Positions 1 through 64,000 of a stretch of DNA of 64,000 bases are shown here, one piece after another. A program made the position numbers and the translations under genes. Origin of the DNA: Candidatus Omnitrophota bacterium (GTDB lineage Bacteria; Omnitrophota; Gorgyraeia; Zapsychrales; Zapsychraceae); assembly GCA_035292445.1 (NCBI GenBank), contig DATDQB010000002.1, forward strand, positions 14,714 through 78,713, in the 5' to 3' direction. Under the pieces are notes generated by a model, which ran no database searches, was not told where the DNA came from, and saw nothing but the letters and a program-made list of their open reading frames with translations. The number at the start of each line of letters is the position of its first letter. Position 1 is the first letter of the stretch.

Positions 1-64
1 CATTGATAATTCTTATATTAATAATCTTATTAATAAAACCTTCATCCCTAGCTAAAAGCCTTGA

Positions 65-106
65 TGACCCTTCGATGGCCCGCTTTAGGCGGGCCTCTCA
101 GGGTCA
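65..106 (+). repeat. intergenic hairpin repeat, module I (copy C)
   Basis: TGACCC-TTCGAT-GGCCCGC-tttag-GCGGGCC-TCTCA-GGGTCA; same 42-nt architecture, outer stem covaries (TGACAC/GTGTCA to TGACCC/GGGTCA). Confidence 0.65.
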
Positions 107-184
107 ATCCTGCACGTTCGCTGCGCTCAGTGTTCTTCGAACAGTCCTGAGCGAAGCGAAGGAAGCGAAGTCGAAGGATTGACT
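107..184 (+). repeat. intergenic repeat module III (GTTCG...TCGAAC...CCTGAGCGAAGCG...GTCGAAGG), copy 1
   Basis: long hairpin TTCGCTGCGCTCAG-tgttcttcgaacagtc-CTGAGCGAAGCGAA; tail similar to 10838-10920. Confidence 0.5.
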
Positions 185-213
185 ATTCAAACCATTTGTG
201 ATAGTTTACCTCA

Positions 214-903
214 ATGATTCGCAATAATTTGGCTCAAATCCGGGAGCAGATCTGCGATATTTGTCAAAGAGTCGGCCGTAACCCGGATGAGGTAACGCTG
301 GTCGGCGTTACCAAGTATGCCGATAGCGCTTTGGTGCAACAGGCGGTTGAGGCGGGTTTAAAACATATCGGTGAGAACAAGGTCCAGGATGCCAGATTGA
401 AATTTGCGCGCCTTCAAGAAGTTGGTCTTAAAGTGACCAAGCATATGATTGGGCATCTGCAGACCAACAAGGCCAAGGATGCCGTTGCCATATTTGACAT
501 GATCCAGTCGGTGGACAGCTTGAAGCTCGCCGCCGAGGTCCAAAGACAAGCGCAAAATGCCAATAAGACCATGGATGTTCTCATCCAGGTCAATACTTCG
601 GGTGAGCAGCAAAAGTTCGGCATCCGTCCCGATGAGGCGGCTGCGCTGATCCAACAGATGCAGGATATGACGTGTTTAAGGGTCAAGGGGCTCATGACGA
701 TCGCGCCGTTGACACAGGATCAGAACATGATCCGCCGTTCTTTCAGGGATCTAAAGATATTAAAGGATGCGATCGTTAAGCAATTGCCGCAAAGCGAACG
801 CGTTGACATGAGATATTTATCGATGGGCATGAGCGATGATTTCGCCATCGCCTTGGAAGAAGGCTCGAACATGATAAGGATTGGAAGAGCGATATTTAAG
901 TAG
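214..903 (+). CDS. yggS: PLP homeostasis protein, YggS/PROSC family (alanine racemase N-terminal fold)
   Basis: 229 aa ORF; N-terminal L..V...I..A......R.P..V.LVGVTKY and HIGENKVQDA match the YggS family pattern. Confidence 0.8.
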   Translation: MIRNNLAQIREQICDICQRVGRNPDEVTLVGVTKYADSALVQQAVEAGLKHIGENKVQDARLKFARLQEVGLKVTKHMIGHLQTNKAKDAVAIFDMIQSVDSLKLAAEVQRQAQNANKTMDVLIQVNTSGEQQKFGIRPDEAAALIQQMQDMTCLRVKGLMTIAPLTQDQNMIRRSFRDLKILKDAIVKQLPQSERVDMRYLSMGMSDDFAIALEEGSNMIRIGRAIFK

Positions 904-953
904 TAAGCAGTAAGCGGTAAGCAGTAAGTAGGGAACGGTCTCCCGACCGTTCC
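904..953 (+). repeat. (GTAAGCR)x4 microrepeat followed by perfect 9-bp hairpin
   Basis: TAAGCAG TAAGCGG TAAGCAG TAAGTAG then GGAACGGTC-tccc-GACCGTTCC, just upstream of the proC RBS. Confidence 0.6.
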
Positions 954-969
954 ATACAAGGAGCAAATT

Positions 970-1758
970 ATGAAAACAAGAATCGGCATCATCGGCGGCG
1001 GGAATATGGGTTCCGCCATCATCAGCGGCATCCGAAAGAAGTATGCACTCCGTGTTTGCGAAAAAGATGCGAAGCGCCGCGCGTTTCTAAAGGATAAATT
1101 CCGTTTGTCCGCACAGGACTTGAAAACGGTTGTTGAGAGCTCAAATGTTTTAATTCTCGCCGTCAAGCCGCAGGATTTTGACGCTATTCTTGGCGAAACC
1201 AAAAGATATATCAGCAAGCGGCATCTGGTCATTTCCATCGCCGCGGGCATTACCACCCGCTATATCGAAAAACGTTTGGGTAAAGGCGTTCGCGTGATGC
1301 GCACCATGCCGAATCTGCCTGCGCAGGTCGGTATGGGAATGACGGGAATTTGCAAAGGTAAAAATGCCACTCGCCAAGACGCGCAAGTAACAGAGAAATT
1401 ATTCCAACGTATCGGCTTCACCATTCATACGGATGAAAAATTCATGGACGCCGTGACAGCCGTTTCCGGAAGCGGGCCGGCGTATGTTTTTTATTTTGTC
1501 GAATCTTTTGTTAAAGCGGCGCAGCGTTTGGGATTTTCCCAAAAAGTGGCAACGGGTTTGATCATGCAAACGCTGCGCGGCAGTTTGAACCTTCTTGTGG
1601 CATCCAACGATGACGCGGCAACGCTACGCCAAAAAGTCACTTCCAAAAAAGGGACAACGGAAGCGGCGTTGAAAGTTTTTCAAAAGAAAGATTACCAAGT
1701 AATTTTTAGCGACGCTTTAAAAGCGGCGCGCAAGAGGGCCAAGGAGCTCTCGAAATAA
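970..1758 (+). CDS. proC: pyrroline-5-carboxylate reductase
   Basis: 262 aa; N-terminal Rossmann motif IGIIGGGNMGSAI; AAG GAG RBS upstream; family-typical length. Confidence 0.85.
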   Translation: MKTRIGIIGGGNMGSAIISGIRKKYALRVCEKDAKRRAFLKDKFRLSAQDLKTVVESSNVLILAVKPQDFDAILGETKRYISKRHLVISIAAGITTRYIEKRLGKGVRVMRTMPNLPAQVGMGMTGICKGKNATRQDAQVTEKLFQRIGFTIHTDEKFMDAVTAVSGSGPAYVFYFVESFVKAAQRLGFSQKVATGLIMQTLRGSLNLLVASNDDAATLRQKVTSKKGTTEAALKVFQKKDYQVIFSDALKAARKRAKELSK

Positions 1759-2621
1759 TGGCCAAGATAGGTATTATCGGCGGAAGCGGTTTATATCAGC
1801 TTGAAGGGCTTGAGAACGTTGAGGAGCTGGTCTTCATGGACACGCCCTTTGGTCCGCCGTCAGACCATTTTATGTCGGGCAAGCTCGAAGGCGTTGATGT
1901 TGTGTTCCTGTCCCGCCACGGCCGCGGGCATCGTCATTCCCCGAGCACGATCAATTATCGCGCCAATATTTATGAAATGAAACGTTTGGGGGTTGAGGCC
2001 ATATTTTCCGTTTCCGCCTGCGGCAGCCTCAAGGAGGATCTTAAGCCGATGGATTTTGTCGTGCCGGATCAATTTGTCGATCGAACGAACCATGCCCGCC
2101 AGTCCAGTTTTTTTACCGACGGCATCGTGGCGCACGTGGCTTTTGCCGAGCCGGTCTCACCGGAGCTGACGAAGATCTTGATCGAAAGCTGCAAAACGAT
2201 CGGCGTACCCGTGCATGAAAAAGGGACGTACGTGAACATGGAAGGCCCCCAATTCTCGACCAAGGCCGAATCGAATTTGTACCGCAGCTGGGGCATGGAC
2301 ATTATCGGCATGACGAACATGACGGAAGCCAAATTGGCGCGTGAGGCCGAGATCGCCTACGCGACACTGGCTGCCGTCACCGATTATGATTGCTGGTACG
2401 AAGGCCACGAGTCCGTAACGGTGGAGGTGATCATCGCGAATCTGATGAAAAATATCGACAACGCCAAGAAGGTCTTGAGAGTGGCTATCCCTAAAGCCGG
2501 GCGGTTGAGTTCATTCAGCGCGCAGGGCGCTCTCAAGCACGCCATTATGACCGACCCCAAATTGATCCCCGAGCAAACCAAAAGTAATTTAAGGCCCATC
2601 ATCGGAAAATATATACGTTAA
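1758..2621 (+). CDS. mtnP: S-methyl-5'-thioadenosine phosphorylase / purine nucleoside phosphorylase family
   Basis: 287 aa; N-terminal KIGIIGGSGLY glycine loop typical of MTAP; start overlaps proC stop (ATGA). Confidence 0.75.
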   Translation: MAKIGIIGGSGLYQLEGLENVEELVFMDTPFGPPSDHFMSGKLEGVDVVFLSRHGRGHRHSPSTINYRANIYEMKRLGVEAIFSVSACGSLKEDLKPMDFVVPDQFVDRTNHARQSSFFTDGIVAHVAFAEPVSPELTKILIESCKTIGVPVHEKGTYVNMEGPQFSTKAESNLYRSWGMDIIGMTNMTEAKLAREAEIAYATLAAVTDYDCWYEGHESVTVEVIIANLMKNIDNAKKVLRVAIPKAGRLSSFSAQGALKHAIMTDPKLIPEQTKSNLRPIIGKYIR

Positions 2622-2623
2622 AG

Positions 2624-5446
2624 ATGAAAGACGAAGCCTCCCAACAAGTCGATTTTCGAAAGACGCTTAATTTGCCGCAGACCGAGTTTGCGATGAAGGC
2701 GGGGCTCGCCCAGAAAGAGCCGCTCTATCTGGCGAAATGGGAAAAAGAAGGCCTTTACCAGAGGATCTGCCAGCAGCTTGCGGGCAAACCGAAATTCATT
2801 CTCCACGATGGGCCGCCGTACGCCAACGGCAACATCCACATCGGCCACGCCCTCAATAAAACGCTTAAGGACCTGATCGTCAAATCCAAAGCCATGCAGG
2901 GCTTTGACAGCCATTACCTTCCCGGCTGGGATTGCCACGGGCTTCCGATCGAGCACGCATTGTTGAAAGAAATGAAAAAAAGAAAAAGTGACGTTGATTG
3001 CGTGGACTTTCGCAAAAAAGCGCATGACTACGCGATGAAATACGTGGGTATCCAGCGCGATGAGTTCAAACGGCTGGGTATTTTCGGCGAATGGGAAAAA
3101 CCGTATCTGACGCTTAATACTGAATACGAATATTGGATCCTGAAATCATTATCGGAATTGTTCAAGAAAGGCTATGTGTATCGCGGGCTCAAGCCCGTCA
3201 ACTGGTGTTTCAGCTGCGAGACGGCTCTCGCCGAAGCGGAGGTCGAGTACGAAGACCATACGTCCCAATCGATGTACGTGAAATTTAAGGTCGAAAATAA
3301 AGAAACCAAACCTTTATATTTGTTGATCTGGACGACAACGCCCTGGACGCTTATGGCGAACGTTGCGGTCGCCGTTCATCCTAATTTTAAATATGTTGTT
3401 GTGGATACCGGCAAAGAAGTCCTCATTATGGAAAAATCTTTGAGCGCTGCTGTCTTGGCCAAAGTCGGCGTTCAATCATCGAAAATCCTCAGAGAAGTTG
3501 AAGGCGGCCAGCTGACAACGCTTACTTACGAACACCCTTTTGGCCTAAGAAAGAATTGCCGTGTTGTGACGGCCGATTATGTCACCAAAGAAGACGGCAC
3601 AGGCTTGGTCCATACCGCGCCTGGCCACGGGCAGGAAGATTTCGAAACGGGATTGAAATATAAACTTGATGTCGTGATGCCGGTCAATGACAAAGGCGTT
3701 TATACGAGCGAAGCGGGCCCTTACGCCGGCGAACATGTGTTCAAGGCCAATGATAAAATTATCGAGGAACTCAAACAAAAGGGGGCACTTTTCCATAAAG
3801 AACCTCTCCAACACACTTACCCGCATTGCTGGAGATGCAAGAACCCGATCATTTTTCGCGCGACACGGCAGTGGTTCATGAAGATCGACCACGACGGGTT
3901 AAGGCAGAAACTCCTTAAGGCCATTCAAAAGGACGTAAAGTGGGTGCCACCGGCGGGTGAGGAGCGGATCACCGCGATGGTGGCGACACGTCCCGATTGG
4001 TGTTTGTCCCGTCAGCGGTTTTGGGGCGTGCCGATTCCGGCCATTAGATCAAAAAAAGAAGGCAGTGAACCCCAGTTGTACCCTGAGGTCATCGATCATT
4101 TTGCCGAGATCGTCCGCAGGGAAGGGACAAATGCCTGGTTCGAGAAAGATATCAAGCAATTGCTTCCCAAAGGTTTCAAAGATCCCAAGACCGGTGAGGC
4201 CGAATTTGAGAAGACATTTGATATTTTGGATGTGTGGTTCGATTCCGGCGTCAGCCACCAGGCGGTCGTTAAAGGAATTTTAAAAGAAAAACTGCCCATC
4301 GACCTTTACCTGGAAGGAAGCGACCAGCACCGCGGCTGGTTCCAGTCTTCCTTAATACCGGCGGTGGCGATCGAAGGCAAGCCGCCTTTCAAAGAAGTGT
4401 TGACGCATGGCTTTGTCGTTGACGGGGCGGGCCGCAAGATGTCGAAGTCGTTAGGGAACGTCGTTTCTCCGCAGGATGTGATCAAAGAAAGCGGGGCCGA
4501 TATCCTGCGTCTTTGGGTAACAGCCAGTTCTTATAATGAAGACATCCGCATTTCCAAAGAAGTGTTGGAGCGCCTCGTTGATGCTTATCGTAAGATTCGA
4601 AACACAATCCGCTACCTATTAAGCAACCTCTATGACTTCGATCCCGACAAAGAAATGCTTGATTACAAGGACCTTAAGCCGCTGGATAAGTGGGCGCTGC
4701 ACCAACTGGCCAAAGTCATGGAAGAAAGCTATAAGAATTTTAATGAATATGAGTTTGCCAAGATCTACAAGAGCGTTTATACTTTCTGTAATGAGGAGCT
4801 GTCGAACTTTTATCTTGACATTTTAAAGGACAGGCTTTATATTTCTGCTGCCCAATCACGGGAAAGAAAGTCCGCGCAAAACGCTCTTTACCACATTTTG
4901 AATTACAGCGTTCGTTTGCTGGCGCCGGTCCTCGTTTTCACATGCGAAGAGATCTTTGAGCACATGCCCAAGGATAAAGAGCTTAAGAAATACGGTAGCG
5001 TGCATTTGTTACAGTGGCTTAAGGTCCCCGGGGTTTGGAAAGACGAAGAGATCAGTAAACGTTTTGAATTGCTGCTGCGCTTGAGGCCGCATGTGATGAA
5101 AGCATTGGAAGACAAACGCCGCGAAGGCACCATCGGCAGCTCATTGGAAGCCAAGGTCATCTTTAAAACGGCCAGTGAACGCGATTATACGTATTTGACG
5201 AGCTTCGGCGAGGAATTGGCCGACATGTTCGTCGTATCGCAAGCCCATATTGAGAAGGCGAAGGATATCGCGGGGGGCATTGATAACGAGTTCTTGAAGA
5301 CCCAGATTTCGGTCGTTAAGGCGGACGGCAAAAAATGCGCCCGTTCATGGAAATACAGCTTGGATGTTGGCAGTGATCCACAGTTCCCGGCACTGTCGTT
5401 AAAATCAGCAAAGATAGTAAAGGAGATGTTGCATGCCAGTTCATAA
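2624..5446 (+). CDS. ileS: isoleucyl-tRNA synthetase
   Basis: 940 aa; class I HIGH motif (PYANGNIHIGHALN) and KMSKS (KMSKSLGN); length and CP1 editing region typical of IleRS. Confidence 0.95.
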   Translation: MKDEASQQVDFRKTLNLPQTEFAMKAGLAQKEPLYLAKWEKEGLYQRICQQLAGKPKFILHDGPPYANGNIHIGHALNKTLKDLIVKSKAMQGFDSHYLPGWDCHGLPIEHALLKEMKKRKSDVDCVDFRKKAHDYAMKYVGIQRDEFKRLGIFGEWEKPYLTLNTEYEYWILKSLSELFKKGYVYRGLKPVNWCFSCETALAEAEVEYEDHTSQSMYVKFKVENKETKPLYLLIWTTTPWTLMANVAVAVHPNFKYVVVDTGKEVLIMEKSLSAAVLAKVGVQSSKILREVEGGQLTTLTYEHPFGLRKNCRVVTADYVTKEDGTGLVHTAPGHGQEDFETGLKYKLDVVMPVNDKGVYTSEAGPYAGEHVFKANDKIIEELKQKGALFHKEPLQHTYPHCWRCKNPIIFRATRQWFMKIDHDGLRQKLLKAIQKDVKWVPPAGEERITAMVATRPDWCLSRQRFWGVPIPAIRSKKEGSEPQLYPEVIDHFAEIVRREGTNAWFEKDIKQLLPKGFKDPKTGEAEFEKTFDILDVWFDSGVSHQAVVKGILKEKLPIDLYLEGSDQHRGWFQSSLIPAVAIEGKPPFKEVLTHGFVVDGAGRKMSKSLGNVVSPQDVIKESGADILRLWVTASSYNEDIRISKEVLERLVDAYRKIRNTIRYLLSNLYDFDPDKEMLDYKDLKPLDKWALHQLAKVMEESYKNFNEYEFAKIYKSVYTFCNEELSNFYLDILKDRLYISAAQSRERKSAQNALYHILNYSVRLLAPVLVFTCEEIFEHMPKDKELKKYGSVHLLQWLKVPGVWKDEEISKRFELLLRLRPHVMKALEDKRREGTIGSSLEAKVIFKTASERDYTYLTSFGEELADMFVVSQAHIEKAKDIAGGIDNEFLKTQISVVKADGKKCARSWKYSLDVGSDPQFPALSLKSAKIVKEMLHASS

Positions 5447-5873
5447 ATCAGCTAAATTAGCCAAATTAATCAAATCAGCCAAACCGGCAAAGAAGTTGGA
5501 TAAAAAAAAGTTAGAGCAGTATAAGAAGCTTCTCCTTCAGTTGCGGGAAGACATCCTCAAAGACATCAAGAACATGTCCAGCGAAACCAATTCCGGGGAC
5601 AATGATTCCAAAGATGTTTCCGGCCATGTCATGCACATGGCGGATGTCGCCACCGACATGTACGACAAAGAATTCAATCTGGGCCTGGCCTCAAAAGAGC
5701 GTGAAATATTGCAGAAGATCGAAGATGCTTTAAGGCGCGTTGAGGACGGCTCTTACGGATTTTGCCTGGCTACGGGCAAGCCCATCTCCAAAGCCCGCCT
5801 CAAAGCCATACCCTACGCCGAATATTGCTTGGAGTACCAGGAACAGCTCGAGAAAAAGGGCAAATATAGGTAG
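5433..5873 (+). CDS. DksA/TraR-family regulator, degenerate zinc finger (2 of 4 Cys)
   Basis: 146 aa; C-terminal region aligns to DksA pattern D..D.....EF.L.L..RE...L.KIE.AL.RVEDGSYG.C...G..I...RL.A.P.A..C; sits at the conserved ileS-lspA junction where DksA-like genes are often found. Confidence 0.65.
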   Translation: MPVHKSAKLAKLIKSAKPAKKLDKKKLEQYKKLLLQLREDILKDIKNMSSETNSGDNDSKDVSGHVMHMADVATDMYDKEFNLGLASKEREILQKIEDALRRVEDGSYGFCLATGKPISKARLKAIPYAEYCLEYQEQLEKKGKYR

Positions 5874-5896
5874 CTTTTTCCGAAACGGATGCACCC

Positions 5897-6379
5897 ATGA
5901 GAGATCAATTGAGATCTCAAAGTGATATTTTCCTTTCCCTGGTCATTACTTTTACAACCGTCCTTGTCGATCGTGCCACCAAAATATTTTTCTCCGGCAT
6001 TTTAGATCACGGCGAATCCATTCCAATCATCCAAAATGTTTTTCATTTAACCCTCGTTCACAATACGGGCATCGCCTTCGGGCTCTTTAAAGACTACGGC
6101 ATTGTTTTTATCGTCATTCCCGTCATTGCCATTTTCCTTCTTATTTTCAACATCTATTATTACCGCCATAATAATGAATTTTTAGACCGCATCTACATTG
6201 TCGCGTTTTCCCTTATTTTAGGCGGGGCGATCGGGAATCTGATCGACCGCATCCGCTTCGGCTATGTCGTCGACTTTCTGGATTTTCGTATCTGGCCGGT
6301 GTTCAACGTCGCCGACAGCGCCATCACCATCGGTGCCGTCATCATCGCCGTTAAATGTTTTCAGCTGTCCCACAAGTAA
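5897..6379 (+). CDS. lspA: lipoprotein signal peptidase (signal peptidase II)
   Basis: 160 aa, four hydrophobic segments, conserved FNVAD/NxxD motifs (VFNVADSAITIG). Confidence 0.85.
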   Translation: MRDQLRSQSDIFLSLVITFTTVLVDRATKIFFSGILDHGESIPIIQNVFHLTLVHNTGIAFGLFKDYGIVFIVIPVIAIFLLIFNIYYYRHNNEFLDRIYIVAFSLILGGAIGNLIDRIRFGYVVDFLDFRIWPVFNVADSAITIGAVIIAVKCFQLSHK

Positions 6380-6388
6380 CTTTTCCCT

Positions 6389-7294
6389 ATGAGCCAAAAC
6401 GAACTCGTTGTTGACCAGGAACACCACGGCATGCGCTTGGATGTTTTTTTGACGAAAATGTTGGATAACGTGCCTTCGCGCACCTTTGTCAAAAGACTGA
6501 TCGATGAGGGGTTTGTCCTGGTTGATGACAAGGAAGTCAAGGCGCACCAGAAAATCTTGAATGGCCAGAAAGTTTATGTCGATTTTCCGGAAGATTTCTT
6601 GAAACCCATCGATGCCGAGCCGGAAAATATCCCTTTGGACATATGTTATGAAGACGAGCAGCTGCTGATCATCAACAAGCCTGTCGGCATGCTTGTTCAC
6701 CCAGCGCCTTCCATTGCCCATGGCACGCTGGTCAATGCGCTGTTGTATCATTGTCAAAATCTTTCCGATGTGAATTCAAAGTTCCGCCCCGGCATTGTCC
6801 ATCGGCTGGACCAGGATACCTCGGGATTGATGGTCGTTGCGAAAGATAATAAGACCCACGAACTTTTGGCCAGGCAATTTGCCGAACATACGATCAAGAA
6901 ACGCTATGTGGCCCTGGTGGAGGGTTCCATTGAATTCGAGGAAGGGTTGATCGATGAGCCCATCGGGCGTAACCCGGTCCATCGCGAGAAAAAGAAAGTC
7001 GACTATTCGGATTTCGGCAAAGATTCCGTGACCTTTTATAAAGTAATCAAACGCGTCCCGAAAGTCACGTATGTGGCGTTACTTCCCAAGACGGGACGAA
7101 CCCATCAGTTGCGCGTCCATCTGGCCCACATCGGCCATCCGATCCTCGGAGATGAAAAATACGGGCGTAAGGCGACCTTTTCGCGTTTGGCCTTGCACGC
7201 CCAGTCACTCGGCTTTATCCATCCTCACAGCGGCCTTTATGTCGAATTTTCCTCCATCGCGCCGCGGGAATTTTTAGACAAGGTTTCTTTGTAA
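6389..7294 (+). CDS. rluD: RluA-family 23S rRNA pseudouridine synthase (RluD-like)
   Basis: 301 aa; N-terminal S4 domain, catalytic HRLDQDTSGLMVVAK motif. Confidence 0.85.
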   Translation: MSQNELVVDQEHHGMRLDVFLTKMLDNVPSRTFVKRLIDEGFVLVDDKEVKAHQKILNGQKVYVDFPEDFLKPIDAEPENIPLDICYEDEQLLIINKPVGMLVHPAPSIAHGTLVNALLYHCQNLSDVNSKFRPGIVHRLDQDTSGLMVVAKDNKTHELLARQFAEHTIKKRYVALVEGSIEFEEGLIDEPIGRNPVHREKKKVDYSDFGKDSVTFYKVIKRVPKVTYVALLPKTGRTHQLRVHLAHIGHPILGDEKYGRKATFSRLALHAQSLGFIHPHSGLYVEFSSIAPREFLDKVSL

Positions 7295-7302
7295 ATAACC
7301 CC

Positions 7303-7330
7303 TTTACATAGAAATACTTTTATTTATAAT
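7303..7330 (+). promoter_or_regulatory. sigma70-like promoter TTTACA-N16-TATAAT
   Basis: AT-rich gap between rluD and the coiled-coil gene. Confidence 0.45.
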
Positions 7331-7368
7331 ACTAAAAGATTACTTAGAAAACAGGCACCGTCTCTCTT

Positions 7369-8223
7369 ATGAACAATTCTGGTAAAGTCATAACCATATT
7401 CGTTGTCATCATCGCGATCCTGTTGATTTCCCTGACGGCCATCTCGCTTTTTTTCTTTAAGCAGGAACGGGAAAGGCGGCAATCGATGGAAGACGCGCTG
7501 GGCGAAAACCGCGCGCAGGTCGCCTCATTGCAAACGCAGTTGGATGAGGCCAAGAAGCAGAAATTTTTGTTTGAGGAAAAAAGCAAGGAAATGGACGAGC
7601 GGATCAACAGTTTGTTGGATGATCTGGAGCTGGAGCAGGGCTTGAAAGAAGAGATGAAGAAAGAACAGACGGCCCTTAATGAGAAGTTGGATAAAGAGAT
7701 CAAGGCGAAAGAAAAACTGAAAGAGGATCTGAACAAACAGATCGCTGATGCGACCGTGAAGATCAAGGAACTGGAGGATAAGCTGCGCTCGGAGGTCGAA
7801 ACGGCCAGTCAGCTGAAAGAGCGCAACCGCTTGCTGGAAAAAGAAAATATGCAGCTGTCCGAAGGCATGGGGATAACCAATTATGTGCCGGCGGCTGCTT
7901 TGACGGATAATGAAGCCAACAAAGAAATGAGCTTGGATGAGATTGTCGTTAAGACCGACGCGGAAAACCAGGCCGTTTCCGTTCCCACGAAAGTCCCCGA
8001 AGGGCGGATCATCAGCGTTGACGATGAGACCGAGTTCGTCATCGTCGATCTTGGTAAAAAACACGGCGTGACGCTGGGGCGCATCATGAGCATCTATCGG
8101 GGCGATAAATACCTGGGTGATATCAAGATCACCCGCGTCCAGCCGGAGATGTCCGCGGCGGATCTGATCTTGCCATTGACCGGAAAATTGGTCCGGAAGA
8201 ACGATCAAGTCATCGCTAAATGA
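7369..8223 (+). CDS. hypothetical membrane-anchored coiled-coil protein with C-terminal beta-rich domain
   Basis: 284 aa; N-terminal TM helix (VITIFVVIIAILLISLTAISLFFF), long E/K/L-rich heptad region, C-terminal ~90 aa globular segment; preceded by TTTACA-N16-TATAAT. Confidence 0.5.
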   Translation: MNNSGKVITIFVVIIAILLISLTAISLFFFKQERERRQSMEDALGENRAQVASLQTQLDEAKKQKFLFEEKSKEMDERINSLLDDLELEQGLKEEMKKEQTALNEKLDKEIKAKEKLKEDLNKQIADATVKIKELEDKLRSEVETASQLKERNRLLEKENMQLSEGMGITNYVPAAALTDNEANKEMSLDEIVVKTDAENQAVSVPTKVPEGRIISVDDETEFVIVDLGKKHGVTLGRIMSIYRGDKYLGDIKITRVQPEMSAADLILPLTGKLVRKNDQVIAK

Positions 8224-9503
8224 ATTTAACCGTTTATCCCTCCAAAAAGCTGAAGGGAAGCGTTTCTCTTCCCGGTTCCAAATCTTATTCCATCCGTGCC
8301 TTTATCATAGCGGCCTGCGGCGGGCGCTCGCGTATCCTGTGCCCTTCCGACGGCGATGATGTGCTGGTTTCGATGCGGGTCGCGAAATCGTTAGGCGCTG
8401 ATGTTCGTCGAAGGAAAGCGGACACATTTATTGTTCAGGCCCGAAAGCATCCGATGCGCCTTAAAAAAATTCATGTCCAGGAATCGGGTACGCTGTTGCG
8501 TTTTATTTTGCCGTTGGCTTCTTTGTATGCCAAGCGTTCCATGATCACGGGCGAAGGGACGCTGCGCGGCCGGCCTAATAAATTTTTGACGCAAACGCTG
8601 CGGCATATGGGTGTCCATATTAGTGGAAAAGGAAAAGAAGAAAGCATTCCAATTAAAATAACGGGCGGATCTTTACGGGGTGGACGGGTTTCGATTGACG
8701 GCAGTTTGAGTTCTCAATTTATTTCAGCGCTTCTTATTACTTGCCCGCAGCTTAAAGAGGATTCGATCCTTATGATCAAAGGAAAAATGGTCTCGTTAGA
8801 TTATATCACGATGACCCTTTTAGTCTTGCGCCGTGCCGGGGTACGCATTGAAAGAAGGGGGACCCGTAGCTATATTATTAAAGGAAGGCAGAAGTTCCGC
8901 GGGCTTAAGACATTTGAGGTCCCCTCTGATCTTGGATTGGCCGCTTTTCCAATGGCGGCAGCAGCATTGCATTCCTCAGACATTGTTTTAAAAGGGCATT
9001 TTAAAAAGGACTTGATCCAGGCCGATGCCCAGATCTTGACGTTCTTAAGAAAGATGGGCGTTCGTTTTACGAAAACGGCTAATGCCATTGGGCTTAAAGG
9101 CCCCTTTGCTTTAAGGGGCGGGGTTTTTTCCCTTAAAGACTGTCCTGATTTGGTCCCGATCATGGCGGTCCTGGCCCTATTTGCCAAAGGGACAACGCGT
9201 TTGAGAGATGTCGCTCACGCCCGCTCCAAAGAATCGAACCGGATCAGTGATCTAAGAAGGGAGTTATTAAAGGTAGGGGCGGATGTGAGAGAAAAGAAGG
9301 ATGAGCTGATCATAAAGCCAAAGCCGGTTTACAGGCCTAACCGCCTGCTGGATCCGCACCAAGATCACCGTTTGGCCATGGCTTTTTGTGTTTTAGGGAC
9401 CAAACTCGGTGTGCGCATTAAAGATATAGAGTGTACCAGCAAATCCTATCCAGGCTTTGTCAAAGACCTGAAAAGCCTGGGTGCCTGCCTGTATAAATCT
9501 TAA
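8220..9503 (+). CDS. aroA: 3-phosphoshikimate 1-carboxyvinyltransferase (EPSP synthase)
   Basis: 427 aa; matches AroA signatures LPGSKSxSxRA, SSQFISALLI, RxKESNR, DHRLAMAF, CTSKSYPGF (versus E. coli AroA LPGSKSVSNRA / SSQFLTALLM / KETDR / DHRMAMCF / CTAKTFPDYF); not MurA. Confidence 0.8.
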   Translation: MNLTVYPSKKLKGSVSLPGSKSYSIRAFIIAACGGRSRILCPSDGDDVLVSMRVAKSLGADVRRRKADTFIVQARKHPMRLKKIHVQESGTLLRFILPLASLYAKRSMITGEGTLRGRPNKFLTQTLRHMGVHISGKGKEESIPIKITGGSLRGGRVSIDGSLSSQFISALLITCPQLKEDSILMIKGKMVSLDYITMTLLVLRRAGVRIERRGTRSYIIKGRQKFRGLKTFEVPSDLGLAAFPMAAAALHSSDIVLKGHFKKDLIQADAQILTFLRKMGVRFTKTANAIGLKGPFALRGGVFSLKDCPDLVPIMAVLALFAKGTTRLRDVAHARSKESNRISDLRRELLKVGADVREKKDELIIKPKPVYRPNRLLDPHQDHRLAMAFCVLGTKLGVRIKDIECTSKSYPGFVKDLKSLGACLYKS

Positions 9504-9542
9504 TATACTTATTATTATCCTCAAGGGGCCGTAAAAATTAAA

Positions 9543-9584
9543 TTGACACATTCGGGCCCCGCTTGGCGGGGCTCTCAGTGTCAA
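9543..9584 (+). repeat. intergenic hairpin repeat, module I (copy A)
   Basis: TTGACAC-aTTCGG-GCCCCGC-ttg-GCGGGGC-TCTCA-GTGTCAA; other copies at 65-106 and 26992-27035 keep the fold by compensatory changes. Confidence 0.7.
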
Positions 9585-9590
9585 CACTGA

Positions 9591-9657
9591 GTATACCTTA
9601 TTGTTTCAAATATTTATTTTTTGAGTTATAAATTAGGGGTATACGAATGTGTTGACA
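9591..9657 (+). repeat. intergenic repeat module II (GTATACC...GGGGTATACGAATGTGTTGACA), copy A
   Basis: inverted GTATACC/GGTATAC arms around a variable loop, ending in a TTGACA -35 box; homolog at 27041-27110. Confidence 0.6.
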
Positions 9658-9680
9658 GTCTTTGGCTTTTCAGATATTAT
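9652..9680 (+). promoter_or_regulatory. sigma70-like promoter TTGACA-N17-TATTAT for mreB, with the -35 box supplied by the intergenic repeat
   Basis: TTGACA 9652-9657, TATTAT 9675-9680. Confidence 0.55.
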
Positions 9681-9762
9681 GGAGCCTACATCTTCGGGGT
9701 TTTAAGCAACGCGCAGCCACAAATTGATATCTAACCGTGTTCTTATCTTAAAGGAACCATTC

Positions 9763-10836
9763 ATGTTACAGAAAGTCTTCAAACTCCTCAAAAAAGCCTT
9801 CAACTATATTCTCGGTTTATTTTCCAATGATATCGGCATCGATTTAGGGACGGCCACGACCCTCGTTTATGTCAAGGGCGAGGGGGTTGTTTTGTGTGAA
9901 CCTTCGGTCGTGGCGATAGAGAAGGATACCAACCGCGTGATCGCGGTCGGAGAGGAAGCTAAAAAGATGTTAGGCCGCACGCCGGGCAATATTGTGGCCA
10001 TTCGTCCCATGAAAGACGGGGTCATTTCAGATTTTGAAGTTACTGAGGCGATGCTCAAATATTTTATCAAGAAGGTCCATAAGAGAAAAACCTTGCTCAG
10101 CCCTTCCATGGTGATCGCAATCCCTTCCGGTATTACGGCCGTGGAAAAACGGGCGGTAAGGGATTCCGCCGAACGAGCGGGGGCACGCCATGTGGATTTG
10201 ATTGAAGAGCCCAAGGCGGCCGCTGTCGGCGTAGGTTTACCGGTTGAAGAAGCCGCTGGCAATATGATCATTGATGTGGGCGGCGGGACAACGGAGTTTG
10301 CGGTCATATCGTTGGGCGGGTTAGTATACTCCAAATCGATCCGTATCGCCGGCGATGAAATGGACATGGCTGTTGTCGAATATCTGCGAAAAACATACAA
10401 CCTGATGATCGGTGAACGCACCTCTGAAGAGATAAAGATCCGCATTGGTTCCGCTTATCCGCTGGAAGAAGAGCTCAACATGGACGTGCGCGGCCGCGAT
10501 CTGATTTCCGGCTTGCCCAAAACGATTTCCGTCACCTCCGTTGAGATACGCGAGGCGCTTCAGGATCCCGTGCAGGCCATCGTGGATGCCTCAAAATCCA
10601 CCTTGGAGCAGACCCCGCCGGAGTTGGCCGCGGATCTGATCGACCGGGGGATCGTCATGTGCGGCGGCGGCTCTTTGTTAAGAGGCCTTGATAAACGGAT
10701 CGCCGAGGAAACCGGGTTGCCTGTTCATATTGCTGATGATCCCTTAACGGCGGTCGTGTTGGGGACGGGCCAAATGCTCAATATGCCTGCCCGCCTGCGC
10801 CGGAGGATCATCGTTCCTTCGAAACTTGATTTTTAA
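9763..10836 (+). CDS. mreB: rod-shape determining actin homolog MreB
   Basis: 357 aa from ATG 9763 (ORF track begins upstream at 9724); [11 protein letters not shown] phosphate-1 motif; RBS AAAGGAAC; sigma70-like promoter 9652-9680. Confidence 0.9.
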
Positions 10837-10837
10837 T

Positions 10838-10920
10838 GGTTCGACGCGCTTCGCTTGCTCACCACTAGTCGAACCACCCTGAGCGAGCGTCAGCGAGTCG
10901 AAGGGTCAGTGACAATTATC
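10838..10920 (+). repeat. intergenic repeat module III, copy 2 (between mreB and mreC)
   Basis: GGTTCGAC...GTCGAACC inverted repeat, then CCCTGAGCGAGCGTCAGCGAGTCGAAGGGTCAGTGAC. Confidence 0.5.
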
Positions 10921-10956
10921 TGATGCAAATCGAATTCCGTCTAGAACGTCTCCCCC

Positions 10957-11757
10957 GTGTTTAGAAACCGTCGAAAGAACATCGTTTATGTTTTAATCCT
11001 TCTCGTTCCTTTTCTTATCTTCGTCGGCCGCTCCAAAGCCCTTATCTCTTTAAAATTCCATTTTGTCAATGCCTTCGCCGGGCCCATTGCGATCCTTTCC
11101 CTTCCTTTGAAAGAAATCAAAAAAATGCTTTTTTATCACCGTATTTATGATGAGTATGTGCGCCTGCGTTCGGCAAATAATGTCCTGAAAGTGCGGCTGA
11201 TGGGCATGGAGGAGCTGATACACGAAAATGTGCGGCTGGAGAAGCTGCTTGATTTTAAAAGGCAATTGATCCACTCATCGGTGGCGGCGCGGGTCATCGG
11301 GCGCAACCCTTCCAATTGGAACGCGGTGATGATCATTGACAAGGGGGCGCAGGACGGCATCAAATTGGGTATGCCGGTCGTGAGCGATCTGGGGGTCGTG
11401 GGCAAGGTCACCGAGGTCAGCCCTGACTCATCGAAAGTCATTCTTCTTACAGATCCGCAGTTCAGCGTGGCGGCGCTGGTCCAGGGCCCGCGGGAAGGGG
11501 GTTTGGTGACAGGGACGCTGCAGGGGGTTTTAAGGATGCGTTATATCGATGAGGACGCGCGGATACAAATAGGAGATAAAGTGATTACCTCCAAATGGAG
11601 CACCTCATTCCCCGAGGGGCTTTTGATCGGGGAGATCATTCGTTTGGAGAATAATCCGCGTTCGCCGAACATCCAGTGCCTGATCCGGCCGGCGGTTTCG
11701 CTCTCGCAGGTAGAAGAGGTCCTGGTCATTTTAACGGAAAATGAAATCAAGGAATAA
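10957..11757 (+). CDS. mreC: rod-shape protein MreC
   Basis: 266 aa, GTG start, N-terminal TM helix, coiled coil then beta domains; directly follows mreB. Confidence 0.75.
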   Translation: MFRNRRKNIVYVLILLVPFLIFVGRSKALISLKFHFVNAFAGPIAILSLPLKEIKKMLFYHRIYDEYVRLRSANNVLKVRLMGMEELIHENVRLEKLLDFKRQLIHSSVAARVIGRNPSNWNAVMIIDKGAQDGIKLGMPVVSDLGVVGKVTEVSPDSSKVILLTDPQFSVAALVQGPREGGLVTGTLQGVLRMRYIDEDARIQIGDKVITSKWSTSFPEGLLIGEIIRLENNPRSPNIQCLIRPAVSLSQVEEVLVILTENEIKE

Positions 11758-11763
11758 TGTTCC

Positions 11764-12249
11764 ATGAAGCGCTTGATCGTTATCACCCTGTTGGTCTTCG
11801 TTTTTTTTCTTCTGGAATTCTTTATTTTTAATCTCATCGGCGGGTGGTTAACGCCGAGTCTGCTGATCCTCCTTATCATTTTCTTTAACCTTTATCTGGG
11901 GATCCGCTACGGTTTATACACGGCCATTCTGGCGGGCGTTCTCAAGGACAGCTTCAGCTCGACATTCTTTGGGTTGAATATCGTCACTTTTATCGTGTGC
12001 GCGTACTTGACGACTGTCCTGAGAAAGTACATTTATTACCGCGGCTCACGGTTGTCGCGGCTGCTCCTTGTGTTTCTCATTTGTTTGGTCGATTTTATCT
12101 GCCGTCTGGTCCTTCACGCCATATTAGGCTCTTTGGATGCGGCGGGGGCTTTTAAATTCGTCCTTTTCTCGGGGGTCGTGACCACACTCCTTGCAACCAC
12201 GTATACGTTCCAGCAGCTCAAACGATGCGTCTCAAAATTATTCGTTTAG
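11764..12249 (+). CDS. mreD: rod-shape protein MreD
   Basis: 161 aa polytopic membrane protein immediately after mreC. Confidence 0.65.
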   Translation: MKRLIVITLLVFVFFLLEFFIFNLIGGWLTPSLLILLIIFFNLYLGIRYGLYTAILAGVLKDSFSSTFFGLNIVTFIVCAYLTTVLRKYIYYRGSRLSRLLLVFLICLVDFICRLVLHAILGSLDAAGAFKFVLFSGVVTTLLATTYTFQQLKRCVSKLFV

Positions 12250-13937
12250 TCATCATCGCTTTATTCATTGTCCTTGTCCTCGAGCTTTTTTATGTCCAGG
12301 TCATCCGGGGGCAGCATTATTATAACCTGAGCTTGAACAACCGCATCCGCATTGTCCCGCTCGAAGGCTGGCGCGGGCGCATCAAGGACCGTCATGAGAA
12401 GGTATTGGCCGATAGCAGGATCTCTTACAATATCCTTGTCAGCCCGCAGGATATCGTCAATATCCAGGAGCTGTTCCAATTTCTAAGCCAGGTGCTGGGG
12501 GTGGACCAGCCGACACTTATCGATGCCTACCGCCGTAAAAAATTTACGCCGTTCGCGCCGGTTGCGGTGGCTGAAAACGTTGACCGGCAAAAGGCCATAA
12601 AAATCGAGGAAAATAAATTTCGTTTTCCTAGCCTTATGATCCAGGAAAGCTTCAAGCGGTTCTATCCTTTGGAGCGAAGCGGGGCGCACGTTATCGGTTA
12701 TGTCGGCAAGTTGTCGCAAGAGCGGATGAAATCGTTTAAGGAATACGGGTATTCGCCACCGAGCATGGTCGGTTATTCGGGGGTCGAAGAATATTACGAT
12801 GACGTCCTCAAGGGCGGCAGCGGCGGTATCCAAATTGAGGTCAATAACCGCGGCCAGCAGGTGAGGTTGCTGAGCATCAAGGAGCCTACCAAGGGAGAGG
12901 ACATTACCTTAACCATTGATGGAGAGATCCAACGGATCGCCCAGGAGCTGATCGAAGGGCGGGTGGGGACGATCGTTGTCATGGACATGGCCAATGGCGA
13001 GGTCCTGGGGCTTGTCAGCTCCCCGGCCTTTGACCCGAATTATTTTGTGGATCATAAATTCAGTGAGGAATTGAAAGCGATCCTGCGCCATCCGCTTTCG
13101 CCTTTACTGAATCGGGCGATCAAGGGGCAATATCCGCCGGGCTCGGTCTTTAAAGTGATCATGGCTTTGGGCGGGTTGGACAGCAAGAAGATCACGCAAT
13201 ATACGACGTTCAACTGTCCTGGATATTTCCAATATGGCGGTAAGACCTTCGGCGATACCTGCCGGTACGGCGAGCAGAATCTTATCGAAGCCATTGCTCA
13301 TTCGTGCAATGTTTATTTTTATCATGTAGGGTTGCTGATAGGGGCCGATTTGATCCATAAAAATGCCCGCCTGCTCACCTTGGGAGACCTGACGGGAATT
13401 GACCTGCCTTATGAAGAAAAGGGTTTTATCCCCCATCGTCGGGTTTATTTGGCGGCCAGAAAAAGTTGGTACGCAGGTAACACGATCAATATGTCCATCG
13501 GGCAAGGGGATATCCTGACAACGCCGCTTCAGTTGGTTAAGATGATGGCGACCGTCGCTAACGAAGGCAAGGAAGTCCAGCCTCATGTGATCAAAAGAAT
13601 CGGTGAGAGTACCGTCAGCAGATATGATTTTATACGTGAGGTGAAATTGGACAGCAAAATTTTTGATATCGTCAAGAAGGGGCTACGGGCCGCGGTCACA
13701 GACCAGAACGGGACGGCGCGCGATTTGAATATGAACGAAATCTTTGTGGCTGGAAAAACAGGGACCGCCCAAAGCGCCCCGAACAAAGATCATCATGCCT
13801 GGTTCGTCGGGTACGCCCAGGGGGAATCGAAAAATATCGCTTTTTGCGTCTTTCTGGAATACGGCGGTTCCAGCCATAACGCGACGGCCCTGGCCAAGCA
13901 GTTGCTTAAGCTGATGCATGAGGAAAGTTTGTTGTGA
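12225..13937 (+). CDS. mrdA: penicillin-binding protein 2 (elongasome transpeptidase)
   Basis: 570 aa; N-terminal TM, transpeptidase motifs SVFK (SxxK), SCN (SxN), KTGTA (KTG); overlaps mreD and rodA. Confidence 0.85.
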   Translation: MRLKIIRLVIIALFIVLVLELFYVQVIRGQHYYNLSLNNRIRIVPLEGWRGRIKDRHEKVLADSRISYNILVSPQDIVNIQELFQFLSQVLGVDQPTLIDAYRRKKFTPFAPVAVAENVDRQKAIKIEENKFRFPSLMIQESFKRFYPLERSGAHVIGYVGKLSQERMKSFKEYGYSPPSMVGYSGVEEYYDDVLKGGSGGIQIEVNNRGQQVRLLSIKEPTKGEDITLTIDGEIQRIAQELIEGRVGTIVVMDMANGEVLGLVSSPAFDPNYFVDHKFSEELKAILRHPLSPLLNRAIKGQYPPGSVFKVIMALGGLDSKKITQYTTFNCPGYFQYGGKTFGDTCRYGEQNLIEAIAHSCNVYFYHVGLLIGADLIHKNARLLTLGDLTGIDLPYEEKGFIPHRRVYLAARKSWYAGNTINMSIGQGDILTTPLQLVKMMATVANEGKEVQPHVIKRIGESTVSRYDFIREVKLDSKIFDIVKKGLRAAVTDQNGTARDLNMNEIFVAGKTGTAQSAPNKDHHAWFVGYAQGESKNIAFCVFLEYGGSSHNATALAKQLLKLMHEESLL

Positions 13938-15040
13938 AAAAGGATCTAGACCGTAAAATTTGGACTTATACCGTTTGTATTATTGCCGTGGGGCTGGTGG
14001 CCCTTTACAGCGCTTCCTATGAAAACGTCCGCGTGCCGCACAGCATTTTTTATGATCAACTGATTTTCTCTTTGTTTGGTTTGGGGATCATGTATTTCAT
14101 CGGCAAACTGGATTACCGTAAATTCTACGACGCGGCCTATATTTTTTATATCATTAATATTATCTTGCTTGTTCTGGTGCTGGTCAGTGGTCGGCATGCC
14201 TTGGGCGCCAGGCGCTGGCTTGAGATAGGTGGTTTAAGCTTTCAGCCGTCGGAATTTGCAAAATTAGCTGTCATTTTGATGCTGGGGCGTTATTTCAGCG
14301 ACAGGCATCCGACCCTTTCGTTCGATTTCATGACAAAGGCCCAGGCATTTTTTTTGAACCTCTTTATGCCCTTCACCATGACGGCCATCTTAATGTTTTT
14401 TATCTTCAAGCAGCCGGATCTGGGCACGGCGTTTCTTCTTTTCGGGATGTTTTTGGTCATGCTTTTTGCCAGCGGCATCGAGTACCGGTATTTTTTTGGT
14501 TTCCTGGCCTTTTGCCTTGCGTTGGTTCCCTTTGGCTGGCATGTCCTTGAGCCTTATCAAAAGGATCGGTTGCTTGTTTTCTTGAATCCCAACATTGACC
14601 CTTTGGGCGCGGGTTATACGATCATTCAATCGAAGATTGCCATCGGTTCGGGGCAGATTTTCGGCAAAGGTTGGTTGTCGGGCACACAAAACCAGCTGAA
14701 TTTTCTTCCTGAGCGCCATACGGATTTTATTTTTTCGGTTTTGGGAGAAGAGTGGGGGTTGTTGGGCACGGTATTGCTGGTGTATCTTTATTTTCGGTTG
14801 ATTCAAAATATCCTCAAGATTGCCGAGCAGGTGAAGGACCGCTTCGGCACGCTGGTTGTGGTTGGCATCGTTGCCATTTTGACGCTCCAGGTCATTATTA
14901 ATATTGGGATGGTGATCGGCCTTTTCCCTGTTGTCGGTTTGACACTTCCCTTTGTCAGTTACGGGCGTTCGTCGTTTCTGGTTTTCATTATCATGATGGG
15001 GTTTTTGCTTAATTTAAGCAAGCGGCGGACGATTTTTTAA
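13934..15040 (+). CDS. rodA: SEDS glycosyltransferase RodA
   Basis: 368 aa, GTG start overlapping mrdA stop; about 10 TM segments; FtsW/RodA family C-terminal signature (GLLPVVGLTLPFVSYGRSS). Confidence 0.85.
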   Translation: MKKDLDRKIWTYTVCIIAVGLVALYSASYENVRVPHSIFYDQLIFSLFGLGIMYFIGKLDYRKFYDAAYIFYIINIILLVLVLVSGRHALGARRWLEIGGLSFQPSEFAKLAVILMLGRYFSDRHPTLSFDFMTKAQAFFLNLFMPFTMTAILMFFIFKQPDLGTAFLLFGMFLVMLFASGIEYRYFFGFLAFCLALVPFGWHVLEPYQKDRLLVFLNPNIDPLGAGYTIIQSKIAIGSGQIFGKGWLSGTQNQLNFLPERHTDFIFSVLGEEWGLLGTVLLVYLYFRLIQNILKIAEQVKDRFGTLVVVGIVAILTLQVIINIGMVIGLFPVVGLTLPFVSYGRSSFLVFIIMMGFLLNLSKRRTIF

Positions 15041-15074
15041 AGAAATTTAGTATTATAACTAATATAATTACTAT

Positions 15075-15103
15075 TTGAGTCCTTCTGCTAGCTATAGTAA
15101 AAT
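15075..15103 (+). promoter_or_regulatory. possible promoter TTGAGT-N17-TAAAAT ahead of the pilus ATPase operon
   Basis: AT-rich 100-nt gap after rodA. Confidence 0.3.
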
Positions 15104-15142
15104 TATATCTATTATTAACTGGCTAAAAAGCGGTTCTCTATC

Positions 15143-15595
15143 ATGAAACAGTTTAAAAAGACGACTAACAAGCAGTTGGGCGAGCTTCTTATTGAGCGCG
15201 GTTTTATCAACCATGAGCAGCTTCATATCGCCATTGAACAGCAAAAGAAACACGGCGGCCTCTTGGGGGAAATCTTGGTAGATTTAAAATTCGCAACCGA
15301 GAAAGATATTGCCCAGGCCTTGACCGCCCAGTACGGATTTCCGTACCTGCCCTTATCCAATTATGAAATCGATCAAGAAGTCATTGAGTCCATCCCTGAA
15401 AATATCTGCCGGAAATTTTGTTTAATTCCCATCGACCGCATCGGCAAAAGTTTGACCCTGGCGATGGCCAACCCTTTGAATATTCAGGCCGCCGAAGACG
15501 TTGAGCTCATTACCGGCTGCAGCGTTCAGGTGTTTGTCAGCACCTCCACCGAAGTTAAACAGACGATCGACAAGTATTACAAAAAGTCTTCCTAA
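15143..15595 (+). CDS. standalone MshEN (c-di-GMP-binding) + T2SSE_N domain protein, no ATPase domain
   Basis: 150 aa; two tandem 24-residue MshEN-type motifs QLGELLIERGFINHEQLHIAIEQQ and LLGEILVDLKFATEKDIAQALTAQ (pattern [RK]LGxxLxxxGxIxxxQLxxALxxQ); then GspE-N1-like LIPIDRIGKSLTLAMANPLN...ITG...V....I..YY. Confidence 0.7.
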   Translation: MKQFKKTTNKQLGELLIERGFINHEQLHIAIEQQKKHGGLLGEILVDLKFATEKDIAQALTAQYGFPYLPLSNYEIDQEVIESIPENICRKFCLIPIDRIGKSLTLAMANPLNIQAAEDVELITGCSVQVFVSTSTEVKQTIDKYYKKSS

Positions 15596-17349
15596 TGGCG
15601 TCTTTAAAGGAACGAATAAAACAAATCCTCCTTCGCGACAAGCTCATTGAGCCGGCCCAGCTTAATAAAGCCCTGGAAGAGCAGAAGGAAAGCGGCGAAG
15701 AACTCAGTAAAATCCTTGTTAATTTGAAACTCATCGAAGAGGACACGTTAAGTCAAATCCTCAGCGAAAGTTTAGGCCTACCGCAGATTGATATTGCCCG
15801 CCTTCAGATCGACCCAAGCGTCGTTAAACTTATCCCTAAAGAATTGGCAGAGAAATATAAGCTTATCGCAGTTTCCTTGATGGGAGAAAACCTTTCTCTC
15901 GCCATGGCCGATCCACTGAACATTTTTGCCATTGATAATGTGAAGGCCTTGACGGGCTATACCATTAATCCCATTATCGGCAGGGCCAAAGATATTGCGA
16001 CGGCGATCCAGAAATATTATTACGAGGCTCAGGAGGAAGTCGAGGAAACATCCGCCAAATTCGATGAGATTATCAAAGATATTCAGTTGGAAGAGAAAAT
16101 GGAATTGGTCAAAGAGGTTGACGCGGATGTCGGAGGGCTTTCCATTGAGGAATTAACGCAAGAAGCGCCTATTATCCGTCTGTGTGACACGATCATTCAG
16201 CAGGCTGTCGTGGCCAAAGCCAGCGACATTTTTATTGAACCCATGGATAAAACGGTGCGCGTGCGCTACCGCATTGACGGCGTCATCCAGGAGATCGATC
16301 GTATGGCGAAGGTGATTCATCTGCCGTTGGTTTCGCGCATCAAAGTCATATCGACTTTGGACATATCCGAACACCGCCTGCCCCAGGACGGGCGGTTTAA
16401 AACGATCATTTCCGGGAATCGCGAAGTCGATTTCCGTGTCAACGTCCTTCCAACGGCGATGGGGGAAAAGGTTGTTTTGAGAGTTTTGGATAAAGACACC
16501 TCCGTTTTAAATATTGAGAGGCTGGGCTTTGATGCAGACTCGCTCAAGCGCTTGGAGGAATGTTATAAAAAGCCCCATGGAATGATCTTGGCTTGCGGGC
16601 CGACGGGATCGGGAAAGACAACGACGTTGTACTCCATTTTAAAATCGTTGGACTCACCAAAGAAGAATATCGTTACGGTGGAAGACCCCGTAGAATACCA
16701 AATGAAAGGGATTAATCAGGTCAATGTTAAAGCTGCTACGGGGCTGACCTTTGCCACCAGCTTGCGTTCTATTCTGCGCCAGGACCCGGATATTATCATG
16801 ATTGGGGAGGTCAGAGATTCCGAAACATTGGATATTGCCGTTAAAGCGGCTTTGACGGGGCATTTGGTCCTAAGCTCATTGCATACGACGACTGCTGCCG
16901 GTTCCATTGTCCGTATGGAAAACATGGGGATCGCTCCTTTTTTGATCTGTTCCAGCGTTTTGGTCATCATCGCCCAAAGGCTCATACGAAAGGTTTGTCC
17001 TCATTGCAAGGAGTCCTATTCTTTGTCCGCTATGGTGTCGGAGAAAGTCGGGTTAACGAGATTATATCCGAGCAAAGCCAAGTTTGAGTTGTTTCGCGGC
17101 GTGGGTTGCAAGAAATGTTTCAAGATGGGCTATGCGGGGCGGGTGGTGATCGCGGAGGTGTTGATTTTTTCTCCCAAACTTAAAGAGATCATCCTTAACC
17201 GGGCCGGAGAAATCAAACTTAAAGAAGCGGCCCGCCGGGAAGGGATGAAAACCATGCGGGAAGACGGGCTGATGAAGGCGGTGGAAGGCATCACCACTCT
17301 CGAAGAAGTCTTGCGCGTTACAGCACCGGATGAAGCGCTTAAGAAATAA
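15595..17349 (+). CDS. pilB: type IV pilus/T2SS assembly ATPase, PilB/GspE/MshE family (paralog 1)
   Basis: 584 aa; N-terminal T2SSE_N domain with degenerate MshEN motifs; Walker A GPTGSGKTTT; tetracysteine CPHC...CKKC; start overlaps upstream stop (TAATG). Confidence 0.85.
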   Translation: MASLKERIKQILLRDKLIEPAQLNKALEEQKESGEELSKILVNLKLIEEDTLSQILSESLGLPQIDIARLQIDPSVVKLIPKELAEKYKLIAVSLMGENLSLAMADPLNIFAIDNVKALTGYTINPIIGRAKDIATAIQKYYYEAQEEVEETSAKFDEIIKDIQLEEKMELVKEVDADVGGLSIEELTQEAPIIRLCDTIIQQAVVAKASDIFIEPMDKTVRVRYRIDGVIQEIDRMAKVIHLPLVSRIKVISTLDISEHRLPQDGRFKTIISGNREVDFRVNVLPTAMGEKVVLRVLDKDTSVLNIERLGFDADSLKRLEECYKKPHGMILACGPTGSGKTTTLYSILKSLDSPKKNIVTVEDPVEYQMKGINQVNVKAATGLTFATSLRSILRQDPDIIMIGEVRDSETLDIAVKAALTGHLVLSSLHTTTAAGSIVRMENMGIAPFLICSSVLVIIAQRLIRKVCPHCKESYSLSAMVSEKVGLTRLYPSKAKFELFRGVGCKKCFKMGYAGRVVIAEVLIFSPKLKEIILNRAGEIKLKEAARREGMKTMREDGLMKAVEGITTLEEVLRVTAPDEALKK

Positions 17350-17354
17350 TCGTT

Positions 17355-19064
17355 ATGGCCAGCACGCTCAAAGATAAAATCTTAAAGACATTGATCGAGA
17401 CCCAAGGGCTCAAAAAGCACGATATTGATGCGGCCATTGATCTGCAAAAAAGAAAAGGCATCAGCCTCGATAAGGCGCTCATGGAAAAGGGCCTTATCAA
17501 GGAAAAAGATTATTTGATCCTTCTGGTCCGCGAGCTTAATATCCCGTTTATTAATTTAAGCAAGTACAATATTGACCCCGCCCTGAAAGAAATCTTCCCG
17601 GAAAGAATCGCGCGCCAGTACAAAGTCATTCCCCTTTCGGCGTTGACCGACACTTTGACGGTCGCCATGAGCGACCCGTTGAACATTTTTATCATTGATG
17701 ACTTGAAGAGTATCACGGGCAAACAGATCGATGTGGTCATCAGCACCAATTCGGAAGTCGAGAAGGCGCTGGATAATTATTACGGTAAGGAATCGACGGA
17801 GTCGGTAACGGATATCAGCAAAGATATCCATGTGGAAGATTTTGAGATCGTGACGGAAGAGGTGGCCCGGCAGGATGTCGATACGGTGGTGGATGAAAGC
17901 GAAAAGGCGCCGATCATCCGGATGGTGAATTTGATCATTCAGGATGCGCTGCGCAAAAAAGCCTCCGACATCCATATGGAGCCGATGGAAGACGGGGTGC
18001 GGGTGCGTTTTCGTATCGACGGGATTTTGAGGGATGTTTTAACGGTTCCTAAGGCTAACCAGAATGCGGTGACTGTCCGCATCAAGATCATGTCGCGTTT
18101 GGACATCACCGTCAACCAGGTGCCGCAGGATGGGCGTTTTAAGTTGAAGTTGGGAAATAAAGAAGTCGATTTTCGTGTCTCCATCCTGCCGACCAGCCAT
18201 GGGCAGAAAATCGTCATGCGGGTTTTGGACAAGGTCAATTTGACCGTCGGCCTTGACGGGCTGGGCTTCAATCCCAAGGCGCTTGAGATCATGAAAGAAG
18301 GCATCAAAAAGCCGTTCGGCATGATCATTGTCACAGGCCCGACAGGAAGCGGGAAATCAACGACCCTTTATTCCATCGTCAATGCTTTGAATTCGGTCGA
18401 TAAGAATATCATCACTATAGAGGATCCGGTTGAATATCTGATCGAAGGGTTGACGCAGATCCAGGCCCGCCCGGAGATCGGCCTTACTTTTGCCGAGGGG
18501 CTAAGGGCCGTTTTGCGCCAAAGCCCCGACATCGTGATGGTCGGCGAGATCCGCGATAACGAAACCGCCGATATCGCCATTAAAGCGTCGTTAACGGGGC
18601 AGCTGGTTTTATCGACGCTTCACACCAACGATGCCTCCGGCGCTCTGACCAGGTTGGTTGATATGGACGTAGAGCCGTTTTTGGTGGCCTCCAGCATTGT
18701 CTTGGTGACCGCCCAACGGCTTTGCCGAAAGATTTGTCCGAGATGTAAAAAGGAAGAAGATGTCCCCAAGAAGGTTCTGGACCAGATGGAGTACAAATTG
18801 AAAGCGGGGACGAAATTTTATCACGGTAAAGGTTGCCCCGTGTGCAATGATACTGGATACCAAGGCCGCATTGCCGTTACCGAAATACTCGAAATCAACG
18901 ATACGGTGCGGGAAATGCTTTTGGGAGGGAAAACATCCGATGATATTAAGGAATACGCCCGTAAGGAACTCCAAATGGCAACGCTTTGGGAAGACGCGAT
19001 GAATAAATGCCTTAACGGTATCACCAGTTTGGAAGAGGTTTTACGCGTTACCAGTGAAGATTAA
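17355..19064 (+). CDS. type IV pilus/T2SS assembly ATPase, PilB/GspE/MshE family (paralog 2)
   Basis: 569 aa; N-terminal T2SSE_N; Walker A GPTGSGKSTT; tetracysteine CPRC...CPVC; too long and N-domain-bearing to be PilT. Confidence 0.85.
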   Translation: MASTLKDKILKTLIETQGLKKHDIDAAIDLQKRKGISLDKALMEKGLIKEKDYLILLVRELNIPFINLSKYNIDPALKEIFPERIARQYKVIPLSALTDTLTVAMSDPLNIFIIDDLKSITGKQIDVVISTNSEVEKALDNYYGKESTESVTDISKDIHVEDFEIVTEEVARQDVDTVVDESEKAPIIRMVNLIIQDALRKKASDIHMEPMEDGVRVRFRIDGILRDVLTVPKANQNAVTVRIKIMSRLDITVNQVPQDGRFKLKLGNKEVDFRVSILPTSHGQKIVMRVLDKVNLTVGLDGLGFNPKALEIMKEGIKKPFGMIIVTGPTGSGKSTTLYSIVNALNSVDKNIITIEDPVEYLIEGLTQIQARPEIGLTFAEGLRAVLRQSPDIVMVGEIRDNETADIAIKASLTGQLVLSTLHTNDASGALTRLVDMDVEPFLVASSIVLVTAQRLCRKICPRCKKEEDVPKKVLDQMEYKLKAGTKFYHGKGCPVCNDTGYQGRIAVTEILEINDTVREMLLGGKTSDDIKEYARKELQMATLWEDAMNKCLNGITSLEEVLRVTSED

Positions 19065-19142
19065 ATGGTTTTTGTATTTTCAATTATTGTTTTAATGGTA
19101 AAATGATTGTAAACTTTAACTGGAAAGGTTTTTAAAAATACG

Positions 19143-19598
19143 TTGATGATTCAAATAGAGGGCCAAGCGCCGCAGCGACATCTTTTGGGGGAGATATTGA
19201 TTCAACGCCGGCTCATCACCCCGGGGCAATTGCAAAGGGCGCTGGAGGTTCAGAAGAACGAGAAACGGTATTTGGGCGAAATCCTGATCGATCTGGGGAT
19301 CGTGGAGGAGCGGGATATTCTGGTCGCTTTAGTCGTCCAATGCAATCTTCCCTATATAGCAGTCCACAACTACTCCATTGATCAAAATGTCATCAGTCTT
19401 ATCCCGGTCGAGATGGCCAGGCGATATCATGTGATGCCCTTGGACCGCGTCGGTGACATCTTAAGCGTCGTTATGGCCGATCCATTGAATGAAGAAATCA
19501 AAACAGAGCTCATTAAAGCGACCCAGTGCCAGATCGCGCCTTTTATCGCGACCAAAGCAGAAATAGAAGAAGCCATCAGCCGATGGTATAAAAGCTAA
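19143..19598 (+). CDS. standalone MshEN (c-di-GMP-binding) + T2SSE_N domain protein, no ATPase domain
   Basis: 151 aa; near-canonical tandem MshEN motifs LLGEILIQRRLITPGQLQRALEVQ and YLGEILIDLGIVEERDILVALVVQ; then T2SSE_N-like ...DILSVVMADPLNEE. Confidence 0.7.
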   Translation: MMIQIEGQAPQRHLLGEILIQRRLITPGQLQRALEVQKNEKRYLGEILIDLGIVEERDILVALVVQCNLPYIAVHNYSIDQNVISLIPVEMARRYHVMPLDRVGDILSVVMADPLNEEIKTELIKATQCQIAPFIATKAEIEEAISRWYKS

Positions 19599-19604
19599 AC
19601 AACC

Positions 19605-20810
19605 ATGCCAACATTTAAATATACAGCCAAAAATAAAGACTCCCGCACCGTCGCCGGAAAGATTGTCGCCGAAAACCAGCAGGCGGTTATCGAAGAACTG
19701 CGAAAGCGCAATTTAGTCATTCTCAATCTTAATGAAACCAAAGAAGTCACGGCCAAGAAAACCGCTTTCCAGAGCAAAAAAGTCAAAGGGGAAGAGATTG
19801 TCATCTTTTCCCGCCAATTGGCCACGATGGTCGAAGCCGGCATCCCTATCCTGCAAGGGGTTAACGCGTTGAAAGACCAGGTCAATCATCCTGCCTTCAA
19901 GAAAGTTCTGGGGCAGGTGGAAAGCGATATTCAGCACGGCAGCAGCCTTTCAGTCGCGTTTTCCAAACACCCCCAGGTTTTTAGCACGTTGTTTGTCAAT
20001 ATGGTCAAAGTCGGGGAAACCGGAGGCGTTTTGTCCCAAATCTTGGACCGGATCGCCACGTATTTGGAGAAAACGCTTCGTTTGCAAAGAAAAGTCAAGG
20101 CGGCCCTTATTTATCCGGCGGTCGTTGTTTCCATGGCGATCATTATTACGGTTTTTCTTCTTGTTAAGGTTGTTCCGACCTTCTCCGGGATTTATGAATC
20201 GTTCAATGCGGATTTGCCGGCGATGACGGTAGTGCTGATTACCATAAGTAAAATTCTACGGCAGAATATTCTTTGGCTCGCGGGTGCGTTGATCATAGCG
20301 GGGTTTTTTTTAAGGCGGTGGTATAAAACAGATAAAGGAGCGCTTGTCATTGACCGAATTTTTTTAAGGTTGCCTATTTTCGGGGAACTTTTAAGGAAAG
20401 TCGCCATCAGCCGGTTCAGCCGCACGCTGGCCACGCTGGTGCAAAGCGGCGTTCCCATTCTTGAATCGTTGGATATTGTCGAGAAAACCATTGGCAACAA
20501 AGTCCTTGAACTTGTTGTCCGGGATGTCAAGAGCACGGTCCGGGAAGGAGAAAGCATCGCCACTCCTTTGGAGAAAAGCAACGTTTTCCCGCCCATGGTC
20601 ACGCGCATGATCGCGGTGGGTGAGAAAACCGGCCAAATGGAGAAAATGCTTTTAAAAATCTCCGAATTTTATGATGACCAAGTGGATGCGGCCGTTGAGG
20701 GTTTGACCAGTGTTATCGAGCCTTTGATCATCGGGTTCTTAGGGATTGTCATCGGATTCATCGTGGTTGCGTTATTCTTGCCTATCATCAATATCACGCG
20801 TTTAATATAA
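19605..20810 (+). CDS. pilC: type IV pilus platform protein PilC/GspF family
   Basis: 401 aa; two repeated GspF domains each followed by TM segments; begins MPTFKYTAKN... typical of PilC. Confidence 0.85.
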   Translation: MPTFKYTAKNKDSRTVAGKIVAENQQAVIEELRKRNLVILNLNETKEVTAKKTAFQSKKVKGEEIVIFSRQLATMVEAGIPILQGVNALKDQVNHPAFKKVLGQVESDIQHGSSLSVAFSKHPQVFSTLFVNMVKVGETGGVLSQILDRIATYLEKTLRLQRKVKAALIYPAVVVSMAIIITVFLLVKVVPTFSGIYESFNADLPAMTVVLITISKILRQNILWLAGALIIAGFFLRRWYKTDKGALVIDRIFLRLPIFGELLRKVAISRFSRTLATLVQSGVPILESLDIVEKTIGNKVLELVVRDVKSTVREGESIATPLEKSNVFPPMVTRMIAVGEKTGQMEKMLLKISEFYDDQVDAAVEGLTSVIEPLIIGFLGIVIGFIVVALFLPIINITRLI

Positions 20811-20819
20811 TTTTCGTTT

Positions 20820-21818
20820 ATGAGCAAATCTCTTCATAATACGTTTTGGTTGAAAGGATGCGTCCTTCTTTGTTTTATGCTTTGTCCTGCCTTAAAGGTC
20901 GAAGCGCAAGTGCACAGCCGAAACTCACCCGTTCTATCCTTGGAATACAGCTTAAAGAGTCTATACGACAGCGCCAATGAAGTGGCGAAGAAAAACGAAT
21001 GGCTTCGCCAGGAAATCGACCGGATGAGCCAGGAAGTTACGTTTATAACGGAAGAAATGCGCTCTTTGGAAACCAACCAAACCAAGGGTATGGTTGGCCA
21101 AGCGCTGGGGGATGAGGGTTTGATGAAAGATATTCCCTGGGAAGAGAAACGCATCCAGATGATGTATGAGGATTTTATTGAATTGGATGAGGAGGAAAAG
21201 TATTTAAAGGATCGTTTTGAAGGGAAAAAAAATGACCAACAAGAGATCGAAGAGGCTGTTTATAAGCTGGAAAAAGAAGTTGCCCAGCTGGCCAATCAAA
21301 GGTTACAGGCCGAAGAGGCGCTGGGCCGTCGGGGTGACGCTGGGGAATTTGACCGGTTAAAGGACGCTTATGCCCGAGCGGCCAGGCATCTTAAGATCAC
21401 GAGAGATAAATATCAACGGTTAGAAAATCAGCACGGCCAGCCGCTGAAGGTTTTTAGCAAGATAAAGGACAGGAATATTGAGCTTAAGGGGCGGCAGGCT
21501 TTTTTGAGCAAGCAGATCCATTTGATTAACGAGCGGCAAATAAGCTTGGGGGAGGAAATCGACAACATCAAAGCAACAGATAAGGAGAGATTAAGCCTCC
21601 TTCAAAAGGACGTTGGGGATTTATCCAGGCAAAGAGAAGATTTATTAAGGGTCTTAAAACGGGCGAATGTCAAATTGGGCAAAGATTTCAGCATACCGGA
21701 TTATGATGCCCAGATCGGCCAGGTTAAGGGAAATATTGAAACGATCAAAGAGGAAAACCGCCTCCTTAAAGAAGAGCTGATTTCTTTGGAAAGCAAGATG
21801 TTGGAAGCCCCCCAGTAG
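20820..21818 (+). CDS. hypothetical secreted coiled-coil protein embedded in pilus locus
   Basis: 332 aa; N-terminal signal peptide (CVLLCFMLCPALKVEA|Q); remainder E/K/L/Q-rich predicted coiled coil. Confidence 0.5.
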   Translation: MSKSLHNTFWLKGCVLLCFMLCPALKVEAQVHSRNSPVLSLEYSLKSLYDSANEVAKKNEWLRQEIDRMSQEVTFITEEMRSLETNQTKGMVGQALGDEGLMKDIPWEEKRIQMMYEDFIELDEEEKYLKDRFEGKKNDQQEIEEAVYKLEKEVAQLANQRLQAEEALGRRGDAGEFDRLKDAYARAARHLKITRDKYQRLENQHGQPLKVFSKIKDRNIELKGRQAFLSKQIHLINERQISLGEEIDNIKATDKERLSLLQKDVGDLSRQREDLLRVLKRANVKLGKDFSIPDYDAQIGQVKGNIETIKEENRLLKEELISLESKMLEAPQ

Positions 21819-21849
21819 CTTTTTTGGCCCCTGGCCGCTTGGGGCCGGG

Positions 21850-21879
21850 TTGACAAGGGGCAGGGGGCCGTGGTATACT
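21850..21879 (+). promoter_or_regulatory. sigma70-like promoter TTGACA-N18-TATACT driving the riboswitch RNA
   Basis: TTGACA at 21850-21855, TATACT at 21874-21879; the -35 box sits in a partial copy of the intergenic repeat. Confidence 0.5.
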
Positions 21880-21904
21880 TAGGTTGAAACTTTGACAAGA
21901 AGGA

Positions 21905-22012
21905 TTTATCTGTGAAACAGGGTAAACCATTCGTAAGGATGGGGCACAAAGCTATCCCGACGTCCCCTAAAAGTAGTTTAAGGAAGTCGGGACCCCGACC
22001 GAGTGAAACGAG
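21905..22012 (+). ncRNA. candidate c-di-GMP-I (GEMM) riboswitch aptamer
   Basis: ACAGGGUAAACC-AUUCGUAAGGAUGG-GGCACAAAGC closely parallels V. cholerae Vc2 ACAGGGCAAACC-AUUCGAAAGAGUGG-GACGCAAAGCC; GNRA-capped hairpin CCAUUC-GUAA-GGAUGG; second helix UCCCGAC/GUCGGGA; no credible ORF; lies upstream of a type IV pilin, a known GEMM context. Confidence 0.6.
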
Positions 22013-22068
22013 CGTCGGGGGAGGGCCCAAGCGGGTTAGGCCGCGGGTAGCCAGTTGCCACATAAGGT

Positions 22069-22089
22069 TAAGCTTAAAAAGCTTTTTTT
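22069..22089 (+). terminator. short intrinsic terminator (AAGCTT palindrome hairpin + T7), candidate expression platform of the riboswitch
   Basis: AAGCTT aaa AAGCTT followed by TTTTTTT. Confidence 0.45.
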
Positions 22090-22124
22090 AACCTATTCCT
22101 TACATTCGGAATAGGTTTTTTTGT
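22090..22124 (+). terminator. strong intrinsic terminator
   Basis: AACCTATTCC ttacattc GGAATAGGTT 10-bp stem followed by TTTTTTTGTTTT. Confidence 0.7.
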
Positions 22125-22176
22125 TTTGGAAGATCTTTGAAATTGCAGGCCTCTTTGAAGAAATCTTGAATCGAAA

Positions 22177-22206
22177 TTGACAAGATTAGGAGGTGAATGG
22201 TAGAGT
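22177..22206 (+). promoter_or_regulatory. candidate sigma70 promoter for the pilin gene (TTGACA-N18-TAGAGT)
   Basis: perfect -35, acceptable -10; about 148 nt 5' UTR to ATG 22354. Confidence 0.4.
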
Positions 22207-22353
22207 AAAATCACTTTAATTGTGCACGGGTCAATAGGTTATCATCGTTCGGCGGGATTAAGAATAACACGTTATTATTCATTCTTTACATACTCCTTGC
22301 TGGATGAAAGAAAGCCTGGCGGCCCAAAACCAGTAACAGTAAGGAGAAATAAG

Positions 22354-22749
22354 ATGAAAAGGCTAAAAAATCAAGGTTTTACGCTCGTTGAAATCATGAT
22401 CGTTGTCGCGATCATCGCTCTGTTGGCGGCTATTGCCATCCCCAACTTGTTAAGAGCGAAAATCTCCGCTAACGACGCGTTAGCGCAGAGCACGCTACGT
22501 ACCCTTTCTACGGCATCTGAGACGTTTGCTACCTCAAACAACGGTACGTATCCGGGTGACATCACATCGTTGACAGGCGCCACACCACCGTATATAAATG
22601 AACCATTTTGTACTCAAACTATTTCCGGGTTCGTATATGGTTGTACGATGGCTGCGGGTAGTTATTCGTTTGCCGCTGTCCCCGTTAACGTGGGTGTATC
22701 TGGTACGACAACGTTTACCATGACAACCGGCGGTATTTTAACTCCGTAA
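22354..22749 (+). CDS. pilA: type IVa major pilin (prepilin with N-terminal methylation motif)
   Basis: 131 aa from ATG 22354 with AAGGAG RBS; leader MKRLKNQG|FTLVEIMIVVAIIALLAAIAIP with G-1, F+1, E+5; C-terminal Cys pair; followed by strong terminator. Confidence 0.9.
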   Translation: MKRLKNQGFTLVEIMIVVAIIALLAAIAIPNLLRAKISANDALAQSTLRTLSTASETFATSNNGTYPGDITSLTGATPPYINEPFCTQTISGFVYGCTMAAGSYSFAAVPVNVGVSGTTTFTMTTGGILTP

Positions 22750-22776
22750 ATGTCATTGAGTTGAGCATCATCAGGA

Positions 22777-22803
22777 GGGGGGCTTATAAAGCCCCCCTTT
22801 TTT
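22777..22803 (+). terminator. intrinsic terminator after pilin
   Basis: GGGGGGCTT-ata-AAGCCCCCC followed by TTTTTT. Confidence 0.75.
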
Positions 22804-23063
22804 ATTGATAAAAAGAACTGTTTAAATGTTTCACGGCCAGCTTCGTTGCTTACGAAAGGGTCCCTATGAGAGAACGGTTATTCTTTATATTCATAAAAGT
22901 TTCTTCAGAGGGCTCCTCTTTACTCCTCCTGCCGCAACCGCACTGTTTTCGTTTCAAAGATGGAACAAATGGCCATTTCTATTTTTTTATGAAATACTGC
23001 TTGATGAGAAGGGCATCCTCCAATACTATATATAGAAAGAATAAATATATTTATATTACTTAT

Positions 23064-24119
23064 ATGAAAAGACTTCTCGAACGTTATTTCAATTTTATCA
23101 AAGGTTTTATCCCTTCCGAGCCACAGACCACTTCTATAGGATTAGAGATAACCCAAAATGAGTGTAAGATGGTGGAGGTCAAGAAAAGCAGCAACGGCTT
23201 TCAAGTTGTTCGTTGGGCCATTGAATCGCTTGATGAAAACAAGCCCGTCAATACGATTAAAGCCATTCTCCCATCAGATTTAACACAAGCTTCGGTGCAT
23301 ACAGCCGTTAACGGCAAGGGGACGCTCATTCGTTATATTGAAATGCCCCGGATGACCGTTGATGAATTAAGGAATTCTTTTGCGCTGGAATCCGATAAAT
23401 ATTTCCCTTTTGCCCAGGATCAAATTTATACCGATTGCTATATTTTGGACCCTACGGGCAAAACAAAACAAATGGATGTCATGGCCGCGGCCTCGACCAA
23501 AGACCTTATTGATAATCGTTTAAAATTGATGAATGAAGCCGGGGTCCAGACCGATTTTATCGGCATTAATTCGGTGGCGTTGGCGAATGTGATCAACGCA
23601 TTGGGATATGAACTGCAGGATGCCAAGCCCGAGATGACCTATGTCCTTGTCGATATCGGCGAGTCTGTAAGCAACGTGACGATTATGATTAACAAGTTTC
23701 CACGGTTTTCCCGGGATATTTTTATCGGCGGCAGGGATTTTATCAAACGAATTTCCAATGCGTTCGGCAAAAGCAGTAAAGAGGCGCGGGCTTTGTGCGC
23801 AGAGCCTTCGGAAAAAGCGAAGGAGATTATCAGCGCGTGCGAGTCGATTTTTTTGAATATGACTCAGGAATTAAGGCTCTCCTTCGATTATTTTTCTACG
23901 GAAAGAAATAAAGAAGTGGATAAAATCTATTTAACCGGCGATTATGCGCTGCTGCCGGGCATTAAACAGGCCTTAGAGGAGCATCTTGAGCTTAAAGTCG
24001 AATTATGGAACCCGTTTAACCAGTTAACATATGTGCCAGATATATCCAAGGAAGATATTCAGAAAAACGCCCACAGGCTGACGGTCGCCTTGGGATTATC
24101 TTTGTATAATTATGATTGA
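23064..24119 (+). CDS. pilM: type IV pilus assembly protein PilM (actin-like ATPase fold)
   Basis: 351 aa from ATG 23064 (ORF track extends upstream into an AT-rich region with no plausible coding signal); IGLEITQNECKMVEV N-terminus typical of PilM; followed by pilN. Confidence 0.8.
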   Translation: MKRLLERYFNFIKGFIPSEPQTTSIGLEITQNECKMVEVKKSSNGFQVVRWAIESLDENKPVNTIKAILPSDLTQASVHTAVNGKGTLIRYIEMPRMTVDELRNSFALESDKYFPFAQDQIYTDCYILDPTGKTKQMDVMAAASTKDLIDNRLKLMNEAGVQTDFIGINSVALANVINALGYELQDAKPEMTYVLVDIGESVSNVTIMINKFPRFSRDIFIGGRDFIKRISNAFGKSSKEARALCAEPSEKAKEIISACESIFLNMTQELRLSFDYFSTERNKEVDKIYLTGDYALLPGIKQALEEHLELKVELWNPFNQLTYVPDISKEDIQKNAHRLTVALGLSLYNYD

Positions 24120-24708
24120 AATTAATTTAGTTCCACAACATTTACGTAAGCGTAAACGGAAATTGTTAGGGCAACTGAAAATCCCTCTGGAGATCGTTAT
24201 CGGTTGCGCCGGGGGATTGGTCATGTTTTTGATTTTGGCTCACGTGGGGTTATTGATGGTGAATGTTTTTAGGCTTAATTATCATAAGGGTCTGAAAAAA
24301 CAATGGGACGTGATTTTGCCGGCCAAGGAGAATGTCGATAAGGTGCTTCAGGAAATGCGCGAGCTGCAGGCCAAGCATAAAGCTATCGAAAAGATCACCA
24401 CCGATGACCGGATCTCTTGGTCTCAAAAGATGAACATACTAAGTGACGGTATTGTCAGGGGCGTTTGGTTGACGCGGGTGCGCCTCAAAGAAGGGGTCTT
24501 TTTTATCGAAGGAAGCGCCATTTCAAAACAAAATGACGAGATGATCAATGTTCACAGCTTCACTTCGAATTTGAAGAACGAAAAGAGCTTCTTGGAAAAA
24601 TTCAGCGATTTGGAGCTGGGCTCTATTCAGCGGCGCAATATCGGTAAGACGGAGATAGCCGATTTTCTTATAACCGCTGAGCTAGTTAAGGAAACCGATG
24701 GCGAATAA
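24112..24708 (+). CDS. pilN: type IV pilus assembly protein PilN
   Basis: 198 aa; N-terminal IEINLVPQHLRKRK then a single TM, classic PilN start (INLLP-like). Confidence 0.8.
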   Translation: MIEINLVPQHLRKRKRKLLGQLKIPLEIVIGCAGGLVMFLILAHVGLLMVNVFRLNYHKGLKKQWDVILPAKENVDKVLQEMRELQAKHKAIEKITTDDRISWSQKMNILSDGIVRGVWLTRVRLKEGVFFIEGSAISKQNDEMINVHSFTSNLKNEKSFLEKFSDLELGSIQRRNIGKTEIADFLITAELVKETDGE

Positions 24709-25306
24709 ATATTCTGATCAATTGAATAAATATTTTGTTAAATTGCAAGACATGGACCAAAAGAATTGGTATTATATATTGGCTGGTCTTCTGGTTTTGG
24801 TCTTTGTGTTGGATTATTTTACTTTGATGAAACCGCAGCTGGGTGCTTTGTCTAAGATCAGTCCGGAAATTAAGATTTTGTCGGATAATTTAAAACGGAC
24901 AAAGACGGACATTGCGCGGATCACTGAGTATAAGGATCAGATTCAAAAGCTTAAAGAGGGCTTTGATGCCTTAAGGTTGCGGGTACGGACCAAACAGGAA
25001 GTTCCGCTTGTTTTAGAAAAGATTTCCCGTATCGCCAATAAGAATCGAGTGAAGATAGATCAAATTATGCCTAATCCTCTGCAGCAAAAAATCCTTTTAG
25101 AGGGCAATGACAAGACATATTTTGATCTACCTATTATCATAGAGGCCAGAAGCGGTTATCATGATTTTGGTCGGTTTATTAACGAATTGGAGAATGGCGA
25201 TATTTTTCTCAAGGTTGATGGGTTTACGATCGCTGCGATGCCAGGGTCCCAATTAAACGCCATACAGCTGACGCTAAAGACGATTGTTGTTGAAGAGAAC
25301 AAATAA
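24698..25306 (+). CDS. pilO: type IV pilus assembly protein PilO
   Basis: 202 aa; single N-terminal TM, coiled coil then periplasmic domain; position between pilN and pilP. Confidence 0.7.
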   Translation: MANKYSDQLNKYFVKLQDMDQKNWYYILAGLLVLVFVLDYFTLMKPQLGALSKISPEIKILSDNLKRTKTDIARITEYKDQIQKLKEGFDALRLRVRTKQEVPLVLEKISRIANKNRVKIDQIMPNPLQQKILLEGNDKTYFDLPIIIEARSGYHDFGRFINELENGDIFLKVDGFTIAAMPGSQLNAIQLTLKTIVVEENK

Positions 25307-25316
25307 AAGGTTTGGC

Positions 25317-25661
25317 ATGCGTCTTATATGGTTTGTCATCTTGAGTTTATTGGCTATCCCTGCTATTGCGCAGGAGGCGCGTTTTATGTATGATGATCAC
25401 GGTAAACGGGATCCATTTTTGCCTTTGGTGGGCGAGGGCGGCAACATCATCAGCTATGAAACCGATTTTACGGTTTCCGATCTGGTTCTAGAAGGGATCA
25501 TGGCCGGTTCGGAAGGGGCTCATATCGCCATCATCAACGGCAGGGTCGTCAAGGCAGGAGATCAGTTGGGCAATTTTTTCATCCAGGATGTGCAGCCGGA
25601 GTCGGTTATTATTAAAAAAGACAACCTAAAATTCGAACTAAAATTGGAAAAGGAGGATTAA
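25317..25661 (+). CDS. pilP: type IV pilus assembly lipoprotein PilP-like
   Basis: start taken at ATG 25317 giving signal peptide MRLIWFVILSLLAIPAIA (ORF track starts at 25284 overlapping pilO); conserved KRDPFLPL motif typical of PilP. Confidence 0.65.
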   Translation: MRLIWFVILSLLAIPAIAQEARFMYDDHGKRDPFLPLVGEGGNIISYETDFTVSDLVLEGIMAGSEGAHIAIINGRVVKAGDQLGNFFIQDVQPESVIIKKDNLKFELKLEKED

Positions 25662-25662
25662 C

Positions 25663-26982
25663 ATGTTTAAAAGAGTAATGGCTAGTGTAACCGCGTTGAT
25701 CTTTGTGGCGACGATGAGTTTTGCCCAAACGCCAACGCCGCAGGCCGCGACGGGAGAAGAAAATATCTCCATGAGCGCGGAAGGGTATGTAAGTTTGGAT
25801 TTCCGGGAAGCCGATATTCGAAACGTTTTTAAGATTCTTTCCTTTAAAAGCGGGGTGAATATCGTGGCCGGACCGGAGGTCACGGGAACGGTATCCATTC
25901 AGCTTAATAACGTCCCCTGGAAACAGGCCTTGGATGTTATCTTACAGACATACGGGTATGCCTATGAGCAAAGAGGCAACATCATTATCGTTACAACCGT
26001 GGAAAATCTCAAGAAACGACGGGAAGACGCCATGGTTTTGGCGGAACAGGAACCGGTGGAAACAAGGACGTATACGCTTAATTTCGGTAAGGCATCAGAA
26101 ATAATTGCTTCCTTAGAGAAAATGAAATCCGATCGAGGGAGCATCGATTTTGATGAACGCACGAACACCTTAATTATTACCGATTCAACCTCGAAATTGG
26201 ACTTGATGGCCACCGTTGTTGAAACGCTCGATTCTACGACGCCTCAGGTTCTTATTGAGGCAAAGATCGTGGAAACTCAGTTTAATGATGAGGAAAACCT
26301 GGGGATCGATTGGATCGTCCAGGCCTCCGCTCGAGGGGCGCTGCGCCCAACGACGTATCCGTTCACCAATCACTCAAGCAATAAATATCTGGTTGATGAT
26401 TTCGTGGAGCCGGAAGATGAAGATTTTACTTTCGGTACGCTCGATTTCAACCAGTTCCAGGTCGTTTTGGAAATGTTGAAAACAAGAAGCAACACGGAGA
26501 TCCTATCGAGTCCGCGTATTGTAACAGTGGACAACCAGACGGCATCCATTACCGTTGGCAGCCAATATCCCATTCCCACTTACACGTATAATGAGGAGCA
26601 AGCCCGTCTTCAAGTGTCCGGCTGGGAATACATGGATATCGGTATTATTTTTGATGTGACGCCGCATGTCAATGATGCCGGATTTGTCACAATTGACGTA
26701 CAGCCGAAGATTACGGCGATCTTGGATTTTGTCACGGTTGAGAATACGTCATTACCCCGTTTGAGTAATGAATCCGCCAAAACAAGCGTCATGGTTAAAG
26801 ACGGGGATACGTTGGTCATCGGCGGTTTGGTCAAAACACAGACCACGGAAACAAAGAAACGCACGCCGTTTCTCGGGGAGATTCCTATCCTCGGTTATGT
26901 GTTTCGTAAATCCGAAATGACCAATGAGAAGACCGATTTGATTATTTTCATTACGCCTCATATCATTACGCCTGAGATGTAA
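25663..26982 (+). CDS. pilQ: type IV pilus secretin PilQ (compact, no AMIN domains)
   Basis: 439 aa; signal peptide; C-terminal secretin signature GGLVKTQTTETKKRTPFLGEIPILGYVFRKSEMTNEKTDLIIFITPHII. Confidence 0.85.
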   Translation: MFKRVMASVTALIFVATMSFAQTPTPQAATGEENISMSAEGYVSLDFREADIRNVFKILSFKSGVNIVAGPEVTGTVSIQLNNVPWKQALDVILQTYGYAYEQRGNIIIVTTVENLKKRREDAMVLAEQEPVETRTYTLNFGKASEIIASLEKMKSDRGSIDFDERTNTLIITDSTSKLDLMATVVETLDSTTPQVLIEAKIVETQFNDEENLGIDWIVQASARGALRPTTYPFTNHSSNKYLVDDFVEPEDEDFTFGTLDFNQFQVVLEMLKTRSNTEILSSPRIVTVDNQTASITVGSQYPIPTYTYNEEQARLQVSGWEYMDIGIIFDVTPHVNDAGFVTIDVQPKITAILDFVTVENTSLPRLSNESAKTSVMVKDGDTLVIGGLVKTQTTETKKRTPFLGEIPILGYVFRKSEMTNEKTDLIIFITPHIITPEM

Positions 26983-26991
26983 TATTGTTGT

Positions 26992-27035
26992 TTGACACGT
27001 TCGGCCCCGCCAACGGGCGGGGCCCTCAGTGTCAA
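26992..27035 (+). repeat. intergenic hairpin repeat, module I (copy B)
   Basis: TTGACAC-gTTCGG-CCCCGCC-aacg-GGCGGGG-CCCTCA-GTGTCAA. Confidence 0.7.
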
Positions 27036-27040
27036 CCCTG

Positions 27041-27110
27041 AGGATACCCTGCGGTCAAAACGTTGAGAATAAGTTTCGATAAGTGTTTGGGGTATACGAA
27101 TGGGTTGACA
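27041..27110 (+). repeat. intergenic repeat module II, copy B
   Basis: GGATACCC...GGGGTATACGAATGGGTTGACA. Confidence 0.6.
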
Positions 27111-27174
27111 AGAGGCATCGGGGACTTCAAGGGGAGTCCGTGTAAACCTTTTTAAGAAAGGCTTTGGTGGTGTA

Positions 27175-28503
27175 TTGTCAAAAGAAATCCTTATTCAGAC
27201 CCAGAAAGGTGAACGGCAGGTTGCGATTATTGAGAATGGGCGCGTGGATGATTTTCATATTGAAGTTGACCGTTACCAGTCACTTTTAGGGAATATTTAC
27301 AAAGGGAGGGTGGAATCGATTCTGCCCTCCATTAACGCGGCATTTGTCAATATAGGGCAAGAACGAAACGGCTTCTTGTATTTGACCGATGCGGTAGAGC
27401 CTCCTCCTGTCATCGATGGCGAAGAAAATCAGCCTCAAGGTATTTTAGGCCGCATTTTTCGCGGTAAACAGAAAAATCCCGAAGGGCAACGTCCCCCACA
27501 TCCTCCCAAAAAAGATAGAAACGAGATTCCCTTTAAGGTCGGTCAAGAAATTCTCGTCCAAGTCGTGAAAGACCCTTTTGGAGAGAAGGGGGCCCGCCTG
27601 ACAACGCACATCTCTTTGCCCGGACGGTTTGTCGTTTATATGCCTTTCGACAAGCAAATGGGCGTCTCCAAAAAGATTGAGAACACCGAAGAGCGCCAAC
27701 GGCTTCGGGAGATCATCAAAGGTTTTACCTTTGTGAGGACAGGGGGCTTCATCATCCGCACGGCGTCTTTAAAGCAGCAGAAGCATGACCTTATCCGCGA
27801 CGCCAAATTCCTTTATAAGATCTGGACGAAGATCCACAAAAAGGCCGAAGAAGAAAAAGCCCCGGCCTTGATCTATGAGGAGGGGGATTTGACGTGGGTT
27901 ATTGTCCGGGATTATTTGACGGAAAAAATTGATAGCGTCATTATTGACAATGAAAGCGACCTTCAGCGGATCCGGCGTATTGTTCAGACCTTGATCGGGC
28001 GTTCGATGGTTAACCGGATCCAGCTTTATACGGGTAAGCAGCTTTTATTTGAGGCCAAAAATGTCGATAAAGAACTGTTGACCATTTATGACACGCACGT
28101 TCATGTAAAATCCGGCGCCTATATTGTCATCGAGCAGACGGAAGGCTTAACGGTCGTGGACGTCAACAGCGGCCGGTTTAAGGTCAAAGCCTCTCCCGGC
28201 GATGCCGCCTTTATGGTCAATATGGAAGTGATCCCTGAGATTGCCCGCCAGTTGCGCCTGAGGGACCTGGGGGGGATTATCGTTATTGATTTTATTGATA
28301 TGACCAGGGAGGAACATAAACGAAGGCTATTGGAAGCGCTTAACCGGGCCCTCACCAAAGACCCCGCCAAAACAGAAGTTTTTAAAATCTCTCCTTTAGG
28401 GCTTGTGGAAATGACCCGGGCCAGAACAGGGAAAACGATCGAATCCATTTCCTTTGGGGAATGCCCGTATTGTGACGGCCGCGGCCGGGTTCGCCTCGTC
28501 TAA
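27175..28503 (+). CDS. rng: RNase E/G family ribonuclease (Rng-like)
   Basis: 442 aa, TTG start; N-terminal S1 domain, RNase E/G catalytic core; C-terminal Zn-link CPYCDGRG. Confidence 0.8.
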   Translation: MSKEILIQTQKGERQVAIIENGRVDDFHIEVDRYQSLLGNIYKGRVESILPSINAAFVNIGQERNGFLYLTDAVEPPPVIDGEENQPQGILGRIFRGKQKNPEGQRPPHPPKKDRNEIPFKVGQEILVQVVKDPFGEKGARLTTHISLPGRFVVYMPFDKQMGVSKKIENTEERQRLREIIKGFTFVRTGGFIIRTASLKQQKHDLIRDAKFLYKIWTKIHKKAEEEKAPALIYEEGDLTWVIVRDYLTEKIDSVIIDNESDLQRIRRIVQTLIGRSMVNRIQLYTGKQLLFEAKNVDKELLTIYDTHVHVKSGAYIVIEQTEGLTVVDVNSGRFKVKASPGDAAFMVNMEVIPEIARQLRLRDLGGIIVIDFIDMTREEHKRRLLEALNRALTKDPAKTEVFKISPLGLVEMTRARTGKTIESISFGECPYCDGRGRVRLV

Positions 28504-28636
28504 CACCGCCCATAAAAATTCATTGTAAATTTCGCGATTTTGAATACAATGATAAGACAATAAATTATTAATATTAATATAAAAGTACCTCCCATGCTAG
28601 GAAGGTATTTTCATGATGGAGAAGGAGGATTAAGGT

Positions 28637-28948
28637 ATGTATGCTGTTATTGAGATAAGCTCTTCTCAATTTAAAGTCGCCGAAGGGGACATGATTGAGG
28701 CCGACCGCATTGATGAAAAGGAAGGCAAAAATATTAAGCTCGAGAAAGTACTTCTTTTTGCCAAAGGCAGTGATATCCGCGTTGGCCAGCCTTATTTAAA
28801 AGACGTAAAGGTGGAGGCATCCGTTGTTAAACACCATGAGGATAGTAAAGTGATTGCTTTCAAGTTCCGGCGCAGAAAGCATTTCGCCAATAAAAAAGGG
28901 CAGCGTCATCAACGCACCACCTTAAGCATCACTAAAATTATCGTCTAG
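28637..28948 (+). CDS. rplU: 50S ribosomal protein L21
   Basis: 103 aa; MYAVIEISSSQFKV... canonical L21 start. Confidence 0.9.
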   Translation: MYAVIEISSSQFKVAEGDMIEADRIDEKEGKNIKLEKVLLFAKGSDIRVGQPYLKDVKVEASVVKHHEDSKVIAFKFRRRKHFANKKGQRHQRTTLSITKIIV

Positions 28949-28964
28949 GTAAGGTTGCTATAGT

Positions 28965-29945
28965 ATGATCTTTGTTGATGAGGCCAAAATATTCGTCAAG
29001 GCCGGGGACGGGGGCAAGGGGTGCGAAAGTTTTTATAGGGATAAGTACACCCGCTACCCTCGAGCCGACGGCGGCGATGGCGGGCGGGGCGGCGATGTAA
29101 GCTTGGTGGCCAGCAAAAGCGTCCATACGCTTTTGGATTTCAAATATCAACAGCATTTTAAAGCATCCAAAGGCGGTAACGGCAGCAGCAAAGGAAAAAC
29201 GGGGAGGGAAGGTCAGGATTGTATCATCCGCGTCCCGCTAGGAACCATGATCAGGGATGCCCAGACCGATCTTTTAATGAAGGACTTGGTTGAGGACGGC
29301 CAGCAGGTGGTGGTGGCCAAAGGCGGCAAAGGCGGTATCGGCAACAAGCATAAGAGAATACCGGCCCCACCGGAGGCAGGCGAAGAGCGATGGCTTCATT
29401 TGGAGCTGAAGCTTATTGCCGATGTTGGTATCATCGGGTTTCCCAACGCGGGTAAATCGACCCTCATTTCCAGCATTTCCAAGGTTAGATCAAAAATCGC
29501 CAATTATCCTTTTACTACCAAGCAACCGATCCTAGGCATTGTTTTCGGGGAGGACAGCCATTTCATTGTTGCTGATTTGCCCGGTATCATCGAGGGGGCT
29601 CATCAAGGGAAGGGCTTGGGAGACCGGTTTCTTAAACACGCCGAGCGCACCAAAGTTTTAGTTCATTTGATTGATATGGCCGGTTCTGAGGGCCGCGATC
29701 CGTTGGATGATTATGAAAAGGTCAATCACGAAATTGAGCAATACAGCGGGCCACTGATCATCAAACACAAAATTGTCGTTGCCAACAAAATGGATTTACC
29801 GCAGGCGCAGGAGCATCTTAAGCGCTTTAAAAAGAAATACGGTCGGGACATCTTAGCGATTTCGTCTTTACAAAAAGAAGGGTTGGATCAGCTCATCAAG
29901 CGGATCCAGGATATTTTATGTACCGAAAATTCCCCCGCGAAATAA
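28965..29945 (+). CDS. obg: GTPase Obg (short form, no C-terminal TGS/OCT domain)
   Basis: 326 aa; N-terminal Gly-rich Obg fold (FVDEAKIFVKAGDGGKGC...GGDGGRGG), G1 GFPNAGKST, G3 DLPG, G4 NKMD. Confidence 0.9.
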   Translation: MIFVDEAKIFVKAGDGGKGCESFYRDKYTRYPRADGGDGGRGGDVSLVASKSVHTLLDFKYQQHFKASKGGNGSSKGKTGREGQDCIIRVPLGTMIRDAQTDLLMKDLVEDGQQVVVAKGGKGGIGNKHKRIPAPPEAGEERWLHLELKLIADVGIIGFPNAGKSTLISSISKVRSKIANYPFTTKQPILGIVFGEDSHFIVADLPGIIEGAHQGKGLGDRFLKHAERTKVLVHLIDMAGSEGRDPLDDYEKVNHEIEQYSGPLIIKHKIVVANKMDLPQAQEHLKRFKKKYGRDILAISSLQKEGLDQLIKRIQDILCTENSPAK

Positions 29946-31009
29946 AACGCGTTGTCATCAAGGTCGGCTCCAGCGTGATCGCCACTTATAAAATGAAGCC
30001 GAAGATAACGCATTTGCGTTCTTTGGTCGCTCAGATCTGCGCCGCCCAAAAAAACGGAATGGAAGTGATCTTGGTCAGCTCCGGCGCCATTGTTCTGGGG
30101 ATGGGAGAGCTCAAGCAAAAAACGCGTTCCTTGGACCTGGCGCAGCTTCAGGCGACCGCTGCCGTCGGACAAACGGTTTTGATGAACACGTATAACGCAT
30201 TATTCAAAAAACATAAAGGCTGCTGTGCGCAGGTGCTCTTGACGTGGGATGATTTTAACGACCGCAGCCGGTTCAATAACGCCTCCAATGCGTTTGCGGC
30301 GATGCTGGATATGGGCATCGTTCCTGTGGTGAATGAAAACGATACGATATCAACGGAAGAGATTAAATTCGGCGACAATGACCGTTTATCGGCGATGCTG
30401 GCGAGCATGATGAAGGCGGATCTGCTGGTGATCTTGTCGGATGTGGAGGGGTTATACGACCTTAAAAACGGTGAGAAGAAAGTTTTTGAAGAGATCAAGG
30501 AGATCACCCAGGATATTCAGGAAATAGCCGGTGGGACGGCCAAGAAGCAGATCTCCAAAGGCGGCATGACGGCCAAACTGGAAGCAATCAAGATCGCGAC
30601 CAAAGCCAACACGCCTTGCATTATTGCCCACGGCGAAACGGAGAACGTATTAGAGAGGATATTAAAGGGCGAACGCATTGGCACGCTCTTTATCGAGCGG
30701 GAGGAAAAATTTTTGGCCAGGAAGCATTGGATTTCTTTCGGTGCCAAGCCTAAGGGGATTTTAATCGTCGATGACGGGGCAAAGGTGGCTTTATTAAAGG
30801 GGGGCAAAAGCCTGTTGCTGCCTGGCATCGTTTCCTGGAGCGGCCATTTTCAAAAGCATGATATCGTTATTGTCCAGGACAATGAAAAGCAAGAAATCGC
30901 GCGGGGCATCACAAATTATTCCACCGCCGATTTAGAGAATGTTCAGGATAAAAAGGGAAAGCCTGAAGTCATTCATGTGGATAACATGGTTTTTTCCGAA
31001 CGTTTTTAA
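29918..31009 (+). CDS. proB: glutamate 5-kinase with C-terminal PUA domain
   Basis: 363 aa; amino-acid kinase fold (IKVGSSVI, VVNENDT) and PUA domain; overlaps obg 3' end by 28 nt. Confidence 0.9.
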   Translation: MYRKFPREIKRVVIKVGSSVIATYKMKPKITHLRSLVAQICAAQKNGMEVILVSSGAIVLGMGELKQKTRSLDLAQLQATAAVGQTVLMNTYNALFKKHKGCCAQVLLTWDDFNDRSRFNNASNAFAAMLDMGIVPVVNENDTISTEEIKFGDNDRLSAMLASMMKADLLVILSDVEGLYDLKNGEKKVFEEIKEITQDIQEIAGGTAKKQISKGGMTAKLEAIKIATKANTPCIIAHGETENVLERILKGERIGTLFIEREEKFLARKHWISFGAKPKGILIVDDGAKVALLKGGKSLLLPGIVSWSGHFQKHDIVIVQDNEKQEIARGITNYSTADLENVQDKKGKPEVIHVDNMVFSERF

Positions 31010-31017
31010 AGGCAAAT

Positions 31018-32283
31018 ATGAGCACGAAATTATCTCAACAAATTGAAACGCTTGCCAAGAAAGCAAAGTTGGCTTCACGGGAGATGTCTTTGCTTTCGAC
31101 GGCTGTCAAAGACAAAGCCCTTAAGGATATGGCCAAAGCCCTTGTGAACAACCAAGCTTTTCTCATGAGGGAAAATAAGAGAGACCTGCAATACGCCAAA
31201 ACCAATCGCTTAAGTAGCGCCCTTATTGACCGTTTAACGCTTAATGAAAAGCGCATCAAAGCGATGGCCGATAGCCTTTTGGAGATGGTCAAGATCAAAG
31301 ACCCTGTCGGAGAAGTGATCAAAACGACCAAACGCCCGAACGGGCTTGTGATCAAGAAAGTGCGCACGCCCATCGGTGTCATCGGGATCATTTTTGAGTC
31401 ACGACCTAACGTCACCAGCGATTGCATCGGGTTGTGCCTGAAATCCGGCAATGCCGCCTTTCTCAAAGGTGGCAAAGAGGCGTGCTATTCCAACAAGGCC
31501 GTTTATGATTGTGTTATCAAAGCGCTTAAATCCGGCCCCATACCGTTGGATGCCATTCAGCTTCTTTCTTCGACGGACCGCGAAGCCCTTCATATTTTTC
31601 TCAAAATGGATCGCTATGTTGATCTGATCATTCCGCGCGGCGGGGAAGGGTTGATCCGTTTCGTGGCGGAGCATACCCGTATTCCCGTCATCAAGCATTA
31701 TAAAGGCGTTTGCCACACGTATGTCAGTAGTAAAGCCGATATCGGCATGGCCCGGCGCATTTGCATCAATGCCAAGGTGCAGCGGCCGGGGGTTTGCAAC
31801 GCCATGGAAACGATGCTGGTCCATAAAGATATCGCCAAGAAATTCCTTCCCGTGATGATCGAAGATCTTAAACAATGCGGCGTCGAAATCCGGGCGGATG
31901 ACAAAACGCGCGCCATCGTTAAAGACGGCATCAAAAAGGCAAGTGAGAAAGATTGGTATGAGGAATATCTGGACCTCATTTTGTCGGTGAGAGTGGTGGA
32001 TAATACCAAGCAGGCGATCGACCATATCAACACCTACGGCTCCGCGCATTCGGACGCGATCGTTACCAATGACAAGAAAGAGGCCGCTCAGTTCCTGAAG
32101 GCCGTTGATTCCTCGAGCGTGTTTGTCAACACCTCAACGCGTTTTGCCGACGGGTACGAATACGGCTTCGGGGCGGAAGTGGGCATCAGCACCGACAAGC
32201 TTCACGCGCGCGGGCCCATGGCATTGGAAGAGTTAACTACCTATAAATATATCGTTGAAGGCAAAGGGCAGATTCGAGAGTGA
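31018..32283 (+). CDS. proA: gamma-glutamyl phosphate reductase
   Basis: 421 aa; aldehyde dehydrogenase-family fold with catalytic Cys (VCNAMETMLVH); directly after proB. Confidence 0.9.
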   Translation: MSTKLSQQIETLAKKAKLASREMSLLSTAVKDKALKDMAKALVNNQAFLMRENKRDLQYAKTNRLSSALIDRLTLNEKRIKAMADSLLEMVKIKDPVGEVIKTTKRPNGLVIKKVRTPIGVIGIIFESRPNVTSDCIGLCLKSGNAAFLKGGKEACYSNKAVYDCVIKALKSGPIPLDAIQLLSSTDREALHIFLKMDRYVDLIIPRGGEGLIRFVAEHTRIPVIKHYKGVCHTYVSSKADIGMARRICINAKVQRPGVCNAMETMLVHKDIAKKFLPVMIEDLKQCGVEIRADDKTRAIVKDGIKKASEKDWYEEYLDLILSVRVVDNTKQAIDHINTYGSAHSDAIVTNDKKEAAQFLKAVDSSSVFVNTSTRFADGYEYGFGAEVGISTDKLHARGPMALEELTTYKYIVEGKGQIRE

Positions 32284-32855
32284 AACGCATAGGCATTCTC
32301 GGTGGTACGTTTAATCCGGTCCATATCGGCCATTTGGCCGTCGCCCAGATCGTGTGCGACGCGCTTAAATTGGACAAGGTCCTTTTTATCCCTTCATTTT
32401 ACCCTCCCCACAAAAGCCGTGAGCATGTTTTATCCGTCCGGCATCGCGCTGCCATGGTACAGCTGGCCATCAAGGATAATCCGAAGTTTAAATTGAACGA
32501 TTTTGAAATCAAGCACCCGCGAAAATCCTACAGCATTCATACGTTGCAATACCTTCATAAGTTCTACCCGGCCGGGACAAAATTCTATTTTATTGTCGGA
32601 AGCGATATGTTGCCCGGTTTAAAGAATTGGCGGCGTATTGATGAGTTGAGCAAGCTAACACAATTTATCGTGGTCAGCCGCAAAGGTTTTAAGCCGGTTA
32701 AAACAGGGTTCAAAGTAAGGACCATACCAACGTTGGATCTGGGCATCTCTTCCAGTTACTTAAGAAGGTGTTTGAAGGAGAAGAAAACGGTAAAATATTT
32801 ATTGCCTGAAGGCGTATTAGCGTATATAAAGAAACATAAACTGTATTTGCGTTAG
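32280..32855 (+). CDS. nadD: nicotinate-nucleotide adenylyltransferase
   Basis: 191 aa; GILGGTFNPVHIGH (H/T-x-GH nucleotidyltransferase motif); overlaps proA stop. Confidence 0.85.
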   Translation: MKRIGILGGTFNPVHIGHLAVAQIVCDALKLDKVLFIPSFYPPHKSREHVLSVRHRAAMVQLAIKDNPKFKLNDFEIKHPRKSYSIHTLQYLHKFYPAGTKFYFIVGSDMLPGLKNWRRIDELSKLTQFIVVSRKGFKPVKTGFKVRTIPTLDLGISSSYLRRCLKEKKTVKYLLPEGVLAYIKKHKLYLR

Positions 32856-32874
32856 GGAATCGAAAGGACAAGCG

Positions 32875-34296
32875 ATGGAAAATTTAAAACAGGAGATAAA
32901 ATTCGGCACCGATGGATGGCGGGGCGTTATTTCGGATAATTTTACGTTCAAGAATGTCCGCCTCGTGGCGCAGGCCATCAGTGAATGGATCAAGGATGAT
33001 TTCAAAAGCGCGGGTGCGCCCAACCTGAGAGTCGCCCTCGGTTACGATGCCCGTTTTCTTTCCAAAGAATACGCCGAGATCGTCAGCAGTGTCTTGGCGG
33101 CCAATAATATAAAGGTATATTTATCGGATGAGATGATCCCAACCCCGGCCTTAAGTTACGGTGTTGTGGACATTAAAGGCGTTTGCGGGGTCATGATAAC
33201 CGCCAGCCACAACCCGGCCAAATTCAACGGCATTAAAATCAAAACAAGCCAGGGCGGCGGCGCTGGCAAAGATATCACCGATAAAGTGGAAGGCTTTCTT
33301 GGGAAAACATCCGTTCAGTCAGTTGATTTATTGGATGCCATCGAACGAAAAATGATTATGATGCATGATTTTAAGAAAGTGTATTTAAAATTCATGAAAA
33401 GTTATATCGATTTGGCAAAGATCAAAAAGGCCCGGTTCAAGGTGATTCAGGATGTGATGCATGGAAGCGGTGGCCGGATACTGGAGGAAGTGCTCAAAGG
33501 CAGCCAGCTTAAAGTTACGTTAATGCGCGCTGAAGTGAATCCTTCTTTCGGCGGGGTAAAGCCGGAACCGATCGCCGAATATTTGCCAGAAATTTTATCC
33601 CGCGTAAAAAAAGAAAAATATGATTTAGGCCTTGTTCTCGACGGCGATGCGGACCGCATCGGGGCGGTGGCTCCGGGCGGTGAATTCATAAGCCCGCAAC
33701 GGATCTTGGGGCTTATCATCCTTCATTTGGTCCGTAACAAGAAAAGGACCGGCGGGATCGTCAAAACGACCTGCGGCACGACCATGCTGGATCACATCGC
33801 CAAAAAGTTGAGGTGCAAGCTTTATGAAACGCCGGTCGGCTTTAAGTACATTTCCGATCTGATGGTCAAAGAAAAAATAGTTGCTGGTGGCGAAGAAGCG
33901 GGCGGGATCGGGGTTCAGGATTATATTCCCGAACGTGATGGAACATTAGCAGGGTTACTGTTATTGGAGATGATGGTGTATCAAAAGAAGAACATTAAAC
34001 AGCTTTTGAACGAGATGGAAAAGGAGTTCGGCCGTTATTATTATGAGCGGGCCGATCTGGACTTGCGCGGGCGCACTTTTGATGCAAAAAAGATCAAGAG
34101 TTTACCCTCCTTATTAGGGAAGAGAGTCGTTGAGGTCAAGGATTACGATGGCATTAAGCTCATTTGCGAAGACGAAAGCTGGCTCATGCTGCGTCCCTCC
34201 GGCACGGAACCTCTGGTTCGCGCCTATTCAGAAGCAAAATCCCTCCAGAAAGCCAAACAACTGCTTAAAATCGGCGAAGACCTCCTTAAGTCCTGA
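32875..34296 (+). CDS. alpha-D-phosphohexomutase family (phosphoglucomutase/phosphomannomutase)
   Basis: 473 aa; active-site Ser loop TASHNPAKFNG, metal loop DGDADR, sugar loop GGEEAGG. Confidence 0.8.
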   Translation: MENLKQEIKFGTDGWRGVISDNFTFKNVRLVAQAISEWIKDDFKSAGAPNLRVALGYDARFLSKEYAEIVSSVLAANNIKVYLSDEMIPTPALSYGVVDIKGVCGVMITASHNPAKFNGIKIKTSQGGGAGKDITDKVEGFLGKTSVQSVDLLDAIERKMIMMHDFKKVYLKFMKSYIDLAKIKKARFKVIQDVMHGSGGRILEEVLKGSQLKVTLMRAEVNPSFGGVKPEPIAEYLPEILSRVKKEKYDLGLVLDGDADRIGAVAPGGEFISPQRILGLIILHLVRNKKRTGGIVKTTCGTTMLDHIAKKLRCKLYETPVGFKYISDLMVKEKIVAGGEEAGGIGVQDYIPERDGTLAGLLLLEMMVYQKKNIKQLLNEMEKEFGRYYYERADLDLRGRTFDAKKIKSLPSLLGKRVVEVKDYDGIKLICEDESWLMLRPSGTEPLVRAYSEAKSLQKAKQLLKIGEDLLKS

Positions 34297-34889
34297 TGAG
34301 AATCATTTATTATATTTCTATCTTTTTTTTATACCTTCTCGACCGGGTGTATTCCCGGGTAACTGTTTATGGCAAAGAACATATGCCCAAAGGGGCTTTT
34401 ATCATGGCCAGCAACCATATCAGCAATTTCGATCCGTTTCTATTAGGGCTGACCTCTATCCGTTTTTACGGTTTCATGGCCAAGGAGGATCTTTTCAAGA
34501 ATAAGCTGATGTCATTCTTTTTTTATCAGGTCGGGGCTTTCCCCGTCAAGAGAGATACGGTGGACTTTTATGCTGTCAGAGAAGCGTTGCGCCGGCTAAA
34601 ATCGGGGCAGCCGTTAATAATGTTTCCTGAAGGAACGCGCGGTGTGAGCGGTCGTGTCAAGAAAATCAATCCAGGCATAGGTTTGCTTGTCCAGAAATCG
34701 AAAGTCCCTGTCCTGCCGGCCTATATCAAAGGCTCCGATAAGGCCCTGCCCCACAATGCCAAATGGTTCAAGCGCTACCCGGTCACTATTGTCATTGGTG
34801 AGCCCATCACGTTTCGTGACGATATGACCCATACCGAGATTGCGCTGGCGATTATGGATAAGGTGCAATCCCTGGCGGATGTCGTTTAA
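34296..34889 (+). CDS. plsC: 1-acyl-sn-glycerol-3-phosphate acyltransferase
   Basis: 197 aa; NHISNFD (HxxxxD) and FPEGTR motifs. Confidence 0.85.
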   Translation: MRIIYYISIFFLYLLDRVYSRVTVYGKEHMPKGAFIMASNHISNFDPFLLGLTSIRFYGFMAKEDLFKNKLMSFFFYQVGAFPVKRDTVDFYAVREALRRLKSGQPLIMFPEGTRGVSGRVKKINPGIGLLVQKSKVPVLPAYIKGSDKALPHNAKWFKRYPVTIVIGEPITFRDDMTHTEIALAIMDKVQSLADVV

Positions 34890-34899
34890 AATATTTTAT

Positions 34900-34927
34900 T
34901 TGACAAATACGATAAATTTGCGATAAT
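34900..34927 (+). promoter_or_regulatory. candidate sigma70 promoter for rpsA (TTGACA-N16-GATAAT)
   Basis: seen at 34900-34905 / 34922-34927, about 90 nt upstream of rpsA ATG. Confidence 0.45.
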
Positions 34928-35014
34928 GGGGTACTTTTTAGAGGTGTCTAACTCTAACTATTTGAGCTAGTTACTTCTTAAAAGAATCGTTCTAAAAAGA
35001 AGAGGTATTTATTC

Positions 35015-36562
35015 ATGAGTGACAATAAACAGGCTGTTATGGAAAATTTGTATAACGAAAGCTTTCGCAAGCTTAGTGAAGGCGATATCGTTAAAGGAAG
35101 GATCGTTGCTTTTAACGAAAAAGAAGCCGTCGTGGACATTGGTTTTAAGTCCGAAGGCTTTGTTTCTATCGAAGAATTTCGTAATATCGAAGCGTTGGGG
35201 ATCAACAGCGAAATTGACGTCTTGATTGAGTCTATTGAAGATGATGAAGGACGGCTGGTGCTTTCCCGTCAGAAAGCCGAACGCCTAAGAGGCTGGATGC
35301 GCCTTGGCGATACTTTAAATGAAGGCGATATGGTTGATGGACGCATCCTAAAGCAAGTTAAGGGTGGATTTATTGTTGATGTGGAGGGTGTGGAGGCATT
35401 CTTGCCGATGTCCCTTTCAGCGTTTAAAGGCGTATCGAATGATGAGATCATGACCAAAAAATATAAGTTTCAGATCGCCAAACTCAATAAAGCCCGCCGC
35501 AATCTCATTTTATCCCGTCGAGAAGTTGTTCAAAAGGAAAAAGAAGAAATCCGTGAGCGTGTCTGGAATCAATTGGAAAAAGGGCAAAGACGTACCGGAG
35601 TGGTCAAAGGCATAACCGACTTCGGTGCCTTCATTGATTTGGGAGGGGTGGATGGGCTTCTTCATATAACCGATATGAGCTGGACGCGGATCAACCATCC
35701 TTCGGAAATTGTTTCGTTGGGAGATAAGGTCGAAGTCCTGATCTTGGATTATGACAAAGATAACGCCAAAGTCTCGCTGGGGTTAAAGCAAATTTCCGAC
35801 AATCCCTGGGTGGATATTTATCAAAAGTATCCTCCGGGAACGAAGGCCAAGGGCAAAATCGTTAACGTGATGCCTTATGGGGTCTTTATTGAGATCGAAA
35901 AAGGCATAGAAGGTTTATTGCACTCCTCCGAGATCACCTGGCAGAAAAAGCTCGTCAATCCTCAAGAGATGTTTAAAGTCGGTGATGTGGTGGAAGTTCA
36001 AATCATCAACGTTGACAAGGATTCCAAGCGCATTTCTCTTAGCATGAAGCAATTGGAAGATAACCCTTGGCTTCATGCCAACGAGCAATATCAAGCCGGC
36101 TCCAAAGTGAAGGGCAAGGTCAGAGGGTTCACTGATTACGGTGCTTTCATTGAATTGGAATCCGGCCTGGAAGGGATGATCCATATCTCTGATATGTCCT
36201 GGACGAAGAAAATCAATCATCCGCAAGATGTCTTAGAGAAGGGCCAAACGGTTGAAGTGGTTGTTCTGGCGGTCGATCCTGAGAATCGCAAGATTAACCT
36301 GGGCTTGAAACAGCTATCCGAGAATCCGTGGCCGAACATTGCACAGACATATCCAGTCGATAAGGAAGTCAGTGCCGAAGTCGTCCTTAATTCCAATTTC
36401 GGCGTTTTTGTCAAGCTAGATGATGAGGTTGAGGCGCTTGTTTATTCCTCTGAAATAGAAAAAGAAAAAGCGCAGGCCTTAAAGCCAGGCGATCAATTGA
36501 AGGTCAAGATCATCAAAGTTGACGTCGAGCAAATGAAAATCGGCGTCAGTGCCAAAGTCTAA
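35015..36562 (+). CDS. rpsA: 30S ribosomal protein S1
   Basis: 515 aa with six S1 repeats (repeated G..V.G.V..I..FGAFV / IH.SE motifs). Confidence 0.9.
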   Translation: MSDNKQAVMENLYNESFRKLSEGDIVKGRIVAFNEKEAVVDIGFKSEGFVSIEEFRNIEALGINSEIDVLIESIEDDEGRLVLSRQKAERLRGWMRLGDTLNEGDMVDGRILKQVKGGFIVDVEGVEAFLPMSLSAFKGVSNDEIMTKKYKFQIAKLNKARRNLILSRREVVQKEKEEIRERVWNQLEKGQRRTGVVKGITDFGAFIDLGGVDGLLHITDMSWTRINHPSEIVSLGDKVEVLILDYDKDNAKVSLGLKQISDNPWVDIYQKYPPGTKAKGKIVNVMPYGVFIEIEKGIEGLLHSSEITWQKKLVNPQEMFKVGDVVEVQIINVDKDSKRISLSMKQLEDNPWLHANEQYQAGSKVKGKVRGFTDYGAFIELESGLEGMIHISDMSWTKKINHPQDVLEKGQTVEVVVLAVDPENRKINLGLKQLSENPWPNIAQTYPVDKEVSAEVVLNSNFGVFVKLDDEVEALVYSSEIEKEKAQALKPGDQLKVKIIKVDVEQMKIGVSAKV

Positions 36563-36592
36563 CCGCATATCCGTTTAATCTCCGCTAGATAA

Positions 36593-36636
36593 GGCGCCTT
36601 CCTCCATGTTTGCAAAGGAAGGCGCCGCGTTTTCTT
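36593..36636 (+). terminator. terminator/attenuator-like hairpin between rpsA and tyrS
   Basis: GGCGCCTTCC-14 nt-GGAAGGCGCC then GCGTTTTCTT; overlaps the TTG start proposed by the ORF track. Confidence 0.4.
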
Positions 36637-37797
36637 ATGAATATAGATGAAACCATCCAGAAAATATCCCGCGGCAGCGAAGAAATCATCAATATCGAAG
36701 GCCTGAAAAAGAAATTGAAAGAGGCAAGGCCCTTACGGGTCAAGGCCGGCTTTGATCCCACCGCTCCCGATATCCATTTGGGGCATGTCGTTTTATTGCG
36801 TAAGCTGCGTCAATTTCAGGAGTTAGGGCATACCGTCTATTTTTTGATAGGCGATTTCACCGCTCAAATCGGTGATCCAACGGGAAAAGACCAATTAAGG
36901 CCGAAACTGGATCAAAAACGTATCCGCCAAAACGCTAAAACATACCAAGAGCAAGTTTTTAAAATCCTGAATCCTAAAAAGACAAAAGTTGTTTTTAATA
37001 GTAAGTGGTTGAATAAGTTGACTAGCCAAGAAGTGTTGGAATTAACACAATATTCTAGCGTGGCACAAATGTTGGCCCGGGCGGATTTTAAAAAAAGAAT
37101 GGAAGATAACAAAGGAATCAGCATTCTTGAATTTATTTATCCCCTTTTGCAAGGATACGATTCCATTCATTTAAAAGCGGATATTGAATTTGGCGGTACT
37201 GATCAGAAGTTTAATCTTTTAATGGGCAGGCAAATGCAGGAGACCGTCGGGCAGGAACCGCAAGTTATCATCATGACGCCGCTTCTTGAAGGTACCGACG
37301 GAGTTGTGAAAATGAGCAAATCCACGGGTAATTATATCGGCATTACGGAATCACCGGATGAGATCTTTGGGAAAGTGATGTCCATCAACGATGAATTGAT
37401 GCTTAAGTACGCGCAATATTTAACCGATCTGGACCTCAGTAAACTTAAAGCGATGCATCCCAAAGAGGCGAAAATGAAACTCGCTGAAGATATTGTTGGC
37501 TTGCTCTACGATTCAAAGAAGGCGCAGGAAGCACGGCTTCATTTTGAGAAAACATTTAGTCAAGGCCTTACACCGGAAAACGTTGAAATATTTCCTATAA
37601 CCGCATCATTGTCATCGTTGGATGTCATGCTTAAGGCCGGACTGGTCGAATCCAAAAACGAGGCGCGTCGGCTGCTCAAGCAGGGGGCGGTTAGTCTGGA
37701 TGGCAAGAAAATTACGGATGAAAATCAACCGCTAAAATCGGGTGTTTTAAGGGTTGGAAAAAGGCGTTTTTTGAAGGTTGAAATCACCGGCCCATAA
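36637..37797 (+). CDS. tyrS: tyrosyl-tRNA synthetase
   Basis: 386 aa from ATG 36637 (ORF track starts at TTG 36610 inside the hairpin); HIGH-type PDIHLGHVV and KMSKSTGN motifs; C-terminal S4-like domain. Confidence 0.85.
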
Positions 37798-37844
37798 TTT
37801 CCCTAAGTGCTTGATAATGTAGGAAATTAAGCCTTAAAAAAAAC

Positions 37845-37872
37845 TTGACAAATATATAGAATTCGGTATACT
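37845..37872 (+). promoter_or_regulatory. sigma70-like promoter TTGACA-N16-TATACT upstream of the tRNA-Thr/rpmG/tRNA-Trp/secE cluster
   Basis: perfect -35 at 37845-37850, -10 at 37867-37872. Confidence 0.5.
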
Positions 37873-38072
37873 TGGTAGCATTGTGTTTAGGGAATTTGAC
37901 CTAACTGCCCTGATTTCAACTCTTTTGGACTTTCAATGAGTTAGAGGGAATAAGAGTTTTAGTTTTTTTGGAAGGCCGCGAAGTATTAGCTCACCTCATT
38001 TTCTCGACGGAAAATAAAGGAGATAATACGGTTAGGTCTTTTTTTAACCTTTTTCAGGTTTGTTAAGTTGCC

Positions 38073-38145
38073 GCCCCTGTAGCTCAGTTGGTAGAGCACG
38101 TCCTTGGTAAGGACGAGGCCATCGGTTCAATACCGATCGGGGGCT
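38073..38145 (+). tRNA. tRNA-Thr (anticodon GGT)
   Basis: cloverleaf folded by hand: acceptor GCCCCTG/CGGGGGC, D-arm GCTC/GAGC, anticodon stem CGTCC/GGACG with loop TTGGTAA, T-arm ATCGG-TTCAATA-CCGAT, discriminator T; no encoded CCA. Confidence 0.85.
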
Positions 38146-38181
38146 TGAATTGGGAAATTAATAATAATCTTTATATTGAGC

Positions 38182-38349
38182 TGAGTACGCAATGGCAAAA
38201 AAAGGCGCGCGAGAAGTCATCCATTTACAATGCACTGAGTCCGGTCATATTAATTATACGACGGTCAAGAATAAAAAGACGCACCCTGAACGTTTGGAAA
38301 TTAAGAAGTACAATCTGTTTTTGAGAAAACATACCCTGCATCGTGAAGT
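38182..38349 (+). CDS. rpmG: 50S ribosomal protein L33
   Basis: 55 aa [55 protein letters not shown]; below the ORF-track length cutoff; canonical position before tRNA-Trp/secE. Confidence 0.85.
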
Positions 38350-38431
38350 GAAAAAATAGTTTTCGATCTTTGAATGGCCTTGTTCTTGAAATTTAAACGC
38401 GTGAAAGGGTGATTCGAACTTAACGATTGAT

Positions 38432-38504
38432 AGGCCTGTAGCTCTAATGGTAGAGCAGCGGCCTCCAAAGCCGTGTGTTGTGGGTTCGAGTCCTACCAGG
38501 CCTG
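38432..38504 (+). tRNA. tRNA-Trp (anticodon CCA)
   Basis: acceptor AGGCCTG/CAGGCCT, anticodon loop CTCCAAA, T-loop TTCGAGT; canonical position upstream of secE-nusG. Confidence 0.85.
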
Positions 38505-38517
38505 TTATAATTTGAAC

Positions 38518-38703
38518 ATGATAGTAAAGGTACAAAAATTTATCGGAGAAGTCACAGTGGAGCTCAAGAAGGTTTCTTGGACAACGCGCCAAGAGCTTGT
38601 TGATGCGACCTGGATTGTGGTCGTGAGTACATTGATCTTAGGGGTGTATATCGGCATGTTTGATTTCGTTCTTTCAAAATTTCTCGGCATGATCATAAGG
38701 TGA
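38518..38703 (+). CDS. secE: preprotein translocase subunit SecE
   Basis: 61 aa from ATG 38518; single C-terminal TM (WIVVVSTLILGVYIGMFDFVLSKFLGMI); position before nusG. Confidence 0.8.
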   Translation: MIVKVQKFIGEVTVELKKVSWTTRQELVDATWIVVVSTLILGVYIGMFDFVLSKFLGMIIR

Positions 38704-38707
38704 CGTT

Positions 38708-39241
38708 ATGACAGACATGAAGTGGTATGTTATCCATACCCAAACTGGATCAGAAGAAAAAGCTAAGGCCGGCCTGGAGAGTCGAATGAAAAATGCGGCT
38801 TTGAGCAAGTACATTGGAGAGATTGTGGTCCCTACCGAGCAGGTATCGGAGATCAGAAGCGGCAAAAAGCGTATCTCTTCACGCAAATTTTTTCCCGGCT
38901 ACATCCTTGTGAAGATGGAGATGAACAAGGAAAGCTGGTATTTGGTAAAAACGACCCCTGGCATCACGGGGTTTATCGGTCCCGGGCGAAAACCGACGGC
39001 GATCTCCGATGCGGAAGTTAAATCCATTTTGCGCCGGACGGAAGATACGGAATTAAAGCCGACGCCAAAAACCACCTTTGACATCGGCGAATCGATACGC
39101 ATCGCCGAAGGGCCTTTTGCGAATTTTAACGGTGCGGTCATGGAAGTTCATCCTGAGCGGGGAAAATTGAAGGTGAGCGTTTCCATTTTTGGGCGCTCGA
39201 CATTGGTTGAGCTGGAAAACTGGCAGGTAGAAAAAATTTAG
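38708..39241 (+). CDS. nusG: transcription termination/antitermination factor NusG
   Basis: 177 aa; NGN domain ([16 protein letters not shown]) and C-terminal KOW motif. Confidence 0.9.
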
Positions 39242-39249
39242 AGGGCATT

Positions 39250-39675
39250 ATGGCAAAAGAGGTTGTCGCACAAATTAAACTTTATGTTCCAGCGGGGCAA
39301 GCTAATCCGGCGCCACCGGTCGGGCCGGCTTTGGGGCAGCATGGTGTGAACATCATGGGTTTCTGTAAGCAGTTTAACGAAAGAACCAAGGGAAGAGAAG
39401 GGCTGATCCTTCCGGCGGTCATTACGGTCTACAAAGACAAGACATTTGATTTTATTATTAAATCGGCGCCGAGTACGGTTTTGATCAAGAAGGCGGCGAA
39501 TCTGGCCAAGGCCTCGGGTACGGCGGGCAAAGAAAAGATCGCCACGATCACCAAAGAACAAGTGAAAGAGATCGCCAAACAGAAAATGGAAGATTTGAAT
39601 ACCCAGGATCTTAATCAAGCGATGAAGATCATCGAAGGGACGGCCAGAAGCATGGGCATTGAGGTGGCGGGATAA
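39250..39675 (+). CDS. rplK: 50S ribosomal protein L11
   Basis: 141 aa; [40 protein letters not shown] canonical. Confidence 0.95.
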
Positions 39676-40355
39676 TGAAGAGAGTCAGCAAACGCATGAA
39701 ACAAGTCGTGCAGGGTATTGATCCCGTGAAAGCCTATTCACTCAAAGATGCCGTTGGGTGTTTGGAAAAGGTACCTAAAGTGAAGTTTGACGAAACAGTC
39801 GAGCTTCATTTTCATTTATCCGTTGACCCGAAGGCATCGGATCAGGCGGTACGGGGGACGGTTGTCCTGCCGCATGGGCTCGGGAAAGCCGTCAGGGTCG
39901 CTGCTTTTTGTAAAGGCGAACTTGAGAAGAAAGCCAAAGAGGCTGGCGCGGATCATGTTGGAGCGGAAGATTTAATTAGTAAAGTCGCTAGCGGGTTTCT
40001 GGATTTTGATGTGGTCGTTGCCTCGCCTGATATGATGAAGGATTTAAGCAAGCTAGGTAAGATCCTTGGCCCCCGCGGCTTGATGCCGACGCCCAAAGCC
40101 GGGACAGTGACGGTAGATGTGGAAAAGGCGATTAAAGAAGTGAAAGCGGGAAAAGTCGAGTTCAAATCGGACAAGCAAGGCGGTATTCATATAGGCATCG
40201 GTAAGCGCTCTTTCTCCGCAGAGAAAATCATTGAAAACGCTCAGCAGATTATTGATGCTATCAATCATGCCAAACCGGCTTCCGTTAAAGGTAATCTAAT
40301 CAAAAATTTATCGATCTCAACCAGCATGGGGCCTGGGGTTAAGGTGTCGGCATGA
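39675..40355 (+). CDS. rplA: 50S ribosomal protein L1
   Basis: 226 aa; canonical L1; start overlaps rplK stop. Confidence 0.95.
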   Translation: MKRVSKRMKQVVQGIDPVKAYSLKDAVGCLEKVPKVKFDETVELHFHLSVDPKASDQAVRGTVVLPHGLGKAVRVAAFCKGELEKKAKEAGADHVGAEDLISKVASGFLDFDVVVASPDMMKDLSKLGKILGPRGLMPTPKAGTVTVDVEKAIKEVKAGKVEFKSDKQGGIHIGIGKRSFSAEKIIENAQQIIDAINHAKPASVKGNLIKNLSISTSMGPGVKVSA

Positions 40356-40885
40356 AGCGAGTAGGTCAGATATATAGAGAAGCACTGATCAAAACGGTCC
40401 GCGATCGTATTAACGCGAATAAAAGTATTTTTGTTTTAAGCTACACCAAGCTTAGTTCCCCCCGCGTCAGTGAATTGAGAAAAGATCTGAAAAAAGCAGG
40501 CGCCAATGTTTTTGTTTCCAGAAACTCGTTGGCCCGCATTGCCTTAAAGGAATTAAAACAAGAGCCGTTGGCCGAGCGTCTTAGTGGTCAAACGGCTTTT
40601 GTATGGTCGGATGCCGATGCCGCTGCCATTTCAAAGATTTTGGTCAAGTTCGCCAAGGAATGCAAGACATTCGCGGTCCAGGGCGGATTGCTGGAAGGGA
40701 ATCTTCTGGATCAAGCCCAAGTCCAAAGATTTTCTGAACTGCCTTCACGAGAGGTATTATTGGCCCAACTATTGGGAACCATTCAAGCGCCGCTGACCCG
40801 TTTAGCCGGCGTGTTAAATGCGAAATCACGCGAAATATTATCAATTTTGAAACAATTGAGTGAACAAAAGGGAGGGAATCAATAA
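40352..40885 (+). CDS. rplJ: 50S ribosomal protein L10
   Basis: 177 aa; gene order L1-L10-L7/L12. Confidence 0.9.
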
Positions 40886-41313
40886 TGTCAGAAACAGCCA
40901 CAGAAAAAAAAGAGAAAGTTGAACTTTCTTCCAAGCTGGAACAGGTTGCAAAAACCATAGAAGGTTTAACAGCCCTTGAGCTAGCTGAGCTGGTTAAGGG
41001 GTTGGAAGATCGTCTGGGGATCACGGCGGCTGCACCCATGGCTATGGGTGTCGCTATGCCCGGCGCGGCAGGTGGCGCCCCGGCAGCGGCGGTCGAGCAA
41101 AAGGAAACGTTCGATGTTGTCCTAGCGAACGCCGGAGCGAATAAGATCGCCGTCATTAAAGAGGTTCGTGCGGCAACGAACTTAGGCCTCAAAGAAGCCA
41201 AGGACCTCGTTGAATCCGCCCCGAAGACGATCAAAGAGGCAGCAGCAAAAGAAGAAGCCGAAGAGTTAAAGAAGAAATTGGAAGCGGCCGGCGCCAAGGT
41301 TGAATTGAAGTAA
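40885..41313 (+). CDS. rplL: 50S ribosomal protein L7/L12
   Basis: 142 aa; Ala-rich hinge, C-terminal [20 protein letters not shown]. Confidence 0.95.
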
Positions 41314-41368
41314 TTCAGCTCTGTTTTTCTTTTGTTTAACCTTTTTGAACCTTTAACCAAGAGGCATT

Positions 41369-44300
41369 ATGGAAAAAATAAACATTAAAAGTTTTCGAAA
41401 ATTCGAAGACAATTTTGATGTTCCTCATCTATTGGATATCCAATGCAAGGCCTATGAGGAGTTTTTGCAGCGTGATGTTGCTTCAGATAAACGCAAAGAC
41501 CAGGGACTTGAAGAGGTTTTCCGGGAAGTTTTCCCGCTCGAAAGTTACGATGGACAAATCAAGCTTGAGTACATGAATTATACGTTGGGTAAAGAAAAAT
41601 ACTCAGCGGTCGAATGCAAACGCCGAGGGATGAATTACGCCGCGGCGCTTAAGGTCAAGCTGCGATTGATTACGCCCGTTGACATCAAAGAGCAGGAAGT
41701 TTATTTCGGGGATTTTCCATTCATGACGGACACGGGAACGTTTATCGTCAACGGCGATGAGCGCGTCGTTGTTTCCCAGATTCAGCGTCCGCCAGGCGTT
41801 TCTTTTGAAGAAGAATTGCATCCAACGGGTAAAAGCATTTATCACGGACGTATTATTCCATCGCGCGGGGCTTGGTTTGAAATCAAATACGATTTAAACG
41901 GTATCCTTTTAGCCTATGTGGATCGGCGACGCAACTTCCCAGCAACACAGATCCTTCGCATCATGGGGCTGTCCACGGAAGATGACATTAAAAAGGTTTT
42001 GGGCAATGATTTTGAGAAAGTTAAGCCGACATTAGAAAAGGACCACACAAAAAATAAAGAAGAAGCTTTATTAGATTTTTATAAGAAAATGCGACCCACG
42101 GAACCGGCAACAGTAGAAGTGGCGGATTCGCTTTTCTTTCGATTGTTCTTTGATCCGAAACGCTATGATCTAAGCAAGGTCGGCCGGCACATTATTAACC
42201 GGAAGCTGAAGATGGGGGAGACCCTGGATAACAGGGTTTTAACCATCAACACGGTTGTTGAGGTCATACGTTACCTTCTTCGATTAAGAGAAGGTGTTGG
42301 GGAAACCGATGACATCGACCATTTGGGTAACCGCCGTATCAAAACGGTCGGGGAGCTGGTCCAGAATCAGGTGCGGATCGGTTTAGCCCGGTTGGAGCGC
42401 TCTATTAAGGAACGGTTGGTCGTTATGACGAGTTTTGAGAATCTTACGGCTCATCATTTGATCAATTCAAGGCTTTTCTCCAACCAGATCCAGGATTTCT
42501 TTGCGCGCAGCCAATTGTCCCAGTTTATGGACCAGGTCAACCCGTTGTCGGAGTTAACGCATAAAAGGCGCGTGAGCGCGCTGGGTCCGGGTGGATTATC
42601 CAGGGAACGTGCCGGTTTTGAAGTGCGGGACGTCCATCATACCCACTACGGCCGCGTGTGCCCGATCGAAACGCCTGAAGGTCCCAATATCGGGCTTATC
42701 GCTTCTTTGACAAATTGTGCGCAGGTCAATGACCTTGGCTTTATCGAAGCCCCCTATCGTAAGGCCGTAGATGGAAAGGTGACCAAAAAAATAGAATTTT
42801 TGACGGCCGACCGCGATCAGTTGGAATTTATCGCACAGGCTAACGCAAAGATAGATAAAGATGGATTTTTTACCGAGAAAACCGTTTTGTGCCGTAATAA
42901 AACCGATTTTCCCCGGGTCAAGCCGAAGGATGTTACTTATATGGACGTGACACCGCTTCAGATCGTGTCCGTCGCGGCGGCATTGATACCGTTTTTGGAG
43001 CACGACGACGCCAACCGGGCCTTGATGGGATCCAACATGCAGCGCCAGGCGGTTCCGTTGATGATTCCCGAGGTGCCGTATGTAGGTACAGGTATTGAAG
43101 AAAAATGTGCACGGGACTCCGGCGTTGTCATTATTGCCGAGGAAGAAGGCAAGGTCAATAAAGTAGACGCGCGGGAAATCGTTGTCGGCAAGACAATTTA
43201 TCCTTTAAAGAATTATCAACGAACGAACGCCAATACGTGCATTCAACAGAGCCCCTTGGTCAATGTCGGCGATCATGTCAAAGAAGGACAAATTATTGCC
43301 GATGGCATCGGGACCAGAAATGGGCGCATGGCGTTAGGCCGTAATGTGTTGGTGGCCTTTATGCCCTGGCGCGGATACAACTTTGAGGACGCCATTTTGG
43401 TGAATGAACGCATTGCCCGCGAAGACGTTTTTACATCTATACATATAGAGAAGTTTGAATGCGAATGCCGGGAAACACGTTTGGGCAACGAGGAAATAAC
43501 CCGCGACATCCCCAATGTCGGTGAGGATGCGTTGATTAATTTGGATGAAAACGGGGTTATCCGCCTTGGGGCCGAGGTCAAAGCGGGCGACATTTTGGTC
43601 GGTAAAGTAACGCCGAAAAGCGAGAAAGAACTTTCGCCGGAAGAGCGTTTATTGCGCGCCATCTTCGGAGAAAAAGCCGCTGATATCCGTGACACCTCGA
43701 TGACGCTGCCTCCGGGTATCGAAGGCGTTATTGTCAATATTGAAGTCTTTCAGCGAACGGAACGCGGCCGGAAGACGAAAGAAGATAAAAAGAAAGAGCA
43801 GGAAGCGATCGTCAAGATCAAAGCCTATTATAGCCAAGAGATCCTTTTTGCCGAAGAAGAGCGTGACAAAAAATTGATGAAGACCTTGGGTGTCGGTAAA
43901 GTGCAGGTGAGCAAGATTAAGATGCACGATTTTGAAGAGGATTCCGAAGAGCGCGAGATGATACGTTTCTATAATGATAAAGTGGCCGAGCTTACGGAAG
44001 AAGAAGCCCATGAAATCGAGCGTGTTAAGCGCGGCGATGAATTGCCGGCCGGTGTTTTAAAGCGCGTCATCGTTTATGTCGCCACCAAAAGAAAGCTCCA
44101 AGAGGGCGACAAGATGGCCGGCCGCCACGGAAATAAAGGTATCGTTTCCCGTATCGTTCCGGAAGAAGATATGCCGTTTTTGGAAAACGGAGCGCCGGTT
44201 GACATTGTTTTAAATCCTTTAGGGGTGCCTTCCCGTATGAACGTCGGGCAGCTGCTGGAAACGCACTTGGGCTGGGCGGCGCGCGCGTTAGGCTTTTATG

Positions 44301-44857
44301 CCGAAACGCCGGTTTTCAATGGTGCAACCGAGGAAGATATCCGGACAGCTTTGCGTGAAGCCAAGTTGCCTGAAGAGGGGAAAACGACCGTGTACGACGG
44401 ATTTACAGGGATACCCTTCGATCAAAAAGTCACCGTTGGTGTTATTTACATGATGAAGTTAAATCATCTCGTGGATGAGAAGATCCATGCGCGCTCCATC
44501 GGGCCTTATTCTCTGGTTACGCAGCAACCGTTGGGCGGTAAGGCTCATTTCGGCGGTCAGCGCTTCGGTGAAATGGAAGTTTGGGCCCTTGAAGCCTACG
44601 GAGCCGCCTACACGTTACAGGAAATGTTGACGGTTAAAAGTGACGATGTGATCGGGCGTTCCCGTATGTATGAAGCTATTGTTAAAGGTCAGCAGCGATT
44701 GACGCCGGGGACACCGGAATCTTTCAACGTTTTGATCAAGGAGTTACAGGGCTTATGCTTGGATATCAAAATGGTGAGGGCCGGCGATAATGGTCAAGGT
44801 AAGCCTCAGGGTAAACTTGAGAAAAAAGAGCATAAGGAAGAAAGTAAAAAAGAGTAA
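41369..44857 (+). CDS. rpoB: DNA-directed RNA polymerase subunit beta
   Basis: 1162 aa; rifampicin-region and NADFDGD-proximal conserved blocks ([39 protein letters not shown]). Confidence 0.97.
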
Positions 44858-44862
44858 AGACT

Positions 44863-47800
44863 ATGGCACAAATCGACCTTAAAAACAAAGATCACGTCAC
44901 GATTCAAATTGCTTCTCCCGAGACCATTCGTTCCTGGTCACACGGCGTTGTAAGAAAAGCTGAGACGTTAAATTATCGAACGCTAAAACCGGAAAAAGAT
45001 GGTTTGTTTTGCGAACGCATCTTCGGGCCGGTCAGAGACTGGGAGTGCGCCTGCGGTAAATATAAGGGAATTAAGTTTAAAGGCATGACGTGTGACCGCT
45101 GCGGGGTCACGGTCACCCGTTCTTCGGTGCGCCGCGAACGCATGGGCCATATCGAGTTGGCCTGTCCGGTCACGCATATCTGGTTTTACAAAGCCGTCCC
45201 CAGCCGTTTAGCCGCCCTCCTGCAAGTTGGCCTTCGCGATCTTGAAAAAATTATTTATTATGAAGAATACATTGTTATCGATCCCGGGAATACTCCCTTA
45301 AAACTAAGACAACTTTTGAATGAAGACGAATATCAAGAAGCTGTCGTCAAACACGGCGGCGCTTTTAAAGCCAAGATCGGTGCGGAAGCGGTCAAAGATC
45401 TTCTGAAAAACCTTGATCTCAATATTCTTTGTAAAAAACTCAGAAAAGATTTGGAAAGCGCCAGCCCGACCGGTACCAATGCTAAAAAGATCGCCAAGAC
45501 CTTAAAGATCGTTGAAGATTTCAAGGCTTCGCCGAACATGGCGGAGTGGATGATATTGGATGTTTTACCCGTTATCCCGCCCGATCTACGACCGCTCGTT
45601 CCTTTGGAAGGCGGCCGTTTTGCCACCTCAGACCTCAATGACCTTTACCGACGCGTCATCAACCGAAATAACCGTTTAAAGAAACTGATCGATCTTAATG
45701 CGCCCGAGATTATTTGCCGCAACGAAAAGCGTATGCTTCAGGAAGCGGTGGACGCTCTCTTGGATAACGGCCGTCATGGCCGGCCGGTTTTGGGTTCCGG
45801 CAATCGTCCGCTCAAATCGCTTTCCGATATGCTTAAGGGCAAGCAAGGTCGTTTTCGTATGAACCTTTTAGGTAAACGCGTGGATTATTCCGGCCGCTCT
45901 GTTATCGTTGTGGGGCCTACGTTAAAATTATACCAATGCGGTTTGCCCAAGAAGATGGCGCTTGAACTTTTCGAACCGTTCATCATCCGTAAATTGCGTG
46001 AAAAAGGTTATGTGCATACGATCAAAGGCGCCAAAAGAATGGTCGAGCGCGCTAAGATCGAGGTATGGGACATACTCGATGAGGTCATCAAAGACCATCC
46101 CATTATGCTTAACCGTGCGCCGACGCTTCACCGATTAAGCATTCAGGCGTTTTATCCTATCCTGGTTGAAGGTAAGGCGATCAAGTTGCACCCGTTGGTT
46201 TGCGCCGCTTTTAACGCAGACTTTGACGGGGATCAGATGGCGGTTCACGTGCCTTTATCATTGGAAGCGCAGATCGAATGCCGTTTGGAATTGCTGGCTA
46301 TTAATAATTTATTCTCGCCTGCCGATGGCCGACCGATTGTTACTCCTTCCCAAGACGTAGTTCTTGGGCTTTATTATTTAAGCAAAGAAGACCCGAAGAT
46401 TGCCGAAGATAGTACGGTTTTTGCCACTTCGAAAGAGGCGATGATTGCTTTTAATGATGGGTTATTGCCTTTACATAAAAGAATTAAGCTCAGACTTGAC
46501 GGTTCGGTGTGGGGAGAGGAAAAGCCCTCTTTAGTGATTCCGCAGGAAGATGCTTTAAAAGAAGGAAAATTAACTAAGAAAGAAAAGAAGGAAGGGAAGG
46601 AAGAGGACCAACAAAAGCCTGCGGTTATCGAAACAACCGTTGGGCGGGTCTTTTTCAACGATATTTTGCCAAAAGATTTTGGTTATGTGAATGAGCTGCT
46701 GGATAAAAAGAAGATCGGCGCCGTTGTTTCCGATTGCTATAAACGGTTCGGGCAGGCTAAAACGATCAAGCTGTTGGATGATTTAAAAGATCTTGGCTTC
46801 ACCCAGGCGACGTTGGCAGGCATTTCGATAAGTATCAACGATTTGACTATCCCTGAAGAGAAAAAGGTTATCCTCGAAAATTCCCATCAGGAAGTAGCTA
46901 AAGTCGACGACCAATACCGTAAAGGTATCATTACCGGCCGCGAACGCTACAACAAGATTATTGACGTCTGGACGCATACGACAGAAAAAATGTCGGATTT
47001 GGTCTTCAAGAAAATGGATCCGTTCAATCCGGTCTTTATTATGGCCGATTCCGGGGCGCGCGGCTCGCGACTTCAGATCAGGCAGTTATCCGGTATGCGC
47101 GGACTGATGGCAAAACCTTCCGGAGAAATCATTGAAAGCCCTATTACGGCCAGCTTCCGGGAAGGGTTGACGGTATTGGAATATTTTATTTCAACCCACG
47201 GTGCGCGTAAGGGGTTGGCTGATACGGCGCTAAAGACAGCTGATGCCGGGTATTTGACCCGCCGCCTTGTTGACGTGGCGCAAGAGATCGTTATCACCGA
47301 GATCGATTGCGGCACAATGAACGGCATCACGGTTGCAGCGATCGTCGAAGGGGATGAGCTTGTTGTCAGTTTAAAAGAGCGTATTATCGGGCGAGTGGCC
47401 TTGGATAGTATCGTGGATGTTGTAACGGACCAAAAAGTTGTCGAGGCTGGGGAATTGATCACGGAAGAAAAGGCTGAATTCATCGAGCATTTAGGTATTG
47501 AAAAGGTTCGTATCCGCAGCGTTTTGACCTGCGAAGCTGAGCGTGGTGCTTGTGCGAAATGTTATGGGCGCAACTTGGCTACACAACGGTTGGTGGAAAT
47601 CGGGGAGGCCGTTGGTATCATTGCCGCGCAAAGTATCGGTGAGCCCGGAACGCAGCTGACCATGAGGACCTTCCACATTGGCGGTACGGCATCAAGATCG
47701 GTCGAGCAATCATTCTACCGTGCCAAAAATACGGGTACGGTCAAATATCACCAATTGCGTGTTGTCGCTAAGGGAAAAGAATTTGTCGTTCTTAACCGCA

Positions 47801-48999
47801 ATGGCTCTATCAGCATCAATAATGAGTTTGGCCGGGAATTCGAACGTTATCAATTGCCGCAAGGTGCGATCATTAAAGTACCTGACGGAGAAAAGGTCGC
47901 TAAAGAGACTATCTTTGTGAACTGGGATCCTTATACAATCCCGATCATTACGGAAGTTAAAGGAAGTGCTAATTCAGAAGATCTTATTCCGGATGTTACG
48001 GTTCAAGAGGAGAAAAATCCGGTAACAGGGGTCACTGAGCGCGTGGTTGTCGAACACAAACAAGAATACCATCCGCAGATCATCATTACGGATGAAAAAG
48101 AAGAGATCGTTGGTATTTATTCCATTCCGACTGGAGCCCACATCCTTGTTAAAGACAATCAGCAGGTCAATGCGGGTGATCTGATCGCTAAGATCCCGCG
48201 TGGCACGGGTAAGACGCGCGATATCACAGGCGGATTGCCGCGGGTGGCGGAGCTGTTCGAAGCGCGTAAACCCAAAGACCCGGCTGTTATCAGCGAGATC
48301 GATGGGGTCGTTGAGTTTAGCGAGGATAAACGCGGGCGGCGCACGATCATCGTCAAGAGCCCTACGGGCATGAAAGTCGAATATACGATCCCGCACGGAA
48401 AACACCCCAATGTCTATAAAGGCGACCGTGTTTTTGCCGGTCAGCAATTGACGGACGGACCCGTAGTTCCTCACGACATCTTACGCGTTTGCGGGGACAA
48501 GGTTTTACAGGAATATTTATTGAATGAAGTCCAAGAGGTCTACCGTTTACAAGGCGTGCGCATTAATGACAAACATATTGAGCTGATCATCTCTCAAATG
48601 CTCAAAAAGGTCAAGATTGAAGATTCCGGTGACACCCATTTCCTTGTTGGCGAACAGATCAATCGCGCGATATTCAAGAAAGCCAACGAAGACGTCATGA
48701 AGAAAAAAGGAAAACCGGCCCAGGCAACGCCTTTGTTGTTGGGGATCACGAAGGTTTCCTTAACAACGGAGAGTTTTATTTCATCAGCGAGCTTTCAAGA
48801 AACGACTCGAGTGTTGACAGAGGCGGCTGCCTCTGGTAAAATCGACCTTCTTTCGGGGCTGAAAGAAAATGTTATTGTAGGACATTTGATCCCCGCAGGG
48901 ACCGGGTTAAAACAATACGATAATGTGGAAATAATTAAATATGCCGACGATACAGCAACTGATAAGAAAGAGCCGCTCCCGCAAGACGAAGAAGAGTAA
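44863..48999 (+). CDS. rpoC: DNA-directed RNA polymerase subunit beta'
   Basis: 1378 aa; zinc-binding CxxC...CxxC, catalytic NADFDGDQM; 3' end overlaps rpsL by 59 nt. Confidence 0.97.
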
Positions 49000-49318
49000 A
49001 TCACCCGCGCTGACAAACTGCCCGTTTCGTCGGGGGGTTTGTTTGCAGGTGAAGACCATGACGCCGAAGAAACCCAACTCGGCGCTTCGTAAGATTGCGA
49101 GAGTCCGTCTATCGAACAAATACGAAGTGACTTCGTATATTCCCGGGGAAGGCCATAATTTGCAGGAACACTCGATTGTATTGGTTCGGGGTGGTCGTGT
49201 GAAAGATTTGCCGGGCGTGCGGTATCATATCGTGCGCGGGACATTGGACACGGCGGGCGTATCTAAACGTAAGAAATCACGCTCTAAATACGGAGCTAAA
49301 AGGGATACAGGAAAATAA
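48941..49318 (+). CDS. rpsL: 30S ribosomal protein S12
   Basis: 125 aa; [10 protein letters not shown]...[13 protein letters not shown]...[10 protein letters not shown] canonical. Confidence 0.95.
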
Positions 49319-49788
49319 TGCGTAGACGAAAAGCGGAAAAAAGAGAAGCTGCAGCAGATCCTAAATATAACAGCCGTTTGGTGGCTAAATTTATTAACTG
49401 TTTGATGTTTCAAGGCAAAAAGCAGGTGGCTGAAGGAATCGTTTACCGGGCCTTTACTATATTAGAGAAGAAAATACCGGAAGAGAACGCTCTTAAGATT
49501 TTTAACAAGGCCATTGATAATATTCGCCCAAGACTGGAAGTTAAAGCCAGGCGTGTTGGCGGGGCCACCTATCAGGTCCCGATCGAGGTCCCGGCCGCTC
49601 GTGGAAATTCCATCGCGATCCGATGGGTCCGTGATTTTGCCCGCAAGAAAAAGGGCCGGCCCATGCAGAATAAATTGGCGGATGAACTTTTGGCGGCCTA
49701 TAAGGGTGAAGGCGCAGCGGTAAAAAAGAGGGACGATACGCATAAGATGGCGGAATCCAATAAAGCGTTCGCCCATTTAAGGTGGTAA
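49318..49788 (+). CDS. rpsG: 30S ribosomal protein S7
   Basis: 156 aa canonical S7. Confidence 0.95.
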   Translation: MRRRKAEKREAAADPKYNSRLVAKFINCLMFQGKKQVAEGIVYRAFTILEKKIPEENALKIFNKAIDNIRPRLEVKARRVGGATYQVPIEVPAARGNSIAIRWVRDFARKKKGRPMQNKLADELLAAYKGEGAAVKKRDDTHKMAESNKAFAHLRW

Positions 49789-49791
49789 GAA

Positions 49792-51900
49792 ATGGCTAAA
49801 GGACAAGACATCCCATTAAAAGATTACAGGAATTTCGGTATCATCGCCCATATCGATGCCGGCAAGACGACGACGACCGAGCGGATTCTGTATTACACCG
49901 GTGAGATCCACAAAATGGGAAATATCGATGACGGCAACACGACGATGGACTGGATGCCTCAGGAGCAAGAGCGCGGCATTACCATTACGGCGGCGAACAC
50001 CACTTGTTTTTGGAAAGGCAAGAAGCTTAATATCATCGATACGCCCGGGCACGTGGATTTTACCATTGAAGTTGAGCGATCATTGAAAGTTTTGGACGGG
50101 GCGGTCGTTGTTTTGTGCGGCACCTCAGGCGTTCAGCCGCAAACGGAGACCGTTTGGCGTCAAGCGGAGCGATACCATGTTCCCCGCCTTGTCTTTATTA
50201 ATAAGTTGGATCGTTTGGGAGCCAGTTTTGAAAGGGTTTTGAGTCATATCGAAGATCGCTTGGGAGTCAAACCAGCGCCATTACAACTTCCGGATGGGAC
50301 GGAAGATAAATTTAAAGGTCTTTTTGATCTCATTGAGCAGAAATATCATGTTTATACGACTGACGACGGTACGGGCATCGAAGAACGTGAGATTCCACCC
50401 GAGTGGAAAGAGAAAGTAGCGAAAGCCCGTAATGTCATGATCGAAAGATTGGCTGATGCCGACGATATTATTGCCGAGAAGTTTCTGGAAGAACAAGAGA
50501 TCACGGTGGCGGATATTAAAGCAGGTATCCGGCGCGCCGTTTTGGCCAGCAAATTTCTGCCTGTTTTGACGGGGACCTCTTTAAGAAATAAAGGGGTACA
50601 GTTACTTTTGGATGCCATTGCCGAATATCTGCCGTCTCCTTTGGATGTGCCCCCGGTTAAAGGAAAAGTGCCGAGAAGCGAAGAGTTAACAACGCGCCCC
50701 CCTGATCCGAATGCGCCGTTTTCCGCTCTTGTTTTTAAGGTGGCAACGGATCCATATGTTGGCAAGTTGTTTTATACGCGTATTTATTCAGGGACTATTA
50801 AGCAAGGGGAAACAGTTTATAATTCATCCGATGATAAAAAAGAGCGCCTTTCTAAAATTGTTTTGATGCATGCCAATAAACAAGAAATCATTGATAAAGC
50901 ATCCGCCGGAGAGATTGTTGCGGTGGTCGGTCTTAAGGAAACAAAATCAGGTCAGACTCTTTGCGCTTACGATCAGCCGATTCTTATTGAAAGTATGCGC
51001 ATACCGGAGCCGGTTGTATCGATGTCGCTTGAGCCGAAGTCGAAGGCAGATTCTGATAAATTAGGCTTAACGATTCGAAAATTTTTGGATGAAGACCCCT
51101 CACTTCGGGTTTTTTATGACCAGGAAACGGGCCAAACGATCATCTCAGGGATGGGGGAATTGCATTTGGAAATCGTTATTGACCGTATGAAACGAGAATT
51201 TAATCTGGACGCAAACGTTGGCCGGCCGGAGGTAGCCTATAAAGAAACCATCACGCAGCCCGTTAAGGATGTGGAAGGAAAATTCATTTCACAGACCGGG
51301 GGCCGGGGTCAATACGGCCATGTGGTGATTAATGTTGAGCCGGCTGAAAAAAGAGGGGCGGGGATTGAGTTTATCAATAAGATAAAAGGCGGGGCCATTC
51401 CAAGGGAATTCTTCAACCCGATCGAAAAAGGGGTCCGTGAGGGCGCCTTGAACGGCGTTTTAGCCGGTTACCCATCCACTGATTTTAAAGTAACGCTTTT
51501 TGACGGCTCTTTTCACGAAGTTGATTCGAGCGAAATGGCGTTCCAATTAGCCGCCAGGGCAGCACTTAAAGAAGCCTTGCGTCGGGGAAAACCTGTTCTG
51601 CTGGAGCCCATTATGGATGTGGAAATAGTTTGTCCTGAGGAATTCATGGGGTCTGTCATGGGCGATATTAATACAAGACGGGCAAAGATCGTTCATATGG
51701 GGAATCAGGGGATCCTTAAAACCACCCGCTGTGAGGTCCCGTTGGCGGAAATGTTCAATTACGCCAATGCGGTTCGCTCTCTTTCACAAGGCCGCGCATC
51801 ATTCACGATGGAGCCGGCATTTTACGATATTGTTCCTCAATATGTCGCCGATAAAGTTATAGGCGAGCGGGAACAAACGTTAGGTAATAAAAGACGTTAA
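49792..51900 (+). CDS. fusA: elongation factor G
   Basis: 702 aa; G1 [17 protein letters not shown]. Confidence 0.95.
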
Positions 51901-51946
51901 GGATTGAAACTATTAAATTTGAATAGAAAAAAAACGGAGGAATAAA

Positions 51947-53140
<1,194 letters not shown>

Positions 53141-53145
53141 GCGAA

Positions 53146-53181
53146 CATGAAATCCTCTGGAAATCTCCAAAGGATTTCATG
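53146..53181 (+). promoter_or_regulatory. stem-loop between tuf and rpsJ (possible attenuator or processing site)
   Basis: CATGAAATCCT-13 nt-AGGATTTCATG, no U-tract; overlaps the upstream ATG (53179) that the ORF track uses for rpsJ. Confidence 0.35.
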
Positions 53182-53196
53182 GCGCAGGATAAACAT

Positions 53197-53499
53197 ATGC
53201 AGAAAATACGCATCAAACTAAAAGCATTCGATCATCGGTTGATCGACCAGTCCGCTCAGGAAATCGTCGATACGGCTATCCGCACGGGGGCGAAAGTCTC
53301 CGGCCCGGTACCGCTGCCGACGAAGAAAGAGCTGTATACGGTCTTACGTTCACCGGTGATTGATAAAAAATCCCGCGAGCAATTCAGTTTGGCGACACAT
53401 AAACGGCTTATCGATTTGGTGGACCCGACCGCTAAGACCGTGGAAGCGCTGCGCAAACTCAATCTGCCGGCGGGAGTCGATGTTGAAATCAAGCAATAA
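53197..53499 (+). CDS. rpsJ: 30S ribosomal protein S10
   Basis: 100 aa from ATG 53197 ([19 protein letters not shown] canonical S10 start); ORF track starts 6 codons earlier inside the hairpin. Confidence 0.9.
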
Positions 53500-53508
53500 G
53501 GTGCAAAG

Positions 53509-54228
53509 ATGATTCGAGGTTTGTTGGGAAAAAAACTGGGCATGACTCAAATTTTCGACAAGGATGGAAATGTCATTCCTGTAACGCTTGTCGAGGCGGG
53601 CCCCTGCACTGTTTTGGAGCTTAAGGATAATCCACTGAAGGTTAAAGTGGGGTTTGATAAAATTAAAGAATCCCGTACAAATAAACCCCGGTTAGGTTAT
53701 TTTAAGAAATTAAACGTAAGCCCCATGCGCATTATTAAAGAATTTTCGTCGACGGATAATAAGAATTATCAAGTTGGAGGGGAAATTAAGGTTGAAGTGT
53801 TCCGCCCCGGAGATTATGTTGATGTGGCCGGCACTTCGATCGGAAAAGGATTCCAAGGCGGTATGAAACGCCATGGGTGGCACGGTGGCGGAAGCTCGCA
53901 TGGTTCCATGCACCATCGTCGCGTTGGCTCCATCAGTTCAAGTACGACCCCGGGCCGAGTTATTAAAGGTAGGACCATGCCTGGGCATATGGGGAGCGAA
54001 ACGGTAACGGCGCAAAGTTTGAGGGTGATACTTGTTGATAGCGAAAAAAATCTTTTGGCCGTTAAAGGAGCTGTCCCGGGCTGTAAAAATAGTTTTGTCA
54101 CGATTAATTTGTCAGTGAAGAAGAAATTCAAAGCATTGGACGAGAAAAAGGCCGTTATACAGCATAAGGTCAATCCGATGAAGCAAAGCAAGGCCAAAGC
54201 CGGCGGAAAAGGCGCTGCTAAGAAATAA
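53509..54228 (+). CDS. rplC: 50S ribosomal protein L3
   Basis: 239 aa canonical L3 with Lys/Ala-rich C-terminal tail. Confidence 0.95.
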
Positions 54229-54229
54229 T

Positions 54230-54853
54230 ATGGCTAAACTAGCGATATTTAATAGAGAAGGCAAAGAAAAAGGCTCGATAGAGATCCCGGATGAGATCTT
54301 CACGGCTCCGGTCAATACGGATGTCATTCATCAGGCGATGGTCGCGTATCAGGCCTGCCAACGCCAGGGAACCGCCGACTGCAAAACCCGTAAAGATGTT
54401 TCTGGTGGTGGGATCAAGCCTTGGCGTCAAAAAGGAACGGGCCGGGCCCGACACGGCTCGATACGCTCCCCGCTTTGGCGCGGAGGCGGCGTGACATTCG
54501 GCCCAATACCGAGAGATTTTAGTTTCACTGTTCCCAAACGCGTGAAGTGGGCGGCGCTGCGGGAGAGCCTGAACGCGAAGTTTCAAGCCAATAACTGGAT
54601 GTGCGTCGATGATATTAAAGAGCCTTTAACCAAAACAAAAGAATTTGCTTCTATTTTAAATGCCTTAAAATTGAAAGGCAGCGTATTGGCCTTATTGGAT
54701 GGTTGTGATACCAGCATTGAACGCGTTTCCAGAAACGTCGGTTCTTTTCGCTTAGTGCGCGCCCAAGATGTCAACGCCTACGACATTTTATGTTCTAAAA
54801 ACGTCTTGGCCAGTAAGACAGCCGTTGGGCATTTATTGGAGAGGATTAAATAA
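54230..54853 (+). CDS. rplD: 50S ribosomal protein L4
   Basis: 207 aa. Confidence 0.95.
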   Translation: MAKLAIFNREGKEKGSIEIPDEIFTAPVNTDVIHQAMVAYQACQRQGTADCKTRKDVSGGGIKPWRQKGTGRARHGSIRSPLWRGGGVTFGPIPRDFSFTVPKRVKWAALRESLNAKFQANNWMCVDDIKEPLTKTKEFASILNALKLKGSVLALLDGCDTSIERVSRNVGSFRLVRAQDVNAYDILCSKNVLASKTAVGHLLERIK

Positions 54854-55131
54854 TGAAGACCGCTTACGATGTGATCAAAACTTTGGTACGGACGGAAAAA
54901 GGAACTCGGCTTGAGCCGCAGCGAAAGTATTTGTTTCAAGTCGCCTCAGGCACCAACAAGATTGAAATAAAGAGAGCTATTGAAGAGCTTTACAAAGTCA
55001 AAGTCCAAGATGTCAATACATCAATCGTCCGTGGAAAATTAAAGACCGTTCGGCGGGAGATCGGAAAGACGGCCGATTGGAAAAAGGCCGTTGTGACCTT
55101 AAAAGAAGGCCAGAAGATAGAGGTAACATAA
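54853..55131 (+). CDS. rplW: 50S ribosomal protein L23
   Basis: 92 aa. Confidence 0.9.
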
Positions 55132-55132
55132 C

Positions 55133-55978
55133 GTGGGCATAAGGAAATTTAAACCGACAACAAGCTCTTTACGATTCACGGCCATATCGGATTTTGCCGA
55201 GCTCACCAAGCACAAACCGGAGAAGTCACTGCTTCGTCCCTTAAAGAGTTCCGGCGGGCGTAACAGCTATGGGCGCATTACCGTTCGTCATCGCGGCGGC
55301 GGGCATAAGCGCATGTACCGCATCATCGATTTCAAGCGCGATCGTTTTGACGTGGAAGCGCAAGTCATCGCTATTGAATATGACCCTAATCGAACGGCGC
55401 GGATCGCCTTGCTCCAATATCCTGACGGCCAAAAGACATATATCCTGGCCCCGTTGGAATTGAATGTCGGCGATAAGATTGTCAGCACGAAGGATCAGGA
55501 TGTTGAAATTAAGCCCGGAAATTGTATGCCGCTTAGTAAAATTCCTTTGGGAACGGCCGTTCATAATATTGAAATGAAGCCGGGTAAGGGCGGTCAGATT
55601 TGCCGTTCAGCCGGTACGGCGGCGCAGATCATGGCCAAAGAAGGGGAGTATGCGTTTATCCGTATGCCTTCCAGCGAAGTAAGAAAAATTCAGATTGTCT
55701 GCCGGGCCACCATCGGCCAGATCGGCAATGTTGAACATGAATCGCGCTCTTTGGGCAAGGCAGGACGTTTCCGATGGAAAGGACGACGTAGCGGCACGCG
55801 GGGCGTTGTCATGAATCCGGTGGATCACCCTCATGGCGGCGGTGAAGGTAAAGCCCCCCAAGGTAATCCTCATCCGGTGACGCCATGGGGTAAGCCGACC
55901 AAAGGATATAAGACGCGCAATAAACAGAAATATTCCAACAGGTTCATTATTGACCGGCGAAAGAAAGGTGTACGCTAA
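55133..55978 (+). CDS. rplB: 50S ribosomal protein L2
   Basis: 281 aa, GTG start; [15 protein letters not shown] canonical. Confidence 0.95.
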
Positions 55979-56265
55979 TGCCACGATCGCTTAAAAAGGG
56001 AGCTTATGTTGAGCCTTCTTTAACAAAACAATTGGAGCGGTCTCTTAAGTCCAACAGGAGAGAGCCGATTAAAACTTGGTCGCGGCGTTCCACCGTTACA
56101 CCCGAGTTTGTCGGATATACGGTTGCCGTACATGACGGACGCAAACACGTTCCTATTTTTATTACGGAAAACATGGTGGGGTATAAATTCGGTGAATTCG
56201 CCCCGACGCGGACATTTAAGAAGCACGGTGGTGTAAAAGCCAAGAAATCTGCGGAGTTGACATAA
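55978..56265 (+). CDS. rpsS: 30S ribosomal protein S19
   Basis: 95 aa; [15 protein letters not shown] canonical. Confidence 0.95.
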
Positions 56266-56269
56266 AGCC

Positions 56270-56605
56270 ATGATTGCCAAAGCCAAAGCCAAATTTGTGA
56301 GAGGTACCCCTACCAAGGTCAGACAAGTCATTGATCTGATCCGGGGAAAGAATATACCGGCTTCCCAGGCGATCCTGACGCATGTGAACAAAGGATCGAC
56401 CAAATGGATTCGAAAGGTTTTGGACTCGGCCGTTGCCAACGCGAAGCAAAAAGGGCTGATGGAAGACCAGCTGTATATTTCCAAGATCACCGCCGATCAG
56501 GGGCCTATGATGAAACGATGGCGAGCGGCTGCCTTCGGGCGGGCGACGCCTCTTTTAAAAAGAACGACGCATTTAACCATTGAACTGGATTTAATTACAA
56601 AGTAA
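56270..56605 (+). CDS. rplV: 50S ribosomal protein L22
   Basis: 111 aa. Confidence 0.9.
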   Translation: MIAKAKAKFVRGTPTKVRQVIDLIRGKNIPASQAILTHVNKGSTKWIRKVLDSAVANAKQKGLMEDQLYISKITADQGPMMKRWRAAAFGRATPLLKRTTHLTIELDLITK

Positions 56606-56617
56606 GGAGCAATTCAA

Positions 56618-57310
56618 GTGGGACAAAAGGTAAGCCCAGAATTATTAAGACTCGGATTTATCAAGAATTGGCGCAGCGTTTGGTACGCGGATAAAGCTCA
56701 GTTCGCCAAGAATGTTATTGAGGATCAGAAAATTCGTTTGTTTATTAAGAAGAAATATGTTCAAGCGGCCGTATCAAAGGTGGAAATCGAGCGGCTGGCC
56801 GAAAAAATCAAGATCATTATTCATACGGCGCGTCCGGGGGTTATTATTGGCCGGCGCGGGGCGGATATTGACAAGTTGCGGGCTGAATTAGGGCAATTCT
56901 CTGATAAAGAGATTTCCATTGATCCGCGCGAAGTAAAAAACCCCGCCGCCGATGCCCAGTTGATTGCCCAGAATATCGCGTTTCAAATGGAGAAACGGGT
57001 CGCTTTTCGAAGGGCGATGAAGAGGGCTATGGATAACGCCTTATCGGCCGGGGTCCTAGGGATCAAAATCAGGTGTTCAGGGCGTCTTAACGGTGCTGAA
57101 ATGGCTCGGGCGGAAAGTTATAAATTGGGAAAACTTCCTTTGCAGACATTGCGTGCGCAAATTGATTATGGTTTCGCCGAATCGCTCACCACGTACGGGT
57201 TATTGGGCGTTAAGGTTTGGGTCAATAAGGGCGAGGTTATTAAGGAAAAAAAGAGGCAGAATATGATCAGCCCCACGGAGAAATCAAAAGGGATAGCAGG
57301 AGAAAAATAA
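56618..57310 (+). CDS. rpsC: 30S ribosomal protein S3
   Basis: 230 aa, GTG start; MGQKVSPELLRLG canonical. Confidence 0.95.
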   Translation: MGQKVSPELLRLGFIKNWRSVWYADKAQFAKNVIEDQKIRLFIKKKYVQAAVSKVEIERLAEKIKIIIHTARPGVIIGRRGADIDKLRAELGQFSDKEISIDPREVKNPAADAQLIAQNIAFQMEKRVAFRRAMKRAMDNALSAGVLGIKIRCSGRLNGAEMARAESYKLGKLPLQTLRAQIDYGFAESLTTYGLLGVKVWVNKGEVIKEKKRQNMISPTEKSKGIAGEK

Positions 57311-57311
57311 G

Positions 57312-57731
57312 ATGCTCACCATGCCGCGAAAAGTTAAGTACCGTAAGTCCCAAAAAGGGAAGACCCGTGGCATCGCTACCCGGGGGGATAGAATTCATTA
57401 CGGCGATTATGCGCTGAAATCTTTGGAGAACGGTATTGTTCGTGGTAACCATATGGAGGCCTGCCGCGTTGTGGTGGCCCGTAAGATGAAGGGTGCAGGG
57501 AAATTATGGGTGAATATGTTCCCCTGGAAACCTGTCACCAAGAAACCGGCGGAAACACGTATGGGAAAAGGAAAAGGCGAGCTGGATCACTGGGTGTGCC
57601 CGATCAGACGGGGTAAGGTTTTGTTTGAGTTGAGCGGCGTGCCGGAGAGTTTCGCCAAGGAAGTCTTGCGTTTGGTGGCGTTTAAATTACCGGTACGGAC
57701 AAAATTTATCACACGGGCCGGAGGGCTTTAA
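57312..57731 (+). CDS. rplP: 50S ribosomal protein L16
   Basis: 139 aa. Confidence 0.95.
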   Translation: MLTMPRKVKYRKSQKGKTRGIATRGDRIHYGDYALKSLENGIVRGNHMEACRVVVARKMKGAGKLWVNMFPWKPVTKKPAETRMGKGKGELDHWVCPIRRGKVLFELSGVPESFAKEVLRLVAFKLPVRTKFITRAGGL

Positions 57732-57735
57732 TTCC

Positions 57736-57954
57736 ATGAAATTAAAAGAATTACGAGAGCTTAGTTTAGAAGAATTAGCCCAGAAAGAAAAAGATTTTAA
57801 GAAGGAATTGTTTGACCTTAATTATCAGCGGAAGATGGGGCGCGTTGAGAAACCGTCCCGTTTTCATGTGCTTAGACGCGGCGTCGCCCGCATATTGACG
57901 ATTTTAAAAGAAAGAGAAATGGAAGATGAGCGAAGAAACGCAAATAAAAAATAA
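57736..57954 (+). CDS. rpmC: 50S ribosomal protein L29
   Basis: 72 aa. Confidence 0.85.
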   Translation: MKLKELRELSLEELAQKEKDFKKELFDLNYQRKMGRVEKPSRFHVLRRGVARILTILKEREMEDERRNANKK

Positions 57955-58219
57955 GCAGGGCAGACGACGTTTTTTGGACGGCGTTGTTTTAAGCGATAAA
58001 ATGAATAAGACCCGTGTTGTGCAGGTGCGCTGGCGGACGAAGCATGCGCAGTATCTAAAAGTCATTTTAAAGACCAATAAATATAAAGCCCACGATGAAA
58101 AGAATGAATCGAAGACAGGGGATTTTGTCCGGATGATGGAGACAAGGCCCTTATCCAAAGATAAACGCTGGGTGATCAAAGAAATTTTAAAGAAAGCAGC
58201 GGAGATCGTCGCCAAATGA
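57926..58219 (+). CDS. rpsQ: 30S ribosomal protein S17
   Basis: 97 aa; [16 protein letters not shown] canonical; overlaps rpmC by 29 nt. Confidence 0.9.
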
Positions 58220-58584
58220 TATTCTTAAAGACCGTCATGGATGTGGCCGACAATACGGGGGCGCGTAAAGCCTCGATGATCGGCGTTCTAAACAGCAAAG
58301 GGCGGCGCTGCGCTCATGTGGGGGATGTTGTCCGCGTTAATATTAAAGAATCATCGCCTGATGCGGCTGTTAAAAAAGGTGAAAAAGCCAAAGGCATCGT
58401 GGTGCGGACCAAGGCTCCCATTCGTCGTTCAGACGGAACTTATATCCGATTCGACACAAACGCCATTGTTATTATTGATGAAGCCGGCAATCCCAGGGGA
58501 ACCCGTGTATTTGGGCCCGTGGCCCGTGAATTAAGAAATATGGAATATATGAAAATCGTTTCCTTAGCGCCTGAGGTCGTCTAA
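58216..58584 (+). CDS. rplN: 50S ribosomal protein L14
   Basis: 122 aa; [17 protein letters not shown] canonical. Confidence 0.95.
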
Positions 58585-58895
58585 TGTACCGCATAAGAAA
58601 AGATGATTTGGTTTATGTGGTTGTCGGCAAAGATAAGGGGAAAACAGGCAAAGTGCTGCACGTTTATCCCAAACTGCAACGGGCGCTTGTCGAGAGCATT
58701 AACGTTGTCAAAAAAGCGATGCGCCGCACCCAGGACAATCAAAAAGGTGGTTTTGTCGAGATAGAGATGCCGATTCATATTTCGAATTTAATGTTGGCTG
58801 ATAAGAAAACGAACAAACCGGTCCGTCTTGGCGCCAAGTTCGATAAGAGCGGCTCAAAAGAGCGTATCAGCCGGAAATCGGGTGAGGTTATTTAA
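58584..58895 (+). CDS. rplX: 50S ribosomal protein L24
   Basis: 103 aa, KOW motif. Confidence 0.9.
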   Translation: MYRIRKDDLVYVVVGKDKGKTGKVLHVYPKLQRALVESINVVKKAMRRTQDNQKGGFVEIEMPIHISNLMLADKKTNKPVRLGAKFDKSGSKERISRKSGEVI

Positions 58896-58896
58896 G

Positions 58897-59448
58897 ATGA
58901 CGAAAGAACCGCGTTTGCATAAATTATATAAAGAAGGCGTTATCCCAAAGATGCAGGAGAAATTCGGCATCAAGAACAAGATGGCGGTGCCGCGGATACA
59001 GAAAATTGTCATCAGCATGGGCGTCGGTAAAGCCATCGGGGATGCAAAAATTCTCGATAGTGCCGTGCACGATCTGACGACCATTACGGGGCAGAGGCCT
59101 GTTGTAACACGAGCAAAATTGGCGATTTCCAATTTTAAGCTGAGAGAAAACGCCCCCATTGGCTGTAAAGTCACGCTGCGCCGGACAAGGATGTACGAAT
59201 TCCTGGATCGGTTTGTCAGCGTCGCTTTACCGCGTATCCGGGATTTTAACGGCGTTTCCAGGAAATCTTTCGACAACGAAGGCAATTTCAACTTAGGCCT
59301 CGATGAACAATCAATCTTCCCCGAAATTGACACGGGAAGGATCCAGCATGTCCAAGGGATGAACATCACATTTGTATTCAATAAAGCCCCCAAAGAACAA
59401 ACAATGGAAGTTTTATATTTATTAGGGATGCCGTTTAGGAAAAATTAA
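58897..59448 (+). CDS. rplE: 50S ribosomal protein L5
   Basis: 183 aa from ATG 58897 (MTKEPRLHKLYKEG canonical; ORF track starts 23 codons upstream inside rplX). Confidence 0.9.
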   Translation: MTKEPRLHKLYKEGVIPKMQEKFGIKNKMAVPRIQKIVISMGVGKAIGDAKILDSAVHDLTTITGQRPVVTRAKLAISNFKLRENAPIGCKVTLRRTRMYEFLDRFVSVALPRIRDFNGVSRKSFDNEGNFNLGLDEQSIFPEIDTGRIQHVQGMNITFVFNKAPKEQTMEVLYLLGMPFRKN

Positions 59449-59461
59449 AGGATAAGTTTAC

Positions 59462-59647
59462 ATGGCAAAAAAGGGATTAATTAATAAATCAAAGAAGCCA
59501 GCTAAGTTTTCAACCAGGCAACATAATCGCTGCAAGTTGTGCGGCCGCCCGAGAGGATACTTAAGAAGGTTTAATATGTGCCGCATATGCTTTCGGGAAT
59601 TGGCCTGGCGCGGGGAAATCCCGGGTGTGCGAAAGGCCAGCTGGTAA
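59462..59647 (+). CDS. rpsN: 30S ribosomal protein S14, zinc-binding type Z
   Basis: 61 aa with CKLCGR...CRIC. Confidence 0.9.
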
Positions 59648-59672
59648 CATACTTAATTTAAGGGAATAAACT

Positions 59673-60068
59673 ATGTCATTAAATGATCCGATCAGTAATT
59701 TGTTAACGACTGTCCGAAACGGCCTTCAGGCGCGCCAGGAAACGGTCGATATTCCGGCCTCAAAACTCAATGGGCGCATTTTGGAGATCTTCAAAAGAGA
59801 CGGATACATTGAAGATTTCCGGTCCATGCAGACCACCGCCCAAGGCTCCTTTAAGGTCTATTTGAAATACGAAAGGAAAAAGCCGGTCATTATCGGTTTA
59901 AAAAGGATTTCGAAGCCGGGGCTGCGTGTTTACGCCAGGTCCGATAGAGTTCCCCGTGTTTTAAACGGTCTTGGCACGGCTGTTCTGTCGACCTCCAAAG
60001 GAGTGCTGACGGACCGGGAAGCCCGTAAGCAGAAAATCGGCGGGGAAATATTGTGTTATATTTGGTAA
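59673..60068 (+). CDS. rpsH: 30S ribosomal protein S8
   Basis: 131 aa. Confidence 0.95.
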   Translation: MSLNDPISNLLTTVRNGLQARQETVDIPASKLNGRILEIFKRDGYIEDFRSMQTTAQGSFKVYLKYERKKPVIIGLKRISKPGLRVYARSDRVPRVLNGLGTAVLSTSKGVLTDREARKQKIGGEILCYIW

Positions 60069-60087
60069 GTATTAAGGAGAATTTATC

Positions 60088-60627
60088 ATGTCACGTCTTG
60101 CAAAAGTTCCAGTGGTGATTCCCGATAAGGTCAAGGTGACCGTTGTACCGGGAAATATTCATTTGGAAGGGCCGAAGGGGAAGTTAGACCTTAAGGTCCC
60201 CCAAGGGGTAACCGTGGAACAGAAAGAAAATAAATTGCTTGTGAACAGGACTTCCGATCAAAAACAGGCCCGTGCCAGCCAAGGTTCTGTTCGGGCTCAT
60301 TTGGCCAACTTTGTGGAAGGTTTAGTGAACGGGCATAAGAAGGAATTGGAGATCCAAGGCATAGGTTTTCGTGCCAGCTTACAGGGGAAAAAGGTTTTGT
60401 TTAATTTAGGGTTAAGCCATCCGGTCGAGTTTGAAATCCCGGCCGATGTTGATGTTAAGATTCCCACGCAGACTTCCATTATTGTCGAGGGAACCAACAA
60501 TATGCGCGTAGGCTTGATCGCCGCGCAGATCAAGGCTTTAAAGCCTGTAGAGCCTTATAAAGGGAAAGGGATTCGTTACGTGGGCGAAGTTGTCCGGCGT
60601 AAACAAGGTAAATCCGTAACGAAATAA
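60088..60627 (+). CDS. rplF: 50S ribosomal protein L6
   Basis: 179 aa. Confidence 0.95.
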   Translation: MSRLAKVPVVIPDKVKVTVVPGNIHLEGPKGKLDLKVPQGVTVEQKENKLLVNRTSDQKQARASQGSVRAHLANFVEGLVNGHKKELEIQGIGFRASLQGKKVLFNLGLSHPVEFEIPADVDVKIPTQTSIIVEGTNNMRVGLIAAQIKALKPVEPYKGKGIRYVGEVVRRKQGKSVTK

Positions 60628-60632
60628 AAGTT

Positions 60633-60995
60633 ATGTTAGCGCAAAGAGAGTTAAGCAGAACATATCGTCATCAACGTATCCGAAAAAAGATTTTCGGCAC
60701 CTCCGATAGGCCGCGGTTGTGCATTCATCGCAGCTTAAAGAATCTTTCGGCCCAGGTGATCGATGATACCCAGCATAAAGTCCTTTTTGGGATGTCGACT
60801 TTGTCCAAAGAATTGAAGGGGAAGCTCAAGACGGCCGGCAATGTGCAGGCAGCGACTCAATTCGGGCAGTTTTTTGCCCAGAAAGCCCATGCCAAAGGAA
60901 TCAAAAAGGTTTGTTTTGACCGGGGCGGATATGTTTATCACGGGCGCGTCAAGGCATTTGCCGATGCGGCCCGTCAGAATGGATTGGAGTTTTAA
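60633..60995 (+). CDS. rplR: 50S ribosomal protein L18
   Basis: 120 aa. Confidence 0.9.
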
Positions 60996-60997
60996 AT

Positions 60998-61690
60998 ATG
61001 GTAATGGAAGATAAAGAGCAGTCAGGGCCAAAAGAAAAGTTAGGCGAAACACCCGAGGCTGATATTTCTTCACCGGAGAAGAGACTGGATCGGTCGAAAG
61101 AGAAAAAGGCACGGCCGCAAGAGGAAGATCTGCTTAAAAAACCAGGCAAGGGGATCCACCGTCAGAAAAAGAAAACACCGGAGGAAGAGGAAGAAGCCGC
61201 CCTTGAAGCCAAGAAGGCCGAGTCAGAATTTATCGAAAAAGTCATCTCCATTAATCGCATCACTAAGGTCACCAAAGGCGGCAAAAAGCTATCGTTCAGC
61301 GCCTTAGTCGTTGTGGGCGATACCAGGGGCAATGTCGGTTATAGTTTATCCAAAGCGGCCGAGGTTTCGATTGCCATCAAGAAAGCCATGGGGGTTGCGA
61401 AGAAAAGCATGGTCAATATTCCTTTAAAGGGAAGTACGATCCCTCATGAAGTGATCGGCCGTTGCGGCGGGGCCAGCGTTTTATTGAAGCCGGCCTCCGA
61501 GGGTACAGGCGTTATAGCAGCCGGTCCTGTGCGGGCCGTTTGTGATGGGGCGGGGATCCGTAATATCCTGACCAAATGCCACCGTTCCAATAATCCGATC
61601 AATGTCGTTAAAGCAACGATGGACGGCTTGCTCCGATTAAAACGGGTTAATGTGATCGTTCCAATACCAGAGGTTACGCATGCAAGTTAA
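60998..61690 (+). CDS. rpsE: 30S ribosomal protein S5 with about 65-aa N-terminal K/E-rich extension
   Basis: 230 aa; canonical S5 core begins near [18 protein letters not shown]; preceding low-complexity charged extension. Confidence 0.9.
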
Positions 61691-62156
61691 TGATATCAAA
61701 GCCCCTTACGGGGTGCGCAGAAGAAGAAAAATTGTCGGCCGGGGCCGCGGTTCAGGCCATGGGAAGACTTCCTGCCGGGGGCATAAAGGGCAGAAAGCCC
61801 ATTCACCGGGCCCGAAGATCATGCTGGAAGGCGGACAGGTGCCGCTTATTCGCCGCATACCCAAAGTGGGATTCAACAGCCATCGTCCCTATCTTTGCCA
61901 AGTGGTCAATGTCGAACTTTTAAATTGTTTTACCAAAGATTCAACAGTCAATATCGTTACGTTAAAAGAAAAGGGCCTGATCAAAAGCCTTAATAAACCG
62001 ATCAAGATTTTGGGCGACGGTGAATTGAAAAAGTCGCTTTTGGTTCAAGTTGAAAATATTTCTAAAACAGCTCAGGAAAAGATCAAAAAGGCCGGCGGTA
62101 AAATCGAAGCGCCGATACGCAAGGCAGACGAAGAAGCACGTGTAGCTGGTAAGTAA
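61680..62156 (+). CDS. rplO: 50S ribosomal protein L15
   Basis: 158 aa; follows rpsE directly, no rpmD between. Confidence 0.9.
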
Positions 62157-62165
62157 AAAAACCCC

Positions 62166-63512
62166 ATGCTTTCATCATTCGCCAATTGTTTTAAGATCCC
62201 TGAGTTAAAGCAGAAGATCCTTTTTACACTCGGGATCATTGCGGCTTACCGCGTGGGTTGTTATATCCCGACACCGGGGGTTAACGGTGCGGTATTGGCT
62301 GAGTTCTTTCAAAGAATCAACACAACGACGGGGGGAAGCATATTCGGGATCATGAATATGTTTTCCGGTGGGGCGCTGGAGAAATTGACGGTATTCTCCT
62401 TAGGCATTATGCCGTACATCTCAAGCTCCATCATCATGCAGTTATTGACGGCGGTCATTCCGGCTTTGGAAAGATTGGCCAAAGAAGGCCAGGCCGGTTA
62501 CCGTAAGATCAACCAGTACACCCGTTACGGGACGCTGGGGTTAGCTTTAGTTCAATCGTTTTTTATCGCTCTTTGGCTTGAAAGTCCGGCATCGTTCCAG
62601 GGGTTGCAAGTTGTTAATAGCCCCGGCTGGGGGTTTCGGCTGGTAACGGTCGTGACGCTTTCCTGCGGGACGTTATTGCTGATGTGGCTGGGGGAGCAGA
62701 TCCAGGAAAGAGGGATCGGTAACGGCATATCGCTCATCATCACCGCCGGTATCATATCCGCCGCTCCGACGGCGTTGCAGACGCTCGTCCTATTGATGTC
62801 GCCACAGTCGGGAGGGACCGTCCAGCTTCAGCCGTTGACCTTACTGATCATGATCTTGTTTTTGGCGGGCGTTATCATTTCGATCACGCTGATTACCCAG
62901 GCCCAGCGGCGTATTCCCGTGCAGTATGCCCGGCGTATCGTGGGCCGAAAGGTCTACGGAGGTCAAAACACGTATATTCCGCTCAAAGTCGATACCTCCG
63001 GGGTTATCGCCATTATTTTTGCGCAGTCGATCATTTTGTTTCCGGCGACGTTGGCAAGCTTTATTCCTAACGAAAGCGTTCAGTCTTTGGCCGGTTATAT
63101 TCAGCGGGGCGGCTTTCTTTATTATTTTATTTACGGGTTGTTGGTTGTGTTCTTTTGTTACTTTTATACGGCGATTGTTTTCAACCCAATTGATGTCGCT
63201 GAAAACCTGAAAAAGCACGGCGGATTTATCCCCGGGGTGCGTCCAGGCAACCAGACAGCCGATTATCTTGATTTTGTCATGACGCGCGTGACGTTGGCGG
63301 GGGCACTTTTTATCTGTGCGATTGCTGTTATGCCGGATGCCATTATGGCTTCTTTTAAAGTGCCTTATTTGGTGGCTTCATTTTTTGGCGGGACAGGGAT
63401 TCTTATTATCGTCGGTGTCATGCTGGATACCATGAAACAGATTGAATCGCATTTGGTTATGCGCCATTATGACGGGTTTATGCGCACGGGGCGGTTGAAG
63501 GGGCGGCGATGA
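62166..63512 (+). CDS. secY: preprotein translocase subunit SecY
   Basis: 448 aa, 10 TM segments, canonical position after L15. Confidence 0.95.
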   Translation: MLSSFANCFKIPELKQKILFTLGIIAAYRVGCYIPTPGVNGAVLAEFFQRINTTTGGSIFGIMNMFSGGALEKLTVFSLGIMPYISSSIIMQLLTAVIPALERLAKEGQAGYRKINQYTRYGTLGLALVQSFFIALWLESPASFQGLQVVNSPGWGFRLVTVVTLSCGTLLLMWLGEQIQERGIGNGISLIITAGIISAAPTALQTLVLLMSPQSGGTVQLQPLTLLIMILFLAGVIISITLITQAQRRIPVQYARRIVGRKVYGGQNTYIPLKVDTSGVIAIIFAQSIILFPATLASFIPNESVQSLAGYIQRGGFLYYFIYGLLVVFFCYFYTAIVFNPIDVAENLKKHGGFIPGVRPGNQTADYLDFVMTRVTLAGALFICAIAVMPDAIMASFKVPYLVASFFGGTGILIIVGVMLDTMKQIESHLVMRHYDGFMRTGRLKGRR

Positions 63513-64000
63513 GGTTAGTGCTTATGGGCCCGCCGGGCGCCGGCAAAGGGACCCTGGCGGATTTATTGAAAAGTTCTCTGAAAATTCCTCATATCTCAAC
63601 CGGCGATATCTTGCGGGAAGAGATGAAGAAAGACACGGCGTTGGGACGCAAGGCCAAAGAATTTATTGAGTCCGGCGGATTGGTCCCCGATGAAATCGTC
63701 ACTAAGCTGGTGGACAACCGCCTTTCAAAAGACGCATCTTTGAAAAAAGGGTTTATGCTGGATGGTTTCCCCCGGACGCGCCAGCAAGCCGAGGATCTGG
63801 ACAAGATTTTGGAAAGGCTCCAGCAGCCACTCGATTGCGCGCTTTATTTGGAATCAACGCTGCCAGTTATCATCAAACGCCTGACGGGGCGAAGGATTTG
63901 CAAGTCGTGCGGGGCGGTATTTCACATTAAAAACCGTCCGCCTAAGAAAGAAGGCATTTGTGACCGCTGCAACGGGCAGCTCCATCAACGGGCAGATGAT
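63509..64000 (+). CDS. adk: adenylate kinase (3'-truncated by window end), zinc-lid type
   Basis: start ATGA overlaps secY stop; P-loop GPPGAGKGT; lid CKSCG...CDRC; runs to window edge so absent from the ORF track. Confidence 0.9.
   Translation, partial: MRLVLMGPPGAGKGTLADLLKSSLKIPHISTGDILREEMKKDTALGRKAKEFIESGGLVPDEIVTKLVDNRLSKDASLKKGFMLDGFPRTRQQAEDLDKILERLQQPLDCALYLESTLPVIIKRLTGRRICKSCGAVFHIKNRPPKKEGICDRCNGQLHQRADD

Follow-up and report, generated by a model that had tools for sequence, protein, structure and literature searches.

The element that precedes the type IV pilin gene on the plus strand of this Omnitrophota stretch (64,000 nucleotides, here called the window) is a genuine c-di-GMP riboswitch of class I (GEMM-I) and, apart from a two-hairpin insertion in helix P1b, an ordinary member of a well-known class, the structural variant being the new part. 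It has the fold of the class, is homologous to GEMM-I copies that pass the Rfam thresholds, and shares with its relatives a conserved order of promoter, terminator, and pilin gene; the conserved contact bases point to c-di-GMP as the ligand. Taken as a whole, we think it likely that this is a lineage-specific long-form GEMM-I element that would act in cis as a transcription attenuator before the pilin gene, with an OFF switch as the most likely direction. In the literature searched, we found no earlier description of the long-form variant or of Omnitrophota GEMM elements. An earlier, sequence-only reading had placed before a type IVa pilin an aptamer of the GEMM-I type, served by its own promoter and followed by an intrinsic terminator, which was borne out, and the features that it named (core motifs, the complementary TCCCGAC and GTCGGGA, promoter, and strong terminator) were all located where it had placed them.

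At the Rfam gathering thresholds, the whole 64-kb window gave two tRNAs only and no riboswitch match, so that the RF01051 match expected above threshold did not materialize. The best match within the clan was to RF03167 (28.7 bits versus a gathering score of 59), and RF01051 (gathering score of 35) scored below that value. The local match spanned the full model, with an E value of 9.9e-5, and the RF03167 alignment covered positions 21912 to 22063. Syntenic short-form copies in Omnitrophota relatives did pass the thresholds, namely L004 with RF01051 (68.8 bits versus 35), L007 and L005 with RF03167 (64.1 and 59.2 bits, respectively, versus 59), and L042 (64.1 bits). In L004, L007, and L005, the 5' core and the 3' strand were almost verbatim those of the window. 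Given that the window score falls below the gathering threshold because of the 67-nt insertion (hairpins Ha and Hb), we did not take the failed threshold as a refutation of GEMM-I identity. A model built from long-form relatives (R1) matched the window at full length (21909 to 22064) with 139.9 bits, which, together with the local E value and the close identity to copy L001 (see below), takes the match beyond chance.

Related classes were also considered. A class II c-di-GMP riboswitch was ruled out, as RF01786 had no match at E values of up to 10 in 21800 to 22360. The c-di-GMP-I-GGC variant, represented by RF03167 (the best-scoring model for the window and several relatives), was ruled out, as its signature is a G at the A47 position and an A occupies this site in the window and in every relative; RF03167 probably outscored the other models only by its better tolerance of the P1b insertion. 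In GEMM-Ib cGAMP riboswitches, reportedly described by Kellenberger and by Nelson in 2015, an A is said to replace G20, while the window has a G at this position (G21921).

The complete aptamer, from the 5' to the 3' strand of P1, lies at 21911 to 22062 (RF03167 alignment and model R1). It had first been delimited as 21905 to 22012, but with the distal P1b stem, the C92 equivalent, and the G of the interhelical pair all within 22023 to 22058, its end is at 22062. Helix P1 pairs UGUG (21911 to 21914) with CACA (22059 to 22062); three of its four pairs had two-sided changes among 41 copies, and it is present in the minimum-free-energy fold of 21886 to 22064. The 5' core, made up of ACAGGGTAAACC at 21917 to 21928, CCATTC-GTAA-GGATGG at 21927 to 21942, and GGCACAAAGC at 21943 to 21952, superimposed on canonical GEMM-I, as had been claimed. 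Within it, the P1a (P2) hairpin (21922 to 21947), supported by the Rfam alignment, model R1, and covariation, consists of the outer pairs GU/AC (21922 and 21923 with 21946 and 21947), the inner stem CCAUUC/GGAUGG (21927 to 21932 with 21937 to 21942), and the tetraloop GUAA (21933 to 21936), with 99 to 100% of cells paired and three pairs with two-sided changes (alignment A4). The tetraloop is of the GNRA type, and no canonical 11-nt receptor was recognizable in the element. The base of P1b is formed by AGCU (21950 to 21953) and AGUU (22053 to 22056), which were 99.4% paired and nearly invariant. Its canonical distal part (22023 to 22052) contains the pairings GG:CC, GCCC:GGGU, and an inner GCGG:CCGC around the loop GUUAGG; together with the conserved 3' strand (GGGUAGCCAGUUGCC), it occupies 22023 to 22058. 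This distal part corresponded to short-form P1b (AGGGCCC...GGGUAGCC) in all copies (helix 8, 96% paired). A first P1b pairing, of GCUAUCC with GGGUAGC and with the whole intervening stretch taken for a single distal insertion, was dropped after the comparison of short and long forms.

The ligand-contact equivalents were all canonical and aligned to unpaired model positions. G21921 (model position 10) corresponds to G20 of the Vibrio cholerae Vc2 aptamer, which contacts one guanine of c-di-GMP (PMC4744006, PMC5888326). A21948 (model position 37, a G in RF03167) corresponds to A47, which intercalates between both ligand guanines (PMC4744006), and C22058, which falls on the unpaired C within “UGC” of the Rfam models, to C92, the Watson-Crick partner of the second ligand guanine (PMC4744006, PMC5888326). 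The equivalents of the Vc2 interhelical pair C44-G83 sit in the right bulges, C21945 as the bulged C of P1a (in GGGGC) and G22050 in the AG bulge of P1b (22049 and 22050); both were invariant in all copies, so covariation is uninformative for this pair. The window element has in common with Vc2, RF01051, and clan CL00126 its three-helix junction, its core (GGYAAACC followed by a GNRA hairpin, GGGRCRCAAAGC, and AGCC-AGUUGCC), and, as in the RF01051 class, a location upstream of a motility or adhesion gene. It differs from Vc2 and RF01051 in its GUAA tetraloop lacking a recognizable 11-nt receptor, in scoring below threshold with every clan model, and in the insertion.

The insertion (ca. 67 nt) sits in the 5' strand of P1b, where short-form relatives have one bulged A, and makes P1b a four-way junction. 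Hairpin Ha (21956 to 21991; CCCGAC-GU-CC...GG-AA-GUCGGG) is missing from the short forms and folds by itself, its base helix being 96.7% paired with three covarying pairs in 10 long forms. Hairpin Hb (21993 to 22020; CCCCGAC, a 14-nt loop, and GUCGGGG) was 100% paired, again with three covarying pairs in the long forms, and its stem varied to CUCCGAU/AUCGGGG in L057 and to CAUCGAUC/GAUCGGUG in L066. The strands TCCCGAC (21955 to 21961) and GTCGGGA (21986 to 21992), which had been read as P3, belong to Ha, the true distal P1b stem lying downstream at 22023 to 22058; RF01051 misaligned some long-form relatives in the same way.

The aptamers of L047 (long) and L042 (short) are essentially one discrete 57-nt Ha-Hb block apart, and a strain-level recombination breakpoint between the window and L057 falls exactly at the first bases of the module. 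Given this gain or loss of a discrete block between riboswitch-pilin cassettes that are otherwise close relatives, and the position of the breakpoint, the conserved riboswitch core might also be an upstream homology anchor for the swapping of pilin cassettes, a reading that we hold to be doubtful. A dispersed repeat or mobile element was rejected, as Ha-Hb had no further copy among 67 loci or elsewhere in the window. By analogy with the Vc2 structure, the segment that would receive the P1a tetraloop presumably adjoins the insertion, and 67 additional nucleotides next to this expected docking region could alter ligand binding. It seems to us likewise doubtful that Ha-Hb is a functional add-on and not neutral, by which affinity or specificity would be re-tuned, the tetraloop receptor replaced, or a protein or second signal given a place to dock.

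All helices were backed by covariation in comparison sets of 41 aptamer copies and of 10 long forms. Among the long forms, 95.5% of cells were paired, versus 31 to 46% with the partners slid, and 11 pairs had two-sided changes; for all 41 copies, the values were 95.9% and 23 pairs. None of 500 shuffles reached the observed counts of two-sided pairs, which were obtained from alignments fitted to a covariance model and hence favoring the structure. The window element was 96% identical to that of L001, compared with 76.5% for the PilC DNA and 47% for the neighboring protein, and we count this higher conservation of the RNA than of its flanking genes as a probable sign of selection. Homologs searched via the neighboring coiled-coil protein were only two, one identical and the other ending at the contig edge, and the PilC relatives L006, L008, and L009 had neither the riboswitch nor a pilin on the plus strand.

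These data also bear on whether the insertion might have broken a former GEMM-I riboswitch that no longer senses its ligand. The score under the Rfam threshold would fit such decay, and nonfunctional c-di-GMP riboswitches do occur in Clostridioides difficile, while Bc1 was unresponsive in vivo. However, at least 10 distinct sequences have the long form and show compensation in Ha, Hb, and P1b, every contact nucleotide is intact, and the RNA is much better conserved than the flanking genes, so we consider decay very improbable. Hardly credible is a small protein in place of the RNA element, encoded by an open reading frame at 21912 to 22091 (59 amino acids, GTG start). This frame is open in the window and likewise in ca. 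60% of the copies, but it contains stops in ca. 14 of 36 copies, insert length differences are not multiples of three, and substitutions keep base pairs rather than codons; with no conserved open reading frame across copies, this reading was dropped.

The riboswitch promoter, TTGACA-N18-TATACT with a TG-extended -10 (TGgTATACT), lies at 21850 to 21879 and agrees with the consensus at 11 of 12 hexamer positions, from which we infer a transcription start at ca. 21886. Most relatives have the same promoter (TTGACA-N17/18-TGnTATACT) ca. 30 to 40 nt before their aptamer. Past the aptamer, the linker (22066 to 22089) can form the hairpin AAGCUU-AAA-AAGCUU followed by U7, previously interpreted as a weak terminator and a plausible ligand-controlled platform. 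The hairpin itself exists (6 bp, two G-C pairs, -3.5 kcal/mol); it was too weak to be reported by the terminator scan, was seen in none of the other copies, and gave no sign of ligand control, and it was dropped as a conserved expression platform. The intrinsic terminator detected by the scan at 22090 to 22124 (AACCUAUUCC, an 8-nt loop, GGAAUAGGUU, and U7) has a self-contained stem at 22090 to 22117 (-13.4 kcal/mol). All 36 nonredundant relatives with downstream sequence had a matching terminator 15 to 60 nt past the aptamer, with covarying stems and a sequence-conserved 5' strand, CCUAUUC.

The type IVa major pilin gene (22354 to 22749, 131 amino acids; Pfam N_methyl, 5.7e-9) begins with an ATG at 22354, 230 nt past the terminator, as originally noted. 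The same kind of pilin was found 300 to 450 nt downstream in ca. 27 related loci, with secreted surface-type proteins in others. A second promoter, the pilin's own (TTGACA-N18-TGgTAGAGT, 22177 to 22206, 10 of 12 positions), had been missed by the sequence-only reading; TTGACA-N17-TGnTAnnAT was kept at this site in most pilin loci. The locus had also been described as full of c-di-GMP receptor domains, which was an overstatement. Its three Pfam MshEN domains are distributed over two PilB ATPases and one stand-alone MshEN protein; none matched the strict c-di-GMP motif, only the stand-alone protein came near the consensus, and no PilZ, GGDEF, EAL, or HD-GYP motif was confirmed in the 64 kb.

We propose that transcription would start at the extended -10 promoter and the RNA would fold into the P1/P1a/P1b aptamer, with the short linker hairpin and the strong terminator as the expression platform. 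Most likely, the element would act in cis as a transcription attenuator and set the share of transcripts begun at the upstream promoter that continue into the pilin gene. Without c-di-GMP, aptamer strands (the 3' strand of P1a and the junction, GGAUGGG-CACA) would pair with the 5' strand of the terminator and permit read-through; with c-di-GMP, the aptamer would sequester these strands, and the terminator would form (OFF).

Action in cis is indicated by the terminator close behind the aptamer in all 36 copies with downstream sequence and by relatives (L038, L039, L044, and L060) in which the downstream gene starts 30 to 80 nt past the terminator without a separate consensus promoter, suggesting that the family works in this manner. 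The same loci argue against a stand-alone small RNA, in which a transcript of ca. 240 nt (ca. 21886 to 22124) would always terminate and act in trans or by binding c-di-GMP, and only the pilin's own promoter would serve the pilin. Such an RNA would agree with the element's own promoter and a strong terminator directly followed by a separate conserved pilin promoter, with the lack of a convincing ligand-coupled antiterminator in the window copy, and with full-length folds, in which neither the aptamer hairpins nor the terminator were lost. On the other hand, the element was always directly upstream of a pilin or surface-protein gene on the same strand, and no trans target was identified, making a stand-alone RNA quite unlikely in our view. 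Even for a cis attenuator, read-through may matter little, given the pilin's own promoter.

The least secure part of our reading, particularly for the window copy, is the OFF direction, which is favored by complementarity between aptamer and terminator across the family. The aptamer segment UAAGGAUGGGACACAA recurred in ca. 27 of 36 copies as the upstream stretch most complementary to the pre-terminator plus the terminator 5' strand; L041 and L058 had the junction GCGCA and pre-terminator UGCGC in place of ACACA and UGUGA, and L004 carried the full UGUGACCUAUUCC element. In truncated transcripts, the 5' strand of the terminator paired into the aptamer in most copies. These pairings were assessed with RNAduplex and truncated-fold statistics, as linker indels preclude a reliable column alignment, and their z-scores against shuffles were modest (mostly -1 to -3) for sequences that are related and strands that are merely G rich and C/U rich. 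In the window, the pairing of aptamer to terminator (7 bp, -8.8 kcal/mol) lacked the UGUG element and was no better than in shuffles, and the terminator 5' strand paired with the linker rather than with the aptamer. A competition among three AAGCU copies (aptamer, linker 1, and linker 2), considered for the window only, was dropped because the best linker site in RNAduplex was not the aptamer AAAGCU.

With the same aptamer, c-di-GMP could instead promote read-through (ON), so that pilin supply would rise with c-di-GMP-activated pilus assembly. The two MshEN-bearing PilB ATPases and the stand-alone MshEN protein of the locus would suit this direction, and so would precedent: pilA1 of C. difficile (class II), the only well-studied riboswitch-controlled pilin, is turned ON by c-di-GMP, and Bc2, a member of class I, switches an adhesin ON (PMC6366702). 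An OFF switch on the pilin would sit oddly with these ATPases and with the C. difficile case. In addition, the window linker AGGUUA (22066 to 22071), just 3' of P1, can pair with UAACCU (22089 to 22094) at the start of the terminator, as seen in truncated folds, which makes an antiterminator released by P1 formation conceivable. However, the terminator stem overlaps no aptamer strand, although it is on such overlap that ON switches like pilM usually rest; the search for a conserved anti-antiterminator gave none; and the family-wide complementarity would be left without a role. We therefore regard an ON switch as unlikely, if worth keeping in mind, and retain the OFF attenuator as the preferred reading.

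The closest parallel to the OFF attenuator is C. difficile Cd1 (class I, upstream of flgB), an OFF switch in which the aptamer is likewise followed by a separate self-contained terminator and aptamer strands take part in the antiterminator (PMC9262584). Cd1 differs in its flagellar target and in having no P1b insertion, and the antiterminator partner proposed for the window, the 3' strand of P1a plus the junction, is a different one. Type IV pilus genes are also preceded by cyclic-dinucleotide riboswitches working through transcription termination in C. difficile (Cdi-2-4, pilA1) and in Geobacter metallireducens (pilM, GEMM-Ib). Both are ON switches with terminators overlapping the aptamer (PMC9262584 for pilM), unlike that of the window; Cdi-2-4 has a class II aptamer (RF01786), without a match here, and pilM senses cGAMP via an A at position 20, where the window has G. 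Two terminator-like hairpins past a GEMM-I aptamer have a precedent in Bacillus thuringiensis Bc1 (class I, PMC11218506), although both of its terminators are typical and conserved, whereas the first hairpin of the window is weak and unique to this strain.

The known workings of the riboswitch class are unchanged by these findings. They do add a structural subclass, defined by the two-hairpin P1b insertion, that current Rfam models miss or bound wrongly, and consequently, automated annotation will under-count or mis-delimit such elements. The L042/L047 pair, naturally without and with the insertion, offers material on the role of peripheral elements in GEMM-I folding and binding. Finally, the findings add pilin genes of Omnitrophota to the range of class I c-di-GMP riboswitches. 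The members of this uncultured phylum are very small and have a lifestyle that probably centers on type IV pili, and our results suggest that c-di-GMP controls their pilin supply at the RNA level.

The element lies in a type IV pilus gene cluster, downstream of genes for two PilB-type ATPases with MshEN domains, a stand-alone MshEN protein, PilC, and a coiled-coil protein, and upstream of a pilin with an N_methyl motif (131 aa, 22354-22749), followed by PilM, PilN, PilO, and a secretin. All the features listed in the sequence-only reading, which had called a class I c-di-GMP (GEMM-I) riboswitch here, were found in place by direct sequence check, with the GEMM-like core strings at 21917-21952 and the UCCCGAC/GUCGGGA helix at 21955-21961 with 21986-21992. 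A consensus scan gave the promoter TTGACA-N18-TATACT with a TG extension (21850-21879), the strong terminator followed by T7 (22090-22117), and a second promoter-like site absent from that reading (22177-22206). The supposed abundance of c-di-GMP receptor domains was thinner than claimed: three MshEN domains are present, but tandem near-consensus motifs occur only in the stand-alone protein, and GGDEF, EAL, and PilZ domains were not found within the 64-kb window. The two PilB paralogs, in tandem and with one MshEN domain apiece, and the 151-aa stand-alone protein occupy 15595-19598; the two near-consensus c-di-GMP-binding motifs at the N terminus of the latter read LLGEILIQRRLITPGQLQRALEVQ and YLGEILIDLGIVEERDILVALVVQ.

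The Rfam match at the gathering threshold that had been proposed as a test did not appear, as the 64 kb yielded only two tRNA genes (38073-38145 and 38432-38504); the GEMM-I interpretation nevertheless holds. A permissive scan of 21800-22360 reported one relevant match (two lower-scoring matches of the same clan were suppressed) and none to a class II riboswitch. The match was to RF03167 (c-di-GMP-I-GGC, from the clan of the GEMM-I family RF01051), with 28.7 bits versus a gathering score of 59 (E value of 9.9e-5). The alignment covered the whole model, from 21912 to 22063, with its second stem expanded by a very large insertion, so that the aptamer, if real, ends ca. 50 nt past the end point first assigned to it.

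For the coiled-coil neighbor, the protein collection contained only two homologs. One has loci (L002 and L003) identical to the window, while at the locus of the other (L001; protein 47% identical) the 5' half of the RNA was 96% identical to the window's, including the start of the "insertion," where the contig stops. A PilC search of species-representative genomes provided seven related loci, four of them with Rfam GEMM-I aptamers at the equivalent position, three above threshold (L004, RF01051, 68.8 bits versus 35; L007 and L005, RF03167, 64.1 and 59.2 bits versus 59). The strings GGUAAACCAUUCGUAAGGAUGGGACACAAAGCUAU and GGUAGCCAGUUGCC are common to the window and these Rfam-matched loci, in which the P1b hairpin is short. 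Scanning metagenomes with a pattern from the common 5' half added 39 loci. The metagenome locus L052 has two GEMM-I copies, both on its minus strand and separated by ca. 700 nt (5326-5430 and 4528-4622).

The structure was derived by comparison of all copies. Most have a short form, GCUAU-A-GGGYCC[loop]GGGUAGCC-AGUUGCC, while in ten, including the window, two hairpins, Ha (CCCGAC...GUCGGG) and Hb (CYCCGAC...GUCGGRG), take the place of the single bulged A. Past Ha and Hb, this long form returns to the canonical distal P1b and 3' strand without change. The helix taken for P3 in the sequence-only reading is therefore Ha; the true distal P1b stem lies at 22023-22052, the equivalent of C92 at 22058, and P1 pairs 21911-21914 with 22059-22062. 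Two loci from one metagenome, L042 (short) and L047 (long), have near-identical aptamers once a discrete Ha-Hb block of 57 nt is set aside. Of the nine long forms examined, none reached a gathering score with correct boundaries; RF01051 was above threshold on three loci (L049, L044, and L057), yet its matches there were cut short at the 3' end because the model mistakes Ha for P1b, the same error as in the P3 assignment. An Omnitrophota GEMM-I in locus L010 (4252-4379; 30.9 bits, under the Rfam threshold) is expanded differently: an insertion follows P1a, and P1b has a long extension of unrelated sequence, indicating that P1b expansion occurred more than once in Omnitrophota.

The long forms were used to build a covariance model with Ha, Hb, and distal P1b in its structure; this model scored 139.9 bits over its full length on the window and found no second copy there. 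In the long-form alignment, which like the 41-copy alignment was fitted to the model, 95.5% of cells were paired, versus 31 to 46% with the partners slid. Two-sided changes affected 11 pairs, including three in Ha and three in Hb, and no shuffle of 500 equaled the covariation result. The 41 copies together gave 95.9% paired cells and 23 pairs with two-sided changes, with short forms forced into the Ha and Hb columns and contaminating them, so that the long-form alignment is the relevant test of the insertion. Ha and Hb fold stably in isolation and had no further occurrence in the window or the fetched loci, and no conserved reading frame was found across the element. We consider it very probable that the element is a GEMM-I aptamer.

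Both the GEMM-I class and the control of type IV pilins by cyclic-dinucleotide riboswitches are already known: C. difficile pilA1 has a class II riboswitch on a type IV pilin, Geobacter pilM a cGAMP riboswitch on a type IV pilus gene, and Bc1 is a class I riboswitch with a dual terminator (PMC11218506). What appears to be new is the Omnitrophota pilin context and the predicted four-way junction of the long-form P1b; the searchable literature held no prior account of either, which does not prove that none exists.

The V. cholerae prototype Vc2 contacts c-di-GMP through G20, A47, and C92 and has a universally conserved interhelical C-G pair (PMC4744006, PMC5888326). The equivalents of the contacts (G21921, A21948, and C22058) and of the interhelical pair (C21945 and G22050) are all canonical here, and the contact bases make c-di-GMP the predicted ligand. 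The GGC variant was rejected, though RF03167 scores highest, as its G at the A47 position is absent. Aptamers of the cGAMP type have A at position 20, and this alternative was likewise rejected given G21921. Separately, the leader UUUAUCU can pair with GGGUAAA (21904-21926) in a hairpin that would sequester the G20 equivalent; longer transcripts adopt it in their minimum-free-energy folds, and it is not conserved outside the window's strain.

The terminator is self-contained, as in the class I OFF switch Cd1 and unlike that of the ON switch pilM, which includes an aptamer strand (PMC9262584). The sequence of its 5' strand, CCUAUUC, is conserved and often preceded by UGUGA; the strand has as best upstream complement the P1a 3' strand plus junction, UAAGGAUGGGACACAA, in ca. 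27 of 36 copies; in two copies, a GCGCA junction accompanies UGCGC before the terminator. Folds of truncated transcripts have the 5' strand of the terminator paired back to aptamer sequence in most copies. The single-stranded junction could serve as a toehold that ligand binding would bury, giving an OFF switch. Complementarity and truncated folds are suggestive of this direction, with modest z-scores for the complementarity, related sequences, and compositionally biased strands. In the window copy, the aptamer-terminator pairing has 7 bp (-8.8 kcal/mol), and the linker is the preferred partner of the terminator 5' strand. Direction is not extrapolable from one c-di-GMP riboswitch to another (PMC6366702), and we regard OFF here as an even call.

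The metagenome contig L057 (1-3656) is 99.95% identical to window 18304-21959 over 3.66 kb, and identity collapses at 21959/21960, the first bases of Ha. Past the break, L057 continues with a well-formed long-form 3' half in which the Ha, Hb, distal P1b, and P1 3' sequences differ. The pattern resembles strain-level recombination with its breakpoint within the riboswitch, bordering a variable pilin cassette, although an assembly chimera may also account for it. In L042 (6452-7108) and L047 (11022-11732), the aptamer 3' half, UTR, and pilin are 94% identical, the aptamer 5' half is 88% identical, and the upstream DNA is unrelated; L047 has two pilin genes in tandem. Together, the L057 break and this sharing indicate that the riboswitch borders a variable pilin cassette.

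The order of elements is conserved: the aptamer lies ca. 30 to 40 nt downstream of an extended -10 promoter and is joined by a variable linker to an intrinsic terminator, which is present in all 36 nonredundant copies with downstream sequence. Of the tandem terminators first described, the weak one exists as a 6-bp hairpin with two G-C pairs and U7 (-3.5 kcal/mol), but it went unreported by the terminator scan and has no counterpart in other copies. A similar pilin lies 300 to 450 nt downstream in ca. 27 loci, and the pilins of related loci have their own conserved promoter upstream (TTGACA-N17-TGnTAnnAT). In the window, the pilin promoter is TTGACA-N18-TAGAGT (within 22177-22213); the spacer often reads AAGGAGGTGA, a perfect Shine-Dalgarno-like string common, although not universal, in relatives and followed in the window by a three-codon mini-ORF, ATG GTA GAG TAA (22199-22210). 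Two blocks of the pilin 5' UTR (ca. 150 nt), CACGGGTCAATAGGTTA (22225-22241) and AACACGTTATTATTCAT (22266-22282), with a consensus of about ACCGTYATYATNCT, are kept in many loci and may be an additional regulatory element; Rfam gave no match for either.

In four loci (L038, L039, L044, and L060), a gene other than the pilin, encoding a secreted ATYYVRTDGGT-type protein or a pseudopilin-like protein, starts 30 to 80 nt past the terminator without a separate consensus promoter. These close, promoterless genes argue that the riboswitch family acts in cis, which we think probable. In L038, L039, L040, and L044, the riboswitch precedes large secreted proteins with ATYYVRTDGGT after the signal peptide, and in L060 a pseudopilin-like gene follows it; such targets indicate a riboswitch regulon wider than the major pilin.
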